DNA of 64,000 nt. Origin: Geobacter sp. GTDB taxonomy: Bacteria; Desulfobacterota; Desulfuromonadia; Geobacterales; Pseudopelobacteraceae. This document shows positions 1 through 64,000 of the stretch, in pieces. The notes below the pieces were generated by a model. The model was not told the DNA's origin and searched no databases. It worked only from the letters and a program-made list of their open reading frames with translations. Numbering within the stretch: the stretch's first letter is position 1; every line of letters begins with the position of its first letter. The translations under genes were made by a program, and so were the position numbers. Location: positions 16,390 to 80,389 of the forward strand of contig WKKS01000011.1 of assembly GCA_009684515.1 (NCBI GenBank), given 5' to 3'.

Positions 1-160
1 AGGGCGCTTTTTTGGAGTGCCATTGCACCCACCCCCCAAAAGTGTGGCTCCTGGTATTTCTGATAGGGGGAAAGCAGCCCCTGGCAGTTCCGGTCGAGAA
101 GCTGAAAATGCTGCGGCTGCAGCAGAACTCCCTGGTTCCAGAATAGCGGTTTTTGTGCGT

Positions 161-733
161 TCATTTTTTTTCCTTGCCCTGAATGGTTACGGTGCCTTTT
201 GTGATGTTCTTGAGTTCTATGATCTCCTGTGGCCCCAGGTACAGATCAATGTTGAGCTTTGCGCTCTTCTGGACCAGTGTGGAGCCTTTTCTGACCTCTG
301 TGACCGGAATCGGATAAGAGCGGACGGAGCCTTCCTTATGGAGCGTGTAATAACCCGCCACCACCCCGACGAACTTTGCCCCGTCGGTACGGTCCAGCAG
401 TTCGGTCATCTCCCGCCCGGGTTGGGCCACAATCCTCCTGGAATAGGTGACGCTTGGATCAAAGCGGCTGCATTCCAGCAGTTTCAGTAGCCCACCCTTC
501 TCATCGATCAACTGGTTGAAGCCGTTCGGGTCGCGCAGATGATAAAGGCAGATCATGAGCGAGTGGGCCTGGTTCTGAAAAAGATTCAGTTGCGGGTCGC
601 TGGTGAAGTGCAGCTGAATAGCGTCTTTTTCATAACCCCATTCGGGCGGCAGTTTTACCAGCGGCGCGGAAGAGCATGCCGAGAACAGTGAGGCTACACA
701 AAGATATAATGCTATCCTGATGATCTGGATCAT
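161..733 (-). CDS. Lipoprotein, possibly TssJ/VasD-like (type VI secretion lipoprotein family)
   Basis: Lipobox signal (MIQIIRIALYLCVASLFSAC|SS) and an AGGAGG SD upstream of the ATG. The pattern LNLF..AHSLMICLYHLRDPNGF...PG....FVGVVAGY resembles the TssJ profile from memory. No other T6SS genes are in the window. Confidence 0.45.
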   Translation of the reverse strand: MIQIIRIALYLCVASLFSACSSAPLVKLPPEWGYEKDAIQLHFTSDPQLNLFQNQAHSLMICLYHLRDPNGFNQLIDEKGGLLKLLECSRFDPSVTYSRRIVAQPGREMTELLDRTDGAKFVGVVAGYYTLHKEGSVRSYPIPVTEVRKGSTLVQKSAKLNIDLYLGPQEIIELKNITKGTVTIQGKEKK

Positions 734-1434
734 CGAGGCCTCCTTGCCATCGTGATAATCGTCGCAAACAATTTAATTAAACTCAGATGTGAAACTGGAT
801 TGGATTTACTGCTTTGCTACCTTGCGTTGAAAATGAGTATATCGTGGTGTTTTTGATTTCATGGGGCGGGAAAATCCTGCACTTGCCGGCCATAACCGGC
901 GGAATATCAAAAAATACCATTTGCCGCTCCCGGCGGGATTGGCAAGCATTGCGCTACGGTCGAAAAGTCAAGCATGTTGATTTGTTTACGATTGTGGATG
1001 GTAAAAATATTAGCTCACATATTTAAATGTTTGCTAACGCTGATTAGCGTTACTCTATTAACCGATTATCAGTATGGTTGTCAATTAAAAGGTTGAATTT
1101 GAACAACTTCATTGGAGGCGCTGTTTTATTGCGGGGATGATTTTGAAGTGTCGTCGGTTATTGCCATTGCACTGTTAAATGTGATTAACGGTATGCAGGG
1201 CGTATAGAGGCGAGGCGAACTGCAAAATGTGGCTGATTCTGCTGGTGGTCTGCAATGAATAGGTGGAAATGTAGGGAGAATACGATACAAACGGTAGAAT
1301 GAGTGGGACAATCGTGAAATTGTTTTATTGTCCATATCCGGAATTTGTCCGGACGAGTAATCGATAGCGGACTATATTGCTGGCTGACTTAAAAAAAACA
1401 GCTGATTTCTTAGGGGCAAGCGCACAACCAGCAA

Positions 1435-3063
1435 CTATTCCTTGATCTGCTCAAGCAGGATCTGAACGTCCGGCAGGGTGGCAATCTCACACTGCTCCTC
1501 GAGAACTTTAGCAAGTATTTCTTCGGTGGTCAGGGGGTTGGCCATCACTACGCGGAAGACGGTAATGGTGTCGCCGTTGTAGCGTCCCGGAGCGAGAGTT
1601 GTGCGGGAAACGAAGGTCTTACCCGCTTCGCGCTGGCGTTTTTGCATGGTTTCAATGATCTTGTCGAGCAGTTTGTTGATGCGGACGGCCCGCTCTGGCG
1701 GAGCTTGGGCCAGTATCAATTGCGCCCAGGCCGGAATGTAGCGGTAGGTGAGGATGTTGAGCTCGGGTTCTGACACCAGCTCGAAATCGGGATGGGCGTC
1801 TATGCGGCGTGCGAAACGACGGGCGCGTTCGATGCCCTGATCTATAAGAAGCTCGTACCCCTTGCGGCCGATAATGGAGAGTCCGGCGTGAACCAGCATG
1901 GCCATGCCGGGGCGCGAACCTTCCAGAGTTCGGCTGCCCAGGTCCCTGGATCCCCGGCGGATGATGTAGGCGGCGTGGTGTTCGATGGAGGAGAGGGTGG
2001 CGGGGTCCTTGAACAGCACCATGCCGGCGCCCATCGGGACATAGAGCTGTTTGTGGGCATCGATGGTAACCGAGTCGGCCCGTTCGATGCCACGCAGCAA
2101 TCCCCGATAAGTATCCGAAAAAAGGGTCGGCCCACCCCAGGCGGCATCCACATGGAAATGGCAGCCCAGCTCTGCGGCCAGATCGGCCAGGGCCTCCAGA
2201 GGGTCAACGTTGCCAGTTTCGGTGGTGCCGGCGATTCCGATCAGGCTCAGAGGGCGGATGCCCTCGCCTTGCAGTCTGTTGCACCGTTCACGAAGCAGTT
2301 TCATGTCGATACGGTTATTGTCATCCGTTTCAACGGTAATCAGGTTGTCCTGCCCGATGCCCAGCACGTCGGCGGCTTTTCTCAGGGAATAATGCCCGCG
2401 ACGGGAAACAAAAATAGCCAAGCCTTGACAGTCCAGATGCCGCAGGGCCTTGAAGAGTCCCTCCCTTGCGATGCCCTTGAAATCCCCCGAGGGGCCGCAG
2501 AGGCGGTTACGGGCCGCCCACAGGGCGGTGACGTTGGCGATGGTGCCGCCGGAGCAGAAGGCGCCCAGGGAATAGTTGCTGTTCTGAATCCACTGGCTGT
2601 AAAAATCGTCGCTGCCGTTGTAGATCAGTCTGTGAAGCATCGCCAGTACCTGCCGCTCCATGGGGGTAAAGGCGCGGGAAGTTTCCACCTTGACCAGATT
2701 CTGGTTGAGCGCAGTCAGAATTCGGGAGAGAGGAATCATGAAGTAAGGGAGTGCGGAGGTCATATGCCCGATAAAGCCGGGCGAAGCGGTATGTACGGAC
2801 TGGGAAACCAGTTTTTCCTTGAGGAATTCGGTGTAGTCTGAAACGTAAGTGGGAGCTTCCGGGATGTGGGAGCTGGAAAAATCCCGCTCAATTTCGTCGA
2901 GGTCGCGCTCAACCGCTACGATATGCGCCTGCAAAAAACCGGTCAAATCATCGGATATGGCCTGATCTATGCGGCCCAGAGTTGAGTCAGGAGCTTCGGG
3001 GATAGTGAAAATCCGGTAAATATTCTCCAGATTGGCCTGGGCAAGTTCTCTTGATTTGGGCAT
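1435..3063 (-). CDS. PLP-dependent group II amino-acid decarboxylase (GAD/PanP-like)
   Basis: 542 aa. The PLP-lysine motif S.T.DAHKQLYVPMGAG and the surrounding fold-type I decarboxylase blocks (GGTIAN, HVDAAWGG) are present. Confidence 0.8.
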   Translation of the reverse strand: MPKSRELAQANLENIYRIFTIPEAPDSTLGRIDQAISDDLTGFLQAHIVAVERDLDEIERDFSSSHIPEAPTYVSDYTEFLKEKLVSQSVHTASPGFIGHMTSALPYFMIPLSRILTALNQNLVKVETSRAFTPMERQVLAMLHRLIYNGSDDFYSQWIQNSNYSLGAFCSGGTIANVTALWAARNRLCGPSGDFKGIAREGLFKALRHLDCQGLAIFVSRRGHYSLRKAADVLGIGQDNLITVETDDNNRIDMKLLRERCNRLQGEGIRPLSLIGIAGTTETGNVDPLEALADLAAELGCHFHVDAAWGGPTLFSDTYRGLLRGIERADSVTIDAHKQLYVPMGAGMVLFKDPATLSSIEHHAAYIIRRGSRDLGSRTLEGSRPGMAMLVHAGLSIIGRKGYELLIDQGIERARRFARRIDAHPDFELVSEPELNILTYRYIPAWAQLILAQAPPERAVRINKLLDKIIETMQKRQREAGKTFVSRTTLAPGRYNGDTITVFRVVMANPLTTEEILAKVLEEQCEIATLPDVQILLEQIKE

Positions 3064-3206
3064 GGGAGTAGGGCCACCAATTAATTAAAGGGATTAACAC
3101 CACGGCGAAAATGTGTTTTCGCAAGAGATGTAACGTCAGGATAAAAATAGGTACCCCTGTATACCGAACCGGCCCTCCTTCTGTCAAATTCAAAAAAAGT
3201 TAATAG

Positions 3207-3647
3207 GTGGAACAGCTCGAAAGGGAAAATGTGGACTGGATCGTTGGCTCGACCCATATCGACGCCGAAGGTGACCCACCTGCCATCTGTAACTCACTGA
3301 TATCTGGTTTAGAGATGGGTCAAGCAGATGCCGGGACAAAATTGGAAGCCGATTCACAATTGACGGATTTGAAGTTCAAAGTGGAACAGCTGGAAGGGGA
3401 AAACGAGGGTTGTATTGACAACGGCAAGCGTTTACTCGAACTCGCGCAAAAGGCCGCCAGTCTTTACTCTGCACAGATTCCGGCCGAAAAAAGGAAGTTG
3501 CTTAATTTGGTGCACTCGAACTCCACTTGGGCAGGTGGGGAACTGGCCACAAACTACAGAAAACCTTTTGATATGATTGCAGGAAGCAACAGTGAGTGTC
3601 AAAGAAAAAAGGCCACTTCTCTTGCGAAAAGTGACCTTTTGGATATT
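3207..3647 (+). pseudogene. C-terminal remnant of a large serine recombinase (no catalytic N-terminal domain)
   Basis: The ORF translation contains a coiled-coil stretch and then AEKRKLLNLVHSNSTWAGGELATNYRKPFDMIA. This matches the conserved C-terminal tail of large serine recombinases as I recall it. The resolvase domain is missing, and the ORF reads straight into the antisense of tRNA-Glu. Confidence 0.45.
3603..3636 (-). terminator. Rho-independent terminator downstream of tRNA-Glu
   Basis: On the minus strand, the hairpin GGUCACUU-N10-AAGUGGCC (3611-3636) is followed by UUUUUU. Confidence 0.7.
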
Positions 3648-3725
<78 letters not shown>

Positions 3726-3788
3726 GTTTGAACTTGCCACGCAGTTCCATTTAAGGAATCAGGCCCATGAGTGCGTGACGAGATGGAC

Positions 3789-3817
3789 TTTATAGACGAC
3801 TACAAAAAACAAGTCAA
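3789..3817 (-). promoter_or_regulatory. Sigma70-type promoter for tRNA-Glu
   Basis: Minus strand reads TTGACT-17 nt-TATAAA. It lies about 55-60 nt upstream of the mature tRNA 5' end. Confidence 0.4.
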
Positions 3818-3854
3818 CTATTTTTTTTGCAGATGCGTTTTTTTGTGAAAATTA

Positions 3855-4958
3855 TCAGCTTTGAACTTTATCCAAAAAACCGCAAATCAATGGTGCAAAT
3901 GTTTCGTGTTCCAGTAGAAAAGCGTCATGGCCGTAGGCTGACGTTATCAGGTGGTATTCGGATTGTTTTCCAAGATCTTTAAGGCAGGTGGCCATCTCTT
4001 CAGTTTGGTATGCCGGATAAAGCCAGTCGGATGTGAAAGCGTAAAACTGAATCGGAGCTTTTACCTGCTCGAAGGCTTCGCTCATCGATTCATAGCCCCA
4101 GGCGATATCGTAGAGATCCAGTGATTTTGCCAAATATAGAAAAGAGTTGGCATCAAAACGGTCTACAAAGTTGTAGCCATTATAATTCAGGTAGCGTTCG
4201 ACCTCAAACTGTCCGAAGAAGTCAAACTTGCCGTCTCGTGCAGAAAATCTGCGTCCGAATTTGGCATTCATTGATTCGTCTGACAGGAAGGTGATATGGC
4301 CGATGCCTCGTGCCAATGCGAGTCCGTCTTTTGGGTTGTGTTTGTATTCGCCTTTGCGCCAGGTCGGGTCGTTGAAAATAGCCCACCGGGCTACAGCGTT
4401 TAACGATATTGCTTGTGGTGACGGCCGCGGTGTGGAAGCCAGCACGATGGCAGACGCGATATTGTCCGGATACTGGGTCGCCCATTCCAGGGCTTGCATG
4501 CCGCCCATGCTGCCGCCCATGACGGTTAGTAACTTGTTGATTCCCATGGAATCAATTAATAGCTTTTGGGCGCGCACCATGTCACGAACAGTTATGACTG
4601 GAAATGAAAGGTTGTATCTTTTGCCGGTTTTGGGGTTGATTGATGTTGGGCCTGTTGAGCCGTAGCAGGAGCCAATTACGTTGGAGCAGATTACGAAGTA
4701 GCGATTGGTGTCTAATAGTCTTCCGGGGCCGACGATGGCATCCCACCAACCCGGTTTGCTGTCTGAATCGTCATGCTTTCCAGCCAGGTGGGCATCGCCT
4801 GTCCACGCATGTTCAACCAGGATTGCGTTGGAGCGGTGTTCGTTAAGAGTACCATATGTTTCATAGGCAAGCGTAATGGGTGCCAGTATGCGCCCGCTGT
4901 CCAGTTTTATGCCGGATTCAAAAGTCTTAGATTGTTCAGTGACAATGCCGACAGACAT
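3855..4958 (-). CDS. metX: Homoserine O-acetyltransferase
   Basis: Strong MetX blocks are present: [64 protein letters not shown] chose the start MSVGIV at 4958, 20 codons inside the track ORF, because the riboswitch terminator occupies the upstream codons. Confidence 0.93.
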
Positions 4959-4959
4959 C

Positions 4960-4993
4960 AAAAAGCCCCTTCGTATTCTAAAGACGAAGGGGC
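4960..4993 (-). terminator. Expression-platform terminator of the SAM-I riboswitch
   Basis: Minus strand reads GGCCCCUUCGUCUUUAGAAUACGAAGGGGCUUUUU, directly abutting the metX ATG. The only SD-like sequence (GAAGGGG) lies in the 3' arm of the stem. Confidence 0.75.
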
Positions 4994-5017
4994 CGGTATT
5001 TGTAAATACACAGCACA

Positions 5018-5118
5018 CCCCTCATCGTTGCCTTTCGGCAGGAATTAGCACCTGACGCCTCATTGGCCGGTTGCTGTGGTTTCGCAGGGCCTTTCCCTCC
5101 ACCACTCTAGATAAGCAG
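5018..5118 (-). promoter_or_regulatory. SAM-I (S-box) riboswitch aptamer
   Basis: Minus strand reads CTTATCTAGAGTGGTGGAGGGAAAGGCCCTGCGAAACCACAGCAACCGG...GGTGCTAATTCCTGCCGAAAGGCAACGATGAGG. This matches the conserved S-box core (CTTATC.AGAG.GG.GGAGGGA..GGCCC...GAA.CC..GCAACC....GGTGCTAA.TCC) with P1 closure CTTATC/GATGAG. Confidence 0.85.
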
Positions 5119-5293
5119 GTTTGTATGGTGAACAATACGAAATTACACGTTCTATTGTCAACAAATTTGAAAGTTGCCTGATCTGTCGCTGCCACCGGTT
5201 CGGTGTCAAATTGTCTGGAAAATAAGCGCCCCGTCTGTTATATAACCAGTCAACAAATATAGTGTTAATTATACTCTTCGAAGAGGGGGTTTC

Positions 5294-6289
5294 ATGAAAA
5301 GGTTGTTGTTATGCATTCTGGCTGTTGCCATTTTTATGACTGGCTGCGCCAAAAACTATTATAATGTTCCGACGGAAAGTTTTGCGGATAAGGTCAAAGT
5401 GCTGGGCATTGCACCTATTTTTGTAGATGCCGATTCCGACATTAAGCATCCCCAGAAGGACCTGTTGATTCAGCTGTTGGCAGATCTGAACCGTAGATAC
5501 GAGCCGCAATTGGTTCGCAAGTTAAAAGTCACCGGTAACTTCTATACGGTTGCTCTGCTTGATGGTGACCCCGTGCGCTTGTTTGAGTCTCTTATGTTCA
5601 GGCGGGAGAAGCGGGATGATGCATCAGTTCAGTATAATAAATATTTTTGGAAGACTGATGAGCTTCGCAATTTCATGCAGAAAAACAGTCTTGATGCCGT
5701 CATGCTGCTGACCATTAGTGGTTTGTCTAAAACAGATAAAATATATTCCAGTAACCTGCTTACATCTTTGGAAACAGACTACAATTATCTGACACTGACA
5801 GCTCAGATGCTTGATGCAAATGGTACCATCCTGTGGGAATACCCGAATTTCCGTCGTCGTTTGTTGAGCTATTCTCCGCTGATTAATCTGCAGTACCCGG
5901 ATTTTAGCGAGTCCGATGCCAATTTCTCTAAAAAAACTGAAGTTAAGTTCAAAACTATTGACGGAATTCGCAGGGCACTTGAGCTTAAGCGTAAAGATTG
6001 GTTGTTGAGGGAAACCAAGGAGCCTGAATCATATGCCGCACAATTTGACGAGATCGTTTCGCTTATCAAATATGATCTTGGTAAGGACGCTAAAGATGCG
6101 CCCCCCGTGGTTGATGTGAATCGACAGCGACCAACGGAAATGCCCAAGCCGGTAGAAGTGAGTCCCAAATCTGCCCCGCCGTCAGCTCCGCCGATCGTCT
6201 CTGAACCGGTTCGCAGTCCGTCTGTTCCGGTTGATGCACCGGCAGCCAACAGCGATGAAATAGTTCCGGCAACTGGCAGTACTCGCTAA
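5294..6289 (+). CDS. Hypothetical lipoprotein with Pro/Ser/Ala-rich C-terminal tail
   Basis: Lipobox (LAVAIFMTGC|AK) and a GAGGGGG SD. The globular domain is followed by the low-complexity tail PKPVEVSPKSAPPSAPPIVSEPVRSPSVPVDAPAAN. Confidence 0.7.
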   Translation: MKRLLLCILAVAIFMTGCAKNYYNVPTESFADKVKVLGIAPIFVDADSDIKHPQKDLLIQLLADLNRRYEPQLVRKLKVTGNFYTVALLDGDPVRLFESLMFRREKRDDASVQYNKYFWKTDELRNFMQKNSLDAVMLLTISGLSKTDKIYSSNLLTSLETDYNYLTLTAQMLDANGTILWEYPNFRRRLLSYSPLINLQYPDFSESDANFSKKTEVKFKTIDGIRRALELKRKDWLLRETKEPESYAAQFDEIVSLIKYDLGKDAKDAPPVVDVNRQRPTEMPKPVEVSPKSAPPSAPPIVSEPVRSPSVPVDAPAANSDEIVPATGSTR

Positions 6290-6481
6290 GAAGCTGTTTG
6301 TTGCCGGTTCGCTGTCCTCATCTATTTGTAAGTCTCAAGTTGTGTTGTACCGCTTCATGAACATTTTGTTTGGCCATAGTCAAGAAAAGGTCGGCAATAC
6401 ACCGTTGCTGACCTTTTTTTTTGACATGGTTAGCATATTTTGCGATAATCCGCCGGCTTCACAATCAGTAATGGAGGTACC

Positions 6482-7971
6482 ATGGGAAAACTTCTCGTCA
6501 TATGCACCGTTTTACTGGCATCACTTTCTTCCGTGCCAGTTTTTGCTGCTCAGTTAAAGGTTTTTGTTTCCGATATGAATGTTGTTGGGGCAGCCGGCAG
6601 AGATGAGATGAAAGCCACTCTACAGACACTCCTGGCATCACGTCTTAACAGCGATAAAGTTATGTCGGTGGACAGCGCAGCAGAGGCTGATGTTTTGGTT
6701 ACCGGAACCTATGTAGCCATTGGCAAGGTGTTCAGCGTTGATGCTCTGGCCAAAACCTCGGGCGGCAAATCTCTTACCCGGGCATTTGTCCAGGGGGAGA
6801 GTCAGGATGAATTGATTCCGGCCATAGGTAAGTTGGCTGACAAACTCACTGCGGAATTTTCTCGTCTGTATATGTCTGCCCCTGCAACCGCTGAAGCACC
6901 TCTGGTACCTTCTGTCATGCCAGTTCGCAACAAAGAAATTATCAGGGCAGTGAATACTCCGCAGGCAAAAACGCCTGAGTTTATAAAGCCTCTTGTCAGT
7001 GAACAGAGTAGTACCGGTAATTGGATTAGCAAACGAATTATCGGTGCGGCCAACCTTTTAACTCAGGGCCGGATATTGCCGGATGGCAGCAGGCAGGTGT
7101 TTTTGGCTGAAGATCGTCGGGTTTCCTATTATCTTCAATCCAGTGACATGAAGCTGATCACTGAAATAGAGTTTGCGTCAAACGAAAAAATAGTCTCGCT
7201 GGATGCCCTTAAATCCGGAGACGATATTGAACTTTATGTCAGTATCGTTCGCGGTAACGATCTTTCTTCTCAGATATTCCTGCTCAAAGGGGAAAAGCTG
7301 GTTAAGATAGCCGATGGTCTCCCCTACTTCTTCAGGGTATTTGCACTTGCCGGGGCAGATCGAAAACTGTATGTCCAGGGAATGGGGCGTGACGCAGATT
7401 TTTTTGGTGACGTTTATGAAGCTGTCCGTTCGGGCAGTGCAATCTCCCTGAAAAATCCTATCAAAATGCCCAGATTTGCAAATATTTATGCATTCAACCA
7501 GTTTGTTGACTCCTCCGGTGCCAAATTCACTGCTGCATTCAATCCGGATGACTACCTGATCATTTATGACGAAGAACGGAAAGAATTGTGGCGAAGCAAC
7601 GACAAGTTCGGCGGATCGGAATTGTACTTTCTGAAAGAAGATCTGGACAATGTCCGTGTGACCGGTGATATTAATCGTTGGATCTTCATGAATCAGCGAA
7701 TTCAGGTGACTGCAAAGGGTGAACTGCTCGTTGGAAAGAATGATGGCTTCTGGGTTTTGGGCAATGCGCGTTCTTATAAGAAGGGTGCTGTATATTGCCT
7801 GGTATGGAACGGCTCAAGCCTGGAAGAAAAATGGCACACCCGCGACACACAAAACTATATGCCGGACTACTTTCTGGATGAGGGGCGGAATGAACTGCTG
7901 ATTCTCCAAACCGTTCAAAGGCCTGGAGTGTCGAATCGTGGCGCTTCTTCCCTGTCAATTAAGAAGGTCGA

Positions 7972-7975
<4 letters not shown>
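6482..7975 (+). CDS. Secreted protein with an N-terminal small alpha/beta domain and a beta-propeller/FG-GAP-like region (hypothetical)
   Basis: Sec signal ([13 protein letters not shown]|AQ) and a GGAGG SD. The repeat-like beta-rich C-terminal part is an inference; no family is recognised with certainty. Confidence 0.65.
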
Positions 7976-10574
<2,599 letters not shown>

Positions 10575-10602
10575 ATCGATAACAAACCAGATTACTAAAT
10601 AA

Positions 10603-10631
10603 GAAAGGCCGACATAGATTGTCGGCCTTTC
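10603..10631. terminator. Bidirectional hairpin terminator between purA and the GH13 gene
   Basis: GAAAGGCCGAC-ATAGATT-GTCGGCCTTTC, flanked by A/T runs and lying between convergent genes. Confidence 0.7.
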
Positions 10632-10674
10632 CTATTTGAAGTGCAAAAAGGAGCTAATGTTTGCGAATAAACGC

Positions 10675-13600
10675 TTAAGCAGTTCTTTTCTTCACCTTGC
10701 TTGAGCTGCCTGTATTATTTCTGGAAATAGTTTTGACGAACAGTGCGGATTTATAACCGACGCTCTTTGCAAGGTCAGTGGCCTTAATGATGACGTTTTC
10801 CGCCTTTGCCATACGCGAACAGATAACAGCATGAGATTTTACGGATATGAGGCCGTCGAGCAGCTTCAGAAGAATCGTCCATTCGCATAATTCATCAAAT
10901 CTTTCCTTGTTGAACCACTCTGTCCCGCCACTTTCGTGAATTAGTAAATAGGAGCGGCACGCTGGAAGTGAGAACATGTTTAATATGTCAGCATGGTCGG
11001 TTTGTTTGGCCGTAACACCCTTATCCGCATTTCGCAGTTCAATGAGCGCTGTCAGCAGCTGAACACAGCGGCTATGCAGATCCCGGTCATGGTCTTGCAT
11101 AAGCAGCTGTTTCAGGACCCAGTCGAGGCCGAAACATTCCGGAGATATTAGTGAGTCTCGCAGAACGAGCCAGGCCAGTACCAGTCTGGTGGCAGCTTGA
11201 TCCGAAAAACGACTGGCTACTCTGACTTGCAAGTTGGCAGTGTCGTTAGATTTCGGAGTTTGGGCCAGCAGTTTCTGGAGGCTGTCGAAACAGGCTGTCA
11301 GCTCCTTGCCTTTACCAGGAGTTCTCTGCTTGCCTGGCCGCCTCAATCCTTTTTGGGGAATATCGGCAGTTTCAAAACGGGCGGACTCTGCCAACAATAC
11401 TGCTCTGAAATCGTCGATAGCCTGAGGAAGTTCGTCTGCATAGATGCCGGAAATTCGTCTTGCGCCGGATAATGGAATCAATCTGAGGAGATTGCGAAAC
11501 AAACAGTTAAGTCTGGCGAACTCGAGTTGCTTGCGTTCGTCTTCAAGCGAAACTACCCCGGTCCCGTTCAGATGAGAATGAAGCGAACGCCATGAGTGGT
11601 TCGAATCATCCTGTATGAACTTGAAGTCCATGAAAACATGGAACTGATACTCGCTTAATTCAATGTAAAGTCCTTTTTCACGCAGCTCACTGGCTGAACG
11701 TACGAATTCAAGTTGTTGCGTCAGGTCTGTGAAGATTACGAAATTGTTTTCACCGTTAATAATTCCAAGTGCTTCGCCCAAAGTAGTTCGTTCAAGTTTC
11801 TGTTCAGCACCTGTCTCTGGTCTGGCAAAAAGAGCTGATTCACGTATCCATCCGGAGGTGGTGGAGTGGCAGTTGTTATATAAGACCAGCGCTTTATGCT
11901 CTTTTTCGCAGTTAGAGTAGGCAAAAACATTATCATCTATGATGTTGCCCGCGTAAAAGTCATACAAAACAAAATTTTTGGAACCTGAAAACAGCCATCT
12001 TCGCTTCAGAAGTGGAAATATCCACATTTCATGCCCGCGTACCAGGCCTTCGTCAACCTGCTCATCCCAATAAGCCCGCTTGTACTCCATTCCATACTTT
12101 TCATGAAACCCTTCAATCTGCCCATGACCGATCATTGGTAGGCCCGGCATGGTTGCCAGCAACACACAAGCGCCAAAATACTTGCCTTGCGAGCCAAACT
12201 GCGCAACGGCCGTTTTCTCGTCAGGATTATTCATAAAGTTCACAAACCGCTTCAGAACTTCATGGTTGAATTCCAGCACATTCTTTATGGTTTGGCGGTA
12301 TTTGGCATTTTCCTCATTCTTGAGCATATTCATGAAGGCGCTGTTGTAGACCCGGTGCATCCCCAGCGTTCTAACAAAATACCCTTCCATCATCCAGAAA
12401 GCCTCCGCCAGCAGCAGCGTGCCGGGGGACTCTACTGCTACTCTATCCACCACCTCGCGCCAGAATTCTACCGGGAAAACGGTATTGAACTCTTCTTTGC
12501 TCATGCCATGTTCTACTCGGGATGGAATACCGCCACCCAGGCCGCGCAATGGGAACCAGAGCCTTTGGTAATGCTTTTTTGCAAGTGTCATGGCCGCGTC
12601 AAACCGGATGATCGGGAAGTTGCGGGCTACGTGCAGAATCGTTTGAATAACCGATTCGCGTACTTCCGGGATCAGGTAGTTGAGCTGAGCGGTGTCATTC
12701 CAGGGGATACTGGTGCCGTCATTTCCGTGGTAGATGTAACGCGTGCGCCCATCACGACGATCGTGGAGTCTAAAAACAACGGCGGCGTCACTTTTGCTCC
12801 AATAGCCATCCTCGATCTGAATGCAGATATTTTCATCTTCAGACAGGTCAGCGCCATTGAACTGGTAGTTTGGAAAGGGAGGGTAGTCGGTTTGGATAAA
12901 CCAGTCCGGGTGCTGGACCACCCAGCGGGAATAAATGCCGGTATGGTTTGGCACCATGTCGCTGGCCAGTCGGATGCCACGCCTGAGTGCCCTATCTCGC
13001 AGGTTGGCCAATGCATCCCAACCGCCCAGGTCTGCAGCGACTTCGTAGTCGTAAAGCGAGTAGGCGGAAGCGATCGCATCCGGGTTGCCGCAAATCTGCT
13101 TGATGTGTTGAGATGCAGCCGAGCGTTCCCATAATCCGATCAGCCAGAGGCCAGTGAAACCCCAATTTGCCAATCGATCAAGTTCAGCATCCGGCACCTG
13201 ATCAAGCCGGGTGATTGGATAGCCGTGCAAACGACTAAGCTGCTCCAGCCAGACATAGACCATTTTGGCCATGAGAACGACATTGGACATCCAGTCCGTG
13301 TCTTGGGAAAAATTCTCGTATTCGGGGTAATCAAAACCAGAAAAAACCGATCCGCCACCCGGTCGTTCCCCGTGCCTGTCTGAAGAATCAGACCTGTGGC
13401 CGAATTCCAGCACAGGAGCTGGGGGAGGTTCCCCGGTTCCCATTCCGCGCTCCCGATGTTCTTCGTAGAGCATATCAAGGGCGGTTTCTGCTTCATGAAT
13501 AATATCTGGTGGAAGTATGGCCTGCCAATGGCTGCGGATGTAACCAACCTGTCCGGCCAGAGAGGTGGGTGATGAGTTGACCGCCGATAGCAGTTCGTCA

Positions 13601-14217
13601 ATCAGAGTACGCTGGAGACCTTTCAGGACAGGCCCGTCTTTCAGGGAGTTGTTTAGTGAGTCCAATATGTTTGAGTAATGTGGCGAGGAGGATAATGATT
13701 TGTCGTCAATCAGCTCACGAAAGCTGTCAACGGCCGGATTGCCTGAAGCCAGGCGCAACAGGAGCATTTCGCGAAGCAGCAGGTTGGTTCTTTTCTCCTG
13801 CAAATCCGAGTTTTGAAGCCATGAGGTTCCATCGGTCATGCCGCATAGGACATCTTCTGGTGGAAACAACTCAACAAAGCGTTGTGTCGCTAGCCTCATC
13901 TCATGCCCAGTCGGATCTGTGCCGCCTTGTCTCAAAGCATTTGACAACGCCGGACCTTCAGATGTCTTGTCAATCAGGTGCCGGAATGCACGCAGAAGGG
14001 TCGCATACAGGTTCAGCTCTCCCGCATGCACAAAACCGGATTCCTTTGGGCGGATGCTGTTAAGTTTAAAAGCCAGTTGTCGGAAAAACAGAATGCGAGG
14101 CAGGCCTCGCTCTTTGATGCTGGCTGAAATCGCACCCAACTCAAGAGAGCGCCAATAGTGAGAGGATATCTGAATATCGTAGGGGAAATAAACGTCTGTA
14201 CCGGGCTGATAAATCAT
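10675..14217 (-). CDS. Large alpha-amylase family (GH13) glycoside hydrolase with long N- and C-terminal extensions
   Basis: 1180 aa. GH13 catalytic blocks are present: DMVPNHTG, IIRFDAAMTLAKKH, LLAEAFWMMEG, FMNNPDE. The flanking roughly 350-400 aa on each side have no recognised motifs. Confidence 0.8.
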   Translation of the reverse strand: MIYQPGTDVYFPYDIQISSHYWRSLELGAISASIKERGLPRILFFRQLAFKLNSIRPKESGFVHAGELNLYATLLRAFRHLIDKTSEGPALSNALRQGGTDPTGHEMRLATQRFVELFPPEDVLCGMTDGTSWLQNSDLQEKRTNLLLREMLLLRLASGNPAVDSFRELIDDKSLSSSPHYSNILDSLNNSLKDGPVLKGLQRTLIDELLSAVNSSPTSLAGQVGYIRSHWQAILPPDIIHEAETALDMLYEEHRERGMGTGEPPPAPVLEFGHRSDSSDRHGERPGGGSVFSGFDYPEYENFSQDTDWMSNVVLMAKMVYVWLEQLSRLHGYPITRLDQVPDAELDRLANWGFTGLWLIGLWERSAASQHIKQICGNPDAIASAYSLYDYEVAADLGGWDALANLRDRALRRGIRLASDMVPNHTGIYSRWVVQHPDWFIQTDYPPFPNYQFNGADLSEDENICIQIEDGYWSKSDAAVVFRLHDRRDGRTRYIYHGNDGTSIPWNDTAQLNYLIPEVRESVIQTILHVARNFPIIRFDAAMTLAKKHYQRLWFPLRGLGGGIPSRVEHGMSKEEFNTVFPVEFWREVVDRVAVESPGTLLLAEAFWMMEGYFVRTLGMHRVYNSAFMNMLKNEENAKYRQTIKNVLEFNHEVLKRFVNFMNNPDEKTAVAQFGSQGKYFGACVLLATMPGLPMIGHGQIEGFHEKYGMEYKRAYWDEQVDEGLVRGHEMWIFPLLKRRWLFSGSKNFVLYDFYAGNIIDDNVFAYSNCEKEHKALVLYNNCHSTTSGWIRESALFARPETGAEQKLERTTLGEALGIINGENNFVIFTDLTQQLEFVRSASELREKGLYIELSEYQFHVFMDFKFIQDDSNHSWRSLHSHLNGTGVVSLEDERKQLEFARLNCLFRNLLRLIPLSGARRISGIYADELPQAIDDFRAVLLAESARFETADIPQKGLRRPGKQRTPGKGKELTACFDSLQKLLAQTPKSNDTANLQVRVASRFSDQAATRLVLAWLVLRDSLISPECFGLDWVLKQLLMQDHDRDLHSRCVQLLTALIELRNADKGVTAKQTDHADILNMFSLPACRSYLLIHESGGTEWFNKERFDELCEWTILLKLLDGLISVKSHAVICSRMAKAENVIIKATDLAKSVGYKSALFVKTISRNNTGSSSKVKKRTA

Positions 14218-14308
14218 AAGTATATCCAGTCGCTGAGTTCCGTGGAGTCAGAATTTGGTTGTTTTCGGATTTCAGTTTTGTAGACAGTCTATTCCTGTCC
14301 GCCAGCGG

Positions 14309-16189
14309 TCACTTCTTTTTTGTTTTTTTACCACCGGATGTTTTTTTAGTGGTTTTTGAACTTTTTGACTTTTTAGAACCTTTTTTGGACTTTTTGATCT
14401 TGCCTTTTTTGCCTTTGCTGATCTTGTGCGGTTCCGGGTTGAATTCATCACGAATATTATTAAGCAGCACGGAGGTCTCTTCCATTGTGGGGTCCGCTTT
14501 TTTTGCAGCCTCAAGCGTTTCCTTGGCCTCGCTCAATTTTCCGGCCTTCATGTAGAGACGACCCAATGCGTTCAGAGAACGGGCATGGTCCGGCTTGATT
14601 TCTATCGCTTTCTTGTAGCTTGCTTCGGCGCTTTCATAATCTTTTTTAAAATCATGGATCAAGCCCAGCTTGTAGTGATTATTGGGATCATCAGGATTGA
14701 TTTCTGCGGCTTCTTTCAGAAGAGCGGTAATCTCGTCGTACTGCTTGTTCTTTACATAAATTGAGACAAGGGCTGTCCGCACTTCGGAATCGTCCTTGTG
14801 CAGCGCTAAAACCCTCTTGTAATGGCTGATAGCTTTTTCATTATCACCTTTGGCCTTGTACAAGGCGGCGATCTCACGGTTTGCATCGGCGTCGTTCGGG
14901 CTGTAGGCCAGTACTGAATTGTACGATGCAATTGCTAAAGTCGTTTCCTTGCTTTTCGCAAATATGCGGGCTAATTTGAGGTGGATATCCGGGCTCTCAG
15001 GTTTTAGTTTGAGAAATTCCGAATAATGTACTGCTGCTTCCGCGAGAACTCCGCGGGAATAGCGTATGTCTCCCAGTCTCAAGTGTGCTTCGGCGTTGCC
15101 TGGGTTGACTTTAATGGCGCGTTTATATGCCACCACCGCCTCGTCAAACTGTGACTTCTTTTCGTAGAGAAGGCCAAGGTTAAGATAAACATCGCTCTTG
15201 GTACTGTTAAGGTGGGCTGCTTCACGGTATGCGTCAAGCGCTTCGGCATCTTTTCCTGCAGCACGGTAGATGTCGCCGAGCTTTTCGTAGTTGGCGACAT
15301 CTCCAGGATTCTCTTTGGCTGCCGATTTAAGGTATTCCAGTTCCTTGTTATTTTCGGTTGCGGCTACTTGTTGCGTCGGTTTGACAGGGGCTTCCGGTAT
15401 AGCTTTGCCCTTGCCCCCCAATAGTTTGTGATACTCGCTTTGCTTGGCATCACCCTTTTTTTCATAAATGTCGGCAAGTAGCAAATGAGCTTCTCGATTT
15501 TGAGGATTAGCGGCTTCAACTTTCTTCAGCTGTTCAATTGCCTGGTCAAGGTTATTGCGCTGGATGTAGATGGTTGCGCTGCCGACATATGCTTTTTCGT
15601 ATCCGGGATTGGCCGTTAACGCCCGGCGGTATTCCTCAAGTGCCTTGTCCGGTTGCCCCATTTCACTGTAGATTTCAGCCAGGCTGGCAAATATGGATGC
15701 ATCGCGAGTCAGTTCTTTGCCCGCTTCGTTGAAGTGATAGATGGCCAACGGGTAAACTTTGCGTTCGGCAAAAATGCGGGCAATCGCCTTGTGGTAAAGT
15801 GGGTTCTGAACTGCAGACAAGCCGCGTGACAACTCAACTGAAGCTTCGTCATTCATTCCTTTCTGCGCATACAGGAGACCCAGGTTGCCGCTGGCGCGAG
15901 CGAAGGAACGCTCCTGTCTCAGGGCCTTGCGATACTCTGCCACAGCGCCATCAAGGTTGCCGACTCGCTGCAATTGCAGGGCCGTTACAAAGTGAGCAGC
16001 GGCCCCATCAGGGCACATTGCAATAGTATCTGCCTCAGCCTGACGCATCTGCGCGTCATCCTGAATTTCTTCCAGAGAAGCCGCCTTTTCCAATGCCTCC
16101 TTGCATGGGTCCGTACCGAATCCCCAACTGAATCCGGTCAAGAGTAGCGTGGCGCACGTCAGTGTAAGGTATGTTCGTAATATATGCAT
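14309..16189 (-). CDS. Secreted TPR-repeat protein with a poly-lysine C-terminal tail
   Basis: Many TPR units (A..Y..AL...P....A...LG.). Signal-like N-terminus from MHILRTYLTLTCATLLLTG. An alternative GTG start lies at 16237. Tail: KISKGKKGKIKKSKKGSKKSKSSKTTKKTSGGKKTKKK. Confidence 0.75.
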   Translation of the reverse strand: MHILRTYLTLTCATLLLTGFSWGFGTDPCKEALEKAASLEEIQDDAQMRQAEADTIAMCPDGAAAHFVTALQLQRVGNLDGAVAEYRKALRQERSFARASGNLGLLYAQKGMNDEASVELSRGLSAVQNPLYHKAIARIFAERKVYPLAIYHFNEAGKELTRDASIFASLAEIYSEMGQPDKALEEYRRALTANPGYEKAYVGSATIYIQRNNLDQAIEQLKKVEAANPQNREAHLLLADIYEKKGDAKQSEYHKLLGGKGKAIPEAPVKPTQQVAATENNKELEYLKSAAKENPGDVANYEKLGDIYRAAGKDAEALDAYREAAHLNSTKSDVYLNLGLLYEKKSQFDEAVVAYKRAIKVNPGNAEAHLRLGDIRYSRGVLAEAAVHYSEFLKLKPESPDIHLKLARIFAKSKETTLAIASYNSVLAYSPNDADANREIAALYKAKGDNEKAISHYKRVLALHKDDSEVRTALVSIYVKNKQYDEITALLKEAAEINPDDPNNHYKLGLIHDFKKDYESAEASYKKAIEIKPDHARSLNALGRLYMKAGKLSEAKETLEAAKKADPTMEETSVLLNNIRDEFNPEPHKISKGKKGKIKKSKKGSKKSKSSKTTKKTSGGKKTKKK

Positions 16190-16359
16190 ATTTAGAGTAT
16201 CCCTGGCTTTCAAGAGTAGTGGTGCGCGATTATACACACGAGCAGGCCGGATTTCAATGTTATAGGCTAAATGCTTGATTATTTGATGCGGAATGGGATA
16301 ATGTCATCGGGATGTGAGTGTGTCAAATGGCAACACCTCGAAAATCAGCAGGGGTTTCT

Positions 16360-17208
16360 ATGAACAGAGAACTTGAAATCATGATCATGACCGCCAGCGA
16401 TTTGCCGACAATTCCGGTAGTCGCCACCAAGGTCATGCAGCTTATAGAAAGCGAGAACGCGTCCGCTGAAGAACTGGCCAAAGTCGTTGCCACAGATCCG
16501 GCCGTTGCAGCCCGTGTGCTCAAAATTTCAAACTCGTCATTTTATGGCTGCCAAAGGCAGATTCAGACACTGTCGCACGCCATAATGGTTCTTGGGTTCA
16601 GCACGTTGAAAAGCCTTGTCGTTGCAGCTTCAGTAAAGCAGGTCTACAAACCTTACGGACTTACAGAAAAAATGCTCTGGGAACACTCATTCGGTGCCGG
16701 TCTGGCGGCTCGAATAATAGCTAAAGCGACTCGTGCGGCAAATGAGGAAGAAGCTTTTCTTGGAGGGCTTTTCCACGATATCGGCAAAATAATCATGAAC
16801 ACCATGGACAGCCAACAATTTCAGTCCGCCATGCAGAAATGCTACAACGACCAGATATCTTTTGCGGAGGCCGAACGGCAGGTTTATCCATACACGCATT
16901 CCGAGGTCGGTGGTCTGGTTATAAAAAAATGGAACTTTCCTGATCTTTTGATGCACGCCGTCTTGAAACATCACACATTTGACTTTGTCGAAGATGAAGA
17001 CCCTTATCAGGTGCGGTTGGCGTGTGTGGTCGGTCTGGCCAATATGTTTTGCCACAAGGTGGGAGTGGGTACCCGTGAACCGGACGAAGAACTTGAACTC
17101 CATGAAACCGAACCGGCAAAACGCCTTGGAATTGGGCAGCAGGATATGGAAATATTGGTGGACAACTTTGTTGCCGCATACGAAAAGGACAAGAGTTTTT
17201 TTGGCTGA
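16360..17208 (+). CDS. HDOD domain signalling protein
   Basis: LPTIPVVATKVMQLIESENASAEELAKVVATDPAVAARVLKISNSSFYG, then the HD-like GLFHDIGK. I chose the ATG at 16360 (AGGGG SD); the track ORF starts at 16318. Confidence 0.8.
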   Translation: MNRELEIMIMTASDLPTIPVVATKVMQLIESENASAEELAKVVATDPAVAARVLKISNSSFYGCQRQIQTLSHAIMVLGFSTLKSLVVAASVKQVYKPYGLTEKMLWEHSFGAGLAARIIAKATRAANEEEAFLGGLFHDIGKIIMNTMDSQQFQSAMQKCYNDQISFAEAERQVYPYTHSEVGGLVIKKWNFPDLLMHAVLKHHTFDFVEDEDPYQVRLACVVGLANMFCHKVGVGTREPDEELELHETEPAKRLGIGQQDMEILVDNFVAAYEKDKSFFG

Positions 17209-17224
17209 CCCGGCCAAACCCGTT

Positions 17225-17434
17225 TCATTTCAGCAGCTCCTTCAGGTAGTCCAGGATGCTCTTCCGGGATTTACCTGAGGAGCGGTCTCTGGCCGTTTGG
17301 GATATCTCGACCAGGTCCTGCTCCTGCACATTTGGTTTTTTCTTTTTATGCTCATCCGCAGAACGTCCCCCGCTGTAGGTACCCCCAGCAGAAGTATTCT
17401 TCGTGCCGCTTATTTCATTGATCGGATCAGTCAT
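17225..17434 (-). CDS. Small basic hypothetical protein (69 aa)
   Basis: A GAGG SD lies 7 nt before the ATG. The sequence is low complexity and Lys-rich in the middle. No family is recognised; a FlgM-like D.VEIS motif alone is not enough. Confidence 0.35.
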   Translation of the reverse strand: MTDPINEISGTKNTSAGGTYSGGRSADEHKKKKPNVQEQDLVEISQTARDRSSGKSRKSILDYLKELLK

Positions 17435-17527
17435 GCCCGAACCTCGCTGGTACAGCAAAGATGAAAATTGATTTTATCACTCTGAAATAGTATCATCAGA
17501 GTTTAATTACATCAATTAAGGATGAAT

Positions 17528-18034
17528 ATGATCCGAACAATTCTCACTTATCCCAATCCCGAACTCAAGAAGAAGTCGGTGCCGGTTACCATAATCAATG
17601 ATGCGTTGCGTGAACTGGTCCGTGACATGGCGGAAACGATGTACGCAGCTCCCGGAATCGGTCTTGCTGCACCGCAGGTCGGCGTGCATCAGCGTGTTAT
17701 CGTCATTGATCTGGCTTCCAAGGATGAGCCATCCGAGCTGATAGCAGCCATCAACCCGGTCATTGTCCATGCTGAAGGTGAGGCATACGAAGAAGAAGGT
17801 TGTCTTTCCGTGCCCAAATATGCCGCCAATGTCCGTCGCCACGCCCGTGTGGTCGTCAAAGCTCTTGACATTGAAGGCGTTGAACGTACCTGGCAGGCCG
17901 ATGATCTGCTGGCAATCGCGTTTCAGCATGAAATTGACCACCTGGACGGAATTCTATTTATAGATCACCTTTCAGCTCTCAAGCGCGAGCTGTTTCAGCG
18001 CAAAGCACGCAGGGCTGCCGAGGAGAGTCAATGA
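17528..18034 (+). CDS. def: Peptide deformylase (copy 1, linked to fmt)
   Basis: GIGLAAPQVG, EGCLSVP and HEIDHLDG motifs. The second ATG is preferred on SD spacing; the track ORF starts at 17522. Confidence 0.95.
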   Translation: MIRTILTYPNPELKKKSVPVTIINDALRELVRDMAETMYAAPGIGLAAPQVGVHQRVIVIDLASKDEPSELIAAINPVIVHAEGEAYEEEGCLSVPKYAANVRRHARVVVKALDIEGVERTWQADDLLAIAFQHEIDHLDGILFIDHLSALKRELFQRKARRAAEESQ

Positions 18035-18990
18035 CCGGCTGGCGAATTATTTTTATGGGAACCCCCGATTTTGCTTGCCCGACCTTGCAGAAACTGATTG
18101 ACCGTAATGAAAACCTGGTGGCTGTGGTAACTCAGCCGGATCGTCCCAAAGGACGGGGACAGAAGCTGATGCCGCCACCAGTCAAGGAACTGGCGGAAAA
18201 ATTCGATATCCCAGTATTCCAGCCGCAAAAGGTTCGCGAGGCGGCTTTTGTAGATTTGGTTCGGCAGTTGGAGCCGGATGTTATCGTGGTGGTTGCATTC
18301 GGTCAGATTCTCCCCAAGGCGCTGCTGGATATTCCGCCGCACGGGTGCATTAACGTCCACGCCTCACTTCTGCCCCGCTATCGGGGTGCCGCTCCGCTCA
18401 ACTGGTGCATCATCAATGGCGAAACCGAAACCGGAGCTACCACCATGCTGATGGATCCGGGGCTTGATACCGGCCCGATGCTGTTGCAGCGCAAAACAGC
18501 TATTGATGAAAACGAGGACATCGTTTCGCTTCATGACCGCATGGCTGCACTGGGAGCGGATCTCCTGGCGGAAACCCTGGAACTGCTGAAGACGGGGAAT
18601 ATCACACCTCAGCCACAAAGTGATGATGATACCTGTTATGCCTCAATGCTAAAGAAAGAGGATGGTTTGATCAACTGGCATCGAAATGCCCGCGCCATAC
18701 ATGACCAGATTCGCGGTATGTCAGTCTGGCCGGGAGCCTTCACTCATCTTGGAGAACAGGTGCTTAAGATATTCCGCACAAAAACCGGCGACGGGGCAGG
18801 GCCTCCCGGGACGGTTCTGAAATCATCAAGAGGGCAGCTGGAAGTGGCTTGTCTGTCAGGCAGTCTGCTTATCCAGGAACTGCAGCTGGCTGGCAAAAAA
18901 AGACTTGACGTCGGCAGTTTTCTGGCCGGTTTCCCGATTACGGAAGGCGTATTGCTGGGGCGTGAAGAGTGTGGAGAGCCTGGACAATGA
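18031..18990 (+). CDS. fmt: Methionyl-tRNA formyltransferase
   Basis: IIFMGTPDFA, VVTQPDRPKGRG and HASLLPRYRGAAP. Its ATGA overlaps the def stop. Confidence 0.96.
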   Translation: MTGWRIIFMGTPDFACPTLQKLIDRNENLVAVVTQPDRPKGRGQKLMPPPVKELAEKFDIPVFQPQKVREAAFVDLVRQLEPDVIVVVAFGQILPKALLDIPPHGCINVHASLLPRYRGAAPLNWCIINGETETGATTMLMDPGLDTGPMLLQRKTAIDENEDIVSLHDRMAALGADLLAETLELLKTGNITPQPQSDDDTCYASMLKKEDGLINWHRNARAIHDQIRGMSVWPGAFTHLGEQVLKIFRTKTGDGAGPPGTVLKSSRGQLEVACLSGSLLIQELQLAGKKRLDVGSFLAGFPITEGVLLGREECGEPGQ

Positions 18991-19778
18991 CAATGGCAGA
19001 AGAAAAAACGGCTCCGCCGCGCAAACGGCTGTTTGTTAGTTTGATGGGTTTGACCTGCCTGATTGTGGTGGCGGTGATCTTTCTGATCTGGTGGATCCCC
19101 AACCGGGGCCTGGCTAACATCCATCCCAACCTGCCCCATATAGTCGGCATCATAATGATGTCACTTTCCGGCATTGCCATCCTGGGCACCGGACTTCTGG
19201 TTCTGACAACGGCGCTTGGCAAGGATATCTTTTTTACCCGATTCATGCGACTGGTCGTGATCAAGTTTCTGCTGCCGGTAATTGAATTTGTCGGCAGGTT
19301 ACTGGGGGTTGACAAGGATAAGATTCGCCAATCCTTTATTGCAATGAACAACAGCCTGGTCGTTTCCCAACGTCAGAAAGTCAGGCCGGACCGGGTCCTC
19401 GTCCTGCTTCCGCATTGCATCCAGCTCTTTGATTGCGAAATCAAAGTCACCGGAGATATAAAAAAATGCGTACAGTGCGGCCGATGTGACATCAAAGGCC
19501 TCGTGGACATCAGCCGCAAGTACAAGATTGATATCTCGGTTGCGACGGGCGGCACGCTGGCTCGCAAGGTGATTGTTGAAAAACGCCCGAAGCTGGTTCT
19601 GGCGGTCGCCTGTGAGCGTGACCTGACTTCCGGCATCAAGGACTGCTATCCATTGCCGGTGATCGGTATCCTCAATGAACGCCCCTTTGGGCCATGTTTC
19701 AATACGATTGTTGATGTGTCAAAGATTGATGCTGCCTTAAGCCAGATTCTACTGTTGGAAGAACCCGCACAAATGTAG
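18987..19778 (+). CDS. DUF116-family membrane protein (Cys-rich)
   Basis: TM helices, then LLPHCIQ...C..CGRCDIKG, typical of DUF116. It sits in the usual def-fmt-DUF116 position, and the ATG at 18987 overlaps the fmt stop. Confidence 0.7.
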   Translation: MTMAEEKTAPPRKRLFVSLMGLTCLIVVAVIFLIWWIPNRGLANIHPNLPHIVGIIMMSLSGIAILGTGLLVLTTALGKDIFFTRFMRLVVIKFLLPVIEFVGRLLGVDKDKIRQSFIAMNNSLVVSQRQKVRPDRVLVLLPHCIQLFDCEIKVTGDIKKCVQCGRCDIKGLVDISRKYKIDISVATGGTLARKVIVEKRPKLVLAVACERDLTSGIKDCYPLPVIGILNERPFGPCFNTIVDVSKIDAALSQILLLEEPAQM

Positions 19779-19787
19779 CCATCAGAC

Positions 19788-19823
19788 AAAATCGGGCGAG
19801 ATTCATTATCTCGCCCGGTTTTG
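19788..19823. terminator. Bidirectional terminator between the DUF116 gene and the selenoprotein gene
   Basis: CGGGCGAG-ATTCATTAT-CTCGCCCG, with an A-run upstream and a T-run downstream. Confidence 0.7.
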
Positions 19824-19824
19824 T

Positions 19825-20082
19825 TTACTCGCCGGTTTTAATTTCATTCAGCATTTCCAATCCAAAATTCTTGGCGCGCCCTCCCGGGGCGATCATCCCG
19901 TAGGCCACCGCTTCACGCAGTTCGGCATCGTTGGCTCCTTCCGACTTCGCGACCGCGAAGTGTTTCCTGAATCAGGTCGGGCATCCGACCGCAATGGCGC
20001 AGCCAACCCGGATAAGTTCGCGAACCCGCCCGTCCAGAACCTCTTCATACTCATAATCGAGAAACTTCTTGCGAATGTTCAT
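19825..20082 (-). CDS. AhpD/carboxymuconolactone-decarboxylase-like selenoprotein (85 codons, Sec at codon 37)
   Basis: This gene is not in the ORF track. An AGGAGG SD lies 8 nt upstream of the ATG at 20082. Translation: MNIRKKFLDYEYEEVLDGRVRELIRVGCAIAVGCPT-U-FRKHFAVAKSEGANDAELREAVAYGMIAPGGRAKNFGLEMLNEIKTGE. The UGA (19972-19974) falls in a C-x-x-U-x-x-x-H arrangement equivalent to the AhpD CxxCxxxH signature. A hairpin lies 10 nt downstream, and selB is in the same window. Confidence 0.75.
19944..19961 (-). promoter_or_regulatory. Candidate bacterial SECIS stem-loop
   Basis: ACUUCGC-GGUC-GCGAAGU: a 7-bp stem with a GGUC apical loop, starting 10 nt 3' of the in-frame UGA. Confidence 0.6.
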
Positions 20083-20096
20083 GCTGAAATCCTCCT

Positions 20097-23000
20097 TTAG
20101 TCAGTTGCAACACAGAAAACACGCTCATAAACATCCCTGATCTTTCCGGTTGTCTCTTCATAGTCATCTATCAGTACAGTTCCGGGGTTCTTCAGTTTCG
20201 GATCATATCCCAATCGTCGGGCCAGCTTGTTCATATAATTCTGAGGTCCGGCCAGATCATTAACCGAATAGTCGTGGATAATACGCAGCCGGTTTTCCAT
20301 TTTGCGAAGAAACTTGTAGCCGCTCAGCAGTGTTTCCGCATCTCCGTCGGGGAGCAATTTCAGGGAGCGGATCTCCTTGAGTGCCACGATCGTGTTGGTG
20401 CTGCGCAATTCCGGGTAGCTGCAGCCATAACGTAACTGAAGATATTGAATGGTGAATTCCACATCCACCATCCCGCCACGTCCCGTTTTGATGTTGTAGC
20501 TCCCCTCTTTTTCTTTGGCCAGCTCGTTCTCCATTCGCATTCTCAGGCGATGGATCTCGGCGCGCCCATCATCGTCGATTGTGGCCCCGTAGATGGTGTG
20601 GCGGATGACGTCGTTCAGTTGTCCGGCCAGCGTTTGGTCGCCCAGTACGACCCGGGCTTTGGTGAGAGCCTGACGTTCCCAGATCTGGGCCTCCTTGCGA
20701 TGATATTCCAGGAATGACTCCAGCGAAGTTACGAGCGGGCCGGCATTGCCTGAGGGGCGCAGGCGCGTATCAATTTTATAAACATACCCTTCGCGGGTTT
20801 GCATTGTCAGAACCGAGATGATCTTTTGGGCCAGCTTGGCAAAGTACTCGTGATTGGAAATCTGTTTTTCACCATCGGTGTACCCTTTATGATCGTAGAC
20901 AAAGATGATGTCCAGGTCGGAGTGGTAGTTCAGGTCGCCGCCACCAAGTTTTCCCATGCCGATGATCGCCAGACTTGCTTTGACGGCATGCCCTTCAAAC
21001 TGGTAGACCGGGTTTCCAAAGCGTTTCAGTTCCGAAACTGCCAGGCGGTAGGCTGCGGCAAGGCAGGTTTCGCCGAGCAGGCTGAGTTGCGATGTTACCT
21101 CGCCCTGCAGGAGCTTGCCATGGATGTCGTTCAGGCCGATGCGCAGAAACTCCTCATTTCGAAAGCGTCGCAGCACATCCAGGCGGTCCTCGAAATAATC
21201 ACTCTGCTCCAGCAGGATGTCCAGTTCTGCTGTCATAACTTCGATCGTTTTGGGGGTCGAGGTGTAAGTGCTGGAGGCCATGCTGTCCAGCAGTTCCGGA
21301 TGACTGATCAGGATTTTGGAGAGAAATTCGGACATGCCGAATAGCGAAACCAGCAGTTTGCTCGTTTCACGGTTTTCAGCCAGCAGGGCATAATATGAAG
21401 GACGGGTAGCGATCTCCGACAGGAAACGCTCCAGATTTACCAGAGCCATGTCCGGATCGGGAGAATCAAATACTTTCTGGAGCAGCAACGGGGTGATTTT
21501 TTCCAGATTGCGGCGGCTGCGCTCGGTCAGGTTTCCCTTGGCCGGCCCTCGGCGCAGCAATGCCAGGTTCTCGTAAGCCCGGTCAACATTTTCGAAACGC
21601 CTTTCAGCCAGCATATCCTTGACCAAATCGGAGTCGGCCCGCTGGTCAAGAAACAGTAGTGTTTCAGGATTCAAGTCCTGCTGCAGCTTTTCATCTCTTG
21701 AATGGAACAGGGTGCCGTAGATGATGGAAACATTGCTGCGGTGATTTTCCAGAACTTGATTGAAACGTTCAAGCCCGCCCGCTCTCAGATATCCGCAGCG
21801 CCGGGCCAGCGCCAGCATTTCATCCGGCTTGCCCGGAAGATTGTGGGTCTGGCGCTCCTGGACAACCTGGATGCGGTGCTCGGTGGAACGCAAAAACCGG
21901 TAGGCATCCCGCAGCTTGTTGTAATCATTTTCATTGATCAGGCGTGCCTCTAACAGTGTTTTCAGCGCCTTGAGCGAGTTTCGCTCCCGCAAATTCGGAT
22001 TCTTCCCGGCATAGACCAGCTGTAAGGCCTGGATGAAAAATTCGATCTCGCGGATGCCGCCGCGCCCAAGCTTAAGATTGATTTCTCCCTCCATCGAACG
22101 GGCCAGGGAAACGTCGATCTTCTGCTTCATGTTCTTCATATCCTCGATCAGGTTGTAATCGAGATATTTGCGGTAAACGAAAGGCTGCAGCATTTTTAAC
22201 AGCTGCTCGCCCAGTTCCAGCGAGCCGGCCACCGGCCTGGCCTTGAGCATGGCGGTGCGTTCCCAGGATTGTCCCCAGGATTCGTAATACACTTCGGCCG
22301 AACGGAGCGAAACCGCCATATCCCCAGATTTGCCTTCCGGTCGCAGTCCCACATCGACCCTGAAAACAAAGCCGTCTTCAGTTACCTGTGAAAGAGCCTT
22401 GCTGATCAATTCTCCCAATTTGTTGAAGAATGTGTGCAGCGAAACGACCCCCTTGCGTGAGCCGGAACCGTTTTCTACACCGGACGTTTCACCCTTGTCC
22501 GACTCATAAAAATAAATTATGTCGATATCGGACGAAAAATTCAGCTCCCGCCCCCCCAGTTTACCCATGCCGATAACGGTCATTTCAGCTTCCCGCAATC
22601 CGTCCGGAGTGGACAATAAGGGGCAGCCATATTCCTTGACCAGGCAGCGGCGACTAACCAGGTAGGCCATCTGCAGTGAGGCCGCAGCCAGACTTGAAAG
22701 CTCGTCGGTGACCTCTTCCATAACCGCCAGGCCGTTCAGGTCACGCGCTGCAATTCTAAGGATTTCAGCTCGCTTGAATAGTCGCAGCTGTTTTTGCAAC
22801 GACGCATAATCGGTATCGTTATCCACCAAGCTTTCCACGGCGCTCAGCATGCTGGCAAAATTACGTGCTGTGTCGATGCCGTTGTCAAGGAAGAGCATGC
22901 GAAGGGTTTCGGGGGTTTTGTAAATCAGATTCACCAGAAACGGTGAAGAGCCACACAACATCAAAAACTGGGCCAGTCGTTTTTTTCGTCCGGCCAGTAC

Positions 23001-23270
23001 GACCATGTCGTCCGGCGAGATCACACCAGTCAGGCGTTCGAAAGCGTTCAGGGCCAGGTCGGGGGAGGGTGTCAAAAGCGAGAGAATTACAATCCGATAC
23101 AGTTCTTCAGCCGAAAAAAGCGGCTGGAACATCGTGATGTTCTCAGCGGAGCGGGCACCGTATTGATAACCGTGCGACTCCAGAAGCAGGGCCAGTTCCC
23201 GCACCCGGTCAGCTTTATCGTCGATGGCGATGATGCGATGGAAATCCTCTGAAAAGCGTTCCTGAGGCAT
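20097..23270 (-). CDS. glnE: Bifunctional glutamine synthetase adenylyltransferase/adenylyl-removing enzyme
   Basis: About 1060 aa with two nucleotidyltransferase modules ([22 protein letters not shown] and [22 protein letters not shown]). I chose the ATG at 23270; the track start at 23285 is a TTG. Confidence 0.93.
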   Translation of the reverse strand: [1057 protein letters not shown]

Positions 23271-23271
23271 T

Positions 23272-24312
23272 TTATTTACCCGCAACCCTGCGCAAACCGG
23301 CGCGATAATCGTCCTTGACGATGCCGTTCTCGGTGATGATGGCCGTAATGTAGCGGGCCGGTGTCACATCAAAAGCCGGGTTGCGAACCTTGACCCCCTC
23401 CGGTGCGATTGCGACCCCCTTGATATGAGTCACCTCGTTGTCCGGCCGTTCCTCGATCGGGATTTTGCTGCCGTCGGACAGAGTCAGGTCCAGGGTCGAA
23501 ACCGGCGCAGCCACATAAAAGGGGATATTGTTTTCCCTGGCCAATACCGCTACCGAATAGGTGCCGATCTTGTTGGCGGTGTCGCCATTGGCGGCGATCC
23601 GGTCGGCACCAACCACGCAGCAGGTGATCTCCCCCTTGCTCATGAAAAAACCGGCCATATTGTCGGAGATCAGTGTCGTTGGTATGCCGTCCTTCATCAA
23701 TTCCCAGGCGGTCAGGCGGGCGCCTTGCAGCCAGGGGCGGGTTTCATCCGCAAAAACCTTAATGTTTTTTCCGGCCTCCTGGGCGGCACGAATCACACCC
23801 AGAGCCGTTCCGTAGCCGGCTGTGGCCAGCCCGCCTGCGTTGCAGTGAGTCAATACGGTCGCTCCTTCCGGGATCAGGGTGGCACCCCACTTGCCGATAT
23901 TCTTGCAGATGGTCAGGTCTTCCTGCTCAATCTTGATCGCCTCTTTCTTTAATATATCGCGAATTTTATCGAGGCTTTTATCCCGATTTTCCTCTGCGAC
24001 CCGCTTCATGCGCTCGATGCCCCAGAAGAGATTGACCGCCGTCGGGCGGGTGCGGGCCAGTACGTCGCAGACGTTCTCCAATTGGCGATAGAACGAATCG
24101 TAAGTGTCGGCAATGATCTCGCGGGCTCCCAGCGCCACTCCCATGGCGGCAGCCACGCCGATGGCCGGTGCTCCCCGGATGATCATTCCCCGGATGGCGT
24201 CGGCCACGGATTTGAAGTCGGTGTAGCTGTTGTAAATTTCTTCGTTTGGCAGACGGGTCTGGTCGATCATGATCACAGCGTCGTCGCGCCATTCGATGGT
24301 ACGAAAGGACAT
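23272..24312 (-). CDS. mtnA: S-methyl-5-thioribose-1-phosphate isomerase
   Basis: [34 protein letters not shown] and [27 protein letters not shown] precedes the ATG at 24312. Confidence 0.93.
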
Positions 24313-24475
24313 TATCGGACTCCTCGGTTTGAAATATGCCCCAGCCTTCACAATAAATGGGTGGGGAGCGGATGCCTTTAGATTTTTATTAGTACCACGG
24401 AGCGACTGATTCAGGCAATATTTTACCCGTCGTTTTACCTTGCCGCTAAAGAGCCGTAACTGCTATAAACCCGGC

Positions 24476-25342
24476 ATGAATTTGGAGTCACTCATACTTG
24501 TTGTTTCAGGGGCGTTACTCCACGCACTATGGAATTATTTTGCCAAGAAGGCATCCGGCGGCCTGACGTTTGTCTGGCTGTTCGGAGTGGTCAGTATTAC
24601 GGCGGCCTTTCCTTTCGGTGTAATTTCCTGGCTTAACAACTCCCACCAACTCGGCCTGAACGCCTGGATTGCAATTGTTGCCAGTGCTTTGGTGCATGTC
24701 GTCTACTCATTGGTTCTTCAGCGCGGTTACCAAGTAAGTGATTTCTCAATTGTCTATCCACTTGCCAGAGGAACCGGTCCGCTCTTTTCAATCGCCGGAG
24801 CAATGCTGTTTCTTGCGGAATCTCCAAGTATTATGGGTTGGCTAGGCATTGCACTGGTTGTTTCCGGCATATTCATGATTTCGGGCGGCACAAATCTGCA
24901 CAGAGCATCCGGGGCGGCTTTGCAGGGCGTAATCTGGGGGTGTCTCACAGGGGTGTTCATCGGTCTTTATACGCTGATAGACGGGTGGGCGGTCAAAACG
25001 CTTGCCATGGCACCGGTGCTGTATTATGTGCTCGGCCTGGGATTGCGGACCCTTCTGCTTGCCCCGCAGGCGCTGAGTCAAAGGCCGTTGCTGCTCCGGC
25101 AATGGCAGGAGAACAGACGCTATATACTGGCGGTCGGGATATTGTCACCCCTGGCATATACGCTGGTGCTGTTTGCGATGACCAAGGCCAAGCTCAGTTA
25201 CGTCGCCCCCATCCGAGAAATCTCGATGTTGATCGGAGTGTTTTTCGGCGCCAGAGCGCTGCGGGAGGCGTTCTCCCGGTTGCGATTGATCGGTATGTTT
25301 CTGATGTTGACAGGGGTTGTGCTGTTGGCGGTGGCCAAATAG
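24476..25342 (+). CDS. EamA/DMT-family transporter
   Basis: Ten predicted TM helices in two EamA-like halves. The start is uncertain (24440 TTG or 24476 ATG). Confidence 0.7.
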   Translation: MNLESLILVVSGALLHALWNYFAKKASGGLTFVWLFGVVSITAAFPFGVISWLNNSHQLGLNAWIAIVASALVHVVYSLVLQRGYQVSDFSIVYPLARGTGPLFSIAGAMLFLAESPSIMGWLGIALVVSGIFMISGGTNLHRASGAALQGVIWGCLTGVFIGLYTLIDGWAVKTLAMAPVLYYVLGLGLRTLLLAPQALSQRPLLLRQWQENRRYILAVGILSPLAYTLVLFAMTKAKLSYVAPIREISMLIGVFFGARALREAFSRLRLIGMFLMLTGVVLLAVAK

Positions 25343-25669
25343 CCGGTTGATAGCAATACGATTCCCGTGGTTTGCGGTAGAGCATTATCTGTAAAATAAT
25401 GTTGACAACGCACTTGCCCGGATGTTATTGAATTCAAAATTCATTATCACAAGGCGCTGTCAAATAATAACAAAGCGTGTGCCCACCTGAAAAGAGCATC
25501 CTGTTTAATATCCGTCCGGATCTAAATCAAACAGACCCATGCAATCGATAATCGGTGACTAACTGTCGTGCAATTCGTGCAGTTGATCTCCGTGTTTTTT
25601 TGCCGAGTTACTGATAATAATAATCAAAGTCAAGGTGGCGTTAAGTCACCACATCACAGGAGGTAGGAA

Positions 25670-26935
25670 ATGAAGAAAGTTGGATTGGTAGCATCTTTGT
25701 TGGTTGGACTGTTTGCGGTTAACTCTTCCGCCCACGCGGAGACGAGTGTCCCGGATCTGCAAAAGCAGCTGGACGAAATCAACGGCAAGATTCAGAAGCT
25801 TCTGGCTGAAAAAGCAGCAGACGAGCAACAGGTCAAGGCAAAAAGCGAACCGGCCGCAAATAACGGCGAGTACCTGAAGAAGCTTTGGGGTAACACCAAA
25901 ATCAGCGGCTACGGCGAGCTGGAGTACATCTTCAAAAAAGACAATGGCAACGGCAAGGGGGGAAATACGCTTGATCCGCATCGCGTCGTACTGAATGTGA
26001 CATCGCAGCTTTCGGACTGGATCGAATTCAACTCGGAACTGGAATGGGAACATGGCGGCAGTGACGGCGGCGCGGATGGAAGCATTTCTGTGGAGCAGGC
26101 CTATCTGACCTTCAAGTTGAACCCGGCCCTGAACGTTAATGCCGGGGTGATGCTGCTCCCGATGGGGGCCATCAACCAAAACCATGAGCCGACCAACTTT
26201 TACTCCAGCGCCAGGCCGGCTCTGGATATGTACCTGATTCCAAGCACCTGGCAGGAGATGGGGGTTGGCATCAGCGGTGCGCTTCACAAGAAAGTCGATT
26301 ACCAGCTGATGGCCGTGTCGGGGCTCGATGGGACCAATTTCGATGCTGCGAAAGGAGTGCGAGAGGGAAGGCAGGGCTTTAAAAAGGATAATAACCGCAA
26401 CTTCGCAGTGGCCGGTCGCCTGGACCTGCGTCCAGTGGATGGGTTGAGAACCTCACTGTCGCTCTATTCCGGCAACTCGGCTTCCAGCGGCACTTCTACC
26501 GCATATACCACTATTGCAGCAGTTGATGGCCGCTATCGCATCAGCGACTTTGAATTGGCCGGCGAATATGTGCATGTTTATCAGGATCGCCCGGAGTCGC
26601 TGAATACCGAAATCGGCAGGAACATGTCCGGCTATTGGGTAGAGGGGGCATGGCACGCATTACCTTCAGCCTGGAAACAAGGCAGGCTTTCCAATGCTGA
26701 TGCAGTGCTCTTCGCCCGCTATTCCGAGCTGAACACACAGCATGGCGGCGCCGCTGACCCAAGCAAAACAAGCGGCAGGTTCGACCGCAATTATACAACA
26801 GTGGGAGTATCGTTCCTTCCAATCCCGTCCGTGGCAATCAAGGCTGATTATCAATTCTTCGGTGACCGCCGCGCCGCTGGTGAAGTCCCGCTGGACAACG
26901 ACAAGTTCCAGGTGACGGTCGGTTTTGTTTTTTAG
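25670..26935 (+). CDS. Outer-membrane beta-barrel porin with N-terminal coiled coil
   Basis: Signal peptide (AVNSSAHA|ET), alternating beta-strand pattern, C-terminal ...VTVGFVF ending in Phe, and an AGGAGG SD. Confidence 0.7.
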   Translation: MKKVGLVASLLVGLFAVNSSAHAETSVPDLQKQLDEINGKIQKLLAEKAADEQQVKAKSEPAANNGEYLKKLWGNTKISGYGELEYIFKKDNGNGKGGNTLDPHRVVLNVTSQLSDWIEFNSELEWEHGGSDGGADGSISVEQAYLTFKLNPALNVNAGVMLLPMGAINQNHEPTNFYSSARPALDMYLIPSTWQEMGVGISGALHKKVDYQLMAVSGLDGTNFDAAKGVREGRQGFKKDNNRNFAVAGRLDLRPVDGLRTSLSLYSGNSASSGTSTAYTTIAAVDGRYRISDFELAGEYVHVYQDRPESLNTEIGRNMSGYWVEGAWHALPSAWKQGRLSNADAVLFARYSELNTQHGGAADPSKTSGRFDRNYTTVGVSFLPIPSVAIKADYQFFGDRRAAGEVPLDNDKFQVTVGFVF

Positions 26936-26971
26936 GAGAAGAACCGGCCTGACTTGCTAAATGATCCAAAC

Positions 26972-26997
26972 GGCCGGGGGTATCCTCCGGCCATTTT
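26972..26997 (+). terminator. Terminator after the porin gene
   Basis: GGCCGG-GGGTATCCT-CCGGCC followed by ATTTT. Confidence 0.55.
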
Positions 26998-27036
26998 AGC
27001 TTGGCGCACCGGAAAACTTCCTGCTATAACTCCGGA

Positions 27037-27594
27037 ATGGACAAGAGAACGCAAAATGTGAGTTTGATTGAGATCATTCTGACCTTTGCCAAGATCGGTC
27101 TGACCGGTTTTGGCGGCGGTATGGCGATAGTCGCGCTGGTGGAGAGAATCTGCGTAAAAGAGAAAGGGTGGATTACTTCCGAGGAGTTTTTGCACGGATT
27201 GGCTTTTGGGCAGATTCTGGGGCCTTTTTCTCTAAACGTCTGCACCTTTACCGGACACCACCTGCGCGGCATCCGGGGCGGGATTACGGCTGCCGTCGGA
27301 TTTATCACACCCTCGTTTTTGCTGGTTTCGCTGCTCTCCTGGCTTTATTTCACCTACAATAAACTGCCCCAGCTTCAGGCCGCCCTCAAGGGGACCAATC
27401 CGGTCGTCATCGGGTTGATCGTGGTGGTGGCGATCGATATGGGACGTAAGCAGATCAAGGGGGGGAGCGGACTCCTGATGGCGCTGGCCGCCTTTGCCGC
27501 CACGGTCGTACTCAAGCTGAATGCAGCCTGGGTCCTGCTGGCGGCGGCACTCTGGTCACTGTGCGCCAGTTTCTACCGCCGGAGGTGCAACTGA
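27037..27594 (+). CDS. chrA: Chromate transporter family protein (short-chain CHR, N-half type)
   Basis: IEIILTFAKIGLTGFGGGMAIVALVE, the typical CHR domain. Its length is only half of a full ChrA. Confidence 0.8.
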   Translation: MDKRTQNVSLIEIILTFAKIGLTGFGGGMAIVALVERICVKEKGWITSEEFLHGLAFGQILGPFSLNVCTFTGHHLRGIRGGITAAVGFITPSFLLVSLLSWLYFTYNKLPQLQAALKGTNPVVIGLIVVVAIDMGRKQIKGGSGLLMALAAFAATVVLKLNAAWVLLAAALWSLCASFYRRRCN

Positions 27595-28112
27595 TGGCGT
27601 CGCTGTTTTCTCTGGCCTGGATCTATTTCCGGATCGGACTGATTTTTGTGGGTGGCGGTTATGTGCTGATCCCGCTCCTGAACCACATTATGGTTGATCA
27701 ATACCACTGGCTGACGTTGCGCCAATTCCTGGATGGCCTGGCGCTGTCCCAGCTGACCCCCGGCCCGCTGGCCATGCTGGCCACCTTTACCGGCTTCCGG
27801 GCCGGCGGTTTTCTGGGCGGCCTGGTCGCCACGGTATTCATCTTTCTGCCATGCGTTATTTTGATGCTGGTCGTCGGCCGCAACTATGACCGCCTCAAAA
27901 ACATCGACATCATCAAATCCACCCTGGACGGATTGCTGCCGGCAGTCGTCGGCCTGGTTGCGGCTGCAGCCTGGAACCTGGGCGCCTCCTCACTGACCGG
28001 AATAAAGGAATTCATAATTCTGGTGATCGGATTCGTAATATTCAAATGGACCAAAGTCAGTCCGATGGTTGTGATCATCGGGGCGGGGTTGGTAGGGATA
28101 TTGGTCAACTGA
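27594..28112 (+). CDS. chrA: Chromate transporter family protein (short-chain CHR, C-half type)
   Basis: FRIGLIFVGGGYVLIPLL..........LSQLTPGP. The start overlaps the preceding stop (TGATG). Confidence 0.8.
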   Translation: MASLFSLAWIYFRIGLIFVGGGYVLIPLLNHIMVDQYHWLTLRQFLDGLALSQLTPGPLAMLATFTGFRAGGFLGGLVATVFIFLPCVILMLVVGRNYDRLKNIDIIKSTLDGLLPAVVGLVAAAAWNLGASSLTGIKEFIILVIGFVIFKWTKVSPMVVIIGAGLVGILVN

Positions 28113-28141
28113 GCAGTAAAACCATCAGAAAAAACAGACAG

Positions 28142-28170
28142 AGGCACCGGGATTCAACGGTGCCTTTTTT
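28142..28170 (+). terminator. Terminator after the chrA pair
   Basis: AGGCACCG-GGATTCAA-CGGTGCCT followed by TTTTTT. Confidence 0.75.
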
Positions 28171-28197
28171 ACTGCCCTGTGCTATTGTGGCCAACTT

Positions 28198-30699
28198 ATG
28201 GAAACGCACTTTACAGAAGATTGCCGTGCTCTGATGCGGCACGAAATTACCGCCGCCAGCGGCAACGAAGTTTTTTTCATCGGCCGCACCAATGTGGAAG
28301 GCGTCGTCTGTGAAGTCGAAGTCATCGCGCGTGGCAGCAAGCAGGCCGTGCCGGCTATTATGGTGCGTGCCTCGACCGGTGATGTTGTCGTTCACAATCA
28401 CCCGTCCGGTGACCTGACCCCCTCTTCAGCTGATATGGAGATCGCTTCGGTGGCCGGCAACCAGGGTATCGGCTTCTCGATTGTTGATAACGACTGCTTG
28501 CGCTGTTACCTGGTCGTGACCCCCCACACCGAAAGAAAAGGCGAATTGCTCTCACTGGAGGAGATTGGCCGGGTCTTCGCCCCTGACGGCATGATGGCCC
28601 ACCTGAAGGGGTATGAACAGCGCGCCGAACAGGTCCGCATGGCTTTTGCCGTGGCCGAGGCTTTCAACCGTGATGGCGTGGTGCTGGTGGAAGCCGGCAC
28701 CGGCACCGGCAAGTCGCTGGCCTACCTGGTGCCCTCCATTCTCTGGGCGGTGCGCAACAACGAGCGGGTTGTGATCTCCACCAATACGATCAACCTGCAG
28801 GAACAGCTGATCCGCAAAGACCTTCCCTTTCTGGCGCGCAATTCAAAAGTCGAGTTCAAGGCGGCCCTGGTCAAGGGGCGCAGCAATTACGCCTGCCTTC
28901 GCAAACTGGAGCATGCCGAGGCCGAACCATCCCTGTTTCCGGATGAATCCTCGGCCGAACTGACCACCATTATCGAGTGGAGTCACGCCAGTCAGGACGG
29001 CTGCCGCAGCGACCTGACCTTCACTCCGCGTTACACGGTCTGGGAGGAAGTCTGCTGCGAAGCCGACCAGTGCAGCCGTTCACGCTGCAAGCATTTCAAC
29101 CGCTGCTTTTTCTATCGGGCCCGGCGCGAGTCGTCGGCCGCCAGGGTGCTGGTGGTCAATCACGCCCTGCTGCTGTCCGACATAGTCCTCAGAAAAGAGA
29201 CCGGCTACGATGCCACCGCCATTCTGCCCCCCTTCACCCGTCTGGTCTTTGACGAAGGGCACCATCTGGAGGATGTGGCCACCAGCCACCTGTCACTGAC
29301 CATCGCCCGCAGCGGAATTCTCAAACAGCTGCAGCGGCTGGTGCCGCATAAGACCAACCGGGCCGGTTTGTTGACGATCATCTCTTCGCGCATCACCCGT
29401 GACCTGCCTGAGTCGCAGGATGGGCTTTACGCCGAATTGTCCGGCTTGCTGGAAACCCATCTGCTCCCCAAGGCCCATGACCTGTCCGGTCTGACGGAGC
29501 AGACCATGGATTGGCTGGCGTTTTCGGTTGAGCATGATGCCGGAGGCCTGGCCGGACGCGAGCAGAAGCTGCGCATTACGCCGGAAGTTGAACGCAGAGC
29601 CTTCTGGCCGGAGTGCAGGCAGAGGCTGCAGACACTGGCAGATGGCGTCAACGACTACACCTCGGCCCTGCGTACGCTGCTGCGCCGCTGCGGAGACCTG
29701 CCGGAAAAACTGCGGGAGAAGCTGGCCGACCAGCTGCTTGATACGGGAGGCATCGAAGGGCGTTTGCAGGCCATGGCCGACGGGCTTCTCTTTTTTACGA
29801 CCGATGCGGAAGGATACTGCCGCTGGATCGAAACAAAAAGCGGCATTCGCGGTGTGCAGGCCCGGCTCTGCGCGGCGCCGCTGGATATCTCGGGTCAGCT
29901 GAAAGAGACCGTGCTGGATCGTCTCAAGACAATCATCGTTACCTCGGCTACGCTGACCGTGGGAGGCCAGTTCGGTTATCTGAAGAAACGGACCGGTTTT
30001 GCCCTGCTCCCCAGGCAGCGCCTGACGGAGCTGCAGCTGGAATCGCCTTTCGACTATGCCAGTCAGGTCTTTGTGGCAATACCGGACAACATGCCGGAGC
30101 CGACTGAACCGGGCTACCGCGAGGCGCTGGAAACACATATTCTGAAGGCTGTCACCCTGGCTCGCGGCGGCGCTTTTGTTTTGTTCACCTCCTATGATCT
30201 GCTGAACCGGGTCTATACCGTGCTGGCTCCAAAGCTGGCCAAGCTGGGACTGAGCTCGCTCAAGCAGGGCGAGACCGGCCGCCATGCCTTGCTGGCGCAG
30301 TTCCGCAAAGAGGGGAACGCGGTGCTGTTCGGCACCGATTCCTTCTGGGAGGGGGTGGATGTCAAAGGTGAGGCGCTGCGGCTGGTGATCATCACCCGTC
30401 TCCCTTTTCAGGTGCCGACCGAACCGGTCCAGCAAGCCCGGGCTGAAAAGATCAAGGCCGACGGTGGCGATGCTTTCAGAGACTTTTCCCTGCCGCAGGC
30501 GGTGATCAAATTCCGTCAGGGGTTCGGGCGTTTGATCCGCAGCCGCGACGACCGCGGGGCGGTGCTGATTCTGGACCGGCGCGTAATTAACAAGAGCTAT
30601 GGCAGAACCTTTCTGCGTTCGCTGCCGGACACGGAGATTGTCAAGGGGGATTCGGGGGAGATGTTCGGGAAGATGGAGCGATTCTTCAAGTCAGAATAA
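28198..30699 (+). CDS. DinG/XPD-family (Rad3-like, Fe-S) DNA helicase with an N-terminal RadC-like JAB/MPN domain
   Basis: Residues about 1-110 carry an intact JAMM signature, HNHPSGDLTPSSAD (HxH-x7-S-xx-D). These are followed by Walker A (AGTGTGKS), a Cys cluster (C..C...CC...C....C....C), a DEGHHLED box and C-terminal helicase motifs (GTDSFWEGVD, QGFGRLIR). Confidence 0.8.
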   Translation: METHFTEDCRALMRHEITAASGNEVFFIGRTNVEGVVCEVEVIARGSKQAVPAIMVRASTGDVVVHNHPSGDLTPSSADMEIASVAGNQGIGFSIVDNDCLRCYLVVTPHTERKGELLSLEEIGRVFAPDGMMAHLKGYEQRAEQVRMAFAVAEAFNRDGVVLVEAGTGTGKSLAYLVPSILWAVRNNERVVISTNTINLQEQLIRKDLPFLARNSKVEFKAALVKGRSNYACLRKLEHAEAEPSLFPDESSAELTTIIEWSHASQDGCRSDLTFTPRYTVWEEVCCEADQCSRSRCKHFNRCFFYRARRESSAARVLVVNHALLLSDIVLRKETGYDATAILPPFTRLVFDEGHHLEDVATSHLSLTIARSGILKQLQRLVPHKTNRAGLLTIISSRITRDLPESQDGLYAELSGLLETHLLPKAHDLSGLTEQTMDWLAFSVEHDAGGLAGREQKLRITPEVERRAFWPECRQRLQTLADGVNDYTSALRTLLRRCGDLPEKLREKLADQLLDTGGIEGRLQAMADGLLFFTTDAEGYCRWIETKSGIRGVQARLCAAPLDISGQLKETVLDRLKTIIVTSATLTVGGQFGYLKKRTGFALLPRQRLTELQLESPFDYASQVFVAIPDNMPEPTEPGYREALETHILKAVTLARGGAFVLFTSYDLLNRVYTVLAPKLAKLGLSSLKQGETGRHALLAQFRKEGNAVLFGTDSFWEGVDVKGEALRLVIITRLPFQVPTEPVQQARAEKIKADGGDAFRDFSLPQAVIKFRQGFGRLIRSRDDRGAVLILDRRVINKSYGRTFLRSLPDTEIVKGDSGEMFGKMERFFKSE

Positions 30700-30709
30700 C
30701 AGGTCGGCA

Positions 30710-30729
30710 GGGGCGCATTCATGCGCCCC
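30710..30729. terminator. Hairpin between convergent genes
   Basis: GGGGCGCAT-TC-ATGCGCCCC palindrome between the helicase gene and the membrane-protein gene. Confidence 0.55.
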
Positions 30730-30744
30730 CATCGTCAGGCAATA

Positions 30745-31227
30745 TCAGTTCAATGCTTTGATCTGCTTTTTGGCGCTGAAGTTGAAACATTGGAAATACA
30801 TCAGGCAGGTCAGTAAAAACGAAAAGATGGTTATGGCCAGAAAAAACGAGGAGCCCGCAGATTTCTTGGCATCCGGTATCAATGCGACAAAGACGATGAA
30901 AAAAACGACCGAGCAGAACTTCCAGAGGTCGCCGATCAGGCGTTTCTTGCGCAGTGCCGTCAATTGGACATTGGATAATCCGGTGGCGTTTCCTTCAATC
31001 TCGATTCCGGCATCGCGCCAGGCGAGTTTGTAGACCGGATAGATCAGCAGCAGTTGAATAATGATGGCGGCCGCAAGGCTGGTGATAAATTGTTCCGGCT
31101 TGCCTCGCACCGCAAACAGGCTTTGAAAACTCAATGCCATAAAGACCAGCAGTCCCAGCAGGATGGTTTGCACTATCCGGTATAGCATCATTTGTCGATT
31201 AAGTTTCTTGAATTCCACAACAGCCAT
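30745..31227 (-). CDS. Hypothetical 4-TM membrane protein
   Basis: Four hydrophobic helices and no recognised motif. The start is uncertain: MAVVEF at 31227 has a GGAGA SD, while the track ORF extends to 31302. Confidence 0.5.
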   Translation of the reverse strand: MAVVEFKKLNRQMMLYRIVQTILLGLLVFMALSFQSLFAVRGKPEQFITSLAAAIIIQLLLIYPVYKLAWRDAGIEIEGNATGLSNVQLTALRKKRLIGDLWKFCSVVFFIVFVALIPDAKKSAGSSFFLAITIFSFLLTCLMYFQCFNFSAKKQIKALN

Positions 31228-31384
31228 TGACATACTCTCCATGTTGTATTTATAACTCTGTTCCAAAGTGGGATGTTTATAGCAGAGTGCTGAAAGATTC
31301 ACAAGTATACAAAATGGTGAGCGTACTCAAAAGCGGTTTTTCAATCATCGGAGTGTGCATGAATCAACAATCAGGATCGGAATA

Positions 31385-32323
31385 ATGAAGCAGCTTCTGC
31401 GTCGCATTTTTACGCCGGTTATGACGATGATCGCGATTCAGCTGGTCTGGATCACGCTGGTAGTTTCCTGGATTTACTGGTTCATCGGCAAACATAGAGA
31501 ATTCATGGCGCTGGCGGAAAAATACCGCCCGGAGCTTATCGGGGGCGGTTTTAACTGGCCGGTCATGGTGGAGGGGATCGGCATGCTGCTGCTGATCCTG
31601 ATTGGCGCTTATGTGATTTTCGTGTTCTGGAACCGCCAGTCCAACCTGTATGCGCAGCAACGAAATGTTATCGCCCAGGTCACACACGAGTTGAAATCAC
31701 CGCTGGCATCCATTCAGCTTCACCTTGAGACAATCCGGCTGCGCCGTCCCAACGAAGAGAAACTTGACTCCTTTGTCGGCACAATGCTGTCCGATACAGA
31801 ACGCCTTCACTACCTGATCAACAACCTGTTGATGGCGGCACGTCTGGAGCAGCGCCGCAAACAGGCTGAAAAGCGCCCGACCGACCTGACGGCACTGGTC
31901 AGAGAGCACGTGGAGCGTGAGCGGATCACCCTGCCGCAGGGTGGCAACATTTTCTTCGAAGCCGCAGCAGGCCTGAAGGCGATGGTTGATCCGGAGGAGA
32001 TGGGAATGGTTATTCGCAATCTGTTTGAAAATGCGATTCTTTACTCGCCCCAGAGCCCCGAAATAAATGTGCGGATCATCAAATCCGGGAACTTTCTGCA
32101 ACTCTCTGTTCAGGATCAGGGCCGAGGTCTCGAAAGCCGGGAGCTGAAAAAAGTGTTTGACCGTTTCTATCGGGTTCAACCGCCCGGTGAGAATGTGCGC
32201 GGCACCGGCCTGGGGCTCTATATTGTTGAATCTGTCATCCGGGGTTACGGCGGCACGGTGAGCGTCTCAAGTGACGGACTCGGCAAAGGCAGCACCTTCA
32301 CGGTTAAAATTCCGGCAGTATAG
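31385..32323 (+). CDS. Sensor histidine kinase (2 TM, HisKA + HATPase_c)
   Basis: H-box VTHELKSPLASI, N-box NLFENAILYS, and G-boxes DQGRGL and GTGLGLYIV. Confidence 0.88.
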   Translation: MKQLLRRIFTPVMTMIAIQLVWITLVVSWIYWFIGKHREFMALAEKYRPELIGGGFNWPVMVEGIGMLLLILIGAYVIFVFWNRQSNLYAQQRNVIAQVTHELKSPLASIQLHLETIRLRRPNEEKLDSFVGTMLSDTERLHYLINNLLMAARLEQRRKQAEKRPTDLTALVREHVERERITLPQGGNIFFEAAAGLKAMVDPEEMGMVIRNLFENAILYSPQSPEINVRIIKSGNFLQLSVQDQGRGLESRELKKVFDRFYRVQPPGENVRGTGLGLYIVESVIRGYGGTVSVSSDGLGKGSTFTVKIPAV

Positions 32324-32333
32324 GGATCTGATT

Positions 32334-33041
32334 ATGGTAAACGACAAACCACATATCATGCTGGTTGAAGACGAAATCCATCTGGCGCGCGGCATCTGTT
32401 ACAACCTTGAAGAAGAGGGTTTCCGCATAAGCCACTTTGAAACGGGAGAACGCGCGCTCAAGTCGCTGGAAGTCGAACGATTCGACCTGATAATTCTGGA
32501 TGTCATGCTACCGGGCATGGATGGCTTTGATGCTTGCAGATTGATCCGGAAGCTCGATCCGAGAGTTCCGATCCTGATGCTGACCGCCCGCTCCGAAGAT
32601 GCTGACCGGGTGGAGGGGTTGGAAAACGGGGCCGATGATTACCTGACCAAACCGTTCAATCTGGTTGAATTTCTGCTGCGGGTCAAGGGGATGCTGAGGC
32701 GCTCCGCCTGGTACAGGCCGGAGCCGGTCGAAGAAGGGTACCGCTTTGGGGATAATGAGGTCTTTCTGCTCTCGTACCGGGCTAAGACAGCTCAGGGTGA
32801 AATTGACATGACAGAGATGGAAGTGCGCGTCCTGGCACTTTTCTTTCGCAAGGAAGGAGCCGCTATCCAACGTAGCGAACTGCTTCAGTCGGTCTGGGGC
32901 TACAGCAGTGATACCGAAACCAGGACGCTGGATAATTTCATTGTCCGGCTTCGTAAATATTTCGAACCAGACCCGTCTCATCCAAAGCATTTTCTGACAG
33001 TCAGGGGTGTCGGCTACCGTTTTAGTCGCAGCGGAAACTGA
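32334..33041 (+). CDS. OmpR-family response regulator
   Basis: REC domain (IMLVEDE, LIILDVMLPGMDG, LTA, KPF) plus a winged-helix C-terminus (TVRGVGYRF). Confidence 0.9.
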   Translation: MVNDKPHIMLVEDEIHLARGICYNLEEEGFRISHFETGERALKSLEVERFDLIILDVMLPGMDGFDACRLIRKLDPRVPILMLTARSEDADRVEGLENGADDYLTKPFNLVEFLLRVKGMLRRSAWYRPEPVEEGYRFGDNEVFLLSYRAKTAQGEIDMTEMEVRVLALFFRKEGAAIQRSELLQSVWGYSSDTETRTLDNFIVRLRKYFEPDPSHPKHFLTVRGVGYRFSRSGN

Positions 33042-33110
33042 CTATCAACCAGCCATTTTGGAATGGGACATTTAACAATGCAGCAGCATCATTTACGAAG
33101 GAGCAGTTGG

Positions 33111-33893
33111 ATGAAAAATCCATGTGAGGAGTTTAAGCGGAATCAGCTTTTCAGGAAGTTGCGTCATGGGACCGGAAAAGCGATCGCCGATTTTGGACTG
33201 ATAGAAAAGGGCGACCGGATCGCCGTGGCCGTTTCAGGGGGGAAGGATTCATATACGCTGTTGCTGTTGCTGGAGGATTTGCGCCGCAGGGCGCCGGTGC
33301 CTTTTGAGCTGGTCGCCATAAACATCGATTCCGGCTATCCGGGTTACCGGACAGAGGTGATTGAAGCATTTCTGCGGGACAATGGCTTCACATACCGAAT
33401 GGTGCCTACTGAACACTACGATATTATCCAGGAAAAACGTCGTCCCGGATCGTCATATTGCTCAATGTGCTCCCGGCTGAAGCGGGGCGCACTCTACGAA
33501 GTGGCACAGGATATGGGCTGCAACAAGCTGGCGTTGGGGCATCATCAGGATGATTTCATCGAAACTCTCCTGCTGAACCAGTTCTTCGTCGGTTCCCTCA
33601 AATCCATGGCCGCTTCGATGCTGGCTGATAACGGCGTCACGACCGTTATCCGTCCTTTGGTCTATGTCCTGGAGGAGGATATTATCAGTTTCTCCAGAGA
33701 GGCCTCGCTCCCTGTGGTCTGCTGCTGTTGCCCGGTCTGTGGAACGGCAGATATTCAGCGCAAAAAAATGAAGCGGCTGCTCAAAGAGCTGCAAGCCGAT
33801 ATTCCCAATGTGAAAAGCAGTCTGCTGAATGCTCTCTCAAATGTTCACCCCCGCCATCTTCTTGACCCTTCTTTGCGGCGCGTGGATGTCTGA
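33111..33893 (+). CDS. ttcA: tRNA 2-thiocytidine biosynthesis protein
   Basis: PP-loop SGGKDS, CSMCSRLKRG, LALGHHQDD and CCCCPVCG. An AAGGAG SD precedes the ATG at 33111. Confidence 0.88.
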   Translation: MKNPCEEFKRNQLFRKLRHGTGKAIADFGLIEKGDRIAVAVSGGKDSYTLLLLLEDLRRRAPVPFELVAINIDSGYPGYRTEVIEAFLRDNGFTYRMVPTEHYDIIQEKRRPGSSYCSMCSRLKRGALYEVAQDMGCNKLALGHHQDDFIETLLLNQFFVGSLKSMAASMLADNGVTTVIRPLVYVLEEDIISFSREASLPVVCCCCPVCGTADIQRKKMKRLLKELQADIPNVKSSLLNALSNVHPRHLLDPSLRRVDV

Positions 33894-34028
33894 GGAGGAG
33901 TGCCTTGTTCTGCTTCTTTCTGCCGGACTCTTTTTAAGCTGAACTCCCAGATCGGCCAGAAAATCCAACGCCGAGTAGTACCCTCCGACAGCAACTACCG
34001 CGATTCCGACAATTGTTATAGCTTCCAT
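33837..34028 (-). CDS. Possible small single-TM protein (63 aa)
   Basis: A GGGGG SD lies 8 nt upstream. The sequence MEAITIVGIAVVAVGGYYSAL is a TM helix followed by a basic tail. Its 3' end overlaps ttcA convergently by 57 nt, which argues against it. Confidence 0.25.
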   Translation of the reverse strand: MEAITIVGIAVVAVGGYYSALDFLADLGVQLKKSPAERSRTRHSSSDIHAPQRRVKKMAGVNI

Positions 34029-34154
34029 GATTTTACCCCCTGTTAAGTGTTGATGGAGGGTAACATGATGGTGAGACACAATAAGTCATTTTGCTGCTTG
34101 GGTATCGAATGGCCCGACTTCTACACTGTAAATTAAGCAGCTAGAGGGATTCCT

Positions 34155-35102
34155 GTGAAGAACAAAACTCCTGAAGATGTTATCAAATGGTTGAAGGCGA
34201 ACCCTTCTCTCAGCGAACTCAGTTCGGCATATCCTGACTTGTGGGAATGCGTGAGGATTGATATTGCGGAGATTGTCAGCGGCGGAACAATGGCCGAGTT
34301 GCAGGGGTATCTGAAACAATCGGAGCTGCGCGGCGGTTTGCTGGCGAAAAAATGTCAAAATAGCCGTGGTGACAGTAAAATAATGGAGTCAACCCTACAG
34401 CAGTTAATCAGCAGTCGCATGGCTCATCTGGCCGTTAAGCAGCACTGCATTTCCGAGGCTACCGGCATTGAGAAGGGCAAGGTCCGCTTTAATCTGCTAA
34501 ACGGTTATATTGCGCAGTGGCTCTTGTTCTCCGAGGGGTTGGTGCGCAAGCCGGTATCCATGTTCTGGTTCCGGCTATTGTGGCCCGTTCTGTGGCAGAA
34601 AAAAATGCTTATGCCACTGGTTCAGCCCGAGGGGATTTACTGCTTTTATTCAAAGCGGCTGATTGATGAGCTCGCCCGGATGATAGGGTCGCGTTCCTGT
34701 CTTGAAATCGCCGCCGGTGATGGGGCGTTGTCGCACTTTTTGGGGAATGCCGGAGTTTCAATAACTGCGACGGATGACTGCAGCTGGAAACTGGCGGCAA
34801 GATACCCGGAATGCGTAGTCAAAATGGAGGCGCGCGAGGCGTTGCAGAAATATGCACCGGAAGTTGTGATCTGTTCCTGGCCCCCGGCGGACAACAGCTT
34901 TGAACGACAGGTTTTTAGAACCAGGAGCGTGCAGCTCTACATCGTCATCAGCAGCCGACATAAGTTTGCTGCAGGAAACTGGATTGATTACGGGGAACAG
35001 GTGCTGTTCGAATTCGGTGAGGATCGGCAGCTGGGACATTTAGTGCTGCCGCCCGAGTTGGATTCTGCGGTTTATCTGTTTGCTAGAAAACGTGTGAATT
35101 AA
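34155..35102 (+). CDS. Hypothetical protein with C-terminal class I SAM-methyltransferase-like fold
   Basis: Motif I-like CLEIAAGDGALSHFL, followed by an acidic loop (ITATDD). The N-terminal roughly 170 aa are unrecognised. GTG start with a GAGGGA SD. Confidence 0.55.
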   Translation: MKNKTPEDVIKWLKANPSLSELSSAYPDLWECVRIDIAEIVSGGTMAELQGYLKQSELRGGLLAKKCQNSRGDSKIMESTLQQLISSRMAHLAVKQHCISEATGIEKGKVRFNLLNGYIAQWLLFSEGLVRKPVSMFWFRLLWPVLWQKKMLMPLVQPEGIYCFYSKRLIDELARMIGSRSCLEIAAGDGALSHFLGNAGVSITATDDCSWKLAARYPECVVKMEAREALQKYAPEVVICSWPPADNSFERQVFRTRSVQLYIVISSRHKFAAGNWIDYGEQVLFEFGEDRQLGHLVLPPELDSAVYLFARKRVN

Positions 35103-35132
35103 AGCAGATGGGGAGTGGTGTGGACAGGATTG

Positions 35133-35918
35133 TTATGGCTCACCGCGTTCTGCATCTCCGGAAAGCATGACCAGATCAACGCGGCGGTTTTTGGCGCGTC
35201 CTTCAACGGTTGTGTTGTCGGCTATCGGCCGGAATTCTGCGTAACCGGTGGCCGAGATTTTGTCAGGTTCAACATCGAAATTCTTGAGCAGGTATTTCAA
35301 GCCGTTTGTTGCGCGGGCGGTGGACAGTTCCCAGTTGGAAGGGAACTGTGCTGTGCTGATCGGTACGTTGTCAGTGTGACCTTCCAGTCGCAGCGGATTA
35401 TTGTACTGGGTCATGATTTCCGCAATTGTATTGATCAGTTCGTACGCTTCCGGCTTTATGGTCGCCTGGCCGGAGTCAAAGAAACCGGCTTCTTTGAGGC
35501 TTACGGTCAAACCACGACGGGTGATCTCAAGCGAAACCTTGTTTTGCGCGCCACGCTTGATCAAATAAGCTTCGACCGATGTCTTGATCTGGCGGAAGTC
35601 TTTCTCTTCTGCACGCGCTTTTGCCATTCCGCTTCGCTGACGCCCGGTCGGTGCTATGGATAATTCGGGTTTGAGGGCCGGGATGATTGCGATCGATTTT
35701 GAGGGGATTACATTGACTTTTGGAGCCGGAGCGCCGGAGTTGACCATTCCGAATGATTCCTTGAGTGACTGCATGACTTCTTCGACCTTCTTTTTGTCAC
35801 TCTGTCCCATGGCGTACAAAACAACGAAAACCGCAAACAGAAGTGTGATGAAGTCGGCGTAGGAAACGAGCCAGCGCTCGTGGTTAACATGTTTTTCAGG
35901 CTCTTTTTTGAGTGCCAT
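35133..35918 (-). CDS. motB: Flagellar motor stator protein MotB (OmpA-like C-terminus)
   Basis: HERWLVSYADFITLLFAVFVVLYAM with the conserved Asp, plus the OmpA-like region GHTDN.P......SNWELS..RA. Confidence 0.9.
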   Translation of the reverse strand: MALKKEPEKHVNHERWLVSYADFITLLFAVFVVLYAMGQSDKKKVEEVMQSLKESFGMVNSGAPAPKVNVIPSKSIAIIPALKPELSIAPTGRQRSGMAKARAEEKDFRQIKTSVEAYLIKRGAQNKVSLEITRRGLTVSLKEAGFFDSGQATIKPEAYELINTIAEIMTQYNNPLRLEGHTDNVPISTAQFPSNWELSTARATNGLKYLLKNFDVEPDKISATGYAEFRPIADNTTVEGRAKNRRVDLVMLSGDAERGEP

Positions 35919-35924
35919 GACTGT

Positions 35925-36671
35925 TTAATGACCGCCTACGAAAGCTTTGAGCTTCTGTTCAATGAAGTGCGGGTTCTCGCCGTTCTGGATGGCGATCAAG
36001 CCCTCCAGAATCATGATCCTTCGCAGCATTTCCTCTTTCATCCGTATTTTAAGTTTTGTTCCGATTGGCAGACAGACAACATTGGCGATGATCAGGCCAT
36101 AGATGGTGGCAACGAACGCAACGGCGATACCTCCACCCAGTTTGGAAGTATCGGAAAGGTTGCCCATAACGTGGATCAGGCCGAGAACGGCTCCGATGAT
36201 ACCGATAGTTGGTGAAAAGCCGCCGGCCGCTTCATAAAATTCAATCGTGTGTTTGGTATGGTCTTCAAAAGCCATGATGTCGGCTTCAAGGGTTTCCCTG
36301 AGTTTTTGGGGATCAATGCCGTCGACCACCAGGGAAATACCTTTTTTGATAAAGGGATCCTTGGCGTTCTGGGCTTCCTGCTCAAGGGATATCAGGCCGT
36401 TGCGCCTGGCCTTGGTAGCGTAGTTGATAATATCCTTCACAACCCCTTCGTGATCAACCTTGTTGGGGAGGAACGCGCCTTTGACACCTTTAAGGGCATT
36501 TATGATTGCAGGGAGCGGAAAGCAGACAAAGGTGGCGCCAAAGGTGCCGCCCAGAACGATCATGGCTGCAGTCGGCTGTATGAGTGCCGAGATATGCACA
36601 CCTTCGAGTGCGGCACCGCCAAAAACGGCTCCGAAGGCCATCACCAGCCCTATTATGGTTGCTAAATCCAT
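35925..36671 (-). CDS. motA: Flagellar motor stator protein MotA
   Basis: MDLATIIGL..., 4 TM helices, and the conserved PTIGIIGAVLGLI and AFVATIYG blocks. Confidence 0.9.
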   Translation of the reverse strand: MDLATIIGLVMAFGAVFGGAALEGVHISALIQPTAAMIVLGGTFGATFVCFPLPAIINALKGVKGAFLPNKVDHEGVVKDIINYATKARRNGLISLEQEAQNAKDPFIKKGISLVVDGIDPQKLRETLEADIMAFEDHTKHTIEFYEAAGGFSPTIGIIGAVLGLIHVMGNLSDTSKLGGGIAVAFVATIYGLIIANVVCLPIGTKLKIRMKEEMLRRIMILEGLIAIQNGENPHFIEQKLKAFVGGH

Positions 36672-36674
36672 ATG

Positions 36675-36998
36675 TTAAAAGTCCCTGCTGTGGAATGGAG
36701 TGCGATCGAGTGTGCTTCTGGTGGCCGGGCAGATTGCGTCTTTGCCGGTTGCGACCTGTTGAAACAGGTTTTTGCGTTGCCGCTGTAAATACTTCTTGCC
36801 ACTGGAGCTCTGGGCCCTGCGCATTATTCTGGAGCGGAAGGCCACAACCCTGCTGATGATGCTGTCAGCGCGCTCCATGACAATATAGTGATTGCCGTTG
36901 AAAAGTGTAATAACGGTGTCCGGAGTTTCCTCGACGCTGATAATATGGTCCGGATTAATGTACATAAGCTGTTTGTCCATACGCGTCAATGCGATCAT
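36675..36998 (-). CDS. flbD: Flagellar protein FlbD (with basic C-terminal extension)
   Basis: MIALTRMDKQLMYINPDHIISVEETPDTVITLFNGNHYIVMERADSIISRVVAF matches FlbD, and it lies directly upstream of motA. Confidence 0.85.
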   Translation of the reverse strand: MIALTRMDKQLMYINPDHIISVEETPDTVITLFNGNHYIVMERADSIISRVVAFRSRIMRRAQSSSGKKYLQRQRKNLFQQVATGKDAICPATRSTLDRTPFHSRDF

Positions 36999-37098
36999 GC
37001 CAGCCTCTCAAACGGAATAAACAATTTTCTATAAATATTAAAAACTGTGTAAGGTCAAGAGATTTCTGCCGTTTTACAGGTATACATACCATGCCCAG

Positions 37099-38193
37099 TC
37101 AGAGTCTTGAGTCGATTGCATCGAAGTCAATATACTTTTCGGCAATTGAGTTGATAAGTGTAATTTTTTCTAAATCCTCGGCACCGATTTTGGAAACATG
37201 TTCACGCAGTTGGTAGAATACTTCCGAAGATGTCTCTGCTATGCGAATATACGGAATGTCGCTGTCGTCCAGTATTCGCCGGGTTATGTCGGAGATGGGA
37301 GCATGCCCCCCGATAACGAGTCCAGCCAAAAGTTTTTTGTATTCCGGAATATTATACAAAGAGGATGCGGTCACAATTAACTCATCCCGTGAACTGGTTA
37401 CAATCAGAAGTGTAGATTCTTCCAGGTTGTCGATCACGCGTTGGGAAGAGGCCGCTCCGAGCTGGATGGTGTGGCAGATGCGGCTCTGCTCCGACAGGTC
37501 TCCCCGGAGCGGTCGTTGGAGAAGGTCTGCTATGTGCAGCAGCGTCGGGTCTGCCAACGTCGGAGAATAATCAAACGCTCCGGCCACCAACAGATCATCA
37601 GAAGCAAAAGCCTTGTTAAGATAATCCATTGCGTTGGATCGTTTTTCCGGCACAAGCTTGTTGGGCATGATTATTCTGACGCTGGCCTTTTCTCTTTCAT
37701 ACAGGGCCAGGTTGAGTTCCACTGCATCAATCACGTTGCCGATTCCGCCACCTGTTACGAGGAGTGTCGGGGCATTCAGCATGGCTGCCACGCTGGCATT
37801 GTTTACGCCGACCACCGAGCCGACACCGCCGTGGCCAGCCCCTTCGATAATCAGGAAATCATATCTGCGTTCCAGTTCGGCACAGGCCGACAGAATGGTT
37901 TGGCGCGGGAATGTCATGTCGATGTCGCCATCCAGAAAGCGTCGCGTTGTATCAGCCGAAAGTGTCATCGGTGACATAAGGGCCACATCATCTTCAACGC
38001 CGAAAACGGTGGCAAACATTGCGGCATCCTTGTCTACTATACGTCCTTTGAATTCAACGCATTTGGGGCCGACCGGCTTCATGAAGCCGACTCGCGAATA
38101 TTTTTGGCGGGCCAGATGCATAAGAGACAGGCTGATAGTCGTCTTTCCGCAATGTTGTCCGGTAGCACCTACAAAGATCTTTTTGCATGCCAT
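37099..38193 (-). CDS. Stand-alone Pta-N-terminal-like protein (BioD/CobQ-type P-loop + DRTGG domain)
   Basis: IFVGATGQHCGKTTISLSL and the P-loop NTPase-like half, then a DRTGG-like C-half (LLIVTSSRDELI). No phosphotransacetylase catalytic domain is present. Confidence 0.65.
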   Translation of the reverse strand: MACKKIFVGATGQHCGKTTISLSLMHLARQKYSRVGFMKPVGPKCVEFKGRIVDKDAAMFATVFGVEDDVALMSPMTLSADTTRRFLDGDIDMTFPRQTILSACAELERRYDFLIIEGAGHGGVGSVVGVNNASVAAMLNAPTLLVTGGGIGNVIDAVELNLALYEREKASVRIIMPNKLVPEKRSNAMDYLNKAFASDDLLVAGAFDYSPTLADPTLLHIADLLQRPLRGDLSEQSRICHTIQLGAASSQRVIDNLEESTLLIVTSSRDELIVTASSLYNIPEYKKLLAGLVIGGHAPISDITRRILDDSDIPYIRIAETSSEVFYQLREHVSKIGAEDLEKITLINSIAEKYIDFDAIDSRL

Positions 38194-38216
38194 AATAGCT
38201 TCCTCTGCGAGGTCAA

Positions 38217-38555
38217 TTAATCGACAGTAAGCTCACCAAAATAACTGTTAAAATACTCTTCACCGGTATGGAAGCGAAGAAACCGCACACCCATGCCGCT
38301 CTTCTTTACCAGATGAAAGAGGTTCTGGGGCACTTTCTTGGCCCACATGACACGTGCCTCTATTTCAATATTCTGGCCTTCAACGAGTGCAAACTTAATT
38401 CTGATTTTTGTATTGGGGGGGGCGATATTGGGGGTTTTGATGAACATTCCGGTTGCAGATATGTCTTCTGTGAACGCGATCCGGCTCGCCCCCTCAACTC
38501 CGAAATGAATTGAGATGCGTTTTTTGAATCGCTTGAGATCACGCTTTTCACTCAT
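38217..38555 (-). CDS. Single-domain PilZ c-di-GMP receptor
   Basis: RxxxR (RFKKR) and DxSxxG (DISATG) motifs are both intact. 112 aa. Confidence 0.8.
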   Translation of the reverse strand: MSEKRDLKRFKKRISIHFGVEGASRIAFTEDISATGMFIKTPNIAPPNTKIRIKFALVEGQNIEIEARVMWAKKVPQNLFHLVKKSGMGVRFLRFHTGEEYFNSYFGELTVD

Positions 38556-38703
38556 TTCATCAAATCTCCATAAACGTTATCAAGCAAATGCGGTAAATCA
38601 ACCGCTTGGCACTATGCCAGAAATATACCGTAAATTCAATTTAACTGGCGACCGGCTCAAAAATATATTGCTGATTGCGGTCGGCGACCTTCCCAAAATA
38701 GAG

Positions 38704-38732
38704 TTGACAGAGCAATCCCAATCATCTAGTTT
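38704..38732 (+). promoter_or_regulatory. Sigma70-type promoter of the thi operon
   Basis: TTGACA-17 nt-TAGTTT. The predicted TSS falls just before the TPP aptamer. Confidence 0.45.
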
Positions 38733-38740
38733 GACAGAAA

Positions 38741-38822
38741 TGCTAGGGGAGTTTCGACTGAGAGCGGATGATTCCGCGACCCTTCGTACCTGATCCGGGT
38801 AATGCCGGCGTAGGGAAGCGCG
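38741..38822 (+). promoter_or_regulatory. TPP (THI-box) riboswitch aptamer
   Basis: CTAGGGGAG...CTGAGAGCGG...CGCGACCCTTCGTACCTGATCCGGGTAATGCCGGCGTAGGGAAG matches the THI-box core (CTGAGA ... ACCCTT.GAACCTGATC.GG.TAATGCC.GCG.AGGGA). Confidence 0.88.
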
Positions 38823-38836
38823 CCGATAGAGTTTCA

Positions 38837-38866
38837 ATAGCCGCTTCTGCGGCTATTTTCATTTGT
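38837..38866 (+). terminator. TPP riboswitch terminator
   Basis: ATAGCCG-CTTCTG-CGGCTAT followed by TTTCATTT, just upstream of the thiS SD. Confidence 0.65.
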
Positions 38867-38879
38867 GGAGAAAAATGTA

Positions 38880-39080
38880 ATGAAGATCCTTCTTAACGGG
38901 GAAGATACGGAACAAAGTGACGGCATTACAATTGCCGGGCTTTTGACTCATTTGGGCATCGGACTCGATCGGGTTGCGGTAGAGGTGAATCAGGCCATCG
39001 TGCCCAAGACAAAGCATGAAACACACCTGCTTTCTGATGGTGACAGGATAGAAATAGTCCATTTTGTAGGCGGAGGATAG
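38880..39080 (+). CDS. thiS: Sulfur carrier protein ThiS
   Basis: 66 aa ending in ...VHFVGGG (C-terminal GG). A GGAGAA SD lies 7 nt upstream. Confidence 0.9.
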
Positions 39081-39085
39081 CCATA

Positions 39086-39865
39086 ATGACAAACAAAACT
39101 GATAAACTGGTAATTGGCGGGCGTGAATTCAGTTCGCGACTGATGGTGGGAACCGGCAAGTATGCCAGTTTCGAACAGACCGCACAGGCACTGGAAATTT
39201 CAGGCGCCGAGATCATTACTGTCGCTGTGCGCAGGGTTAATCTGGATCGCAGCAAGGAATCGCTGTTGGATTACATTGACCTGAAAAAGTACACCTTGCT
39301 ACCCAATACTGCCGGTTGTTATACCGCCGACGATGCTGTTCGTACCTGTCTGCTGGCACGTGAAGCAGGTATGTCCGATTTTGTAAAGCTGGAGGTGCTG
39401 GGAGATGAAAAGACCCTTTTCCCAGACAACGAAGAACTGCTCAAGGCTGCCAAAGTGTTGGTGGGGGAGGGGTTTACGGTTCTGCCCTATTGTAGTGACG
39501 ATGTGATTCTCTGCAAAAAACTGGAAGATTTGGGGTGCGCGGCAGTCATGCCTTTGGGGGCTCCGATCGGCAGCGGTTTGGGAATCCGTAACCCTTATAA
39601 CATCAAGATCATTCTTGAGAACGTTAAAGTACCGGTAATCGTGGATGCAGGGGTTGGCTCCGCCTCGGATGCTGCCATCGCCATGGAACTGGGGTGCGAC
39701 GGGGTCTTGATGAATACCGCTATTGCTTGTGCCCAGGATCCGATTGCAATGGCCGAAGCGATGAAGCTGGCAGTAATTGCCGGCCGCCTTTCCTATAAGG
39801 CCGGACGGATTCCCCGCAAGTTGTACGCCAACGCCTCCAGTCCGCTGGAAGGCATGTTTCTATGA
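39086..39865 (+). CDS. thiG: Thiazole synthase
   Basis: [27 protein letters not shown] and [11 protein letters not shown] blocks. Confidence 0.96.
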
Positions 39866-39872
39866 TTAATTG

Positions 39873-40508
39873 ATGATCGATTTCAATCTTTATCTGATAA
39901 CTGACCGGACTCAAACGGCAGGGAGGGAACTCCCTGCCGTTGTTGCAGAGGCGCTGGCCGGAGGTGTCCGTTCGGTGCAGTTGCGCGAAAAGGACCTGTC
40001 GGCGCGCCAGATGTTTGAGCTGGCATTGCAGCTGAGGATGCTCACCCGCGAATACAGCGCCGCGTTGATGATAAACGACCGCATTGATATCGCTCTGGCT
40101 GTCGGCGCCGATGGCGTACAGCTTGGCGTGGGCAGCCTGCCGGTGGTTGATGCCCGCCGGTTGTTGGGACCGGACATGTTGATTGGCTATTCCGCCCATT
40201 CGGTGGCCGAAGCTTTGCGGGCGGAGTGTGACGGTGCTGATTTTGTCACCTTTGGGCCGGTTTACCGCACCCCTTCCAAGCTGAAATATGGCGAGCCGCT
40301 CGGATTGTCACCTTTGGCCGAGGCTGTCAACGCTCTCCATATTCCACTGTTTGCGCTGGGTGGTGTCAAAAAAACGTCAATTGAGGAAGTTATGGCGACC
40401 GGTTGCCACGGAGTTGCCATGATTTCGGAGATCATCGCTGCAACTGACCCTCTGGAGGCAGCCAAATCCCTGCTCGAAAAGATTGAGAAGCATGCCACAC
40501 AACACTAA
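39873..40508 (+). CDS. thiE: Thiamine-phosphate synthase
   Basis: LYLITDR, VQLREKD, INDR.D.AL...ADGVQLG and FALGG. The ATG at 39873 is preferred over the TTG at 39870. Confidence 0.93.
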   Translation: MIDFNLYLITDRTQTAGRELPAVVAEALAGGVRSVQLREKDLSARQMFELALQLRMLTREYSAALMINDRIDIALAVGADGVQLGVGSLPVVDARRLLGPDMLIGYSAHSVAEALRAECDGADFVTFGPVYRTPSKLKYGEPLGLSPLAEAVNALHIPLFALGGVKKTSIEEVMATGCHGVAMISEIIAATDPLEAAKSLLEKIEKHATQH

Positions 40509-41457
40509 TCCCGACTTGCACCCCCAACTCCGCATAAATTCCTACGGTCACTATCTGCGCCGCCGTTTCGGCTGTCGGGTCAGCAAAGTCAATGTTGACG
40601 CCGGTTTTACCTGCCCCAATCGGGATGGAAGCAAAGGTAGCGGCGGCTGTATATATTGCAACAACGTATCCTTCTCCCCGAAAGACACCCAAGCCGTGAT
40701 ACCGCTGGAAGAGCAGATAGCACATGGTATGGCTTACCATCGCATTCGTCTCGGATCGCAGAAATTTATTATCTACTTTCAGAAATATACCAATACCTAT
40801 GCCTCGGTCGATCTGCTGGGCGACCTGTATCGGCGTGCCCTGGCTCATCCGGATGTCATCGGCATTTCCGTCGGGACCCGGCCCGATTCGCTGACTGATG
40901 AAGCCCTGGAGCTTCTGACCGATATTGCCAGAGAAAAGTACGTCTGTCTGGAGCTGGGTTTGCAGTCAATGGACGACGAAATTCTGACTCGCATCAATCG
41001 CGGACATACTCTGGATGATTTTGTTAATGCGGTGGAACGGGCGTCCGGTCGGAATTTTGACATATGTGCCCATCTGATCCATGGATTCCCGGGGGAAGGG
41101 GCTGCGGAGTTTCTGAAAAGCGCTGACCTGATTGCGTCGTTGCCGATTGATTCCGTTAAACTGCATCAACTGCACGCGGTCGAAGGTACCGAGTTGGCCG
41201 AGATGTATCGGCGGGGAGAGTTTATGCCGCTGACCATGGCCGAGTATGTGAGTGTGGCTGCTGATTTTCTGGAGCTTTTGCCGGCAGATGTCACCGTTCA
41301 GCGCTTGTACGGCTCGGCACCACTGTCAATCCGGGTGGCACCCCAGTGGGGGTTGAAGAATAACCAGATGTGGTTTGCGGTCGTTAACGAACTGCATCGG
41401 CGAGGAACCTGGCAGGGATGCCGCGCAGTCGGCGGTTCGATGCAAGATACTCCTTGA
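40492..41457 (+). CDS. Radical SAM protein, TIGR01212/YhcC family
   Basis: KVNVDAGFTCPNRDGSKGSGGCIYCNN (CxxxxxxxxxCxxC variant of this family), then the IGISVGTRPD and LELGLQS blocks. Confidence 0.85.
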   Translation: MPHNTNPDLHPQLRINSYGHYLRRRFGCRVSKVNVDAGFTCPNRDGSKGSGGCIYCNNVSFSPKDTQAVIPLEEQIAHGMAYHRIRLGSQKFIIYFQKYTNTYASVDLLGDLYRRALAHPDVIGISVGTRPDSLTDEALELLTDIAREKYVCLELGLQSMDDEILTRINRGHTLDDFVNAVERASGRNFDICAHLIHGFPGEGAAEFLKSADLIASLPIDSVKLHQLHAVEGTELAEMYRRGEFMPLTMAEYVSVAADFLELLPADVTVQRLYGSAPLSIRVAPQWGLKNNQMWFAVVNELHRRGTWQGCRAVGGSMQDTP

Positions 41458-41556
41458 ACGCGTATTATGACCATGTTATTCCAATGATATCGGTTACTCA
41501 TGACGGTTCAATGATTGCTTGCATTACCAGTTGGCCATTTCAAGGAGAAGAAAATC

Positions 41557-42960
41557 ATGTCTGAATTAAGAGTCCGTTTTGCCCCCAGTCCGACCGGTTA
41601 CCTGCATGTCGGTGGTGCCCGCACCGCGCTGTTTAACTGGCTTTTGGCCAAAAAGCAGGGTGGCACATTCATTCTGCGCATAGAGGATACCGACGTTGAA
41701 CGGTCCACCAAGGAGTCGGTCGATGCGATACTGGAGGGAATGAAGTGGCTCGGCCTGGATTGGGACGAAGGTCCTTTTTATCAGTCGGAATGTTTTGATC
41801 TTTACAAAGAGTACGTTCAGAAGCTGCTGGATGACGGCAAGGCCTATAGGTGCTACTGCAGCGCAGACGAGTTAAATGCAAAACGTGAACTGGCGATGCA
41901 GGAAGGGCGCAAACCCAAATACGATGGGACATGCCGCAATAGAAACGACCATCCCGAAGGGGCGCCGTATGTCGTTCGTTTCGCTGCCCCACAGGGTGGG
42001 GAAGTGGCTTTTGATGATCTGATCAAGGGACGCATCGCCTTTCCGTCTGAAGAGTTGGACGACCTGATCATACAGCGTACCGACGGTACGCCGACCTACA
42101 ATTTCTGTGTCGTAATCGACGATGCCAGCATGCGGATCACCACTGTTATCCGCGGCGACGACCATGTCAACAATACGCCACGCCAGATTCAGCTTTATCA
42201 GGCGCTCGGTTTCCCGGTGCCGCAGTTTGCCCATGTGCCGATGATCCTCGGTTCGGACAAAGCCCGCCTCTCCAAGCGTCACGGCGCCACCAGCGTGATC
42301 GCATATCGAGATATGGGCTTTTTGCCCGAGGCGCTGATCAACTACCTGGTTCGCCTGGGCTGGAGTCATGGGGATGACGAAATCTTCAGTATGGATGAAA
42401 TGATTCAAAAATTTGACATAAACAATGTTGGGCGTTCGGCCTCGGTTTTCAATACGGAAAAGCTGCTTTGGCTGAATGCCCATTATATAAAGCAGGGGGA
42501 TACGGAACGGCTGGCTGACCTGCTGCTGCCGCATCTTTCAAAGCGGGAAGTCACAACGCTTGGCGGCCCAGATCTGATGCTGGTGGTCAATACCTTGAAA
42601 GAGCGCGCCCAGACATTGGAAGAGATGGCTGATCGGGCCGTGTTCTATTACAACGCTCCGCAAGCTTATGATGAGGCTGCACTGGCCAAATTCGAGAAGG
42701 AACATCTGCTGGCGGTCTTTGAGGCGGTTGCCGAAAAACTATCGGTCACATCTGCCGTTGATGCCGCCGGTTTTGACTTGCTCTTCAAGGAACTCTGCAC
42801 GGAAAAGGTATGGAAAATGCCGCAGGTGGGACAGCCGGTTCGCATCGCCCTCTCGGGCGGCACCCAGGCTCCCGGCATCGGCGAAATTGTTCAGGCATTA
42901 GGGTGTCAAGAAGCAATCCGGCGGATACAAGCGATCAGATCTTTTGTGGCAGCCAGGTAG
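41557..42960 (+). CDS. gltX: Glutamate--tRNA ligase
   Basis: [21 protein letters not shown] (HIGH motif) and LSKRHG (KMSKS variant). An AAGGAGAA SD is present. Confidence 0.96.
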
Positions 42961-42985
42961 CAGGGACCGAATATCCGGTTGAACA

Positions 42986-43026
42986 AAAAGAGGGGAGCGG
43001 TTTTCAAACCGGCTCCCCTCTTTATA
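42986..43026. terminator. Bidirectional terminator between gltX and the GGDEF gene
   Basis: GAGGGGAGCGG-TTTTCAAA-CCGGCTCCCCTC with an A-run and a T-run on either side. Confidence 0.8.
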
Positions 43027-43038
43027 TTTGTTTGCCAG

Positions 43039-44436
43039 CTATTCCACAAAAACCACTCTGTTTTTTCCGAGCCTCTTGGCCTCGTACATCGCTCCGTCAA
43101 TCCGCTTGACGAAACAGGTCAGGTCTTCGCCCTGTCGGTAACAACCGCCGCCGATGCTGATGGTCATTTTCACGTAAACTCCATCCTTCGGGGAAAAAAT
43201 GGTGTTTTCAAAGGTCTCCCGAATCCTTTCGGCAACAATGGCGGCTTCGTCAGGTTCCGTCTCCGGGAAAAGCACGACGAACTCCTCTCCGCCATAGCGG
43301 TAGGCGGTGTCAACCCCCCTGATGCCTCCTCTGATGACATTTGCCAGTTCCGCCAATACCCGGTCGCCGTCGATATGGCCGTAGGTGTCGTTGAAGATCT
43401 TGAAATTATCAACATCCAGCAATATCAGGGACAACGGCGAGGCGTAACGGTTGCAACGCTCAATCTCGTCACTGGCGCGTCCGAAAAAGTGTCTGGAGTT
43501 GTAAAGTTTGGTCAGGCCGTCGGTGATGCTGAGCTCGCGGTACAGCCGCTCGCTTTCCTTGAGCGCCAGTTCTGCCTTTCTGCGATCAGAAACATCTTGC
43601 AGCGTTTCAATTGCACCGCAGATATCTCCGTCTGAATCCCGCATCGGAGAGGCGGTAAAATAGATCCATTTTCCGGAGCTGCCGAAGTGCGGGAAAAAAT
43701 CTTCGGCTTCGAAGGCGCCCTCAATGATTTTTGAGCGGTAAAATTTTCCGCCGTAGTGTTTTGACACCATGTCTTCAATGACGTTGTCCACGATAAGGTC
43801 AGCCATGACCGGGCGCTCGGAGCTGTAGAAAGCGCGCCATTGCTGCCGTGTGCCGATGACACTCGAGGCCGGCAGGCCGGTCAGGTTCGCGCAGGCCTGG
43901 TTCCAGTGGGTCACAATGTGGTTCTTGTCGATTACGAAGGTCGGGATGGTGATTTCTTCGACAATATGCAGCAATCGGTCCTGTTGTTCCAGTATGGACA
44001 GAGTCGAGTTTTCCCGCATGAGTCGTTCACGATGGCTTGTAACAACCCGCTTCAGGATTGATGGAAGAATTTCAAGGTAGGCGTTGTAGGGGTCTTTGAT
44101 GACGTAGTCGCTTGCTCCGTTATCCAGCGATTCCGCTGCGATCTTTTCAAATCCGCTGCCGGTCAGGATAACCAGCGGCAACGGAACAGAAGCCGCCACC
44201 ATTTTCTTGCACAATTCAAGAGCATCCAGGCCGGGAGGGTTATGATTGATTGCGACTACGTCGTAAGCAGCATGATTCTTCAACGCATTGGCAAGCGCAT
44301 CCTGCGGGGAGTCGAACTCCGCAAGCGTGTATTCGGCAGGGTGTTCCCGGGACATCTGCCTGAATGCATGGCGATCATGCTCGCTGCCAACCACAAGCAG
44401 TATGTTGAGGCATTGTGCTTTTCCAGATTTATTCAA
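43039..44436 (-). CDS. Response-regulator receiver-PAS-GGDEF diguanylate cyclase
   Basis: N-terminal REC-like domain, a PAS region, and GGDEF with an intact active site (RYGGEEFVVLF). TTG start with a GGAGG SD. Confidence 0.85.
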   Translation of the reverse strand: MNKSGKAQCLNILLVVGSEHDRHAFRQMSREHPAEYTLAEFDSPQDALANALKNHAAYDVVAINHNPPGLDALELCKKMVAASVPLPLVILTGSGFEKIAAESLDNGASDYVIKDPYNAYLEILPSILKRVVTSHRERLMRENSTLSILEQQDRLLHIVEEITIPTFVIDKNHIVTHWNQACANLTGLPASSVIGTRQQWRAFYSSERPVMADLIVDNVIEDMVSKHYGGKFYRSKIIEGAFEAEDFFPHFGSSGKWIYFTASPMRDSDGDICGAIETLQDVSDRRKAELALKESERLYRELSITDGLTKLYNSRHFFGRASDEIERCNRYASPLSLILLDVDNFKIFNDTYGHIDGDRVLAELANVIRGGIRGVDTAYRYGGEEFVVLFPETEPDEAAIVAERIRETFENTIFSPKDGVYVKMTISIGGGCYRQGEDLTCFVKRIDGAMYEAKRLGKNRVVFVE

Positions 44437-44608
44437 GATGTCCTCCAGGTTGCAACTCAGCTGCGGCTGATTTTAGATGTCTTGTCACATGAGGAGCCTC
44501 GTGTTACCGTTAAGTCACTGATAATGTGACCAACTGTGCCACGCAAGTCGAGTCAGCATACTCAATAATACGGTTATAATCAAATATAGTTTCTCAGGGT
44601 GCACCGAC

Positions 44609-46627
44609 ATGTCAATCTTCAAACTTGCAACTTCCTACACACCGCGCGGAGACCAGCCCCAGGCCATCATCGAGCTGGTGGAGGGTATTGAGCGTGGCGA
44701 CCGGCACCAGACCTTGTTGGGGGTCACCGGTTCGGGCAAAACTTTTACCGTAGCCAACGTTATCGCCCAAACCGGCCGTCCGGCGCTGGTGCTGGCCCCA
44801 AACAAAACACTGGCGGCCCAGCTATACGGTGAATTCAAGGAGCTTTTCCCGGACAATGCCGTTGAGTATTTTGTTTCCTACTATGACTACTACCAGCCCG
44901 AGGCTTATCTTCCGAGCAGCGATACCTTTATCGAAAAAGATTCGGCGATAAACGACGAAATCGATAAAATGCGCCATTCCGCCACCCGCAGTCTGCTGAC
45001 CCGTCGGGATGTAATTATTGTGGCATCGGTTTCATGTATTTACGGAATCGGTTCACCGGAAGCTTATGCCAGCCTGCACATTTTCTTTCACCAGGGGGAG
45101 GAGTATGGTCGCGACACTCTCCTGAGAAAGTTGGTCGAGATTCAGTATGAACGCAATGACCTGGATTTTCACCGTGGTACTTTCCGGGTTCGGGGTGATG
45201 TGGTTGAGGTTTTTCCTGCGTATGACAATGACAAGGCTCTGCGAATCGAATTTTTTGGTGATGAGATTGAAGCTGTCAGCGAAATTGATCCGTTGCGCGG
45301 CGTCGTGCTGCACAAACTTTCCAAATGCTCTATCTATCCGGCATCCCATTACGTATCCAGCCGTGAAACCTTGGAGCGCGCAGTTGAGCAGATCCGGGTT
45401 GATCTGGGAGAGCGCCTCCGCCACTTCCGAGCCGAAAATATGCTGCTGGAGGCTCAACGAATTGAGCAGCGAACTTTTTTTGATATTGAGATGATGGAGG
45501 AGATGGGTTTCTGCCAGGGTATCGAAAACTATTCGCGCTATTTTGATGGTCGCCAGCCGGGCGACCCCCCCTACACGCTGATCGACTACTTTCCGGATGA
45601 CTTCATCCTGTTTGTGGACGAGTCTCACATCACCATCCCCCAGACCGGCGCCATGTACCGTGGCGACCGCTCGCGGAAGGATACGCTGGTCAATTACGGT
45701 TTCCGTCTTCCTGCTGCGCTGGATAACCGTCCTCTCAACTTTCAGGAGTTTGAAGCCCGTATCAAACAGGCTATTTATGTGTCTGCGACCCCGTCAGATT
45801 ATGAACTGGAAAAAAGTTCCGGGGTTTTTGTCGAGCAGGTAATTCGCCCGACCGGACTGGTTGACCCGGTCATAGAAATCAGGCCGGTAACGGCGAAAGA
45901 TGGTGCTGTTGGCCAGGTAGACGATCTCCTCAACGAAGTTCGTGAAACCGTTGCACGTGGTGAACGGGTGCTCGTCACGACGCTGACCAAGCGCATGTCA
46001 GAGGAGTTGACCAACTATTATCGTGAACTGGGAGTCCGCATCAGGTATCTGCATTCGGACATTGATACAATCGAACGCATGCAGATCCTGCGTGACTTGC
46101 GGCTGGGTGAGTTTGATGTGCTGGTTGGGATCAATCTGCTGCGGGAGGGGTTGGACTTGCCTGAGGTATCGCTGGTGGCGATTCTGGATGCCGACAAGGA
46201 GGGCTTTCTGCGTTCGGCCCGTTCCCTGATCCAGACCTGTGGCCGGGCGGCCCGTAATGTCAACGGTCGCGTGCTGATGTACGGCGACAACATTACGCGC
46301 TCCATGCAGAGTTGTATCGATGAGACTGAGCGTCGCCGGACCAAGCAGCTGGCTTACAATCTGGAGCACAACATTACTCCGGAGACTATTAAAAAGGGAA
46401 TGTCTTCCATACTGGGATCGATTGAGGAAAAGGATTACTACACACCGCCGGGTGTTGTCGCTGAAACGGCGGAAGAGTATGGTGCATCGCTCAAGGATAT
46501 ACCGAAGCAGATCAGGAAATTGCGTAAAGAGATGCTGGCGGCAGCCAAGGAGTTGGATTTCGAGAAGGCGGCGGTTCTGAGGGACCGGGTCAGGAAACTG
46601 GAGGCAGTAGAGTTGGCTTTGCGGTGA
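44609..46627 (+). CDS. uvrB: Excinuclease ABC subunit B
   Basis: [19 protein letters not shown], the beta-hairpin region [10 protein letters not shown] and a C-terminal UVR domain. Confidence 0.97.
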
Positions 46628-46656
46628 TTTGTCGATTGATTTAATTGAAATAAAAA

Positions 46657-46689
46657 AGCGGGGGAACGCAGCATTGCGCTCCCCCGCTT
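46657..46689. terminator. Bidirectional terminator between uvrB and cytochrome c7 gene A
   Basis: AGCGGGGGAACGC-AGCATT-GCGCTCCCCCGCT, flanked by AAAAAA and TTT. Confidence 0.8.
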
Positions 46690-46713
46690 TGACTGATCCA
46701 GGATCAGGTCAGA

Positions 46714-46974
46714 TTACTTGTGGCATTCCTTGCAGCTGGTAGGCCCTTTTTTCATGTCGGCGTGGCAGCCCTTGCAGGTCTTGTGTGCCCAATCCTTGCC
46801 AAAACCTTCGATTTTGCCTGGACCCTTCTCATGGCACTTCTTGCAGTCCTTGAGTGCTTCCTGGTGGGCTTTGTGATTGAACTTAACGCCTTTTTTCAGT
46901 TCGATTACGTCGCTGGCAAAAGCGGTTCCGGCAAAAGCTACCATGGCAAGCATTGCTACTAAAGTCTTTTTCAT
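46714..46974 (-). CDS. Periplasmic triheme cytochrome c7 (PpcA family), copy A
   Basis: Signal peptide plus three CXXCH motifs (CKKCH, CKGCH, CKECH). The block KFNHKAHQ...CKKCHEKGPGKIEGFGKDWAHK.CKGCH..MKKGP..C..CH closely resembles Geobacter PpcA as I recall it. Confidence 0.92.
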   Translation of the reverse strand: MKKTLVAMLAMVAFAGTAFASDVIELKKGVKFNHKAHQEALKDCKKCHEKGPGKIEGFGKDWAHKTCKGCHADMKKGPTSCKECHK

Positions 46975-47144
46975 TTGTATCTCCTTGTTATGTTTTATTT
47001 CCGCACGGTGAGTGCAAGAAAATGTAATCAGTCAATCGAACGGGTCTGTTTTGTATACTGTATCCAGCCCCTCAACCGTATAACATATCACTGCTGAAAA
47101 AGTAAATACCATTTGCAACTGCATGATAAATCTCTAATTGTGGT

Positions 47145-47408
47145 TTACTGCTTGTGGCAATCCTTGCAACTGGCAGGTCCTTTTTTCATGTCAGTGTGGC
47201 AGCCCTTGCAGGTTTTGTGTGCCCAGTCCTTGCCAAAACCCTCGATCTTGCCTGGACCCTTTTCGTGGCACTTTTTGCAATCTTTAAGCATGCTCTGGTG
47301 CATTTTATGGGGGAATTTGACACCGCGCTTCAGTTCAATCACATCGGCTGCAAAGGAGGTTCCTGCAAATGCTACCAAGGCAAACATGGCGATAACGGTT
47401 TTTTTCAT
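47145..47408 (-). CDS. Periplasmic triheme cytochrome c7 (PpcA family), copy B
   Basis: Paralogue of copy A, identical at about 72 of 86 positions in my manual alignment. Three CXXCH motifs. Confidence 0.92.
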   Translation of the reverse strand: MKKTVIAMFALVAFAGTSFAADVIELKRGVKFPHKMHQSMLKDCKKCHEKGPGKIEGFGKDWAHKTCKGCHTDMKKGPASCKDCHKQ

Positions 47409-47681
47409 CTGTCATTCTCCTTTTCGATGGTACCGGGATTCAAAATAACTGGATGTGATTTATACTACATTTGACGTGCCAACACACCTGTTTTGTTGAT
47501 AAACGCAATGATTACATTTGGTTGTGAATAGCAAATGTTTTGCAGATCGCTCCTTATACCCCAATTGCGGTGGTGCGGGTTCCTTTTGCGACATTCGGGT
47601 TCGTAATTTCCTTGCCAGAGCCTACTCGCTTTTGTAAAGTTCTGAGACTAATAACAAACAACAAAATGGAGGAACAACTGT

Positions 47682-48122
47682 ATGCAGCAGATCAATAATA
47701 AAAAAGGATTTACACTGATCGAAATTATGGTCGTAATCGTTATTTTGGCTCTTCTTGCAGCGCTGGTTGGCCCCAAACTGATGGGGCGTACCGACGATGC
47801 CAAAATTACCGATGCCAGAGTCCAGATCAAGAATATTGAAACTGCGCTCAAACTTTACAAGCTGGACAACGGCAATTACCCCAGCACAGAACAGGGACTT
47901 GCTGCGCTGGTGAATAAGCCGACAGTCGGTGTTATTCCAAACGGCTATAAAGAGGGTGGGTACCTGGAAAGCAAGAAAGTACCTAAAGACCCATGGAACA
48001 ACGATTATCTGTATATTTCGCCCGGCGAGCATGGTGATTACGATCTCTTCTCATATGGCGCGGATGGCGCCAAGGGTGGTGAGGGAAAAAACGTCGACAT
48101 CACCAGTTGGGACACCAAATAA
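47682..48122 (+). CDS. gspG: Type II secretion major pseudopilin GspG-like (orphan)
   Basis: Prepilin leader and cleavage site KKG|FTLIEIMVV with Glu+5. GspG body: AK...A...[29 protein letters not shown] and GADG..GGEG.N.DI.SW. Confidence 0.88.
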
Positions 48123-48144
48123 GAAAATATTTCTCATAATATAG

Positions 48145-48172
48145 TTGATAAATTTCGAAACTGCGCTATAGT
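48145..48172 (+). promoter_or_regulatory. Sigma70-type promoter upstream of ppdK
   Basis: TTGATA-16 nt-TATAGT, about 90 nt upstream of the ppdK ATG. Confidence 0.4.
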
Positions 48173-48264
48173 CTGATCTTCTAAACTGTTATTTTTATTG
48201 TAAATAAACGTTTTTAGCGAGTGTAAATCGCAGGTACGTTAACCACAACAGAGGAGGCAGTACA

Positions 48265-50916
48265 ATGGCGCAGAAGTTCGTGTATTTCTATGGTAATGGT
48301 CAGGCGGAAGGTCGGGCCGACATGAAAAATCTGCTGGGGGGCAAAGGGGCCAATCTGGCCGAAATGACCAGCATCGGTCTTCCTGTCCCCCCCGGTTTTA
48401 CTATCACCACCGAAGTATGCACCGAGTTTTATAAAAACGACAGAAACTATCCCGCCTCACTGGCTGCCGAAGTATCCTCCAACCTGAAACAGGTCGAGGC
48501 CTTGATGGGTCGCACTTTCGGTGACCCGCAAAACCCGCTGCTTGTTTCTGTCCGCTCCGGCGCGCGCGCCTCCATGCCTGGCATGATGGACACCATTCTT
48601 AATCTGGGACTCAACGACACCACCGTTCAGGGCATTATTGCCCAGAGTGGCGACGAGCGCTTCGCCTACGATGCCTACCGCCGCTTTGTCCAGATGTATT
48701 CAGACGTTGTCATGGGAATGGACAAGCACGTTTTGGAAGAGTTGCTGGAAGTTAAGAAAGAAGAAAGAGGGGTGCATCTCGACACCGAACTGACCGCTTC
48801 CGACTGGAAAGATCTCGTAGCTGCGTTTAAATCCGCCATCAAGGAAGAGCTGGGAGTCGCGTTTCCGGATGAACCGGCGGACCAGTTGTGGGGCGCCATA
48901 GGCGCAGTATTCGGCTCGTGGATGAACCAGCGCGCCATCACCTACCGCCGTCTTAACAATATTCCGGCCGAGTGGGGAACCGCTGTAAATGTACAGTCAA
49001 TGGTTTATGGCAACATGGGTGACGATTGTGCCACCGGCGTCGCATTCACCCGCGATCCATCGACCGGCGAGAACTATTTCTATGGCGAATACCTCGTTAA
49101 CGCCCAGGGTGAAGATGTGGTCGCCGGCATCCGCACTCCCCAGCCGATCAATCGTGCCAAAGAGACCAGCCTGCCGCCGATGGAAGAAGTTATGCCGGAA
49201 TGTTACCAGCAGCTGGCCAGTATCCGCGACATACTTGAAAAACATTACAAGGATATGCAGGACATCGAATTTACCATCGAAAAAAACAAGCTCTTTATGC
49301 TCCAGACACGAAACGGCAAGCGGACCGCTCCGGCGGCCATAAAAATCGCCGTCGATATGGTTCGAGAAGGGCTGATAGATGAAAAAACGGCCGTTCTGCG
49401 AGTTGCTCCGTCCCAGCTTGACCAATTGCTGCATCCTTCACTTGACCCGAAGGCCAAAAAGGACGTTATCGCTAAAGGGTTGCCGGCTTCTCCGGGTGCA
49501 GTCTCCGGCGAAGTGATCTTCACCGCCGATGAGGCAGAATCCGAAGCCAAAACCGGCCGCAGGGTCATCCTGGTCAGAATCGAAACGTCTCCGGAAGACA
49601 TACACGGCATGCACGCCGCCCAGGGTATTCTGACTGCCCGTGGCGGAATGACTTCACACGCGGCGGTAGTTGCCAGGGGCATGGGCAAATGCTGCGTAGC
49701 CGGCTGTGGCGACATCAAAGTTGATTACGCCAACCAATCGTTCACCACCCGCAATGGCACTGTTGTCAAACGGGGCGACATTATTACCCTGGATGGCTCG
49801 CTGGGCGAGGTTATTCTTGGAGCGGTGCCGACCGTATCTCCGCAGCTGACCGGCGATTTCGCCCAGTTGATGCAGTGGGCCGACAAATTCCGCACGATGA
49901 AGGTGCGCACCAACGCTGACACACCGTACGACTCCAAGGTGGCGCGTGAGTTTGGTGCTGAAGGAATCGGCCTGTGCCGTACCGAACATATGTTTTTCGA
50001 CGCCGAGCGGATCGCTGCTGTCCGTGAGATGATTCTTTCCGACGACGTCGAGGGACGTGAGCATGCTCTGGCCAAGATCATGCCGATGCAGAAGGGTGAC
50101 TTCATCGGCCTTTTCCGCGAAATGAAAGGATTGCCGGTCACGATCCGCCTGCTTGATCCCCCGCTGCACGAGTTCCTGCCGCAGGAGGACCGGGATATCG
50201 AAGAGTTGTCCAAAACCATGAAAGTTCCGGTCAACGCCATCAAGCACAAGATTGAATCACTGCATGAATTCAACCCGATGCTTGGTCACCGAGGCTGCCG
50301 CCTGGGGATTACTTTCCCAGAGGTTTACAACATGCAAGTGCGAGCCATCATGGAGGCGGCCTGCGAACTGGTTAAAAACGAAGGTTTCAGCATCGTGCCG
50401 GAAATCATGATCCCGCTGATCGCCACAGTTCAGGAGCTGTCGGTTCTGAAGCGGAATGCCGTCGTGATCTGTGACGAAATTATTGCCCAATATGGCGTCA
50501 AGGTCGAATACCTGATCGGTACGATGATCGAACTGCCGCGTGCCGCTCTGACAGCTGACGAGATCGCGGTCGAGGCCGAGTTTTTCTCTTTCGGCACTAA
50601 CGACCTGACCCAGACCACATTTGGTCTGTCACGCGACGATGCCGGCAAGTTCCTGCCGTTCTATGTCGATAGTGGCATCCTGCCGGAAGACCCGTTTGTT
50701 TCACTCGATCAAGCCGGAGTCGGCAAGCTGGTCAAAATGGCCTGCGAATTGGGGCGCTCCACGCGTAAAAATATCAAACTGGGCATCTGTGGCGAGCATG
50801 GCGGCGACCCGGCTTCAGTGATCTTCTGTCACAAAATCGGGCTCGATTATGTTTCCTGTTCGCCTTTCCGCGTGCCGGTGGCAAGGTTGGCGGCAGCACA
50901 TGCCGCGCTGTCCTGA
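48265..50916 (+). CDS. ppdK: Pyruvate, phosphate dikinase
   Basis: 883 aa. Motifs: [12 protein letters not shown], phospho-His region [16 protein letters not shown], and PEP-utilising C-terminus GICGE.GGDP. Confidence 0.97.
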
Positions 50917-50942
50917 CGGCTTGTTAATCTCCTAAACAAAAA

Positions 50943-50967
50943 GGGGCGTATCCGCACGGATCGCCCC
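50943..50967. terminator. Bidirectional terminator between ppdK and the AMMECR1 gene
   Basis: GGGGCG-TATCCGCACGGAT-CGCCCC, flanked by AAAAA and TTTTT. Confidence 0.75.
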
Positions 50968-50995
50968 TTTTTGTTTAAACAGTATCCGGCAAAAC

Positions 50996-51547
50996 CTATG
51001 ACTTTTCCCCGAACACCAGCGCGCTGAAAATATATATTTCACACTCCCCCTGCCAGGCATTTTCCGGCAGACCGGCCTTGATGCAGGTATGACGCAGGAA
51101 CTCATCTCTGTCCCAACCGTACTCGCTTGCCACCTGCGGCAGCAACACCCCGCGATAGTTCCCTTTGACGATGTAAATTCCATGCGTCCCGACAATTATT
51201 TCATAGACAGAAGTTATCCTTTCAAGCGGTGACAACACCGAAATATCGATCTCAAAGTTATCCAGATCATGCGCCTTCATCGGGTAGAAGCGTGGGTCGC
51301 GGGTCGCTGCTGACACAGCCATCTCTTGCACAAGCCTGAATAACGGCTGATTGGATACGAAGTTGCCGATGCAGCCTCTCAGTTGGCCATCCTGTTTGAC
51401 CGTTACAAAACAACCTGCCTCAAGGTTCAGCCCTTTGGAGGTGTTTTCTATGACCGGAACGATTCCGCTGGTAATATAGGCGGAGATCGTTTCGCGAGCA
51501 ATTCTTAACAGATCTTTCTGTTCTTTCTTAGTCAAGAGTTCCGGCAC
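50996..51547 (-). CDS. AMMECR1-domain protein (AmmeMemoRadiSam system protein A type)
   Basis: GCFVT....G.LRGCIG and the DPRF block. Confidence 0.8.
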   Translation of the reverse strand: MPELLTKKEQKDLLRIARETISAYITSGIVPVIENTSKGLNLEAGCFVTVKQDGQLRGCIGNFVSNQPLFRLVQEMAVSAATRDPRFYPMKAHDLDNFEIDISVLSPLERITSVYEIIVGTHGIYIVKGNYRGVLLPQVASEYGWDRDEFLRHTCIKAGLPENAWQGECEIYIFSALVFGEKS

Positions 51548-51573
51548 ACTTTCCTCCGTTTCACAAATCCGGT

Positions 51574-52080
51574 CTAAGAGTAGTTTTTTCTGCGGAACAA
51601 TCCGGTTTTGATGCTGACTACCCTATCCAGAAACAGGATGCCGTCCAGGTGATCCATTTCGTGCTGGAGTGCCACCGCCTCAAAGCCGCTGGCATTGATT
51701 TCGCGCTGCTGGCCATCCAGTTCGCTGAAACGAACCGTGATTTCAGTGGCGCGATCAACGTCACCGGTGTAGTCCGGCACGCTCATGCATCCTTCGCGCA
51801 TGATGCCGATTCCGCTTCGGGCGGTGATCTCCGGGTTGATCATGCAGAGCAGGCCGTGGTTGTTCTCTTTGCCGAGGCGGTTTTTTGAAACGTCCACCAC
51901 ACAGACGCGCAGAGTGACCCCAATCTGGGAAGCGGCCACGCCGACCGAGCCCGGGCCGGCATGCATCGTATCCACCAGATCCTGGACCAGATCAGCAATG
52001 CTCCGATCGAAGCGTTCGACGTTTCTGCAGACTTTTTTCAGTACCGGGTGCGGATATTTTAGAATCGGTTGGACTGGCAT
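51574..52080 (-). CDS. def: Peptide deformylase (copy 2)
   Basis: GVGVAASQIG, EGCMSVP and HEMDHLDG are all intact. Confidence 0.9.
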   Translation of the reverse strand: MPVQPILKYPHPVLKKVCRNVERFDRSIADLVQDLVDTMHAGPGSVGVAASQIGVTLRVCVVDVSKNRLGKENNHGLLCMINPEITARSGIGIMREGCMSVPDYTGDVDRATEITVRFSELDGQQREINASGFEAVALQHEMDHLDGILFLDRVVSIKTGLFRRKNYS

Positions 52081-52082
52081 AA

Positions 52083-52643
52083 TCAGAAAGCCACCTGTGT
52101 AACGACCCGCACGCCAATTTCAACGTTCAGCTCTTTTTTAAGGTTTCCAAGCAGTTTTTCGATTCCTTCAGGGGTTTCCCCCTTCGGAAGTGCAATCTCC
52201 AGCATCATGACGTAGACCGGCTCTTCCGGCGTTCCAATCAGCTTGGTGTTGAGGTCCATCACGTTTACATTGCGTCCGGCCAGTTCGCGGGTCACCCGAT
52301 AGACAATGCCGGGCTGGTCTGCGCCGTAAACCGAGATGATGCAGATCTCACCTTCGGTTTCTTTTCTGGTGATTTCGTCAGCGTGCAGGGTGCGCACTGC
52401 CAGCGACATTCCCATTTCGTCACAAATCGGCTTCAATTCGTCATACAGGCGGCTTTTACTGAAGTGGCGCGGATGGGAGACGATCAGGATCATTGCAAAC
52501 TCACCGCCCAGCATCGTACAGCTGGAGTCGGCCATGTTGCATCCGAGACGAAAAAGTCCTTCGGTGATATTGGCTACGATGCCGGGGCGGTCCTTCCCGA
52601 CCACCGAAACGGCGTAATGCAGTATTTCCGGTTGAGCTGTCAT
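52083..52643 (-). CDS. Tandem ACT-domain protein (GcvR-like)
   Basis: Two ACT repeats (V.GKDRPGIVANITE.. and VYGADQPGIVYRVTREL..). Confidence 0.75.
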   Translation of the reverse strand: MTAQPEILHYAVSVVGKDRPGIVANITEGLFRLGCNMADSSCTMLGGEFAMILIVSHPRHFSKSRLYDELKPICDEMGMSLAVRTLHADEITRKETEGEICIISVYGADQPGIVYRVTRELAGRNVNVMDLNTKLIGTPEEPVYVMMLEIALPKGETPEGIEKLLGNLKKELNVEIGVRVVTQVAF

Positions 52644-52755
52644 GATAAACCTCCAGCGTTGATAGTCCGTATGTGGTTATCATCATTCGATTTCATCTGC
52701 AAATGTTTTCTGTAATCGTGTATAGTGCCCGGCATCTGCCGCTGGAGGAAACATC

Positions 52756-54765
52756 ATGCCAACAACTTACCGTTCCGTCTGTCCCTTTGATTGCCCCGAT
52801 GCCTGTGGCCTGCTGGTGGAGGTGGCCGACGGCCGCGTCCTGAAAGTCAGCGGTGATCCGGACCATCCGGTGACCCGTGGCCTGCTTTGTCCCAAGATGC
52901 AGAATTATGAGCGGACCGTGCATTCTCCGCGCCGTCTGACTACTCCGTTGCTGCGGAGCGGCACCAAGGGGGTGGGGGAGTTCACTCCGATTTCCTGGCC
53001 GGAGGCCATTGAGCGGATCTGCGCGAACTGGAAGAAGATAATTGCGGAGTATGGCGCAGAAAGCATATTACCTTATTCCTACGCTGGAACTATGGGATTG
53101 GTGCAGCGCAACAGCGGCCACCCGTTCTTTCACAAACTAGGGGCTTCGCGTCTGGAAAGGACGATCTGCTCTCCGGCCAAGGATGCCGGCTGGAAGGCTC
53201 TGATGGGTGATACCGCCGCGATGGAACCGGCCGAGATCATGCGGAGCGACCTGATTATCCTGTGGGGAATAAATGCCGCCGCCACCAGTATCCACTGCAT
53301 GCGCGATGCCCAGGACGCCAGACGGAAGGGAGCGCGTCTGTGGGCCATTGACACTTACCGCACTCCGACCTGCGCCGCTTCCGACGAAAGTTTTCTGATC
53401 CGTCCCGGCAGCGACGGTGCGCTGGCACTCGGGATGATGCACGTTATCGTTCGTGAAAACCTGATTGCCGATGAGTTTATTAGGTCCAACGTTCTTGGCT
53501 TTGATGAGTTGTGCAGGAAGGTCCTGCCGGAATGCACTCCTGACAGGATGGCCGCGATATGCGGCCTGCCTTCGGATACCATCGAACGGATGGCGCGGGA
53601 ATATGCCCGGGCCGGGGCGCCCTTTATCCGCCTCGGAAGCGGACTGACCCGTTATGCCAACGGCGCCATGGCCGTGCGCACGATCAGTTGCCTCCCCGCC
53701 CTGACCGGCGCCTGGCAGGCTTCGGGTGGCGGCATACTTCCGGGCACATCGACCGGGGGAGCTTTTCCGCTACATAAAGTTACTCGTGAGGACTTCATCG
53801 GCCAGCCGACCAGGATGGTCAGCATGAACCAGCTGGGGGCGGCGCTGACGGAATTGGATGCGCCCCGCGTTATGAGCCTGTACGTCTACCATTCCAACCC
53901 GGCCACGATAGCGCCGGACCAGAATGCCATCATCCGCGGGCTATTGCGGGATGATCTGTTTACGGTCGTGCATGAACGCTTCATGACCGACAGCGCCCGC
54001 TATGCCGATATTGTACTTCCTGCCACCTCTTCGCTGGAACACCCGGATCTGTACCGCTGCTACGGCAGCTACCAGGCCCAGCGCTGTGACGCGGTTGTGA
54101 GGCCGGTCGGAGCGTCGAAAAGCAACTGGGAGGTATTCACTCTGCTGGCAGCCGGAATGGGGTGGGATGAACCGTTCTTCCGACAGTCGGCCGATGACCT
54201 GATCGAACAGCTGATAAACTACGAGACCCCCTGGCGGAACAATGCGGTTACGGAGCGACTGCGTCAGGGAGAACCGGTTACTCTGACGCCCGCCAGCGAT
54301 CCCAAGCGCGACTGGCTGACACCCTCCGGAAAAATAGAGATTCTGAACGAACGGGAGAATGAGCCGCTGCCGCGCCTGCTTCCAACCCACGCGGAAGGCG
54401 ATGGCTTCCCGTTGCGGCTGCAATCGGCGGTGACTCCGTACGCTCTCAACTCTTCTTTTTATGAACAGGACCAGCTCTGCGATAAACAGGTCTGCATGGA
54501 ATTGCTGATGAATCATGCTGATGCCGGGCCGCGTTCCCTTTCGTCAGGTGATGCGGTAACAGTTTTCAATCAACTGGGCCAGGTCGAATTTACCCTGCTG
54601 GTGACTGAAAAAGTTCCAGCGGGTACGGTGGTGACGGAAGGTGTCTGGTGGAGTGAATTCATCGCCGGCCGGCGTGGGGTTAATGCATTGACATCACAGC
54701 GCCTGACCGACGGCGGGCGAGGCAGCACCTTGTATGACGTGGCGGTGGAAGTCAGGAAGAGCTGA
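52756..54765 (+). CDS. Cytoplasmic molybdopterin (bis-MGD) oxidoreductase family protein, substrate unknown
   Basis: N-terminal 4Fe-4S motif C-x2-C-x3-C-x27-C (CPFDCPDACGL....C), MGD-binding domains and a C-terminal beta-barrel domain. No Tat signal and no in-frame UGA. Confidence 0.85.
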   Translation: MPTTYRSVCPFDCPDACGLLVEVADGRVLKVSGDPDHPVTRGLLCPKMQNYERTVHSPRRLTTPLLRSGTKGVGEFTPISWPEAIERICANWKKIIAEYGAESILPYSYAGTMGLVQRNSGHPFFHKLGASRLERTICSPAKDAGWKALMGDTAAMEPAEIMRSDLIILWGINAAATSIHCMRDAQDARRKGARLWAIDTYRTPTCAASDESFLIRPGSDGALALGMMHVIVRENLIADEFIRSNVLGFDELCRKVLPECTPDRMAAICGLPSDTIERMAREYARAGAPFIRLGSGLTRYANGAMAVRTISCLPALTGAWQASGGGILPGTSTGGAFPLHKVTREDFIGQPTRMVSMNQLGAALTELDAPRVMSLYVYHSNPATIAPDQNAIIRGLLRDDLFTVVHERFMTDSARYADIVLPATSSLEHPDLYRCYGSYQAQRCDAVVRPVGASKSNWEVFTLLAAGMGWDEPFFRQSADDLIEQLINYETPWRNNAVTERLRQGEPVTLTPASDPKRDWLTPSGKIEILNERENEPLPRLLPTHAEGDGFPLRLQSAVTPYALNSSFYEQDQLCDKQVCMELLMNHADAGPRSLSSGDAVTVFNQLGQVEFTLLVTEKVPAGTVVTEGVWWSEFIAGRRGVNALTSQRLTDGGRGSTLYDVAVEVRKS

Positions 54766-54799
54766 CAATAACGTCATTTCCACTCTGTCCAGGGTTGTG

Positions 54800-56923
54800 T
54801 CAGGAAGAAAACAGATTGGTTAGAAAGGGTTCTTCTTTTGTTTCCATTATACCTTTGTGACTTGCCGCAACAACCCGGTTGCGGCCATTCTCTTTTGCCC
54901 GGTAGAGTGCTTCGTCGGCAGACTTGACTATCGTTGCTTCCGTCGTGCCGTGCAGAGGGTAGATGGCAACTCCGGCCGAAATTGTTACCATTCCCAGAGG
55001 GCGGCCGAGATGTTCGACTCTGAAGGACATTAAGCTGATACGCAGTTCTTCGGCGCGTTCCAGTGCTTTTTCAAGAGTTGTCTCTGGAAGAATGCAGATG
55101 AATTCTTCACCGCCATAGCGACAGGCAATGTCATATTCACGGATGTTATTAAGCAGAAACCTTCCAAACTCTTTCAGCAGGGTGTCTCCGGCATCATGGC
55201 CGTACGTGTCGTTGAAACTTTTAAAATGGTCGATATCCATCATGATGATACCGAGAGTTCTTGATGTGCGCTCTGCCAATACAATTTCCCGCATCAAAGT
55301 TTCTTCCATGTGGCGGCGATTGAAAAGAGATGTAAGCGGATCACGAATCGACAGAAAACGCAGAGTTTCCCGGAGTGAAAGGTTTGCCAGCGCCATGGCA
55401 ATATGTTCGGTCATGGAGACGGCCAGCTGGTATTTCGCCTCATAATCTATAACTGTATCTTCTGCAACTCTATCTCTGCCCGGCTTGTTGCCTGAAGTCA
55501 ATTCCAGATGGAAGACTCCGATGGTATCCCCCTGCGAAAGCATCGGGATGCAAAAACATTGGTTGTCAATTTCACAGATTTTGTTTGTGCAAACCAGTTT
55601 ATTGTTCATTGACCAATTTGTGTTGCCCCGGCGTAAAGCCCAGCAGGAATCAGGCGGGAAATTTTGTTCATGTTTGACCCCATTGCCCAATGAACATGCC
55701 AATTCCAGCATGTTTCTGGATGAATCCAGGATGTAGAATGCGCCTGAATCTTCGGGGAAAAGCTTTTCCGCCACAACTTCGATGATCCGGTATGCCTCTT
55801 CCCGCTCGCGGCAAAGTTGAAACATATCGCTCATTTCGTGTAGAGCGGTAATTTCCAGATTGCGCTGCTCCAGTTGTCTGACCGACTGGTTTAACTCCAG
55901 ATTGGCTTCATTCAGGGCTTCCTCGGCGTGTCGCTTGTTGGTGATATCAACAAGAACCCCGCGAAGCTGTTTTTCTTTGGCATTCACAGTCACAAGCCTC
56001 AAATTGTCCCGAACCCAGATGATCGAGCCGTCTCTGCTGATTCGCCTATATTCCAGTTCGCAGCCTGACCCTTGCTCGGCAGACATCAGGTAGGCCTTGA
56101 GCACCCGTTCACGGTCATCAATAAATATCTGCGCGTTGAAAAAGTCGGCTGAGGTCTGCCACTGGTTGATCGGAAAAAGAAACAGATTCTCAGCCTGTTG
56201 ACTGACGAAAGAGTACCGCCGGTTGTCTGTGTCCGCTTCCCAAACGACAGCATCCAGTCCATCCACAAGATCTCGAAAGCGCTTCTCTGAACTCTGCGCT
56301 TCAAGCTTTAGAAGATCACTCTCCTGATAGGCGTCATGAATGTCGCTGAAAAGTTTTTGAAGTTCGGCCTCGAGTTTCTGCACAACTCTGACCGGAAAGT
56401 TATAGGAAAGATATGCGAGCAATAAACCGACAACTGTGCAGATCAGAAAAAGAAAAGCTGTTTCGATCAAAAGGTCTTTTTGTGAAACGACAATTTCAAC
56501 CCGGCCGATTTTCTCATTGTTAAAATAGATGTTTGCAGTGCCTTTGGGACTCGATTTTTTCCACCATGCGCTTGTTTCATCCGGGGATAGATTATAGCTG
56601 TAGTTTGGTATCGGCAGATTCTTTGCGTCATAGAGGCGTACGGAAAGCACGTCACTATCCTGGAATAATTCTCTTTTGATCTCCGTAAAAGTGTAGATCT
56701 GGTATTTCCAGAGAGTCGGCGCTGTAATTACGACATCTTGAAATTTATCGGCGGTTTTTTGCGCATAATGCACAGCTGTGCGTTCAAATCCCTTGTACTC
56801 AAGAATATAATAGGCGGCCGGAAAACAGAGGGCTATCAGCAAACCGATACCGAGCGAGAGCGGGTACAGGCGCTTGGATAGGAACCGCCCCAGATCGATT
56901 TGTATTTGTCCGCTATCAGTCAT
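54800..56923 (-). CDS. Membrane sensor diguanylate cyclase (periplasmic loop-PAS-GAF-GGDEF)
   Basis: Two TM helices flank a loop of about 120 aa. These are followed by a coiled coil, PAS, GAF-like and GGDEF domains (RYGGEEFICILP). Confidence 0.88.
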   Translation of the reverse strand: MTDSGQIQIDLGRFLSKRLYPLSLGIGLLIALCFPAAYYILEYKGFERTAVHYAQKTADKFQDVVITAPTLWKYQIYTFTEIKRELFQDSDVLSVRLYDAKNLPIPNYSYNLSPDETSAWWKKSSPKGTANIYFNNEKIGRVEIVVSQKDLLIETAFLFLICTVVGLLLAYLSYNFPVRVVQKLEAELQKLFSDIHDAYQESDLLKLEAQSSEKRFRDLVDGLDAVVWEADTDNRRYSFVSQQAENLFLFPINQWQTSADFFNAQIFIDDRERVLKAYLMSAEQGSGCELEYRRISRDGSIIWVRDNLRLVTVNAKEKQLRGVLVDITNKRHAEEALNEANLELNQSVRQLEQRNLEITALHEMSDMFQLCREREEAYRIIEVVAEKLFPEDSGAFYILDSSRNMLELACSLGNGVKHEQNFPPDSCWALRRGNTNWSMNNKLVCTNKICEIDNQCFCIPMLSQGDTIGVFHLELTSGNKPGRDRVAEDTVIDYEAKYQLAVSMTEHIAMALANLSLRETLRFLSIRDPLTSLFNRRHMEETLMREIVLAERTSRTLGIIMMDIDHFKSFNDTYGHDAGDTLLKEFGRFLLNNIREYDIACRYGGEEFICILPETTLEKALERAEELRISLMSFRVEHLGRPLGMVTISAGVAIYPLHGTTEATIVKSADEALYRAKENGRNRVVAASHKGIMETKEEPFLTNLFSS

Positions 56924-57780
56924 TATTTGTTAAGGCAATACGGAATGTAGTTGTTATGCAGCAGTATTTTCTTTCCTTCTGTGGAACAGACGTACGACAT
57001 AAATGCCTTCGCATCCGGAGTGAGCCGCTCCGGGCGATACACAAAAGAAAGCGTTTTATAAAGCGGATATGCGCCGCTCTCTACCGTTGCCGGTGACGGG
57101 TAGATACCGTTTAATTTCAACATTTTTATCTTCAGTTTCTGGGACGCGATCGCGCCCATATCCGTAAATCCTATCGAGTAGGGCAACGATTCGATCTTTC
57201 GGTTCATACCCTCGTCTTTCAGAATGATTGACCAGCGGTTATTCTTGATGCTGTCCGCGTAGACTTCCCGAAATCCCGGAACTTTTTCCTCCAGGACATA
57301 GATGCTGCTCTCCCCCGGTTCCCTGTTCAGAACGATAATCTTGTTGCCATCTTTCCAGGTTGTCTTTTCACCCTGGTAGATGCTGTTCAGCTCCTTGAAG
57401 GTTATTCCTTCATCCTTGACGGATGGATTAACTCCGATTGCGACGGCGGTTCGGGAATAGGGCGCCACAACCAGGCCAAGCTTGTTCTCGTCGCCGATCA
57501 GGGCTCGTGAAACGAGGCCGATCGACACGGCGCTGTTGGCAGTGGCGCGTATCGCCCCGTCCGAGCCGATGTTTGAAGGTTCTGCAAATTGAATTTCCGG
57601 GTGATGATGGTTGAAGGCTTTGATCAGTAACCTGATGGCGGGAAGGTTGGTGCCTGAACCGGCAACAACCAGGGTTTCAGCGATGGCGCTCTTGGCAAGA
57701 AGGATAGACGCGGACATCATGATTATGCAGCAGATGGCACTCCTTGAAGATTTCCATACAGACACACCAGAGATCCGCAT
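56923..57780 (-). CDS. Periplasmic substrate-binding protein, PstS/phosphate-binding-like fold
   Basis: Signal peptide, then TLVVAGSGTNLP and SDGAIRA, typical of PBP2 phosphate-like proteins. A GGGAGG SD is present. The stop overlaps the ATG of the diguanylate cyclase (TAATG). Confidence 0.7.
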   Translation of the reverse strand: MRISGVSVWKSSRSAICCIIMMSASILLAKSAIAETLVVAGSGTNLPAIRLLIKAFNHHHPEIQFAEPSNIGSDGAIRATANSAVSIGLVSRALIGDENKLGLVVAPYSRTAVAIGVNPSVKDEGITFKELNSIYQGEKTTWKDGNKIIVLNREPGESSIYVLEEKVPGFREVYADSIKNNRWSIILKDEGMNRKIESLPYSIGFTDMGAIASQKLKIKMLKLNGIYPSPATVESGAYPLYKTLSFVYRPERLTPDAKAFMSYVCSTEGKKILLHNNYIPYCLNK

Positions 57781-57914
57781 ACCCTGCCTCCCGCAAATGT
57801 TGTTAACTCATAATTGGAGAATTATTAGCAGATAGGAGTTGCAAACACAAAAAAAATCGTATCGCCTTGAATATAAAATCGGTTGCCATTCTGAAAAAAG
57901 TATCAGGCAGGTAG

Positions 57915-59822
57915 CTACTTACGGCGCAGCACGCGCTTGTCCCCGACTCTGATGGTGACTTTTTCGCTGTCAAAATATTCCAGCAGCGGAATCAAAAATT
58001 TACGCGAAAGCCCTGTCAGCTCGCGGTATTCGGGTGGGGTAATCTCTCCCTTTTCCCTCAGCAGGGCCACCAGCTTTTCTCGAAGAACATCCAGAGTCGC
58101 GGTGGAGTAGAACAGATCGGATGAGATGCGCGCAACCTGTCCGCTGCGAACCAGCAGCGCCAGATTGTCCCGCACATTCTTCTCGTCGCAGCGAAACCGT
58201 TCCATGATCTCTTTAATGGTTGGCGGTTCGTTGCCGGCATCCGCAATGTAGCCGGATATTTTTCCCGCCAGACCATCTGCGGCGGCCGGGCGAGCTGTCT
58301 GTGCTGCCGGACGGATAATGTCGCGATCCGGCACGACCAGGCCATCTTTCTCCAAGGCGGTTAACAGCGGCGTGAAGAAGCGTCCGTCGCTCCGTTTGGG
58401 GAGGCGGGTTTTCAGCTCTTCCTTGCTGATGCCCTCCTTGAGCGGGTTGGCTGCCAAGAAGTTTGACAGTTCCTGCAGAAGGCCGCGCTTGAGGGTTTCA
58501 ACGGCGCTTTTTGCCAGGAACAGGCGTGGATCGCGCGCCATCTGCACGATCTCGCCAACTGACAGGAGCGTCGTCAGGATGGATTCAACGATTTTGCGCG
58601 GCAGGCCGCTGCGCATCAGGAGGTCTTCAAATGCGATACCCGAAAGCAGGCTTTGGGAAATGATCAGCAGAATTGTGCGCTGTTGGTCGGAGGAACCGAA
58701 CGCCTCCAGCAGTTGCAGCGCTTCTTCATTGCGCCTCCGGCGGCGGGGAGGAAAAGGGTCGAGCGTAACCCCGCCTCCAACCGTAACCTGAGGAGAAAAA
58801 GCCCGCAGGATGTAGCTGTCGCCCGAAAGCAGCAGGGCTGGTTCTTTCAGCCTCAGCTGCGCGTAGGCGCTTTCCCCCGGCTGGAGCGTGTCGCGGTCCA
58901 ACAGGATGATCTGGGCCGGCACCTCATAAGTGGCCGAATGCAAGCGCACTGTGGCGCGGTGCTTCAACTCGCGGGGTGCCGAGGAGAGGTAGTCGAGTTG
59001 CACATCCACCGTTCGGGTGGCATGAAACACGCTGCGGGGTGTCACCACATCCCCCCTGTGAATCTCATTCAGGTCGATCCCTTGCAGATTGACAGCCAGA
59101 CGCTGGCCAGCCTGTCCTTTATCGCCCTTGATGCCGTGAGCCTGGATGCCGCGCACCCGCCCTTCGTGCCCCGAGGGTAAAATCTCCAGTTCATCTCCAA
59201 CGGCAATCTCGCCGGAGAGCAGGGTTCCGGTCACAACCGTGCCGAAACCGGGCACTGTGAAAACCCGGTCGACCGGGAGGCGGAAGGAGCCTTCACGGCG
59301 TTTCTCGGCAACCTGCCGTGCCAGTCGAGCCAGTTGCTCTTTCAACTCCCCCAAACCTTCGCCGCTGCGGGAAGAAACTGCCACAATCGGCGCCTCTTCC
59401 AGAAAGCTGCCGGCTACGAAATCACGGACCTCCTCCGTCACCAGCTCCAGCCACTCCCGCTCGACCGTGTCGCGTTTGGTGAGCGCCACCAGCCCGCTCT
59501 TGACCCCCAGCAGGCGCAGGATGTCGAGATGCTCGCGGGTCTGGGGCATGATTCCCTCGTCGGCGGCGATCACCAGCATTACCAGGTCCATGCCGCCCAC
59601 TCCGGCTACCATGGTGCGGACGAACTTTTCGTGCCCCGGCACGTCTACGATCCCGAAACAGAGTTCCCCCGGCAGTTCCAGATGCGCAAAGCCGAGTTCG
59701 ATCGTTATGCCGCGCGCCTTCTCTTCCTTGAGGCGATCGGTGTCGATGCCGGTCAGAGCCTTTACCAGCGAAGTCTTGCCGTGGTCGATATGTCCGGCTG
59801 TGCCGAGGATCAGGTGCTTCAT
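57915..59822 (-). CDS. selB: Selenocysteine-specific translation elongation factor
   Basis: [50 protein letters not shown], and a long C-terminal winged-helix extension. 635 aa. Confidence 0.95.
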
Positions 59823-60337
59823 GTTTTTTTCAGCTGACGCTCGTAATGGTACTTCCCTCCGCAGTCGTCCTGCCCGCCCCGGATTTTTTCCACGGCATGC
59901 CCGATGGTCGGCCAGATCGCCCCCAGGTTTTCCACTGCGCCTTTGGGACTGCCGGGGAGGTTGATGATCAGGGATTGCTTGCGGATACCGGCCACGGCTC
60001 GCGACAGCGCCGCCATCGGTGTGATTTCGAGGCTTTTCAGGCGCATCAGCTCGCCCAGGCCAGGAATCAGTCGGTCGGCAATCTGCATGGTCGCTTCGGG
60101 GGTCACATCGCGCGGGGAAACACCGGTCCCGCCGGTGGTCAAAATCAGGTCAGCAAGGTCGGAGTCGCCCCATTCGGTCAGAACAGCCACGATCTGACTG
60201 TATTCGTCGGGAATGACATGGGAATGGACCGTATGCACTCCCCGTTCTGCCAGCCAGGCCGCCAGGGCCGGGCCGCTCTCATCAACCCGCTCGCCACGGG
60301 AACCCTTGTCGCTCAATGTCAGAATGGCGGCTCTCAC
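59819..60337 (-). CDS. mog: Molybdenum cofactor biosynthesis protein MogA/MoaB family
   Basis: [31 protein letters not shown] and [10 protein letters not shown] chose the GTG start at 60337 (GGAGG SD) overlapping the moaC stop (GTGA). The track ORF extends further upstream inside moaC. Confidence 0.88.
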
Positions 60338-60816
60338 GCTATATCCTCCCGCTGGTAAACTCCGCTCTTGCCGCCCTCTTTGAAGAGCAGCTTGATTTCG
60401 CCGATCGTAATCGATTTGTCGCTTCCCTTGCACATGTCGTAGATTGTCAGGGCCGCCAGTGCCGCGCCGGTCATCGCTTCCATCTCCACGCCGGTGCGCT
60501 CGAAGGCTCTGACCTTGCACTTTGCCGTCAATCGCCCGGAATCCGGATCCTGCTCGAAATCCACTGTGACATTATGGATGGCCAGCGGGTGGGACAGAGG
60601 TATCAAGTCGCAGGTTTTCTTGGCCGCCATGATTCCTGCCAGACGGGCGACACCCAATACATCCCCCTTGGCAACTCCGCCGCTGTTGATGGCTGCCAGC
60701 AGTTCCGGCGACATTTGCAGAACAGCTGATGCTATGGCGGTCCGCATGGTCGGTTGTTTGGCGGAAACATCGACCATGATGGCCTGGCCTAATTCGTCGA
60801 AATGATTGAAGTTCAT
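60334..60816 (-). CDS. moaC: Cyclic pyranopterin monophosphate synthase
   Basis: MVDVS.K..T.R.A, KGDVLGVARLAGIMAAKKT.DLIPLSHPL and MEAMTGA. Confidence 0.95.
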   Translation of the reverse strand: MNFNHFDELGQAIMVDVSAKQPTMRTAIASAVLQMSPELLAAINSGGVAKGDVLGVARLAGIMAAKKTCDLIPLSHPLAIHNVTVDFEQDPDSGRLTAKCKVRAFERTGVEMEAMTGAALAALTIYDMCKGSDKSITIGEIKLLFKEGGKSGVYQREDIA

Positions 60817-60830
60817 CTTTAAGCTCCTGG

Positions 60831-61892
60831 TCAGGCCGGTGTCAGGTACTGTTCAAACTGTTTTTTGTCAATGGCGCAGCGGTAGGCCTCTTCCGGGTTG
60901 ACCTTCTTGGTTTTCAGCAGATCCAGCAGATGCTGATCCATCAACTGCATGCCATCCTTTTTGGCGGTCTGCATGATCGATGGGATCTGGAAGGTCTTGC
61001 CTTCGCGGATCAGGTTGCCGATGGCCGGGGTGCCAAGCATGATCTCCAATGCCGCCACGCGCCCCTTGCCGTCGGAGGTTTTCAGCAGCTGCTGGCAGAC
61101 GACCCCTTTCAGGGATTCGGACAGCATGGCGCGGACCTGCTCCTGCTGGTCGGTCGGGAAAACGTCGATGATCCGGTCAACGGTTTTGGCTGCGGTGCTG
61201 GTGTGCAGGGTGCCAAAAACAAGATGTCCGGTCTCGGCGGCGCTCATGGCGAGCTGGATCGTGATCAGGTCACGCATTTCGCCGACCAGAATTACGTCCG
61301 GATCTTCACGGAGCGCCGCTTTCAGGGCCGAAGCGAAGCTTTCGGTATGCTCGCCGATCTGGCGCTGGTTCATCAGTGACAATTTATTTGGATGGATGAA
61401 CTCCAGCGGGTCTTCAAAGGTCAGGATATGCTCCTGGCGGGTCGAGTTAATCAGGTCGATCATTCCGGCCAGCGTGGTTGACTTGCCGGAACCGGTCGGG
61501 CCGGTCACCAGCACCAGCCCTTTTTTAAAGGCGGTCATGCGCCGGACACCTTCCGGCAGCCCCAGATCGTCGGCCGAAAGGATCTTGGTCGGAATGATCC
61601 GGAAAACGGCGGCTATTCCACGGTACTGCATCATGATATTGCCGCGGAAACGGGCCACGTCCGGCACCTCATAGGCAAAGTCGAGGTCCTTGGTCTCCTC
61701 GAACTGCGCCTTCTGTTTCTCGCTCAGAATCTCAAACAGGATCGCTTTTATTTCTTCGTGCGAAAGGGTCTTGAAATTGAGCCGCACCATTTCGCCGCGC
61801 AGGCGGAAGATGGGCGGGTTGCCGCTGGAAAGGTGCAGGTCGGATGCGCCCTGTTCCTTCATCATGTTGAATAAAGCATCAATGCGTGCCAT
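60831..61892 (-). CDS. pilT: Type IV pilus retraction ATPase PilT
   Basis: GASDLHL..G.PP..R..G, Walker A GPTGSGKSTT, Walker B VILVGEMRD, and the His box GHLVFGTLHT. Confidence 0.94.
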   Translation of the reverse strand: MARIDALFNMMKEQGASDLHLSSGNPPIFRLRGEMVRLNFKTLSHEEIKAILFEILSEKQKAQFEETKDLDFAYEVPDVARFRGNIMMQYRGIAAVFRIIPTKILSADDLGLPEGVRRMTAFKKGLVLVTGPTGSGKSTTLAGMIDLINSTRQEHILTFEDPLEFIHPNKLSLMNQRQIGEHTESFASALKAALREDPDVILVGEMRDLITIQLAMSAAETGHLVFGTLHTSTAAKTVDRIIDVFPTDQQEQVRAMLSESLKGVVCQQLLKTSDGKGRVAALEIMLGTPAIGNLIREGKTFQIPSIMQTAKKDGMQLMDQHLLDLLKTKKVNPEEAYRCAIDKKQFEQYLTPA

Positions 61893-61913
61893 GCAAAACT
61901 CTCCCGTTATTAT

Positions 61914-63566
61914 TTATAGAACAACCGATGCAATATATTCTTCAGGGGAAACTTCCCCGGCCATCAGGAGTTGCAACCCTTCCTCGGCAATCCCGCGGTA
62001 ACCACCCTTTTCCAGATAATCTTCCAGTGCGGCTGCTTCTGAGGAATTCTCGAAGAGCTGTAGAAAAGCGTCGTTAAAAGTCAGCACATCCAGTAAAAAG
62101 CGGCGTTGACTGAAGCCGCTGTGACCGCATGCGTCGCAACCTGTAGTCCGGAAAAACGAAGCGGGCTGCTGCGAAAGGTGCATCGCCATCAGTTCTTCGG
62201 CAGGCGGAGCGTATTCCACGCGGCACTCCGGGCAGAGGATCTGGATCCCCTTGAAGGAAACCAGGCCGTTGACAAAGACCGGCAGGAAAAAGTTTTTCTG
62301 CTGATACAGCAGCAACTGACGGAGAATATTGCGTGTCCCCCGGATTTCCATTCCGGCCAGAACCAGCTTGCCCCTCATGGCCGCCCGGCAGGCCGCCGAG
62401 AACGGCATCGCCTCGGTGGCGTTCTCGATCACCAGAATATCCGGCGCATGGTCAAGGGCGGACATGATCACACCGGCCCGCTCAGTCTCGTTCTGAGGCA
62501 GCTGAATCCGTGGGAAACGTTTATTGATCCTGCCGGGGCCTTCACCCAGGATAATGACATTTTTGCCATCCGTGTCGATCTCTTCCAGCATCAGATCGAT
62601 GAAACGGTCGCGCTCCTGCGTGTTGCGCGAAGCGAAGAAGGTGATGCCCTGTTTTGCGCGTGCCAGATGCGCAAAGCTGTCCTCCTGGTGAGCCGGCAGA
62701 TGCAGCTCGGATAGCCTGGAAGGAACGCTGGCCGCCACATGCGGTTTGATGGTGATGTAATCTCCGCCATAGCCGGTCATAAATGCAATCTGGAACGTGA
62801 TCGGATGTGCACGGTAACTGAATTTCAGCAGTCCGCTGTTACAGTGGTCACCGTTTTTGGTGATGCCGACCGCTTTGCGGATCTTCATCGCCACATCCGG
62901 AAAATAATCGCTGGCCAGAGTTCCGATCGGGCGGGAAACACCGCTCCGGCGTCCACAGACCGAAACATTGTCACCCAGCGGCTGCAGCGATAATGAGGAA
63001 AGCCGGTTCTGGAGGATGAAAATCAGCAGGTAGTCGAGCAGCTTGCCTCCGCTCAAATCGCCATTGATCACTTCCAGCGCCTTCTCGGCAAAAGCGCCTG
63101 ATTTGAACCCGAGGCTTTCCCGCTCGGCGCTGCCGTAACAGTTCTCGATCATCTCGCGAATCTCGCGAATCAGCGCCACCGAGATGTTTACCGAGCAGCC
63201 GCTATGTTGTTGAACCGCCTCAATGGCCGGTTTGTTAAGCGGGTCGGCAATTGCGATGTTCAGCTCGCCGCCGGCCTTGATCAGCGGGATCAGGTTGAAC
63301 TTTCTGGCCATGTCGGCCGGAATCAGCTTGACCGCATCCGGGTCGATCATATCAGCTTTCAGCCGGATATAGGGGATGTCGAGCTGGTTGGAGAGCGCCC
63401 AGTCAATATCCTCCTGGGTGACGATACCCAGATTCACCAGCGCCTCGCCAAAACGGACTCCGCTGCGTTTCTGTTCCTCCAGAGCCAGTGAGATATCAGC
63501 ATTGCTGATGATCTGCGAGGAGGAAAGTATGTCGCCCAGGGAACCCTTCTTTACTTGATCTGTCAT
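61914..63566 (-). CDS. GspE/PilB-like protein with MshEN-type N-terminal domain and degenerate ATPase motifs
   Basis: The T2SSE_N region has two 24-residue motifs (SLGDILSSSQIISNADISLALEEQ and RFGEALVNLGIVTQEDIDWALSNQ) separated by 5 residues. At the expected positions, Walker A reads ASRNTQER, Walker B reads DILVIENATE, and the His box reads RGKLVLAGMEIRG. The tetracysteine motif CPEC....CDAC is retained. Confidence 0.75.
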   Translation of the reverse strand: MTDQVKKGSLGDILSSSQIISNADISLALEEQKRSGVRFGEALVNLGIVTQEDIDWALSNQLDIPYIRLKADMIDPDAVKLIPADMARKFNLIPLIKAGGELNIAIADPLNKPAIEAVQQHSGCSVNISVALIREIREMIENCYGSAERESLGFKSGAFAEKALEVINGDLSGGKLLDYLLIFILQNRLSSLSLQPLGDNVSVCGRRSGVSRPIGTLASDYFPDVAMKIRKAVGITKNGDHCNSGLLKFSYRAHPITFQIAFMTGYGGDYITIKPHVAASVPSRLSELHLPAHQEDSFAHLARAKQGITFFASRNTQERDRFIDLMLEEIDTDGKNVIILGEGPGRINKRFPRIQLPQNETERAGVIMSALDHAPDILVIENATEAMPFSAACRAAMRGKLVLAGMEIRGTRNILRQLLLYQQKNFFLPVFVNGLVSFKGIQILCPECRVEYAPPAEELMAMHLSQQPASFFRTTGCDACGHSGFSQRRFLLDVLTFNDAFLQLFENSSEAAALEDYLEKGGYRGIAEEGLQLLMAGEVSPEEYIASVVL

Positions 63567-63606
63567 GCTTGGCCTCCGTTGTTGCCGACAATTTGTATGA
63601 AAAAAA

Positions 63607-64000
63607 CTACTCGTTGCGGTCGCTCAGGTTTTCGAATCGGGTATGTTCGCCGAAGAAAGCCAGCTGAACGGTCCCCAGGGCGCCGTTTCTCTGTTTGCCG
63701 ATAATGACTTCCGCGTTGCGGTCATGCCCCTGGGTGCAGGAACCGTCGCGCTTGCGGCAGTTGTCGCAGTAAACCGCTTCGCGGTAAACGAACATGATTA
63801 CGTCGGCATCCTGCTCGATGGCTCCCGATTCGCGCAAGTCGCTCATCATCGGGCGTTTATCGGCCCGTTTTTCAAGCTCGCGGTTGAGCTGTGACAGGGC
63901 GATCACCGGAATGTTCAGCTCTTTGGCCAAAGCCTTGAGCGAGCGGGAAATGTCCGAAATCTCCTGCTGGCGTGATTCGGAATTGGCGCCCCCCCGCATC
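63607..64000 (-). CDS. dnaB: Replicative DNA helicase DnaB (C-terminal part; gene continues beyond the window)
   Basis: [53 protein letters not shown] ... [18 protein letters not shown]....RF. Confidence 0.93.

Follow-up and report, generated by a model that had tools for sequence, protein, structure and literature searches.

The minus strand of the window (the whole stretch of DNA analyzed here, 64,000 nucleotides) carries immediately behind glnE an 85-codon gene of the GSU3128 family with an in-frame UGA at codon 37. Altogether, the conservation of this codon, the family assignment, and the nucleotide-level constraint on a short hairpin behind it make it very likely that the locus is a genuine selenocysteine (Sec)-encoding gene that uses this hairpin as its SECIS element. 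The gene is of an already known kind and is an ordinary member of the published and curated NF041047 family. A 2026 review gives NF041047 as "Distant AhpD homolog" with a CxxU motif and one Sec (PMC13188914), and for Geobacter sulfurreducens and G. uraniumreducens a selenoprotein under this name was listed by Zhang et al. in 2006 (PMC1794560). An earlier reading of this DNA, made from its letters and open reading frames (the sequence-only reading), had guessed that the family was known, and this proves to be right. Its interpretation of the locus is supported, none of the refuting outcomes that it had named having been observed. ORF calling by simple methods leaves the locus blank, and recognizing the gene is an annotation correction. 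It adds one selenoprotein to the selenoproteome of the organism and, probably, one antioxidant/redox gene beside glnE; the family with its CxxU motif has been published and curated, as has the SECIS model, and no new question is opened.

The features of the locus and of its surroundings are as follows.

19825 to 20082, minus strand: coding sequence of the very probable selenoprotein, a GSU3128-family "distant AhpD homolog" (from translation, HMMs, and 81 related loci)
19972 to 19974, minus strand: in-frame UGA, codon 37, very probably read as Sec (from 81 of 81 Sec-form loci, a Cys homologue, and structure alignments)
19944 to 19961, minus strand: probable SECIS hairpin ACUUCGC-GGUC-GCGAAGU, with its conserved core at 19945 to 19960 (from fold, conservation, and bSECIS criteria)
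20091 to 20096, minus strand: Shine-Dalgarno sequence AGGAGG, 8 nt 5' of the ATG (read from the sequence)
19783 to 19817, minus strand: intrinsic terminator, a G+C-rich 10-bp stem (19817 to 19793) and then ATTTTGTCTG (from a terminator scan)
20097 to 23285, minus strand: glnE, glutamine synthetase adenylyltransferase, the upstream neighbor (NF008292, 776 bits)
23272 to 24351, minus strand: mtnA, S-methyl-5-thioribose-1-phosphate isomerase, heading the apparent operon (TIGR00512, 457 bits)
57915 to 59822, minus strand: selB, encoding the elongation factor for Sec (TIGR00475, 371.6 bits; cutoff, 242.25)

An 85-codon frame with a single in-frame UGA

Positions 20082 to 19825, translated on the minus strand, give MNIRKKFLDYEYEEVLDGRVRELIRVGCAIAVGCPT*FRKHFAVAKSEGANDAELREAVAYGMIAPGGRAKNFGLEMLNEIKTGE*, i.e., 85 codons and a TAA stop (19825 to 19827), with the TGA at codon 37 as the sole in-frame TGA; this is the frame that the sequence-only reading had proposed. 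The start region is also as it had been described, the glnE stop codon (TAA, 20097 to 20099) abutting the AGGAGG, which is followed by 8 nt and the ATG at 20082, and 14 nt separate the end of glnE from the selenoprotein start codon. The ORF track had been claimed to be empty between 19779 and 20096, with both halves of the frame below 60 aa. There is indeed no ORF of at least 60 aa in this interval, and the N-terminal half appears in the ORF list as a 36-aa ORF. A strong terminator had been claimed just after the TAA, and the terminator scan found its 10-bp stem at 19817 to 19793, trailed by ATTTTGT and lying between the selenoprotein gene and the convergent DUF116 gene. Every statement that the earlier reading made about the sequence was thus correct.

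For HMM scoring of the 85-residue product, Sec was written as Cys. The NCBIfam profile NF041047, "GSU3128 family (seleno)protein," matched end to end (aa 1 to 81 on profile positions 1 to 82 of 84) with 137.2 bits and an E value of 1.5e-40, the curated equivalog cutoff being 110. The Pfam CMD profile PF02627 scored 41.7 bits (threshold, 23), with aa 7 to 79 on profile positions 10 to 83 of 84. This match is a single stretch running unbroken across the UGA, in line with the earlier claim that both halves of the frame belong to one CMD domain. Near-identical sequences (92 to 93%) are present in public data. A literature search found no paper that names GSU3128.

Codon 37 is a conserved UGA inside a conserved protein

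A scan that covered a single genome for each species yielded 41 related loci with 72 to 92% identity, all from Geobacterales/Desulfuromonadales and including Oryzomonas japonica. Codon 37 is TGA in 41/41 of them, and the protein is conserved on to its C terminus. The same codon is found in 6/6 more distant loci (61 to 68% identity) and in 34/34 metagenome loci, hence in all 81 related Sec-form loci. None of these homologues terminates at the UGA; all 81 remain in frame, with strong conservation beyond it.

The protein databases present a different picture of this position. Fifteen of the matches (P0001 to P0096) are full-length entries, and 14 of these show W at position 37, while one, P0010, which is 66% identical to the window protein, carries a true Cys at the Sec position (GCSECMRHH). 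The DNA behind the W entries has TGA, and the W is therefore an artifact of gene calling under a code in which UGA means Trp. The remaining 81 database matches are mostly fragments, and the eight N-terminal-only fragments that we read all end in "...GCP(T/D)" and bear spurious N-terminal extensions. Public collections hold the family mostly in two faulty forms, "…GCPT" fragments or full-length proteins with W for Sec. The claim that standard ORF calling misses the locus thus holds for the empty ORF track, and the database forms are likewise mostly faulty. A metagenome scan seeded with P0010 returned Sec forms or distant CMD proteins only, with no further close Cys form.

These data bear on the other ways in which the in-frame UGA could be read. 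A pseudogene or a sequencing error, i.e., a CMD gene broken by a nonsense change of TGC/TGT to TGA, would account for a single in-frame stop splitting a recognizable domain and for public annotation that usually consists only of fragments ending in "...GCPT." However, 81 independent loci, drawn from various genomes and from metagenomes, share this TGA. The frame continues intact beyond it and is strongly conserved there, synonymous divergence elsewhere in the gene is normal, and the codon concerned is precisely that of the catalytic Cys. This reading is vanishingly improbable and is effectively refuted by the conservation data. Standard gene callers give exactly the 36-residue product that would be expected if the UGA were a true terminator, with the 48 downstream codons untranslated or separately translated. 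But the downstream half lacks its own start codon and its own ribosome-binding site, its protein sequence is conserved and in frame with the upstream half, one HMM stretch extends over both, and P0010 is a full-length Cys homologue, which leaves true termination extremely unlikely. We give hardly any credence to a reading in which UGA stands for an ordinary amino acid, Trp or Gly as under genetic codes 4 and 25, or in which near-cognate read-through takes the place of Sec insertion. The W in 14/15 full-length entries speaks for it only until the DNA is consulted, TGA ends 13/30 long frames in the window, which excludes an alternative genetic code and indicates the standard one, a Trp at the second Cys of CxxC would abolish the redox motif, selB is present, and both NCBIfam and the literature class the family as selenoprotein. 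Sec hence remains by far the most probable reading of codon 37.

The hairpin behind the UGA and the SECIS model

The sequence-only reading had placed a 7-bp stem with a GGUC loop 10 nt after the UGA, at 19944 to 19961, and refolding agrees with it: the stem of 7 bp (19961 to 19944) starts after these 10 nt, the loop begins 17 nt after the UGA, and the 18-nt hairpin folds with -8.8 kcal/mol. The bSECIS model, as quoted in PMC13188914, asks for a loop of 3 to 9 nt and an upper stem of 4 to 16 bp, a G at loop position 1 or 2 or at both (G[G|U]NN), a UGA-to-loop distance of 16 to 37 nt, and an MFE of -7.5 kcal/mol or lower. The window hairpin lies within all of these limits (loop of 4 nt, 7 bp, GGUC, 17 nt, -8.8 kcal/mol), so that its spacing and loop type, earlier called those expected of a SelB-binding SECIS, agree with a published model. 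No other hairpin within the 16- to 37-nt range of the window sequence does so. The GGUC loop that the sequence-only reading had ascribed to E. coli fdhF is also found there, since fdhF folds with GGUC 18 nt after its UGA; the fdhF SECIS sequence used is a 100% match to fdhF in 5419 genomes.

Taken by itself, the fold is no better than chance. Its energy compared with that of shuffled sequences gave z = -0.21, and an in-window null scan found a comparable hairpin behind 30/319 read-through-compatible TGAs; the weight of the hairpin therefore comes from its cross-species conservation only. A permissive Rfam search of 19700 to 20200 returned no SECIS family and only subthreshold chance matches. 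The 16-nt core does not recur elsewhere in the window.

RNA-level selection on codons 41 to 46

The core CUUCGC-GGUC-GCGAAG (16 nt) is found unchanged even at 61 to 68% protein identity. Its six pairs are formed in 73/73 distinct sequences, so that the hairpin is kept in every orthologous locus, whereas the outer A-U pair, the seventh, is present in 31/73. The 7-bp stem of the earlier reading is thus real in the window, but the unit that is conserved comprises six of its seven pairs. Within these 73 distinct sequences, the stem has undergone one compensatory change (U-A to C-G) and one wobble change (C-G to U-G). The compensatory one is confined to a single locus (L078, positions 1109 to 1156), where UUC…AAG has become CUU…AGG (U-A to C-G and, in addition, C-G to U-G) together with the substitutions F42L and K46R. 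Covariation support is thin, amounting to one event, because the stem is almost invariant.

Synonymous codon use is more telling. Across 77 distinct genes, synonymous entropy averages 0.07 bits in codons 41 to 46, compared with 1.34 bits over the 50 other degenerate conserved codons (Mann-Whitney P = 4e-5), and outside codons 41 to 46 only one codon is as low as the highest codon inside. There is thus selection at the RNA level, located exactly on the hairpin codons 41 to 46. The 16-nt core is also unusually rigid at the nucleotide level as such, and this extends to homologues with as little as about 60% protein identity.

The loops found among relatives are GGUC, GGCC, GGGC, or AGGU, with CCUG in one subclade. 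This subclade (L048 to L052, L054, and L055; positions about 1112 to 1159 in most; …CPT-U-LKKHFALAK…) has preserved its UGA as well as the 6-bp stem, and its CCUG loop breaks the bSECIS loop-G rule. An overlapping alternative hairpin of 5 bp, CUGGC-GAAGGAA-GCCGG, is found in the same sequences, with -6.5 kcal/mol and its loop 23 nt after the UGA. Perhaps the SelB of this lineage reads the identity of the stem and not the loop, or the hairpin serves a further purpose, although we hold this to be unlikely.

The selenoprotein gene could be real and the 16-nt hairpin nevertheless be kept for codon bias, for its peptide, or for mRNA stability, with the SECIS elsewhere. The peptide HFAVAK is itself nearly invariant, the covariation consists of a single event, and the CCUG-loop subclade departs from the loop-G rule yet retains its UGA, all of which is compatible with such a view. 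Against it, the same amino acids use all of their codons outside the hairpin (Ala, 1.3 to 1.8 bits; Lys, about 0.9 bits) and codons 41 to 46 are fixed, the window sequence offers no second hairpin at 16 to 37 nt that agrees with the bSECIS model, and position and loop match the fdhF SECIS of E. coli. A SECIS elsewhere is accordingly very unlikely, and we retain the conserved hairpin as the probable SECIS of this gene.

Sec machinery and gene neighborhood

The selB gene that had been claimed for the window is there, at 57915 to 59822 on the minus strand. Searches with ARAGORN and Rfam found no tRNA-Sec, selA, or selD within the 64-kb window. Another candidate for selB, the 642-aa ORF at 14309 to 16237 on the minus strand, was rejected, being a TPR protein. 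About 3 kb from selB lies a molybdopterin oxidoreductase of 669 aa (52756 to 54765, plus strand; Fdh-alpha/DmsA-like), whose ORF is uninterrupted and without in-frame TGA, so that it is apparently not a selenoprotein.

Upstream of the selenoprotein gene, mtnA overlaps the start of glnE by 14 nt. No promoter-like or terminator-like site was detected in the interval between glnE and the selenoprotein gene, and with the 14-nt gap this makes cotranscription with mtnA-glnE plausible. On the plus strand, def (17522 to 18034), fmt (18031 to 18990), and the DUF116 gene (18969 to 19778; PF01976, 185.9 bits) overlap each other. This block converges on the selenoprotein gene, and the terminator hairpin is common to both.

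The order glnE, selenoprotein gene, and DUF116-fmt-def is shared by roughly half of the genome loci, glnE being upstream in 19/41. Two of the loci without glnE, L033 and L017, were checked, and their neighbors are unrelated (RelA/SpoT and a response regulator in one of them, ClpB-like, FeoB, and DtxR in the other). A functional link with glnE as a general feature was therefore rejected, and the adjacency is a matter of lineage-level gene order, not of conserved functional coupling. Still less likely than the readings given above for the CCUG loop is the idea that the recurrent glnE-selenoprotein operon of Geobacterales provides a redox or selenium input into the control of nitrogen assimilation.

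Two riboswitches were also observed in the window, namely, a SAM riboswitch at 5019 to 5117 on the minus strand (RF00162, 72.9 bits against a gathering threshold of 44.4), directly upstream of a 387-aa ORF (3855 to 5018, minus strand), and a TPP riboswitch at 38735 to 38833 on the plus strand (RF00059, 68.6 bits against 54.3), upstream of the ORF at 39086 to 39865 on the plus strand.

Protein fold and active site

The active-site motif of the product is C34-P-T-U37-F-R-K-H41, and E22, C34, U37, and H41 are invariant in the alignment of the family (A1). In sequence alignments, C34, U37, and H41 fall on the CxxCxxxH signature of PDB entries 3bey, 7y4r, and 1vke, with U37 in the column of the second Cys of CxxC. 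This agrees with the earlier claim that the UGA occupies the second redox position; this column holds Cys in the solved structures as well as in P0010. E22, twelve residues before C34, aligns with the conserved Glu of 7y4r and 1vke. A third invariant Cys, C28 (19999 to 20001, minus strand), is seen in "GCAIAVGCPTU," six residues before the CxxU, and aligns with a Cys of 3bey.

For the Cys homologue P0010, AF2 gave a model with a pLDDT of 84 and four helices, with the CxxC at a helix N terminus. With this model as the query, the top 39 PDB matches of Foldseek are all CMD/AhpD proteins, including 3bey, 1vke, 7y4r, 1p8c, 2cwq, and M. tuberculosis AhpD (1gu9), at a TM score of about 0.59 and a best E value that is modest (8e-3). 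The product is thus predicted, on the model of its homologue, to be a small all-helical four-helix protein of the AhpD/CMD fold.

M. tuberculosis AhpD uses Cys133 for nucleophilic attack and Cys130 for resolution. Its E118...C130-x-x-C133-x-x-x-H137, which we take to be the equivalent of E22...C34-x-x-U37-x-x-x-H41, has the identical spacing. Selenoenzymes usually place Sec at the nucleophile position. From the AhpD signature spacing and from Sec at the nucleophile position, a thiol/selenol oxidoreductase with an antioxidant role would be expected, and we hold this specific chemistry to be moderately probable by analogy.

Proposed mechanism

We propose a model in which the gene probably shares a transcript with mtnA and glnE and has its own ribosome-binding site in the AGGAGG. 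Once the ribosome has arrived at codon 37, the UGA, the hairpin lying 11 to 28 nt downstream would serve as a bacterial SECIS. SelB, encoded at 57915 to 59822, would bind it and deliver Sec-tRNA(Sec) as the SelB·GTP·Sec-tRNA(Sec) complex. Sec would then be inserted and translation would run on to the TAA at 19825. The resulting redox center, C34-x-x-U37-x-x-x-H41 together with the invariant E22, would amount to the AhpD signature with its nucleophilic second Cys swapped for Sec. The product would most likely cycle between a selenol/thiol state and an Se-S bond, as a peroxide- or disulfide-reducing antioxidant protein.

Comparison with known systems

Like the SECIS of E. coli fdhF and the bSECISearch consensus, the window hairpin is a stem-loop within the coding sequence just after the UGA, with G in the first loop positions and with stem, loop, and energy within limits. 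The GGUC apical loop lies 17 nt after the UGA in the window and 18 nt after it in fdhF. Unlike that of fdhF, the window stem is short and perfect (6 to 7 bp), lacks the bulged U and the long lower stem, and is unrelated in sequence.

At the protein level, M. tuberculosis AhpD and the small hexameric CMD proteins (3bey, 1vke/1p8c TM1620, 7y4r, and 5dik) share with the window protein the CMD fold and the Glu...CxxCxxxH arrangement. The window protein differs from them in having Sec for the second Cys, in its length (85 aa versus 96 to 177 aa), in its sequence (25 to 42% identity), and in the extra invariant Cys28. Other selenoproteins also bear a CxxU on an AhpD/CMD scaffold, e.g., AhpD-like 1 (COG2128), AhpD-like 2/CMD-like (PF02627), the AhpD-related NF041238, and the ArsM/AhpD fusion NF041537. 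These families are nevertheless separate, the window protein scoring far under their cutoffs (37 bits versus 510 for NF041537 and 29 versus 120 for TIGR04169). The closest system is the NF041047/GSU3128 family itself, with which the window protein agrees in length (~85 aa), in its CxxU with one Sec, and in its Geobacterales/Desulfuromonadales neighborhood. There is no substantial difference between them, and the window protein is a further orthologue of this family, with 92% identity to the nearest sequence in public data (L001 among the genome loci, P0001 among the protein entries).
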